Shown here: in pieces, positions 1-34,713 of the stretch
Layout: each line of letters begins with the position of its first letter
Position numbering within the stretch: the first letter of the stretch is position 1
Source of the DNA: Guillardia theta CCMP2712
Taxonomy: Eukaryota > Protista > Cryptophyta
Length of the DNA: 34,713 nt
Direction: 5' to 3'
Assembly (NCBI RefSeq): GCF_000315625.1
Contig: NW_005434667.1
Location: 98,780 to 133,492 of the forward strand
Notes under the pieces: generated by a model
Database searches by the model: none
What the model was told of the DNA's origin: nothing
Seen by the model: the letters and a program-made list of their open reading frames with translations, nothing else
Program-made: the position numbers and the translations under genes

Positions 1-109
1 GGGAAGAGAAGAAGACAGGCAGGCAGGCAGGCAGGCAGAGAAGAAGAGTGTCTGGGACTGAGACTGAGGCTGACTGAGGAGATGGAGGGAGGGAGAAAGA
101 CTGACTGAC

Positions 110-641
110 GCGATGGGGAAGGGATAGTTGTGAAGGCTTGTCACGTTGGTGTGAACAGGTCGATTGGGGTTCCTCCCGCTCTATCCGAATGCTTCCACTG
201 GCTCGGATCAATGAGCGATCATGGTAGATCTCACCATGACGCTGCTCACCTTTCGACCTGCTAAACCTGCGCTCCTCCTCCTCTCTTGCATCATCTCAGC
301 AGTTTCAGAAGATGCAGCGAGGGGGGGGGACATGAAGACAGTGACTGTCTCCTCCTTCCATCCTGCCTCCGATCGTCCACGTCGCTCCCTCCACCATGAC
401 GGGCACGGCTTCTACCCGCAAGACTCCGACAGCCTCCAAGTGCTCGACGAGGTGGTTGACTCCTCCTCCAACAGCTGGCGGGCAGAGGGCAAGGAGGTGG
501 CGCTCAGCATCGCTCAGGACGTGATCCGGATCGGACCGTTCGCTGCGATCCACCGGTGAGACGGAGGAGGGAGGAAGAGGGAAGAAGAGAAGATGCGATG
601 GCGAAGAGAACTTTGGATTTGCCAACATAAGGGATGATGAT

Positions 642-727
<86 letters not shown>

Positions 728-1320
728 TGTAGTGATAGTGGAGGAGGAGGAGGAGGAGGAGGAGGAGGAGGAGGAGGAGGATGGTGCTGACAAGCAAAAC
801 TGATGGGGGTGGCAGGTTTAGCACAAGAGCTCACAGGAGAGAGGAGGCATTCAGAGGAGCTGACGGAGTGCTGGGACTGGCATACTCGGCGGAACCGAAC
901 TCAGCGTCGGTGCTGAAGAGCTTGAGCGAGGGGAGAGGAAGGAGTGGCACGTGGAGGAGCCGAAGAATTTCAGGAGGATGGAGAGGAAGATGTTCACGAT
1001 CGTAGCTGGGGAGGAAGGCGGAGAGCTGCAGGTCGACGGGTACGATGACGCTGCGACGCAGGACGGAGCAGTTTCCTTCCTGGAGGTGGCAGACAGCAGG
1101 TGAGGGAGCGATCGCCTGCTCGGGGCTGACAAGCTCTCAACAGCGGGTACTCGGTCGTTATCGGAGAGATCCGGTACGGTCGGCACGTCATCCTGTCCTC
1201 GTCAGCTGGAGCTGGAGCAGGAGGGGTTAACACTCCCCGCGCTACTCAACTGATCGGCGCCTTCGACACGGGCAGCTCCTGCCTTGAACTGCCGGACTCT
1301 GCGGTTGCGGGACTCTCTGT
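110..1320 (-). CDS. Hypothetical multi-exon protein (boundaries uncertain, probably runs off the window start)
   Basis: Coding-like segments on the minus strand (DDVPTVPDLSDNDRVPA; EGNCSVLRRSVIVPVDLQLSAFLPSYDREHLPLHPPEILRLL...NASSL; ERSDPDHVLSDAERHLLALCPPAVGGGVNHLVEHLEAVGVLR). The last two join in phase across a GTGAGC...GCAG intron filled with (GCAGGA)n and (GGA)n. No start codon or domain recognised. Confidence 0.4.
642..780. repeat. Intronic microsatellites (GAGCAG)n followed by (GGA)n
   Basis: Directly visible perfect tandem repeats. Confidence 0.95.
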
Positions 1321-2156
1321 ATGGCAGGAGGAGGGAGAGACGGAGGAGGAGGAAGGAAAGGCGGTCGGGGGCGAGGGCGGTCGGGAGAGGACGATGCTAG
1401 TGCGAGGAAGATGCTAGACGGGGAGCAGGAGGAGGGGGAAGGGAACGAGGGGGAGGAGGGGAGGGGTAGGGGAGGCGAGGAGGGAGAGTGGGGATTAGCC
1501 GTGCGTATGCCTTCCGGTAGGGGAGGGGGGTGGGTGTTTTTTTTTTTTTATTCTCTTTTTTTTTTTTTGTTACTTTGCTTTTCCCTCCCAGAGGTTAGCG
1601 ACGAAAACCACCACCCCCCCCCGTTGAGGGGGAGGGAGGGGTGGTGAAAAAACAATCTCACGGGTAGCAGCGGGACTCCCCCCTTTTCCCAGCATGATGA
1701 TACGATAACACGCTCGCCCCCTTCATAGGGTTATTATTAACAAAAGGTGTCTGCTCTTCTCTATTGTTTTGTGTGGCTCCTAACCTCCTCCAATCTAGTG
1801 ACAGCCATACTCCCGCCACCCCCCGGCTGGGGGGGGAGATGAGAGAGAGATAAAAAATAATAAGTAGTTATGCATGGTCGACCTGTCGCTCGACTCCCGC
1901 CCCCCCCCCTACGAGAAGAAGACATCCCTGCTCGTAGCGCTTCGGGGGGAAAGGGGGAAAGCAGGGAGGAGTTAGGTACTATTGTCGATTCAATGATACT
2001 GTACTCGTACGTATACCCTACCTAGCTACTTGACGGACAGAAGCAATGGTCAGTAGCTCATGCTAAAAAACTTGATAGGAATAGAAACGTTAGTATGATA
2101 CTATTAAGTAGTTCCCATGCAGTTTAGTCCGACCTTCAACCATTTTTCCATTCATC

Positions 2157-2449
2157 NNNNNNNNNNNNNNNNNNNNNNNNNNNNNNNNNNNNNNNNNNNN
2201 NNNNNNNNNNNNNNNNNNNNNNNNNNNNNNNNNNNNNNNNNNNNNNNNNNNNNNNNNNNNNNNNNNNNNNNNNNNNNNNNNNNNNNNNNNNNNNNNNNNN
2301 NNNNNNNNNNNNNNNNNNNNNNNNNNNNNNNNNNNNNNNNNNNNNNNNNNNNNNNNNNNNNNNNNNNNNNNNNNNNNNNNNNNNNNNNNNNNNNNNNNNN
2401 NNNNNNNNNNNNNNNNNNNNNNNNNNNNNNNNNNNNNNNNNNNNNNNNN
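2157..2449. other. Assembly gap (N run)
   Basis: Run of n. Confidence 1.
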
Positions 2450-2733
2450 TCACTTTCATTACTCCCCTTCCTACTCCTTCTTTCTCTTCCTCTTCTCAAC
2501 TGTTCCCTGTCTCTACATCCCCCATCTTTCTCAATCGTTTTGCTTCCCTCCCCTGCCCTTCTTCTTCTTGTCTCTTCTCTTCTGCTTCCTTGATCGCTCA
2601 CTCTCCTCCTCTCCTCCTCCTCCTCCTCCTCCTCCTCCTTGTTTACCTCCTTCCAACGATCTTCTCCCAGTTCTTGCGTCCTCCTCCTCCTTCTCATTCT
2701 CGCCTTCGCATCCTCATCTCTTCTGCCTCTGCC

Positions 2734-2887
2734 TCAACCCACTGCAGGTATATGATCGTACATGATTTCCACCTTCCGTCCATTCGTGTCGGACTGGCTC
2801 TGCTCGATCCTCGTTACAAGGTCCACCACCAGCACCACTACCACGTTTACCTCCTCCTCCTCCTCCTCCTCCTCCTCCTCCTCCTCC

Positions 2888-2948
<61 letters not shown>

Positions 2949-5900
2949 CTTCTATCTCTCCCTTACTTCCCCACCTCTTCCTTGCCCTCGATCTCCTCCT
3001 CACCTCCTTCGTCATCTCATCTCCTCCTCTGCTCCACATGACGTGGAGACATGTCAGATGCTCCGATCGACGAGATACAAGGAGGAGGAGACGAGGAGCG
3101 GAAAGATCGTCAAGATCCCGCTCGAGGTCGACACTAGCAGGCCAGCCAGGCGCTACCTCCTCCAAGTGGGGTTGGGGTCTCCGGTGAGAGCGGGAGAGAA
3201 GAGAGGCAGGAAAGGGAGGAGGCAGGGAGGGGAGGGACGGAGAGGGGAAGGGGGAGAGAGACGTGAAGTGTGGAGGACGAGCCGATGGTGTCGAGAGGAG
3301 AGAGGGGAGGACAGATGGACAAGAGGACGAAGACGCTAAGTTGCTGCTGCAGGTCCAGTCGCTGAAGATGTTAGTGGACACGGGGAGCTTTCTAACGGAG
3401 GTAAGGGAGGAGGAAGAGGAGGAGAGGGGAGGGGGGATGAGGCGGAGGGGAGGAAACAGAAAACCTTGGAGGATAAGTGAAGGAGGAGCCTGGGGGAGAG
3501 GAGGGAAGGGGAATGAAACCCGGGTGAGAAGGACTGAAGGGCTCGGCAGGTTTTTACTTGCCCTCCTTGTCATGATGAGAAGAACGAAAAGTCTTCCTCC
3601 TCCTCGGATCACATGCGAGGGAGGAAACAGAAACTTGAGAAGAAGGAAGTGAAGGAGAAACATCGGGCCAGCCAAAGGCAGACAGGTACAGAGGGCGAGG
3701 GAGCGAGGAAGGAGGGAGCGAGGGAGAAGGAGAGAGGAGGGAGGGAAGGAGGGAGCGAGGGAGACGGAGAGAGGAGGGTGCAAGGGAGAGGCAGCGAGGG
3801 AGGGAGGGAGGGAAGGAGGGAGGGAGGGAGAGGGAGGGAGGGAGGGAGGGAGGGAGGGAGGGAGGGAGGGAGAGGGAGGGAGGGAGGGAAGGAGGGAGGG
3901 AGGGAAAGGGAGGGAGGGGAGGTAGAAGAGGCTCTGTTGACATGTTGCAAGGAGAGGTAGTGAAAGGCTCAGATGAGATACCAGGGATTCAGGTGCTCCA
4001 GACCTTCTCCTCCTCCTCTGTTCCAGTCTTCACTCTATCCCCTTCCTCCTCGCCCCTCTTCCCCTCCCTTCCCTTCCTTTTCTTCTTCCTCCTGCATCCT
4101 TCGCTTCCCCTCTTCTCATTCGGTTTCGTTCTGCTTGGTAGGCCGGAGGAGTCATCGTCATGCTTTCCCTGGTGGTCTGCGTTGGGGTAACTGCAACTCT
4201 CCGCCTCCTCCTCTGCCCTCCTCTGCTCTCTACCTGCTCCTCCTTCCATCATCCCTCTCCTCCTGATAAGTCCTTCCCACCTCTCAAGCCTCTGAGCATC
4301 TCCTCCCCTCTCACGTTGTCATCAGATCGCTGAATGGAGGAGAAGAAAAGTTGCCGTGCCCAAATTTCGACTTGTGGAGTGAGACTATCACTGATCCTTC
4401 TCCAGCTCCTCCTTCTTCTCCTTCACTTCCTCCTCCTTCTCCTTCTCCTTCTCCTTCTCCTCCTCCTCCTCCTCCTCCTTCTCCTCCTCCTCCTCCTTCT
4501 CCTCCTCCTCCTCCTCCTCCACTTCCTCCTGCCTCCTCCAGCACTACTACCGCGGCCTCCCTTCCGGCATCTGATATGTTTGCAGGTACAGCCAAGTAGA
4601 AGGAGAGCCGTCCAAATTCGAATTTTCAGACTTGTGATGTGGAGCATGAGACGAGCGAGCACAGGGAGGGATAGACTGGAACAGCTTCAGATTGCAGGAG
4701 GAGAAGGCGCAAGGGAAGAGCGGGAGAGGAGGAAGGGATGCGGTGACTTGCTTCACGTGTCCAGCACGTTAACTTTCTTTGTTCCTCTCACTCCTCCGCC
4801 TCCTCGTCCCACGTGAACAACCCGGCCATGATGAGAGAGTTGAGAGTCCTGACGGATCAGTCAGCAAGTGACAAGCCGCGCCTGATGCTTTGTTTCCCTC
4901 GTCTATCCTCTGTCTCCTGCACCCTCTCCTTCTCCTCCTCCTCCTCCCTCTCCTCCTCCTCCTCCTCCTCCTCCTCCTTCTCCCTCTCCTCCTCCTCTGC
5001 TTACCCGATGGTTCGAGGAGTCTCGTCGCTCTTTTCCGAGCGCCAAGTCGATGCCTGCAGCAGGAGCTTCAGGATCAGGAGGAGCAAGCGCAGGAGAAGC
5101 AGAGAGTGAAAGCAGCTGTGCGCGAGTGAAGGTCAACGAGGAGGAGGAGAGGATCTAAACGATCAGGGGAATGCGAAAAGAATGCCACACTTCTGGAAAA
5201 GCAGCAATTGGAAGAACAAGGGGAGGGCGCGAGAGGGAAAAGGAGGAGGAGGAGGAGGAGGAGGAGGAGGAGGTTCTTACTTTGGTCACATCTTCCGGAT
5301 TGATTCGATTGATCCTTGAGAGACCTACCGACTGTTAAATCATAGATAAACAAACACCAAGCAGACTCGAGCACACAAAGTTCAGAGATCGGAACGTTTC
5401 AACCAGTAGGGCAACGACACGTTGTAAGACAACAATCACTTCACCTGCTGATAAAATCTTTGCCTTCCTACTGGACACAACTGTAAGAATCTTGAGTGCC
5501 TCCTGCTCCATTGTCAGCGAGCGACGAGCAAAGGAGCTCAGATGACTCGGCGACCTCAGGAGCTTTCTTGCGATCTGACGTGTTGTGTGCAAGGAGGAAC
5601 GTTTGGATCTGACCATCTTCATCCTTCGCCTCCATCCCCCTCAGCTCCTCGTCCTCGTCCTCGTCCAGCGCACAAAGTTCGATCATCCCTGTGCCCCAGC
5701 GCTCGTCAAGATCGGAGCACGGGGAAGGGAAAGTAGTCGACCTGCTTCTAGGATCGAGGCGAAAGGAGGACGAGAAGTCCAATCGCTGTGCGCATGTGAG
5801 CAAGCCGACGAAAACCAACAGACAAGGGAGATAGGGGCACGTGTCAAGGAGGAACATGTGGAAGAGAATCACTGGGAGGAAGGAGAGCAAGAGCAAGGGA

Positions 5901-8017
5901 TCTGCCACACAAGGCAAGATAGTGACAAGAGCATGCAGGAGCAGGCGACAAGCATCGTATCACCATCCTATGGGCGTTTGCATGTAACGAAGGCGGATCT
6001 CACGGACGAGCGCTATCGCCTGCTTGGTGCTGATCCTGGCGAGGGATCAACGAAGAAGGAGGAGCTGTGTTCTACTCACCAAGATGCAGATACAGCAGGA
6101 GGAGAAGGGAGGGCTCCAGGAGCGGAGGACGAAAAGATCGAGACTTGAACCTGCGATTTGTCAATCAGAAGGGAACAACATCCTTGAAATCAGACCTCCC
6201 ATTTCCTTGTTGCATCCTCTATCAACGCATTGAACTTTTCAGAGGAGAACTCGAGTGCTGGTGTGATGAGTCAAACTTTGCAGTTTCGTTTGCTTCAACG
6301 CTCATTGGCACAAAATTTTCCTTCCCAGATGCCATCGTCTTCTGATCTCTGATCTCCTATCATCCTCTATCCTATCATCCCTGTTCACTTCTTCTCACTA
6401 TTCCATCGTTTGTTGTCGTTTGTCATTGAATGGTGAATTCAAAGAAGCCTCTCACCGTCTTGCGAATTAGTGCGAGGGAACTGTGGCTCAGGCGAGAGCT
6501 GCGAGTGAGCGTTACTATCCTCCTCTTTCTCGCTCTTATCCCACCACCCGCAAATCGATTCATGATCATAATGGTTCATCAGTGACATTCAGCAGTTGCA
6601 GGAACACAGAAAGTCGGTCGCGACACCATCAACTCTATCTCTGCACGTCACACCCTCTTTGCTCCTTCCTCAGTGTCATCACACAAATCAGCCAGACAAT
6701 CAGCACCTGTCGGGAAATGGGAGGCGAGCGAAGATGCTGATGATGCTCCTACACTCAGTCTCAGTGTTTTCTCCACATTCTTTTGCTTCCACCTCAGCTT
6801 GAATCTGTGTGAGTCTCCCAAGTGAATCCTGGAAACATTCATCTCAATCCCTGTGTGATGCCACAAGGTGAAAGCTGGTCAGCAGGACCTTCGCTCTGAA
6901 GGAAACTTTCTTTGAGCTCGAGCTAGTCCTGCAGCAGGAAACAATCATGTGTTCTTTTGGATACTGCATACTATGTAACCTTTCGATGTCCGTTTCGTCC
7001 GGATTTATGCTCTCCCTCAACTCCCCATCATCGTTGCCATCCTGCTCCAGGAATCAGATCAAGTCCTGATCCTCCCAGGCCATGGTGTTTGAGCAGGAGA
7101 GCAAGACATCAAACTCTCCTATATCCTTTCAAATCTCAAGAGAAATTCCCGCGCAGGGCACCGTGAATCACCTGGACAACACACCCACCTTTCGATCGTC
7201 ATCATCATCGTTTGCTCCTCCAAGCTTCACACCCTTGAAAGTGCGTAAGGGAGGAGACTGACTACTCATCATCAATGATTCAATCAAGTGTCGGGTTGAC
7301 CTCTGTAATAATCTGCGGACGCGAAGACGTTGTTTCCTCCTACAATGATCTCAGCCCAGCACAGCATGCAGAAGCCTGCTTCGTCACCTCCTGTGCTCCA
7401 CCCTCGTCCTCTTCCGCCTCTACTTGTGCCAGTGCAATGGCAGATTTCTTTCCGAACGGCTGCTCATTGCGTCAGTCCCAACCACTCCAAAGTTGCCATT
7501 CTTGACCTCTGCAATTTGATGCACTGCCTCGGTCGGAGGATTCGCCTACAGGCAGCCATTAGGTGAATTCGAGGGCTTCAGTGCCACAATACACAATGAA
7601 CAAGAAGAAACTGAAGACAATCTTACCTTGGTATCATCCTCATTCTCATCCTCCGATCCGTCCTGGGGTTCCGGTCCCTGCGCACAGGCGGTGAGAGGAG
7701 ATCAACACGAGCTGCTCTGTGAGAGATAATGGATTCCTTTGGGTGCTACAGGATTCCAATTATTTCGAGCATCCTAAAGAAATCTGGACAAGTATTCCTC
7801 GTGGCTCTACCTAAGACCTAAAGGTACGGATCCAGCAATGAAAGCTTTTCTGCTGGCTGAATGTTGACGCAAGATGGGAAAGGGAACAAGATTAGATCCA
7901 TGAATGAGACTCCACCTTGGATCCGAAGAAACTTCCCAGGACATTCTTGAAGGCTCCTCCTCCTCCTGCTCCGCTCTCCTCCTCCTCGCTCTTCTTTCCC
8001 TTGCGCCTCCTCGGCAT
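2734..8017 (-). CDS. Large multi-exon hypothetical protein with an acidic low-complexity N-terminus and a Leu-rich, probably helical C-terminal half
   Basis: ATG at 8017 (MPRRRKGKKSEEEESGAGGGGAFKNVLGSFFGSK|GT). A chain of short exons bounded by GT..AG follows: GPEPQDGSEDENEDDTK, PFGKKSAIALAQVEAEEDEGGAQE, SPPLRTFKGVKLGGANDDDDDRK, ISTKQAIALVREIRLRYMQTPIG, DPLLLLSFLPVILFHMFLLDT, GMIELCALDEDEDEELRGMEAKDED, TLNSLIMAGLFTWDEEAEE, ...RIEQSQSDTNGRKVEIMYDHIPAVG. Not every junction was resolved, so this could be two genes. Confidence 0.55.
2851..2946. repeat. (CCT)n-(CAT)n compound microsatellite
   Basis: Visible tandem trinucleotides. Confidence 0.95.
3797..3920. repeat. (GGGA)n tetranucleotide microsatellite
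   Basis: Visible imperfect tandem repeat. The same unit recurs at about 24343-24400. Confidence 0.9.
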
Positions 8018-9945
8018 GCCGCGTACAGTACAGAAATAGACTGGGGGTGGTACCAACATCCAGGGACAAGATAGGATTCGACGCTGAAACATGATGAAAG
8101 GGGGGGGTGGGGGTACTTTACAAATGCTCTCTGGGGTGGGTGGTATTAAGAGAGTAAGGAATGTGAAAGACAGTAATGACTGATATAGGAAGAAGAGCGA
8201 TCGAGGAAAAGACAGCAAATACACTATAACTATATAGCGGCAGATTCATACAAATTTATAACACATTTGAAATCAATCTGTACCAGGTGCAAGGGTTGAA
8301 AAGGTGTGTTTTAAGCCTCCTCCAATAAAGGGGAATTTATATAATTATATGATATTATGTATAATTTGGGATGTTTTGTATAACCAGGTTTGACGGAGTG
8401 GTGTAACGTGTCGACATAACGAATGGGGGGAGAGAATAAAAATTTGGGAAGTAAATGGGGAAAACTAGGGGTAGGGGTAGTAGAAATTTATAATAATACC
8501 GGTACAAAATAGGTTAGAAACAGGGGTTCATTGTATTGTGATCATCGGTTGAGTGAAGGGGTTGAAATGGATCCAATGGGTAAGAATGAAGGGTCCAGTC
8601 AGCTCATAGTCAGCGGTTTTAGAAGGGGGTAGGGAGAAGGGGAAGGTATACATACCCCTCTAAATTGTTCCAAAAGCACGGGTAGACCTTGACCTATGCC
8701 CGAAGGAGGCGTTCTAGGATGGTGGGGTAGTGGTAGGGAGGCGCAAATCACTCCTCGGATCATCGAAAACTCTCTATTTCAAATCTCTTTAGTCGCAGAT
8801 ACCACGTGACCTATCTCCGCTCCGCAGATCGTACGAAATGGTATCCGATGGTAATGGAGATTCATACCAGTAAAGCAAACAGTACCATATATCTGTTCTG
8901 AAATGTGTACTGGTTTCCTGCATGGTACTATCCCCCTAGGTGGAGATCTACATAATGGTACAACCTCAGAGGTATCCAGGTTCCTACAAATTCAGTATGG
9001 TCCTAGAACAAGTGTATAAAAGGGGTATGAGTGATGGATTCAGGTAAGGGTGGTTCAGGTCTTGAGGCTATCAAATGAGGTAATGGTCAAGATCTTAGCA
9101 CTGAACTAGAAGGATCCGTTGTGTCCTATCGTGAAATGCGCAATCCTTCCAACAAGAATTTTTTGAGATGGGTGGGGGTGGCTGTGGAGATACCCACCAG
9201 GTCATAGGGGTTAAAACTATTTTTCCATATTCGATCACTTTTGAAAACGAGTCGTACTGTGTCAATAATTTTAAAAATATATCCTCCGAAACTTCAATGT
9301 TCCTCGAATCATTTGAACTGTGAACTACTGAAAACCAATTATGTTATAAAATGCTTCGTTTTATCCAAAAAAGACTTTTAAAAGTGTGGGGTCGCATCAA
9401 GGCCTTGAAAGGGTCCTAGGAGAGCTACGGGGCACAACTAGGGATATCGACTTGACCCCTATCTTCTCCTAACATTCTGTAAGCCAATGTGAGTAGGTGG
9501 GGTAGTACACCCTACCCAGCCTGACCTGAAATATTAGGGGGTGGGGTGGTGCTGTTAGGTGGCTGTCGGCGGCTATGGCAGTAGTGGAACGAGGGAAGGG
9601 GATGGGAAGGTAGCGTAAGAGCAAAAGGAAGAAGAGGAGGAAGAAGGAAACTTGATCAATCGTTCATCATCATCATCTCGCTTTCACAGACCGATCCCGA
9701 GTCTCATCCTGGTTCTTGTGCAGGTTTTTGTTTTGATTCGAGGTGTTTGTCACGTGTCTCGGTTAGCAAGCGGCTTTCTTGCGGGAGTTCATTTCCATGT
9801 TAGATCCCACCGTCTGAAATCTTTCGTCATGAGATTCACAGTTGTGAGGAGCAACATTGCCAGGTCGTTTTCTTTGTACATATTGCTGTGGTTATGCCCG
9901 CTATCCTTCGCGGGTCACAGCGATTGGTCGGGACTGGGGAGAGCG

Positions 9946-11953
9946 ATGCCTCTAGATCGCAGCTCAGCTCCAGGGTTGACAGAAAGGATGCTGGTGCAGC
10001 ATCGCCAGGACCCTGAGAGCAATGAGCACTCTGTCGAGTACGCATGCTCTTACGAGAACTTCGGTGCAACCACGATGCCGCTCTGCAGTTCTTTCGAAGA
10101 CTGCAACGAGGACGGCAACGAGATCATCTTTGCGGACAGAAACTGGGAGCCTGAGTATGCATGCTCATATCGTACAAAATCGTCAACCATGCCACCTCCG
10201 GGTCAAGCATGCCAAAAGATGGAACTGAAGGATGAACCAAAAACGCAAGAGTTTGTGCAATGCTCAATGCAAAACCGACGGTGTGAAGCAAAAGTTCGTT
10301 CTTCCATTCATCACAAGGCACAAGCGAATAATGGAAAGCTGGGAAGCTCCAAGTCGTTAGGTGCTATCAACTCTATCCAGCAAGGAGGACTCAGAGATCC
10401 CAAAGGCTCGGAGGAGTCGATGTGGAGGGAGGACGTCGGGAAGAGGTACAGGGAATTAGTACCGCCAAAGCCAAAACGGGTTTCTTCAACTATTGGGGGT
10501 ATATCAGAAGCGGGGATGAGAGATGCAATGGCAAGAAGTTTTAGTGCAGAGCTTCGTTTGACAGAGCAGAAGGTTGACGAGGTTGTCATGTTCTTGGATT
10601 TGGACAAATGTACAATATTTGGGAATGACGGAAACGACCTTGGTATTGCGCTTCAATGGATGGAAAAGCCTTACGAAGATGTCGTTGAATTGTATGCTCT
10701 TGTTCCCTGCTTTTATTTGAGCTTATTCTGTATCCAAGGTACCGGCACCTCGTCAATCCATGCCTAAAGCCTGCTTATGAAAAATTGAAATCAAAAGCTC
10801 ATAAGGTATGTGTTCTCTAACATTCAGGAGGGACGATGTAATGTATTTTGTAGGTCAAAGTGGTTATATACACCATGCGAGCAACTTTTCTACTGTATAA
10901 GTCTTGTTTCCGTCCTGCTGTTATCGTTCTGCAATGGTACGACAAGTGGCATCGCGATGGACAGATTTATTTCCCGAATGATGTGAACTCAGCGGGTAAA
11001 TACTTTTGTCGATGCCTTTCTTGCCTTACGCAAGTCTTGAAAGATGAACTTCTTGAGAAAACGAATTGGCATCTCCTGGACGAGGAGAGGACTGATATCA
11101 AGAAATCGTTGGAACGGCTGCTGGCGGCACGTCAAGTCGTGTTCGAAGAATTGGGGCTCGAATGCCTTCCCGACCTTGTGGTTACAGCTCAACCTAAGAA
11201 TGTGGAGAAGACAGGCATGGCGCTAGGATACAACCCCCAGAACTGCTTTTTGTGGGATGACAATCCGAAGTTGCATCTAGACCCGAAGGTGACAAAAACC
11301 TCCCTTTCGTTTACTTCTCACCATTTCGTGAATCTTGGAGCATGACTCTGATCAAACCGCAATGCACAGGTTTTGGGTGTACCTCCATATGAGGAGATGC
11401 TGGAGGATAGACAAGAGAAGCTGCTGAATTTCTTGAATGAGTGTCTGCCTCCAGAGCAGATGGAGGTTCGCATGTGTTCGATGACTTTGTGTGAATCATT
11501 CATTCTCCGTGTAGGAGGATCTGTGGGAGTTCATGTTAGGTGCGGGGCCCTGCGATGCTTCTCTTCGAGAGGATTCAGTCACTGGGGACAAGACGTATCA
11601 CGTCAAGACTACCAAGTCCTTGGATCCTTGGCCTATCCCTGAGTTCAGGTATGATTAAGTAACGATTTGTTATCGATGCTGAATAGCTCGTCAGGGCCAG
11701 TGAAGTTAGCGCTAAGATGCGAAAAGCGGGCTTAGCAGAGGAGGGAACACTTTCACCCGTCACACCAGACTCGGAATCTTCACCTCTGAGACCGAAGAGC
11801 TTCAACGAGCTGGATCGGCTTGTTGGAAAGAGGTTGGACTCTTGCGTGTTCTGCTCTCATATCGTAACATTGTACCACAGCCTAGGCGAAAGCAACGTGC
11901 GCACGTCATGGCAGGAGCTGAAGGGAGAGGGTCAAGAAGTGGGAGCATCATGA
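9946..11953 (+). CDS. HAD-superfamily phosphatase, FCP1/SCP (NIF)-like domain with a long N-terminal extension
   Basis: Spliced model with introns 10692-10738, 10806-10853, 10996-11043, 11289-11369, 11466-11514, 11649-11694 and 11833-11880, all GT-AG and phase-consistent. HAD motifs occur in order: VMFLDLDKCT (I), VVIYTMR (II), AQPKNV (III), CFLWDDNP (IV). The start could instead be 9829 or 9988. Confidence 0.75.
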
Positions 11954-12073
11954 TCAGCTGAATGCTTGTAGATTACTTTAGTTGTACAGACAATGTTTAT
12001 GTAAAAGAACGTGTTGATGACAAGTGCTGAGCAAACAAGCGAGCCATGGAATTTGAAAGAGCGAAGTCGATCT

Positions 12074-12870
12074 CTATCTCCGAGCGTTGCCGATCTCACC
12101 GATGTAGGACGCCATCGACTGCGCTCGTCGGAGCTTGTAGAGTCGATGCATCTTGACATTGACGTCGTAGAGCTCGCGGTCGTGCAGCTGAATCTCTCCG
12201 ATGATGCGGAGGTGCTGAGCGTGCAGGATGACGTAGAGCTTCAGGTCGCGGTAGCCGTCCTGCACCACCGAGCACGAGAACTTGTTCTTGACTCGGCAGA
12301 CGCACAAGGAGTCATCCTGCAGCTCCAGGAACCATCGGGCGACTTGGAGGAGGTGCTGCGGCTTCTCGCAGACGATGGACAGGCGGACCGGGTCGAGGAT
12401 GTTGGCAGTGAGGGGCCATCGAGCTTTGCGGTCAGGAGGAGCGTACTCCTTCACCTTCTCCGCCATCCTCTCCGGTGTCTTGATGCTGGCATAAACTACC
12501 CGCACCGCCGCTGCCTCTTCCCCGAAGGAGCACAAGATCTCGAAGTCCTCCTCCCTCCTCCTCAGCTGCACGTCCCCGTAGCTGGAGGGCAGGGCCTGGT
12601 GCGCCAGGACGACGTCGGTGACTCGAGCACGGAAGTAGCCGTTGAGGATGGCGGCTCGAGCATGCAGCTGGGCGATGAAGGGAAGCTCTCCCAGACACTC
12701 CTTGTGCTGCCCCGAGGAGAAGCTCAGCTGCGCCTCTCGCCTCTGACCCTCATCCACCCGAATCGCACCCACCTAGTCAGGAGAATGAGCGGGAAGGAGG
12801 AAGTAGCAGCAGGGGCAGGGGCAGGGGCAGGGGCAGGGGGAGCAGGAGCAGGAGCAGCAGTAGTTAGAAC

Positions 12871-12925
<55 letters not shown>

Positions 12926-15669
12926 GGCAGCAGCAGGCATAAGGGCAGGGGCAGGGGCAGCATCGCGACCATGAGGACCGATGAGGAGAGGAAGAAGAGG
13001 AAGGAGATGAGGCGAAAGGTGATGGGGAGAGAGGGAGGATCTTCACATTCTCGTCGTCCTGCCTACAGACAGGCGTCAACTGCCTCCTCGACCCCCGATG
13101 CTCCTCCGTCGCCGAAGTGAACTTGGTCGCATAATCCTCCCAACATCGCAACCTTACATTCAGGGGTCATCTCCAAAACACGTCCTCGTCCTCCCTCTCC
13201 TGCTCCTCAGGGCCTCCCTCCTCCACCACCACCCTCTCCTGCCCTCCAATTCCCCTCCTCCTCGTCGTCTTCCCCTCTTTCTCACATTTCCTCCTCGCCG
13301 ATGATGCTGTGCCTCTTGCCGTCGTCCCATCGGTCCGCGCAGAAGGCTCTGAGCTCTTGGCCGAAGGGCCCAGCAAACAGCTCCTCCGACCTTCTCTCGC
13401 ACGCGGCGACGAAGTCGACCATGATGGAGCGAGCAAGGTCTTGAAGGTGAGAGAAGAGAAGCGGATGGTCCCTCCAAACTTTCATTCGCACCACCTTGTT
13501 CTTGAAGAACTCGAACCGCTGCTCGTGACTTCGACGCCTCGCCCTCTTCCACGACGAGTTGTACCTCCTTCCCTCCTGCTTCCTGCGGTGCAAGAACGAG
13601 AAGGAGGAACCCGATGGCAGCTCGTGCTCCAGTACGATATCAACCCGCTTCTCCTCCTCCTCCTCCTCCTCCTCCTCCTTCCCGCTTCTTCCAGGATCTT
13701 CCATGCCGTGCTCTAGCAGGTGCCGGCAGAGCTCCAGCAGCCACTCGCACAACCTGTCGTACTGAGCTGAGAACGCCTCGGACGTCATCGAGCTGTCCCT
13801 GACGCTGACGCAGAAGTTGTCAAAGAACGTCTCGTCACAGTCGTCTCGCAGCAGCGCCAGACGCGCCGCCGCCTCCATGGCAGCCTTGCCGATGAAAGTA
13901 ACCTTATCCCGGCTGTGCCAAAGAGCCAGCCTCTCGTTGCTCAGGTAGAACCCGTCGTGCCGTGACAGCCGCAGCTTCTTTCTGATAGTCTTGGTGGCTT
14001 CCATGACCTCCCTGTCCTCCTGCGACATGGTCCGTCTCGTCAAGCATCTGACGAGCGAGTACACACACAGGAGGACGACGATGGTTGGCAGGATAATGAT
14101 GAGCAGGAGCAGCGACATCTCGACACATGCTGAGTTCAGCGCGATCAAGCTCCCGTCGCAGACGCTGCAGTCCTCCTTCTTGGTCGCTCCCGGGCCCCTC
14201 GTGATGCGCCTGCCCCCGCACGCTATCGGCATGACCGACTGAGCAGGACAGTAGAAGCCGGTCGGGCACTCAACGGCAGGCTCGGTCCCTCCCTCGCACC
14301 AGTACCCCTCCGGGCAGGGGAGGCAGGAGCACAGGGTGGGGTCAGGGCTGTAGCCTCGAGCACAGATGAAGGGGACCCAGGTCCTCCATCGGTCAGGGTT
14401 TGACAGGATCCAGTCGCACGCGACCCTCCACGGCCCGGAGTATCCCTCCACCCCGCTTCTCTTGTTCTTGCCGCTTGCCGCCATGAGACCGTTCATGTCC
14501 TCGTCGTACAGGTTCATCTGGTTCACCAGGAACGTCACGTGGCTGCTCACAGAGGGGAGTCGCCGCCACACGTAGTTCCTCGGTTTGATCAGCGCAAGGC
14601 CCGTCCGGTAGATCTGCTGCTGGTACTCCAGCTCGTTGGTGTCTGGCAGCCTGAGCTTGACAGGAGTCTGACCTTCCAGTCCGAGGAGGTTGTCGTCAGG
14701 TTGATACCAGCCGAAGAGTACTTTCCTGGCCTTCACCATGGAGTAGTAGATGTCGTCGAAGGCTGCAGTGCCGTCTCTGACTTTGATCAGAGCAACGGGT
14801 ATGTTGAGCCAGAACGCAAGCTGCATCGCAACATGATACTGGTACTGCAGGACGAACGGGAGGCACTTGGAGTGATTAGCCAAGCACGCTGGGGAGAACC
14901 AAACCCGGTCGTCGTAGAAGCAAGCTGTTCCCTTGTTCCCCGTCTTCGCCTCATAGTTTGCCTTCTCGCGAGAGTTGCCGTACTTGACCTGATCCAGATC
15001 TGAGCAAGTCTCCACCGCCTCGATCGGAATCATGTCAAGAATCGACATCCAGGGGTCGAAGTAGACGTGAGGGTCATAGCGGGCGGCGTCATAGTACCTG
15101 TAGTAGTCCAGGAAAACAGAATCTTTCTGAGCCTGCTGCACCATCGTATCCCACAGAAAGAAATGATCGACAGTGTTGTAGTCGTAGACTGTCAGAAGGG
15201 TGGGTTGCAAGTGACTGGGCAGAGCAGACACGCGTCCGATACCGTAAGACCAAGTCTCGACGGTGATGTGAACAACAGGGTCTGATATGTTGTTGTCCTT
15301 GCACAGAGTGTCGTCGGGATTCTTACAGCCTGCAACGTACATGACGGGCTGACCTGAATGTAAAGCAGTGCCGTCCAGTAGCTGTACTTCAAACTGGAGG
15401 ATCTCGGCCAGGAGGATGTAAGTTATCTCAGATATGATGCGCGCAGAGGCCCAGGAGGCGTACGGGACCTTGAGAGGGTGTAAAGTGCCATCAGCGTACT
15501 TCAACCGTCGAAGCTGTTCTGTGCGAAGTTGCGAGAAAGAGGAGAAGTTGAAGCTAGGAGGGAAGCATTGCTTGTCGTGCGGGACAAGTTGAATAGTGCT
15601 TGCAGATGTCAAAGAACAGAGACGAAGTATAAGAGCAACAAGGAGAATCGACGACATTGATCTTGTCAT
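12074..15669 (-). CDS. Predicted single-pass receptor: signal peptide + periplasmic-binding-protein-II-like ectodomain + Cys-rich repeats + TM + cytoplasmic RelA/SpoT-like nucleotidyltransferase (about 1062 aa)
   Basis: Exons 15669-13286, 13152-13047 (optional in-frame 60-nt intron 13122-13063) and 12772-12074. Junctions AT|GTGAG..TAAG|G and AAT|GTGAAG..CTAG|GTG keep frame. Hydrophobic N-terminus SILLVALILRLCSLTSA. Ectodomain motifs ASWASARIISEITYILLAEILQFEV, VETW, LFGWYQPD, VACDWILSNPDRWRTWVP. Cys repeats CPEGYWC..CPTGFYCP. TM LLLLIIILPTIVVLLCVYSLV at 14050-14112. C-terminal motifs IKTPERMAEK, ILDPVRLSIVC, RVKNKF, GYRDLKL, EIQLH, MHRLYK. Confidence 0.8.
12806..12960. repeat. Intronic (GGGGCA)n/(GGAGCA)n hexamer microsatellites
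   Basis: Visible tandem repeats inside the predicted 13046-12773 intron. Confidence 0.9.
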
Positions 15670-17702
15670 GGATCCACGGGTCAGAAGCGCCTGCGCTCAT
15701 GTTGGACGTTCATTCTCCCCCTACGACTATCAGCAAGATGTCAGTGAAAACAAGTTCCATCCGATCTGGACGTTATTGAGGGGTCATCTTATCGATTGCA
15801 AGTGCTGTTCCCTACTACAATCCATAAAATCGTTCAAGTCGGCACAAAGCAACCCCTTCACATCTCCCGATGACTCTACCGCCTCTTCGTGTATGCCAGG
15901 CTTCAATCTCAGACTTTTCTCTCCTGGCCTGTATTCGCCTAATTTCTTAGGATCGTTCACTCCCATCGCTTTTATCCCTCTCCTTCTCTCCCTCCTCCCT
16001 CTCCTCCCTCCCTCCTCCCTCCCTCCTCCCTCCCTCCTCCCTCATCATTTTACTCCATCGCCATATCTTTTTCCTCGCCTTCACAAAAAGCTGAGGACTT
16101 CAATATCTTTGACTACCCCACCCCCTCCTTGAACTATTTGCACCCCAAACCTTTCTGCCGCTCCTTACCACCCCCCTCCCCCTCCCCACCCCCCAACCCC
16201 CAGACTCAAGCAGTCTCAGACCGATTTGACAACCCTGGCAGCCCTCAAAAAAACAATACGAGTCAAGTCAAAAAGACCAAAAGACCCATCCACCCACCCA
16301 CCCACCCACCCACCCACCTGCCTGATTCCCTTGACTGCCACCCACCCCTTCTCTTACACCACCGCCCTACACCCTCCCCCCGGCCCAAGTTACACTTTTA
16401 AAAGCCACTTTTAAACTTCCGAGTCGCATGTGATGTTTACTACAGGCCTTTAATCGGAAATTCCCGAACCCGCTTCTAAGTTCAGCCCGCCGGACTCCGT
16501 CAGACCCGGCCCCCCCGGCCCGGTCACCGTCCGATCGGCACCGGGCGGCGGGCAGCAGTGACTCGCTCGAACCGACGCCGCGGGACAATCGGATCACTGC
16601 CAGCCAGCGGACGGTCGGGGTGTCGGAGAGTCACTGAGCCCGGCCTCAGTGACGCTGATCTGAGGCAGCCGGACCGTCCGACGGTCTGAGGTTTGACCCT
16701 GAGGGGCCCGGGCCGGGACCGTACTACGGTACGGTTGCCTAACTTTGAAGGCCAAGGATCAGGCATGCCGTTTACTTTCAGGCCTTTCGTTAATGTGGCC
16801 CTTAAATTTTTCGCCGGTAGAGAAACCCCGCTAAATAGTACCCACACGTTTTAGTTTATTTCTACACTCCTCTTTACAAGTTATTTTAACAGTGTACCGG
16901 CATGTACGGCCACTTTCACAGTACCACTCTAGTTGCAATCCTCCTTGCCTGGACGGGCAATCATTTGAATGGCGGCGCAATCAGGGCGCCGACCACCGTC
17001 GTCACATTGAACTTCGGAAGCCTCCCGGAGTCCGGCTGCCTCATCGCTCGGCGGCCCGGCATTGCTGACAGTGATGGAACGTATGCCAGCCGTGCCAGTC
17101 AGATAGCGCGTGTGGGACGAAGAGGGGGCTTTCCTAGAGGCTGAGCCGTCTTGCTAAGCCTCGGTCCTCTCATGTCTGGATGCTTGGGTTTCACATCCTA
17201 GCATGCAGTCTATCTCTCATGTGCTCCTCAATTCTGGTTTTGTGTGCATTCAATTAAACTCGGTCTTGAGCAAATTGTTACAACTAAGGTCGATCAACGG
17301 TGATATCTGAGCGGCGGCGTGACTTTTGGACTAGTACAAGTCTAACAAACTTGTGCTCCGTCAATTGCCAAACTTGAGGAGGAGATTGGACCTCGGACTC
17401 ATCAGATCAGCACCGTACCTGCTGCACTGAGTCATGACGGTGCCAGTGTTTCAATGGTTCAAGCGGTGTATAGTACGTCATGCCCGGCCGCGTGACTGAC
17501 ACGGCCGGTCACCCGGTCACGGCGACGTCGCAGCGGTGCCGGGGGCCCGATGATGCCGCTGTGCGGCGGGCCGGGCCCGGTACCCGTCGGTCACGGTACG
17601 GCAGTGACTCACAGTACTGTAGTGACCCGGCAAAATAGTTTCTTTAGTCAAAGTCAGTCTGCCTCAGACTCGATGGTACCATTCCCCTGATAGGTTGCAA
17701 CC

Positions 17703-20163
17703 ATGTCCACAGACGCTGAAGAAGGGAAGATCGAAGAGAGAGCGGAGAGAGAGGAGCAGAGCGATGCGAGGAAGGATGGGGGAGAAGGAGAGCGGAAAGA
17801 GGAGGGAGAAGCCCAAGCAGGAGATCCAGAGAACGGAGATCTGCAGGACGGTACGGCTGCGGGTGCTGAAGACGAAGGCGCGTCGGCCAAGGAGAGTTTG
17901 TCCCTGGATCGCGAAGAGGAGAAGGAAGAAGATGGACCAGACGGTGAAAGACAGGTAGACCAACAGCCAGATGAAGACGAGGATCGTACAGAAGATGTCT
18001 CGCCAAGTGCTCAGGAGGATGAAGCAGGTTTTGTTCATTCGAGTTTCGTAAAATTTGTGAAATGATTGGAAACAGCATCCGACGAGGCGCAACAGGTTGA
18101 AGACGAAGCTTCAGGTGACTGCAAAGATCATAATCTCATACGAAGATGATCTCCTGATTCTTTCCATAGCCGGCATAGCGAGCGCATCCACGAGTGGTAA
18201 GTATGCTCATTCACAACCTGTCTTTTCACACAAGGACATGACGGCGAATCGCGCAGAGTCTCGTCCTCCTCTACCAGGAGCTCCTCCTCCAAACCAAGGA
18301 CAAATATCAGGAGACAGTCTGGGGGAAGGAGACTGGCAAGATGTGAGCTACAACCTGTTACCTCCTCTCCTGCCTTCTCACTGTCCTGAAAGGTCTCTGG
18401 ATACACAGAGTCTGCTCCGCAGAAAGATCCGACGTCTCCACGTGCTCCTGCTTTCAGTTTGCTTCTGAGTTTGAGATGATTGACAGGCATTGCGGGGAGG
18501 GAGCGATGCAGCAGCTCGAGCTCCTCATCGATCGCATGGAAGGAAGCTCGTTCCATACCCAGGATGCGGCGCATTTTCTACGAAGGTCAGTTTTCTCTGT
18601 TCCGTTTAGCAGTGTCTTCACTTCCTCTCCCTCTCCCTCCCCCTCTCTTTCTCTCCTCCTATCCTCATGTTCTGTCCTCCATCCATCCTCCTCCATTTGT
18701 CCTGTCTACAGCTTTTTCAATATCTTTCATCGCTCTGCTCGCTGTGATTCAAGCCGTGATGACTGTCTTCAGGAGGGCGGAAATAGAAGAGACTTACGCG
18801 AGATCGCTTCGAAGATTGTACGAAGAGTCTGCTGAATCGAAAGTAAGACCAACGATGAAACTTGGTATGCTGCTCATCAGCTCTTGCCAGGTCCTGTCGT
18901 TTCGTAGTCTCAAGAACAAGTTGACCCGAGCTGGGCAAATGCAGCTCGACTCTGCAGGTCCGATTGGGAATGGTGGGAGGAAGAGGGGGTGGTGGAGACG
19001 GGAGAAGTGTGGGGTGGTGGGGACGAGAAGAGGGTTGAAAGACTGATGGTGGAGGTAGAGAGCGCAGCTCAAGCTTGGTCTGCTATCGAGTCGCACATCA
19101 TGCAAACATCTGAAGTGCACATGGCGCTGAGTGAAGTATGGCGACTGCGATGAAGATTGCGATGATGATGATAATGATGATGATATGGAAGGCAATGACA
19201 ATGACGATGACATGATTGATGACGATATGTTTGCTCATCATGAAGCTTGTGATGAAGCGGTTGATAGAGATGATGCTTTTGGTGATCGGATGATGGAGAT
19301 GATGGAGACTGTAAGAGTTTAATCCGTTTTCTTCAGAGAATCATGAAAATTTCAGTAAGCTTGAAAAAGGCGAACGATGAAAGTGAGCAGAGGAGAAAGG
19401 TAAGCAAACATTCCAACATTCCCTTAGACCTCACTCCTTCCTCATCTACAACAGGAGGTAGAGCGATTCACTCAAAGAGCGGCGAAAGAGCTTCGAGAGA
19501 CACAGAAGAAGTACGAGCACTGCGTTGAAACTATGAAGGTATTATCTCCTCCACCTCCTCCTCCCCCGTGCTCTTCCTTCTCCTGACATTTCGTTTTCTC
19601 TGCAGACCATGGAAGTCAGCGCTGGCGTGCAAAGCGTTTCCCCGATACAGAAAAAGTGAGAGGAGGTATGGGATGACGGAGGAGCTAATGGGGTGGCAGG
19701 GGAAGCGCGATCCTCTCGCTGTTCAAAAAGTCCTCCTCCTCCAGCGCGGAGGCCGTCGAGAATGCCGTGAAGGAGTCAGAGAGAAAGTAGTATTTGCTTT
19801 CCTCCTCTTCTTGTCTTTACCCTTCCCAGGTATTCCGCCGCCAAACTTTCCTTCGCAAGCTCCTTCCCGTCCACGATCGACCAGTTGCGCAAGTGCGAGC
19901 AAGACAGGATCGAAGCGGTGAAGCATAACCTCGACGAGTTCCTCAACGTCGGGCTGGGAGCGATGCAGTAAGTGGGGAGGAGAGGGAAAGGGAAGCGTGT
20001 GAGAGGCGTGCAGGGCGGTTCAAAACTTGTTCTCTCCTGCAATGGTGAAGGTGAATGCAATCGATACCGAACGAGATCTGAATGTCAACCTGGCCTGTCT
20101 GTTGTGCTCTTGCTGATTTCAATGCAGAAAATCTTTGGAGAGACCAAGACCAGCGATTCGTAG
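17703..20163 (+). CDS. F-BAR (FCH) domain protein with an acidic N-terminal extension
   Basis: ATG at 17703. Spliced exons give QDAAHFLRR|RAEIEETYARSLRRLYEE, which fits the FCH signature F.+.RA.IEE.YA+.L.+L. Helical exons follow (EVERFTQRAAKELRETQKKYEHCVETMK; YSAAKLSFASSFPSTIDQLRKCEQDRIEAVKHNLDEFL; VNAIDTERDL), typical of the F-BAR C-terminal helices. Last exon KIFGETKTSDS*. Confidence 0.7.
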
Positions 20164-20336
20164 AGGCAAGTTCCTTGGCAACCGACCGATGTGGGACAAC
20201 AACCATGCAGCGATGAAGTAGAAGCAGCTGTCGCTAGTGTTCAACGGTCATTAAAGTAACCGTTGCGTTCGGGCAGTGTCAGAGAACTGAGTGCGGGAGG
20301 CACAAGACATAGTGACAGCAGAAAGAAAGACAGCAG

Positions 20337-20420
20337 GATGACCTGCTGGATGACCTGCTGGATGACCTGCTGGATGACCTGCTGGATGACCTGCTGGATG
20401 ACCTGCTGGATGACCTGCTG
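20337..20420. repeat. 12-bp minisatellite (GATGACCTGCTG)x7
   Basis: Seven perfect tandem units in the intergenic region, followed by degenerate GGGGATGAG and (GAAGA)n repeats up to about 20650. Confidence 0.95.
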
Positions 20421-20823
20421 GAAATGAGCAGGGAAATGAGGGGATGAGCTGGGGGATGAGGGGGATGAACAGGGGGATGAGGGGGATGAGGGGATGAGAA
20501 CCGGTAGGGTCGGGGCGTCGAAATTGAGGATGAGGTGGAGGTGAAGAGAGGAAGAGAATAGAAGAGAAGAGAAGAGAAGAGAAGAGAAGAGAGAGAAGAG
20601 AAGAGAAGAGAAGAGCAGAGCAGATGAGATGGAGAGAGAAGATGAGAAGAGAAAACGAAGACCATGATCAATAGTTGTCGACGATTGGACATTGAGCCAT
20701 GTCTTGTCATGAGACCGGAAGAGGAATTCGTCATGAGTGTGTGCTCTTGGTTGATAATACCGTGAAATATTACGTCGCTGTTGTTCGGATTGAGCTTCAG
20801 ATTTGTTCTCATCTCAGTCAGAC

Positions 20824-21281
20824 ATGAACGGAAAAGACAAGCGCCTGCACGGCTCCTTCGGTGATTCTGTGATAGAGAGGAAGGAGGAAGCAGACGTGGA
20901 GGAGCAGCAGGCGGGAGGGGGAGAGGGAAAGCAGGAGAAGACAGCCAAGGGCTTCAAGCCCAACGCGCTCCTCTACCTAAAGAAGATCAAGGAGCCTGGC
21001 TTCGCAGCCGAACTCAAGAGGAAGGGTTGCTCAGGCTGGCCTTGCCATGCTGGTTTCCTGTGCGATTTCTGTATGCTGCGCCCTGAGTGGATTGCGGAGT
21101 CGAAGCTCGAGCCTCTCAACGTGCGCAGCTGCGTCATGAAGAGCAGGGGAAGTGAGAGATGCGCAGGAAGAGATTGCGGAGCTCAAGCAGTCGATCATCA
21201 TCTTGCGCAAACAACAACAGGATGTCGAGACGTGAGTAGTACTTGGAGGGGAGGGTGGTAGAGGAGGGGAAGGAGGAGGAG

Positions 21282-21313
<32 letters not shown>

Positions 21314-22518
21314 CAGGAGGAGCAGGAGCTTTCGCATGTGGCTGAGGGGCTTCAGGCTTGAGCGAGCTGAACGTCTGGTGGCCGGGAAGTACTGGTCAAA
21401 GAGCGACGAGGAGCGGAAGATGACGCTGAACAGCATGCTGGAGGACAGCACCGCACGGTGAGGGGAAGCGATGCGAGAGAGGGGAGGATGACAGGAGGCT
21501 GTAGGGTTGAAGCCCAGGAGGCGACGAGAGCCAAGATCGCAGCCGAGAAGGTGCGAGATAGTCTGCTGGATCAGCTGTCGAGGGTCCAGGAGAAAGTGAA
21601 GCTGCAGGTGGTGGAGGAGGGAGGGACGGGGGCAGCCGTGACGGCTAGAGCAGGAGAAAGACAACACAAGCTTGAAGCAGCAGGTCATGGCGCTACAGCA
21701 GACCCTCGAGGAGAGCAGGCGAAAGCTCAACTTCGTACAGGAGCGCTGCTGACTCGCGCGATGCTGACATGCGCGGCAGGTGGAGAAGGACCTGGAGGAC
21801 AAGCGGTCGATGATCTCAGAGGCGTTCAAGGAGAAGAGCAGGGCGACTACTGAGGTGCGAGGGGGGAAGGAGGAGAAGATGAACTGACTTGCTCTTGTGG
21901 CGTCAGGCCCGAAGGCTCAAGCTGGAGGTGGAGGCGACGAATATGGAGATTGCAGTGAAAAACGAGCAGGAAGACGAAGCTGCGTCCTCCTCCTCCTCCT
22001 CCTGACCTTCTCCTGCTCAGATCCACAAACTTATCGAGGAGCTGCAGAAGCTGCAGGGGGTAACGGAGGAACGAGACGTCTTCCGGGCCCTGGCTGACCG
22101 CCGGGCGATGCTGTCGCAAAGCATCATGGATGAGGTGGGAGGAGGAGGAGAAGGAAGAGGAAGAGAACTATTGACGGCATGAGGCAGGTAGCAGAGGATG
22201 TGGTGAAGGCTGAACGAATCAGAGACGAGCACGTGAACACGGTGAGAGGAGGAGGAGAGGAGGAGAGGAGGAGGAGGAGGAGGAGGAGGAGGAGAGGAGG
22301 AGAGGAGGAGGAGGGGTGAAAGGGAGAAAAGAGAGCGAGAGAGGAGAGGAGGAGCTGACTAAATCCGAACAGATCAGGAAGTTGCAGAAAGAGCTTGCGA
22401 CAACGAGGAAGGTGAGGTCGACTTAGCAGGACGAGGCTCTGAACTTGAGCGGCAGAACATCGCCATGCAGCACAAGGCAAAACAGCGGGCAGAGTCATCA
22501 GGAGGAGAGAGGAAGTGA
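20824..22518 (+). CDS. Multi-exon coiled-coil hypothetical protein
   Basis: ATG at 20824 (MNGKDKRLHG...). Heptad-rich short exons (VEAQEATRAKIAAEKVRDSLLDQLSRVQEKVKLQ; VEKDLEDKRSMISEAFKEKSRATTE; IHKLIEELQKLQGVTEERDVFRALADRR; IRKLQKELATTRK|NIAMQHKAKQRAESSGGERK*) are separated by short GT-AG introns. Confidence 0.65.
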
Positions 22519-22620
22519 AGTGATGGTGCTAGTATAAGACGTTCTCATCTCGTTCACTGTCATGCTGTTGTAGCATGTTAATCTGCCTCCTAGTGCTTTC
22601 ACTGTCCTCCTCCTCCTCCT

Positions 22621-22720
22621 NNNNNNNNNNNNNNNNNNNNNNNNNNNNNNNNNNNNNNNNNNNNNNNNNNNNNNNNNNNNNNNNNNNNNNNNNNNNNNNN
22701 NNNNNNNNNNNNNNNNNNNN
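22621..22720. other. Assembly gap (100 N, probably of unknown true size)
   Basis: Run of exactly 100 n flanked by microsatellites. Confidence 1.
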
Positions 22721-22845
22721 GGAGATGGTGATGGTGTTCGTCGTGAGGTGGTTGGGAGAGGAAAGGCAGGAGGAGGAGCAGGAGCAGGAGGAGGAGCAGG
22801 AGGAGGAGCAGGAGGAGGAGCAGGAGGAGGAGGAAGAGTAGCACC

Positions 22846-24802
22846 ACTCCAGGGTTCGAAGCTTCTTCGTAGGAGATGCGGATAGCGAGAGTGCTCATGT
22901 CATGCTTGCTGTGGTCACAAAGATCAGCTCAAGCCTCCTCCACTTGTCCCACCTCCTCCTCCCCACCCTCCTCCTTGCTGATCTCCTCTCTGCCTCTCTG
23001 CCTCTCTGCCTCGTGCCTCCTGCTCTTCCTCTTCCTTTCCTTCCTGCTCCTGCTCCTGCTCCTCCCCCCCCCCCCCTCCCTCCTCCTCTTTCAACTGACC
23101 CTTGTCGCAGCTGCTCTGCGAGGGCGTCGATGTGCGCGGGGTTGAGAAGCGGCTCGTCTCCCTGCACGTTGATGACGTACTCAAACCTCCAGCTGTCCTC
23201 CAGCAGTCTCCAGCCCTCGTACACTCGCTCGGTCCCGCTCCTCCACGAGGAGCGCGTCATGACGGCTCTTCCTCCGAACGACCGCACGTGCTCCATGATC
23301 TCCTTGCTGTCTGTTGCCACCACCAGCTCCCTGCATGCTTCCGCATGCCCCGCCCTCCTCCATGTCCTCTCCAGCACCGTCTTGCCTTTGAGCTTTTCCA
23401 GCAGCTTGCCGGGGAAGCGCTGAGAGCCGAAACGAGCAGGGATGATGCAGACGATGGCCCCGTTGACCGAGCGAGGAGCAGGTTGAAAGAAGGCAGCGGA
23501 GGGGGAGAGAGGAGGGAGAAGGTCAGCGGGAGAGGGAGGGGAGGAGGTAGAGGTCAGGTGAAAGACAAACTGTCCTCCCTTCCAGGTCTCTTCCAAGACT
23601 TCTCTAAGCGCAGCATGCTCTGAAGAGGAGGGGAGGACGAAGTTGCTCGGCAGCAGTATAGGGGAGCAGCTCAGCCACCTGGAGAGGAGGAGGGAGAGCA
23701 GCTTCTGCTGCAGGGCTAGAGGAGAAGGATGAGATTGGTGGAAGACTCTGCCAACAAGTCCCTCAAGGGGGGAGGAGAAAGAAGAAGAGGCGATCTGAGA
23801 AAAATGAACTTTCTCCCACCCTGCTCCTGCTCCTGCTCCTGCTCTTGCTACTTCCCCTCGGAAGCTGAACCCAGAGGAGGAGACGAGGAAATCACATCCT
23901 TCCGTCTTGTTTGCCGCACCCTCGTCACAGATCACCTGCCAACTTTCTCATCAGCCAGCAACTTTCGCATCCTGGGACTCACGAGGTCCGTCGGCTCAGC
24001 GGTTGACGCGCTCCCTCCCGACAGGGGTTGAGCGAGCAGGCATCTCCTCTCCCTCCCCGACTCCTTCAGCCTCCTCATCGTCTCCGTCACGCTCCTTCCC
24101 CCTGGACTCGCTGCTGCCAGCACTCTCAGCATGCTGACCAGCCTGCACAGGAGGGAAGGGACCTTCTCTCCTCGTCTTTTGGCATCTTGTCGCCTCCCCC
24201 GTATGCTTCATCGCCGGCAGCTTCCACAGAGCCAGCCTGCGCGCGTGTCCGTAGTGGTTCTGCACCTTCGACTGCTCGTCCTGCCCTGCAGACAGTCGCT
24301 GTCATGCAGAGAGATGGAAGGGAACAAGGGGAATGCCGAGCAGGGGAGGGAGGGAGGGAGGGAGGGAGGGAGGGAGGGAGGGAGGGAGGGAGGGAGGGAG
24401 GAGGAGGAGGAGGAGGAGGAGGCAGTGGAGGTGTCCGACCTTTCTCGACGACCATCTCAACAGGAGCAGAAAGTTTGAAGGGAGCTTCGAGCAGGTTGAT
24501 CAGGTGCCAACCCCCGACCTTGATGTCCTGCATCATCATCGTCATCATCGTGGATATCATTGAAGGGTCGTCTCAAGAATTTGTATCATCTCTGCTCTAA
24601 TGATTTCACTCCTCACTACCATAACCACTTTCTCCTCGTCAACCTCTCACTTTCGTCGCCTTTCTCACCGGCCAATTGCTCGTAAGTTCCTCGTCAAAGT
24701 GCGAGAGGAGAAATTTCGACTTGCTCGCGTCGAAATTTTTCAAAGCCTGAGCGCACAAATCAAACATTGTAGCTAGATGAAGATAATTACAATAAGGGTG
24801 AT

Positions 24803-24867
<65 letters not shown>

Positions 24868-26167
24868 TTGTTGTTGTTGTTGTTGTTGTTGATGATGATG
24901 ATGATGATGATGATCGCATATCACCTGTACAGCGTCGAAAACAGGCAGGTGAAAGAGAGTATCACGGCAGACGATCAGATCAAAAGATCGGCCGATAGGC
25001 TCCCTGACGATATCCATTGTCTGAACCATCCACGGAAGATGAAAAGTCAAGGAACAAGTAACGTTCACAACAACAACACTCCTCTGCACCTCGAATCTCA
25101 TCTTCTTCCACTCTTTGAATTGCTTCTTGTTGTTCTCAATCAGCTCCGGAACGATGTCAACACCAACATATTCAACATTTCTCAACTCCTCCACGTGCTT
25201 CTGCATCTTGAATCAAACATGTCTCAACACACTTCACCCAAACCTGCCAGTTCAGATCCCCACAACCAGCATCCAGCACCGATGTGATGTTGTACCTGCT
25301 CTTCAGAGTTCAGTCCAAGGAACCAAAGGCTCAATCAGTCATCAACACAAGAAGTCAGCAACACAGCAAGATAGCAGGACAGGAAGACAGGCAGACAGGC
25401 AGACAGTAGGACAGGAAGTCAGCAAGACAAGAAGGCAACCGTTTTATGACGTCAGCGAGGAACGATCTTGAGGTGTTTGTACGAGATAGAAAGGAACCTG
25501 TTCGCCACATCCATATCATCGACATCTCCCCCCGTCGTTGCTCAAGGAACTACAACGAACCTGGCCCTGATCGTGATTCTCTCGTGCCTTCCAGCTCTGA
25601 ATCCCATCCGTACGTGTTGTAGACATGCTGGAACACTCGTCTCCGCTCCTCTTCCCTAATCCTGTCTTCTCCTCCGCCCTCGCTGCATGCCGACTTGAAA
25701 CTGACCCACACTGACGACCCCTCTCCCTCCACCTGCGACGGTGTTGATCAGTCCCTCATGCTAACCGTCGCTCCTACCTTCCATCCTTCCTCATCGACCA
25801 GCACAACTTCCACGAAGTGCCATTGCCCGCAGCGTCTGCCCTCCCCAAGAGGAACTTTTCCTATGAACTCGTTTCCTGCATGAGGCAGCGATTCTGACTG
25901 GACGAACACCCCGTCAAGGTAGAGGGCAAACCCTCCTCTGTATGATGAAGACGACGAGTCCTCGCCCTCTCCCACATTCCCTGCTCCGATCCTGAACTCG
26001 ACCTGACCACGTTCGTCCAGCAGCAGCTCTTCTCCCTCCTGGGGACTGATGATTCGGACAGGAGGGAGGGATACAGCGGAGGAAGCCAACTCTTCACCAA
26101 CAAGAGCATCGCAGGAGCACAGGGACAGGAGGAGGAGGAGGAGGTGATAGGGTAGCCGTACAGCCAT
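22846..26167 (-). CDS. kdsB: Fusion: signal peptide + Ig-like domain + class I SAM methyltransferase + CMP-Kdo synthetase (3-deoxy-manno-octulosonate cytidylyltransferase); 3' end lost in the gap
   Basis: KdsB motifs IIPARFGSQRFPGKLL, LVVATDSKEI, SGTERV, VINVQGDEPLL, MSTLA...EEASNPGV. MTase motifs VFQHVY..GW..SRSGPGS, SVLDAGCGDLNW, YVGVDIVPELI, DLIVCRDTLFHL, DIKVGGWHLINLLEAPFKL, RRLALW. N-terminus MAVRLPYHLLLLLLSLCSCDA. Linker introns 24162-24114 and 23982-23936 keep frame. The gene symbol applies only to the C-terminal domain. Confidence 0.8.
24802..24914. repeat. Intronic (GAT)n-(GTT)n-(GAT)n compound microsatellite
   Basis: Visible tandem trinucleotides between methyltransferase exons. 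Confidence 0.95.
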
Positions 26168-27077
26168 AGTCGTGTTCCCCCCGACACAGAATTGAGGCGG
26201 GCCCAATGACTGAGGGGGGGATTATGACTTGTGTAGAGGAGCGGTGGGGTGGGTGGGGGTGGACATTCAGGGGTACTAGGAGTAGGAAGAGGGGGTCATT
26301 GGGGACACAGGCCCCCCTCAGAATGTTTTACATTTGGATTAATAATCTGAAAGGAACCTTTGTTTTTGAAAATTCATCACTTAATTTCATGAGGACACGT
26401 CCAATAGCTCTTCCATCACATTCTTTAACCGGCAGGGTGTTTTCGATCTCATCCTTTGTACAAATTTCCAATTTTTTCTTCAATATTCCTCAGGTGATGT
26501 TGGTGTAATTACGAAATAACAATGCATAAATACGATTTTTACCAAATATTATGAAATTATTGTACCCCTTTTATAAATTCTTCAATACTAGCAGAGGACG
26601 CAGGGCGCGCGCATGCACGGAAGGGAAAAGAAATGGCATGGGAGAATGAGGAGGAGGAGGAGGAGGAGAGGAGGAGAAAAGATATTATCGTGTTAGAAGA
26701 ATGGTTTCAGGTATGATGAGGAGGAACGAAGATGAAACTGTGTCGACGTTGTGGATGGGGTGAGGCTGGAAATTTAGGATCGTGCAGAGCGCGGGAAATT
26801 TTGGCGGTGAATCGACGAGTGGATAGGCGGAAGATACAGTGGATGTTGTAGACTTGGAAGGTGGGTATGTTATAATCATCAAGAAATCCCGATTCACGAA
26901 AATCTTGTAGTGTAGTAAGTGGAGTAGCAACTTTCTGAAGGGGTTCTTGTTTTGTCACGGAGAATCCCGAGCGGTGCTTGAGTTGTCGCGCTTCTGACCG
27001 TCTCTTGCAGGCAGGAGTGTGGTAGAGCGTGGGAGAAGACCCGAGAGTGAATCAGCACGTGGACTGGCTGAGCAACG

Positions 27078-28059
27078 ATGCCTCGCTCGCCCTCACGTAG
27101 TCGATCGCCGAATCGCTCCAGCTCCAGGGGGAGGGATAGAACTAAGAGGTCTAAGTCACCTGTCTCGAGGAAGCGGGAGTCGACTCCGACGCTTGCCAAG
27201 GTCACGGTTGAGAACCTGACAAGGAATGTGGGAGAGGCTCACTTGAAGGAGATCTTCGAGTCTTTCGGCAAGATCAAGACCTCCAGCCTCGATTTCAGCG
27301 AGCGGTCCAACCTGCCCACCGGGACAGGTTTCGTGGAGTATGAGAAGCGCGAGGAGGCGGAGGAGGCAATCGCGGCCATGGATGGCTCTCAGATCGATGG
27401 GAACGTGGTCTCGGTGCGCTTCATGAGCTCGGCTCCTAAGCGAAGGGCAAGCCCTCCGAACCGTCACAGCCCCCCACGGAGAAACTCTCCTCGACAAGGT
27501 GGTGGCAGGGGCCCGCCGCCACGCAGAATGTCTCCTCCTCGCAGGGGAGGACCTCCTGGCAGGAGACCTTCACCTCCTCTCAGACGTCGCAGCCCTCCCG
27601 GTCGCAGCCCCCCTGGTCGTTATCGTGGGCCTGGAGGGCCTGGAAGGAGCCCCATCAGGAGGAGGAGCAGGAGTCCCATTCGAAGGTGTCTGTTCCTCAT
27701 AGCTGTTTGACTCCCTGACAATCTCGCAGACGAAGCCCCTCGCCCAGGGGAAGGTATCGCCCTCGACGCTCCCGCTCCCGCTCCCGCTCCCGCTCCAGAA
27801 GGTCCAGCCGTTCCAGGTCCAGGGGCAGAAGGTGATTCAACTGACCTCATGGTCTGGCGTGTGGTGAATCCTCATACTCGCAGGCGATCTCGCTCCTCCT
27901 CTCGCTCTTCTCGTTCCTCGTACTCCTCCTCCTCAAGGTCTCGATCCAGAAGCAGATCCAGGTTTGTCTCGTCGATTCGCCGGATGTTTGGTCAATGACT
28001 CGTCGTGTAGGAGAGGAAACCGTTCGAGATCTCGGTCTGGTGGAAACAAGAAGAGGTAA
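27078..28059 (+). CDS. RNPS1: RNA-binding protein with serine-rich domain 1 / SR45-like splicing factor (RRM flanked by RS/RP-rich regions)
   Basis: The RRM KVTVENLTRNVGEAHLKEIFESFGKI...NLPTGTGFVEYEKREEAEEAIAAMDGSQIDGNVVSVRF carries the RNPS1/SR45-typical LTRNV..HL.EIF and MDG.QIDG motifs. The RS/SPPRR tail continues over three short introns to TAA at 28057-28059. Confidence 0.85.
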
Positions 28060-28209
28060 ACTCTACCTTAGCTTCAAGATGACAATCAAGAAACGGAATG
28101 GAGCCGAAGATGAGACGGAACCCTCTACATTTTTCCTACTGAGACATCTATATAAAATAGTGCCAATCCCTTCGATGCGCCGTTGTGGATTGGTAGCGAA
28201 TCCCTCCCA

Positions 28210-31200
28210 TTAGATTTCCTATGAAACACGTTTGTATCATGTCACGCTGACAACAAGACTTGAGTAGCAAGCAATGTTTCCTCACCAGCTGATCGGTGTC
28301 GTCGTCGTCCAGTAGCGACGATGCCAGGGATTTGTTCTCGAAGAGCTACAGGCCGTTAGAGAAGGAAGTTGAGCATTGGCACCTTACCTTGTGCGAGAAG
28401 AAGCTACCAGCAAGCTTGTTACCAGCCAAAGGTTTCAGATTTCTGCAAGAATCTCTCACTGACAAACATGTTGCCACTTTCGACTCACAATCCATGTCTT
28501 GCGATTGCCCCTAACGCATTCAAGTTGCCTGGAGTCCCTTTCTCTTGTGCTGTACACAATGATCAGCTCTCAATATCACTTCAACAGTTTGAACCTTCAG
28601 AGCCTTGAGGCTTTTCAAGCATTGCAGCAGACGAGGGGAAGAGACCTTTCGTCGGCAATGAAGTCGTTATTCCTTCAGCTAGCGAGGTGTTGGCAGATAT
28701 CGGCCTGGCCACGTCACCGGATGGTCTGTTAGGCTCGCTCGAATTCTTTTGCGATGCGAAAGAGTAGTCTTTTCTACAGAAAATGGCATCATCCTCGTCC
28801 AAACACTCATCTTCCATGCTCTGCAGCAAAATTCTTTTCTTGTTTGGTCCAAAGTTGAAAATCTGATCTATTCGATCCAGGTGTTCCGATTTCCGCTTCT
28901 CATTAGCATGGCCTATGGGGATATTCTCTTTCAAAACTGTAGGGAATGCGCTTCGAAAGAGATTTGTCTTCAGGCCAGGCTGAGATGCGAGAGTCTTCGT
29001 CACTTCTTTTGAAGAATTAGAGGAAAGTGTCAAAGTGCAAGGTGGAAACGTTTCAGAAGCTCTGACCCCTTCAGTCTGTGACGGATCCTTTGGCACTTCC
29101 ATGCTGTGCTGAGAAGTCTCGACGTCTCCCTCACCTACACAAGAATTGCTCTGCTTTGATGGAGCCGGTTCTTGCGCTTGTTCGTCCAATTCACTCATTT
29201 CACCCCATGTGCTTCCTACACTGAATTTGATTCTCATGGGCACGTGGAGCGTCGTGCTCTCTGTCATGCCTCTGTTGATAATCTTTGTAAACTTAGGTAG
29301 TTGATCCTTCGGTAGTTCGAATACAAGCTCATCTGAAAGAGACGTCAGCTGACATTGCGTGAAACACAACCCATCGGAACTCACCATGAATTTGAAGGCA
29401 CAATCTACAAGTCTCTGCCAACCCCTGTTTCTTGAGATCCAGCAAAATGAACTTCATGGCCCTTTTGATGATGTCTGCAGCAGTGCCTTGGATCACGGTA
29501 TTTACTGCTTGTCGCTCAGCATATGCCCGTTTTGCACTGTTCTCCGGGCCATTGAGAGATATGTCTGCAAGTGGTCTTTGTCGCCCTGATAGGGTCACAG
29601 CATAACCTCTACTTTTGACAATATTTCGACAGGATGATTGAAATTCTTTGACTTTTGGGAAAGCAGAATAGAATGTTGAGATGTGTCTTGATGCTTCTTG
29701 CTCAGATAGACCTAACCTTGCTGCCAGGCTTTTACAGCCAAGCCCGTAAAGCAAGCCAAGAACCTGTATTTCAATTCAAAGGGACAGAAACAAAATGCAA
29801 AGGAGAGCGAATCCACATACCACAGTCTTGAATGTCGACCTTTCCTGTGTCGTGATGCTATCAAATGGTTTTTTCAATACATGACTTGCAATTCCTGTGT
29901 AAGGACAATTGTTTTCACTCAGCAGCTTGATCAAAGAGGGGTCATTGCAGAAATGTGCCATGATCCTTAGCTCACATTGTACGTAGTCTGCAGCCAATAA
30001 GACGTTTTCGTTCCTTGCAACAAACGCATTTCGTATGTTTAATTCCTTGGTCATGTCTTGTCTGTTTCCAAAGCGAATGGAGTCTGCCTTTGGAACGTTC
30101 TGTAAATTCGGATCTGAGCTGGACAGCCGTCCTGTGCAAGTCGAAATTTGACTCCAAGAGGAAAATATCGAGCTGACTGTATTTCCCTGTGGGCATTTCA
30201 CAGCACGATCACACAGGGGAACCACAAAGCCTTGCAGCATTTTGCAGATGTGTCCTGGCAAGAGAATATCAGTAGAGATCAGACACGGCACAGAGCAGTA
30301 CGATGTTCGAGTATGATTGCAGGTAGCGGATGAAGATTGATCAAAGATTGCAAAGTTTCTTCGTTTGTTGAGTATTGTTGATTGGCGCCTTTGAACTTCA
30401 TTGTAGAATTGTTGTTTAGATTAGGCGGTGGCAACTTTAACTCTTCAAAAAGAACAGAGCAAAGCTGTTGAGGGGAGCTTAAAAGGACGGGATGACCTAC
30501 AAGTTTTGTGGCTTCTTCCTCCAATTCGATGAGCTTCCTTTCCATCTTGCGTTTCTGATCTAATAGCTGTAGGGGAGAAAAACCAATTCCGTTCATTTCC
30601 ATGAGGCAAAGGACAAGAATGAAATCCATCTCTTCTTTTGTTGCGTTAGCCATTTCACGCATCATCAGTCGTGAATGGACCTCCTTGCCTATGGATAGGC
30701 ATGTTGAAAGGTTACCAAAAATGTTGAATTCGCTCTCAGCATCGTCTTCAGAAACATCACAATCTGGCAAATATTTGTCTGCTAATTGCGTGACATCAAT
30801 CTTATCGAAATTGCAGTCAGGGTCCATCAGCCAATGCCCTACTGATAAACAAAAGATTTCAGTTCCCAAAATGCCATGAGAATCAATTTTGGGAAGAATG
30901 TGCAGCAAACTGGCTTTGACATTGTAACTGTAAATTCGGCATTTTGTTTGTGGACTGAACACTTTCTGCAGAAAAAGAGTCCTATCCTGCAAAGTATTGT
31001 AGTATCTAATTTCGTCCCTCAACGGAACTAAGATTCGTTTCAGCTTTGGTTCCAATTTGTCTCCGGCGACGTAGAAGAGGATTGCGAGGCACGATCTTGT
31101 TTCGCTTTTTTTGTATGAGTTCCGTATATCCGTTTCAAAATTATCGTACAGAATCCCAAATGAAATCGCAGGAGACTGGTGAAAACTTTGATATATATCC

Positions 31201-32439
31201 TCGAGTCGTTCTGCACTTACCATGCCAATATTTGTGCAGAACTTGTTCAAGTCCTCCAACTGTTGCCTGATGTCAAGGTTTGGAGCTTGCGACTTGGATT
31301 TCACACTTTGTTTCTTCCCCAGAAGTTCTGTACACATTTTCTTCGTTTTTGACGAAATGTTGGGCTGGGTAGTATGATTCTTGCTATTGACTTTGTCACA
31401 TTTGGCCTTCGTATGTCCCGATTGCCCGCACTCTGAACATTTCTTCTTTGATTTTGATTTTGATTTGGAGCTTGACAGGTCTGGCGTTGAATTTTTACTT
31501 GGCACACCTGATCGTTTCGAATTATGGGAGTCTACGTTGAATGTTTCCAGATCACGTTGCATTGAAATAGAGACTGCACATCGCTCCCACGGATCGGCTG
31601 TTTGAGAGTAAACTTGGCCAAGGGTTGGCTGAAAAACGTTTGACTTGGTTGAAGACGCATTTGCAGCATTGCGGAAGACATCTTCGTAGTGGTTAGACGG
31701 CAACTCTATCAAGTCTCTGTCAACATGGTCTGTCTCATTTTGCATTTCATCATTATCGGGTAATCCTTCCAAGTTTGAGGCCTTTGCGGCAACATCACTA
31801 ATTTCTTGGCCTGCATTGAACTAAAATCAAGGATGTGCAAGTGTTGAACATGTCAAAACAGATGGAGTGAGCAAAGGAAGAGAAATGAAGAATTCTGCAT
31901 CTGTGTTCTAGAACAGAGACTCACATTCATCGCCATCGCTGGCTGCATGTTCTTCATCCGACTCGTCTTCCGATATGTCGAAGTTGGGGATTATGCTCTG
32001 AGATCTGGATGCATGCTGCTGAGAGCTCGAGCTCGACGCCTTGGAGTTTGAAAGCTCCTGACTGCCCGCAGATCCTGCACATGGAGTGTCAGGAAGAATC
32101 ATGACGTTGTTGATCACCATTGACACGAAAGAAGGCAGATGCCGCATCCTCGAGCCGTTGAGAGCAGTTGTTGTCTTGGAACAAGGAGGAATGGAACTCT
32201 ATCGAAGAATACTTCTCCAACCCCTGCCAGTCTCTAAAGAACGTCGATCGGAAGTGGTTCGGATCCGGCGGACGAGGTTTCCAACGGAAGCATGTCATTA
32301 CAGCAAGCTGCGTCGCGGAATGTGCTCAGCAGGAGTACGAGATTATGTTGAAGAATGGTTGCGCTCGTGGACCTCTCACCATGTTGCATCCGCTTCTAGC
32401 ATGTCCCTTGCCTCCCGCTCTGCCGCCATCATCTCCCAT
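28210..32439 (-). CDS. Family A DNA polymerase (Pol nu/theta-like polymerase domain, no helicase) with an N-terminal CCHC zinc knuckle and a low-complexity C-terminal tail
   Basis: Thumb motifs LSSPQQLCSVLFEELKL, YSTNEETLQSL..LHPLPAIILEHR and TCTGRLSSSDPNLQNVPK. Motif A LLAADYVQCELRIMAHF. Motif B RSTFKTV|VLGLLYGLG. AERQAVNTVIQGTAADIIK. Motif C LQIH|DELVFE. Multi-exon. The start (32439 or 32471) and the terminal exons are less certain. Confidence 0.9.
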
Positions 32440-32597
32440 TCTTCGCTCCCCTGCCCCCCTGCCGCCGACATGCAAAGCAGAAAAGCGCGCGAAACTTTAT
32501 CGGAAGAACCCTGTGCGAAAGAGGGCGATGAAACACATATGCGGGGATGAGGGTAAATAAGTGACCCCTGTGATTGGACTCGGTCGCCAGGTTGGCG

Positions 32598-34713
32598 ATG
32601 GCGACAGATCAGGTGAGATGAGAGTCTCGCAGAAGAACGGAGGAAGGGAGATGGAAGGGAGAGGAGGAGTCAGAGGACAAGGACGAAGATAGAAGAACTG
32701 GACGGAGTACAAGCAATAGAAGCACTGTAGTCCTTGGGGATGTTGTAAACAGATCCTTGCAAGATAACATTCCATCTGTTTCTGCCTTCCTCTCACTCTC
32801 TCGTTCAGCTCCAGGCAGCCCATCGACTCGTTTGGGTTTCCTTGCAGGATGTGGGCCTAGAAGGTTTCACCGACCGACTAGTCAAACTCTTCGCCGTGTC
32901 CAGGCTAGAGGACGTCCGAAGGCTGTGGCGGGTTGGGCAAGACAGCATCAGCCTGTTCCGTCTCAGCAAGGTTGGTATGACCATGGCAGAGCAGCGCAGG
33001 TTCCTCAGGCACTGCAAGCGCATCCTGCACAGAGGTCCCTCCTCCTTGCTGCGAGATTTCAGATTGATGACCGTCGGACCTTGAGCTTGCAGATGATCAG
33101 GAGACAGTCAACCAGACCGTGTCCTCCTCTCCCAGACGCTATACGCCCCCCCGAGGGAGGATGGCTATCGCCACGTTCAACGACATGTACTCTCCGAGTT
33201 ATCCCAGTGGATCGCAGGTAGGCGATCTACTTTCCCTCCTCCTCCACAGCATCTTCCTCCTCCCTACCTTCTCACGACCTCTTCCTCCACGTCCTCGTGC
33301 TCTTAGCTCTTGCACTTCGTCCTCCCCTCCCCTTCTCCTAGCTTGAATGTTGTTCCTCCTTTACCTCCTCCATGCTCACATTTAGATGACAGACGGAACG
33401 CAAGCATCGACCAGTGCTGTCAAATAGTTCGAACACGCAAGTGCCACGAGAAAATTCGAGTCCTCTCAGAGACGGCAGGAGATTTCTGAGGAAAGGCGGA
33501 TTGGTAGCTCGACTCCTCCTCCTCCTCCTCCTCCTCCTCCTCCTCCTCCTCCTCCTCCTCCTCCTCCTCCTCCTCCTCCTCCTCCTCCTCCTCCTCCTCC
33601 TCCTCCTCCTTGTTTCCTTGATCCTTCATCGCCTCCTCTTCGTGCTTCGTCCTCATGTCCCTCGTCCTCCTACCTCTTCCTTCCTCTTGACCTCCTTGCA
33701 CGCAGGAAGATGTCGGGACCAACCATGAGGAGCATAAGCCTTCTCCTCCCGTGCAGACGCAGAAACCGACAGAGGAGGAGAGGAGGGAGACGGCAACTGA
33801 ACTTGTTATTCCTGATAATGTCATCTATATGCAAGCCAGAGCCCAGCAGTTCCTCTTCGATAGCAAAACGATGATGCTGCGAGCCACGTCTCCCGGTCCT
33901 CTAGCGCGAACCTCGCCCAAGTTAGACAGCCCTCCTCCTGCCATGGCGGATGCGAAGTTGCTCGAGATGGTGAGGGAGCGAGAGAGGAGAGAGGGGAGCA
34001 GAGGAGAGGGGAAAGAATGGAAGAAGGGGAGAGGAGGAGAGAAGGGAAGAGTGGTGATGCTGAACTACTCAGAGAAAGCAAAACGGAATTGAAGATGCGA
34101 AACTCCGGGCGCTGGAGGAAAGGATCACTTCACTTGAGAATCGTAGGGGGGAGGCAGGTGGGACTGAACTGAGCGTGAGCTGCTTGTGGTTGACATGCTC
34201 TGACAGCACAACCCATGGAAGCTCCAGAACTTCAACAGAACGCTGAAGAATCTGACATGATGGAAGACGACATGTCCAGCAAAGGTGCGGCGAGCTCGTT
34301 AAACCTGCGACCTTCTGACGGCGATCCTCTACCTCAGACGTAGTCATGCAGAGCAGGGAGCCCGACAGGTCGGGAGTGAGTGAAATCAGCAGCCTCAACG
34401 TATCCAAGAACACTCTCACCCCAGAGATCTCCACAGAGACGACGCATGAGACGTCACAGGACGACAAACTGGGTGATCAGACCTGGCCGGACCCTCCCGT
34501 CCCCAACGCCCCTCTTGCCCTCAGTCTCCACTTCGCCGCCAAAGTCCCGCGGCTCGACTTGAACAGGATGAGACCCTCGCCTGCTGAACCAAGCGCCACG
34601 TTCTCCCCACGGAGCCAGACGATTACAGAGTGAGTCTCCTCCTTCTGCTCCTCCTCCTGCTCCTCTTCTCCTTCCTCCTGCTCCTCCCTTCCTCTTGTCC
34701 CGCCCCCCCCCCC
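32598..34713 (+). CDS. Multi-exon hypothetical protein with a possible N-terminal SAM-like domain (3' partial)
   Basis: ATG GCG ACA GAT CAG|GTGAG. Exon LQDVGLEGFTDRLVKLFAVSRLEDVRRL...LSKVGMTMAEQRRFLRHCKRI resembles the SAM helical pattern. Later exons include TELVIPDNVIYMQARAQQFLFD, KLRALEERITSLEN and AKVPRLDLNRM, ending at a GTGAGT donor near 34630. Confidence 0.5.
33514..33610. repeat. Intronic (CCT)n microsatellite
   Basis: Long perfect trinucleotide run. Confidence 0.95.

Follow-up and report, generated by a model that had tools for sequence, protein, structure and literature searches.

A predicted cryptophyte membrane receptor with a RelA/SpoT-synthetase-fold cytoplasmic domain in Guillardia theta

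The locus described here raises the question of whether a eukaryotic receptor can carry, as its cytosolic output, an enzyme of the kind that makes alarmones. In the window, a 34,713-nt stretch of the Guillardia theta CCMP2712 nuclear genome, an original prediction made from the letters alone had joined a 795-aa and a 232-aa ORF through GT–AG introns into one type I membrane protein, with a ligand-binding ectodomain outside and a RelA/SpoT-like domain at the C-terminus. Such a combination of a sensor with an RSH-fold synthetase is apparently undescribed; no description of this receptor and RSH-fold architecture was found in the searchable literature, outside which most subscription papers lie.

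Gene model and comparative support

The gene is annotated as hypothetical, with exon 1 corresponding to GUITHDRAFT_133234 at 100 %. Its three exons of 2384, 106 and 699 nt (Table 1) join into one in-frame reading frame of 1062 codons plus stop with no internal stops, and neither intron has a length divisible by 3. The junctions are those of the original prediction and are identical in the public model GUITHDRAFT_133234 (P0045, 1058 aa), which starts at Met5. That model is itself a prediction, and independent support was sought by comparison with gene copies and with the transcripts of relatives. Searches with the window gene used its exons singly, and in alignments the joined protein was represented by the public record P0045.

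Were the join an artefact of the gene model, a 795-aa membrane protein would lie beside a separate small synthetase-like gene. This is hardly credible given the shared structure of the copies. The position of intron 2 was found in 8/8 of the closest genomic copies (window gene included), in all of which the exon ends in RQD plus at most three codons before the GT and the AG directly precedes V-x-A-I; the same AG-VxAI acceptor was found at five further loci. RQD and VxAI are contiguous in the Hanusia phi transcript proteins P0007 and P0077, and exon 3 has no ATG start. In the alignment, the counterpart of exon 2 sits within the long first ORF of the paralogue P0047. Related cryptophyte transcripts likewise hold sensor, membrane helix and enzyme domain in a single ORF, and intron-free ORFs with sensor, membrane helix and tail were found in P0077, P0068 (MMETSP), P0182 (three Logan runs), L081 and L083. 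The sequencing-run shares of 0.16–0.83, for which the run type was guessed or unknown, have no bearing on splicing or expression, and a look-up of contigs with an exact match to the gene was blank. The comparative evidence is strong that this is a real gene and that the three-exon model represents one protein.

Table 1. Predicted features of the receptor gene in window coordinates
Feature	Position	Strand	Basis or remarks
Signal-peptide-like hydrophobic N-terminus	15601..15669	-	hydropathy; hydrophobic leaders in paralogues too
Ectodomain, probably OpuAC-like periplasmic-binding-protein type II sensor	14368..15600	-	ESM Atlas, weak Pfam
Cys-rich stalk, ephrin-receptor-like repeats	14125..14367	-	PF07699 E 0.0095–0.017, below cut-off; Cys positions
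Single transmembrane helix, then basic residues	14050..14115	-	hydropathy peak 3.08; same-place helix in long homologues
Conserved cytoplasmic helical domain, acidic low-complexity insert	13286..14037	-	with synthetase-like domain in long homologues
Start codon options	Met1 (15669) or Met5 (15657, public model)	-	
Exon 1	13286..15669	-	794 codons + 2 nt; signal peptide, ectodomain, Cys repeats, membrane helix, cytoplasmic helical domain
Intron 1	13153..13285	-	GT..AG, 133 nt, phase 2
Exon 2	13047..13152	-	linker; last word is conserved RQD
Intron 2	12773..13046	-	GT..AG, 274 nt, phase 0; position common to paralogues
Exon 3	12074..12772	-	RelA/SpoT-synthetase-fold domain
Exon-3 key residues	K98, R102, K106, D127, R130, R160, N163, Y174, E193, Q195, H209		add 826 for P0045 numbering

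Receptor layout and family

The hydropathy profile was used to call the topology. A hydrophobic stretch occupies aa 4–29, and one strong membrane segment lies at aa 506–545 (peak 3.08), with a Cys cluster at aa 436–515 just before it. Three of the four N-glycosylation sequons of the window protein lie ahead of the membrane segment, and sequons are mostly N-terminal of it in all five paralogues. Together with the basic residues behind the helix, this pattern agrees with the type I single-pass topology proposed earlier, in which the C-terminal part would be cytosolic. By eye, there is no Phe at the likely +1 position after signal cleavage, as had also been stated, and the predicted protein differs on both counts, one strong membrane helix and no such Phe, from the soluble, plastid-targeted form of the long RSHs.

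The same enzyme might instead reside in an endomembrane, whether the outer membrane of the plastid (chloroplast-ER), the ER or elsewhere, and sense a lumenal solute. A signal peptide plus one membrane helix leaves the destination unfixed, and in cryptophytes the ER runs on into the outer membrane of the plastid. This location is nevertheless quite improbable, as a Cys-rich ephrin-receptor-like stalk and ectodomain sequons, present in all five paralogues, are typical of surface proteins, and two ordinary HD+SYN long RSH genes lie elsewhere in the genome on two other contigs.

For the ectodomain, all 30 of 30 ESM Atlas matches were to PF04069 (OpuAC), with a score of 0.91 and 179 shared features, and Pfam gave a weak OpuAC match in 2 of 10 ectodomain homologues (best E 0.097). 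PF04069 gave no match in the genome search, the ectodomain sequence gave none against the PDB, and a plasmid search with it was blank. This is moderate evidence that the ectodomain, predicted as a ligand-binding type, is probably an OpuAC-like PBP2 clamshell, resembling bacterial proteins that bind betaine or choline. A betaine-type ligand, suggested by the language-model match and the weak HMM match, is a lead only.

The helical domain behind the membrane segment may be a coupling or autoinhibitory element. The tail of the Hanusia transcript homologue P0077 models as a single unit (pTM 0.83), and the Rel and SpoT structures align to this model almost only over the SYN part. Pfam gave no HD match in the helical domain, and no conserved His was found in the helical region across homologues. 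A pseudo-HD reading of the domain is therefore unsupported by structure alignment, Pfam or His conservation, all of which agree with the earlier statement that no HD hydrolase domain is visible. Helical bundles of the Sey1/GBP type, suggested by the Atlas at scores of up to 0.84 with low recognition, were not considered credible.

The genome searched comprised 87,145,349 bases in 669 contigs. The expectation of paralogues with the same architecture was borne out in G. theta, where this ectodomain is present in five complete copies, 5/5 with the tail. A closely related synthetase-like domain was found at about 15 loci, and more distant long ORFs with two such domains are also present in the genome. 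The tail of membrane helix, helical domain and synthetase-like domain was also found behind a CHASE sensor (GUITHDRAFT_162182), behind ANF-type sensors (GUITHDRAFT_110646, 122367, the C80 pair and others) and behind phosphonate-binding sensors. Conversely, in a Cryptomonas paramecium transcript the same ectodomain, stalk and membrane helix stand before a protein kinase in which a weak TIR-like match was seen. Judged from these domain orders, this is a modular receptor family in which sensors and outputs interchange both ways, as in receptor families generally, and this exchange is the strongest reason to see the RSH-fold domain as a signalling output.

The search returned 710 representatives under 1e-10, and the named homologues were all from cryptophytes (Guillardia, Hanusia and Cryptomonas). 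Similar folds were also seen in ciliate and diatom clusters of the Atlas. In the tree the deep branches were unresolved: support for the side that unites the OpuAC-type copies was only 75/93, and RipS formed a row too long to be placed; no donor or order of events is therefore claimed.

The synthetase-fold domain

The AlphaFold model of exon 3 had a pLDDT of 88, and all 50 of the 50 Foldseek rows listed for it were RSH/SAS-type entries. In the VIA structure comparison the best 11 matches were all RSH synthetases, the top one with Z 13.3, rmsd 5.1 and 157 aligned residues. RelP/RelQ-type enzymes scored Z 12.9–13.3, SaEAS 11.8, CapRel 10.7 and Tas1 10.3, followed by other nucleotidyltransferases at Z 7.5 or below. 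No Pfam or fold match to a class III cyclase catalytic domain was found. The modelled domain can thus be assigned securely to the RelA/SpoT synthetase (SYN) fold, nearer to RSH enzymes than to other pol-beta nucleotidyltransferases, in agreement with the fold originally predicted for the last exon.

Recognition by sequence was more limited. The Pfam model PF04607 (RelA_SpoT), proposed as a check of the C-terminal domain, matched neither the window protein nor any of 33 homologues. The NCBIfam model NF041399 matched over the C-terminal stretch of XopAD (E 3.9e-5), with about 125 residues and 21 bits against a cut-off of 2000, which places the protein outside the SKWP effectors. Related SKWP-effector models matched 11–15 of 54 homologues, and Ralstonia was found by tblastn with the synthetase-like domain. 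Searches of the PDB by sequence, of phage genomes, and of bacterial genome contigs by pattern were blank.

Active-site residues were mapped through the Ralstonia SKWP effector domain, to which the family profile aligned with an hhalign value of 87.7 %, and from there to SaEAS (8vx3; E 4.7e-7), numbered by counting along the chain with an offset of 35 to the numbering of PMC12691689. On this map D127, R130, R160, K178, E193 and Q195 fall on SaEAS D121, R124, K154, N169, E182 and Q184. SaEAS yields pppApp as well as pppGpp; its D121A mutation is inactivating, and R124, K154, N169, E182 and Q184 bind ATP and are shared with Apk1 (PMC12691689). Since the residues map onto SaEAS, the spacing is of the Apk1/SaEAS type and not that of DxxGxR and ExQIRT. 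The five motif words quoted in the original prediction are all present, but their mapping onto canonical RSH motifs was too generous: the spacing is the D-x-x-R and E-x-Q-x-H of Apk1, SaEAS and XopAD, and canonical residues are missing from both RxKxxxSxxxK (Arg, Ser) and YxSxH (His).

Among 183 non-redundant homologues, chosen by profile so that conservation is somewhat inflated, R130 and N163 were each conserved at 100 %, D127, K98 and E193 at 99 %, and Q195 and K106 at 98 %, with a median column of 46 %. Both Lys of motif 1 are thus kept (K98, K106), while its Arg is absent (Pro/Ser at 96) and its Ser is replaced by Arg102. The Ralstonia SKWP domain, too, has no Arg at the second position ahead of the motif-1 Lys, and Arg102 may act as a substitute for this Arg. 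In motif 3 (Y-x-x-x-H/N), Y174 is kept (87 %), and position 178, the site of SaEAS N169 and Apk1 N370, varies between K, M, S and Q (K 34 %, M 32 %). HxxY is also variable (H 54 %, Y 72 %). Family-specific and fixed are R102, D176 and a W-P word. The paralogue pair P0047/P0077 lacks several motif residues, and this degenerate paralogue has been retained in both Guillardia and Hanusia. Overall, the active site is likely to be under constraint.

Receptor guanylyl and adenylyl cyclases and receptor kinases combine a PBP-type ectodomain, one membrane helix, a helical linker and a cytosolic nucleotide-using enzyme. The G. theta protein has the same layout, and its relatives use an ANF_receptor ectodomain, but its predicted output is an RSH-fold pyrophosphokinase-like domain rather than a class III cyclase or kinase.

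By its motifs, the nearest characterised type is the group of SaEAS (Streptomyces exported alarmone synthetase, 8vx3) and Apk1/Tas1 (6ox6), with which the domain shares the SYN fold, the D-x-x-R spacing, a basic residue before N-x-F/W, E-x-Q-x-H and H-x-L-Y, although it departs from known synthetases at two conserved positions, with Lys for N169/N370 and Arg for the motif-1 Ser. Those enzymes are soluble bacterial proteins, exported or injected, whereas the G. theta domain ends a predicted eukaryotic membrane receptor. The best structural matches, the small alarmone synthetases RelP and RelQ, are stand-alone cytosolic enzymes with 13–14 % identity, whose RxK, DxxxxR and YxSxH are not kept.

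The SYN domains of the XopAD/RipS (SKWP) type III effectors gave the only sequence-level matches outside the receptor's own family and are described as RelA/SpoT-like; the two papers give no biochemical activity for them, so no function transfers (PMC3482391, PMC13667924). The G. theta protein differs from these effectors in having no SKWP repeats or RdRP-like unit, in its single SYN copy and in being host-encoded. Plant and algal long RSHs and the divRel SAS are also eukaryotic proteins with a SYN domain, but the former are HD+SYN plastid enzymes and divRel is synthetase-only; neither the RSH survey nor the algal RSH paper mentions transmembrane forms (PMC3153485, PMC6881373). The predicted protein is therefore outside the long RSHs, the receptor cyclases and the SKWP effectors, and it departs from two canonical SYN motifs.

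Predicted output and its alternatives

The preferred reading, to which we give about an even chance, is that the protein acts in the cytosol as a ligand-gated pyrophosphokinase, with an alarmone-type nucleotide as its product. The layout is drawn from sequence and homology, with a predicted topology. The signal peptide would send the PBP2-type clamshell outside (or into a lumen), and the Cys-rich stalk would join it to one membrane helix, leaving the helical domain and the RSH-fold synthetase in the cytosol. The clamshell would close on binding a small solute, for which the OpuAC resemblance makes a methylated amine or an osmolyte plausible. Closure would then, by analogy with receptor cyclases and kinases, cause dimer or helix movement and, with the helical domain, switch the synthetase. 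With ATP as the pyrophosphate donor and the 3'-OH of a purine nucleotide as the acceptor, the synthetase would produce a cytosolic messenger of the (p)ppApp or (p)ppGpp type; this activity is suggested by the fold and the conserved D127, R130, E193 and Q195. The resemblance of the motifs to those of SaEAS and Apk1 tips the balance somewhat towards an adenosine or mixed product.

Several observations stand against the preferred reading: motif 1 lacks its Arg and has Arg102 in place of its Ser, the N169/N370 position is variable, PF04607 is unmatched, P0047/P0077 have lost motif residues, and a search of the G. theta genome found no stand-alone HD_4 hydrolase. The missing motif-1 Arg and motif-3 His/Asn, the variable HxxY and the retention of a degenerate paralogue in two genera would all suit a pseudoenzyme whose RSH fold binds ATP/Mg or an alarmone as an allosteric scaffold and signals through protein partners, on the model of the kinase-homology domain of receptor guanylyl cyclases. 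Arabidopsis RSH1, which has lost the motif-1 Arg, has no synthetase activity (PMC6881373). Yet across the 183 sequences the two acidic catalytic residues and Q hardly vary, that Arg, for which Arg102 may stand in, is missing from the Ralstonia SKWP domain too, and the protein has no other enzyme domain; we regard a pseudoenzyme as unlikely.

It is similarly doubtful that the domain, as a receptor-gated pyrophosphokinase, acts not on a free purine nucleotide but on a tRNA 3' CCA end (as in CapRel and FaRel2), another RNA end or a metabolite, in which case the output would be direct translation arrest, dormancy or defence and not a diffusible messenger. Such an acceptor would fit the retention of the donor-side residues D127, R130, R160, E193 and Q195 with replacement of the motif-3 His/Asn, as well as the fixed family-specific R102, D176 and W-P word. 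CapRel (7ztb) also gave the longest structural alignment (174 residues, rmsd 3.8, Z 10.7), and the closest sequence relatives are bacterial effector domains. CapRel nevertheless ranks below RelP/RelQ (Z 13) at 9 % identity, and a toxic output behind many nutrient-type sensors would be less economical than a messenger.

At the level of a pathway, the proposal of a nucleotide messenger can be extended, tentatively and with slightly less than even confidence, to a cryptophyte cytosolic alarmone-type system in which a family of surface receptors with interchangeable solute sensors would answer ligand binding with (p)ppApp, with (p)ppGpp or with a pyrophosphorylated nucleotide of a new kind, as receptor cyclases do with cGMP and cAMP in other eukaryotes. 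We know of no cytosolic alarmone target in cryptophytes. Alarmone synthesis in eukaryotes is established in plastids. Cytosolic eukaryotic alarmones are an old question, with unrepeated reports (PMC3153485). The locus gives a directly testable putative enzyme, a 232-aa domain with defined catalytic residues, and it bears on the SYN domains of the XopAD/RipS effectors, its nearest sequence relatives. If the proposal is true, the coupling of outside solutes to a cytosolic RSH-type enzyme would be a new class of eukaryotic signalling.

Ectodomain shared with a putative kinase receptor

In a transcript of Cryptomonas paramecium (P0048), the encoded protein was found to have the same ectodomain, Cys stalk and transmembrane segment as the receptor GUITHDRAFT_133234, with a protein kinase after them in place of the RSH-fold (RelA/SpoT-type synthetase) tail. 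A weak TIR_2-like match (E 0.029) was also present in this part of P0048.

Related and neighbouring genes in Guillardia theta

The paralogue P0047 and its Hanusia phi orthologue P0077 had both lost R102 (exon-3 numbering), the GYRD word and HxxY, while the D, R, E and Q motif residues were retained in both, and this type is a candidate degenerate partner subunit. More distant RSH-like domains were observed in long ORFs of up to ~1500 aa, often with two domains per ORF. Conventional RSH genes combining hydrolase (HD) and synthetase (SYN) domains were also present, and no stand-alone HD_4 hydrolase was found in the G. theta genome.

The product of the adjoining gene had no match in the Pfam search; a DLD-x-x-T word with DD further on, read by eye, gives it a HAD-phosphatase-like look. 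The genes at window 22895–31772 had no relation to the receptor gene.

Locations of related and neighbouring features in G. theta (C, genome contig; L037, paralogue locus)
Feature	Location	Strand
Paralogue P0047	L037:3565-4368	
Long intron-free ORFs, more distant RSH-like domains	C18:576-579 kb; C49:530-533 kb; C97:5.7-8.4 kb; C206:46-57 kb; C1:834-841 kb	
Partial ectodomain copy, in-frame stop inside	C130:48297-48581	
Two conventional HD+SYN long RSH genes	C47:131-133 kb; C24:131-132 kb	
Adjoining gene, convergent with GUITHDRAFT_133234	window 9652-11345	+
Cytidylyltransferase	window 22895-23935	-
Methyltransferase fragment	window 24790-25206	-
RRM protein	window 27078-27710	+
Family A DNA polymerase	window 28581-31772	-

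Distribution of the fold beyond cryptophytes

Eukaryotic clusters of the ESM Atlas with ciliate and diatom members matched the synthetase-domain fold at TM 0.73 and 0.57, and because the fold is shared by these clusters, divergent RSH-fold domains may be widespread among protists.
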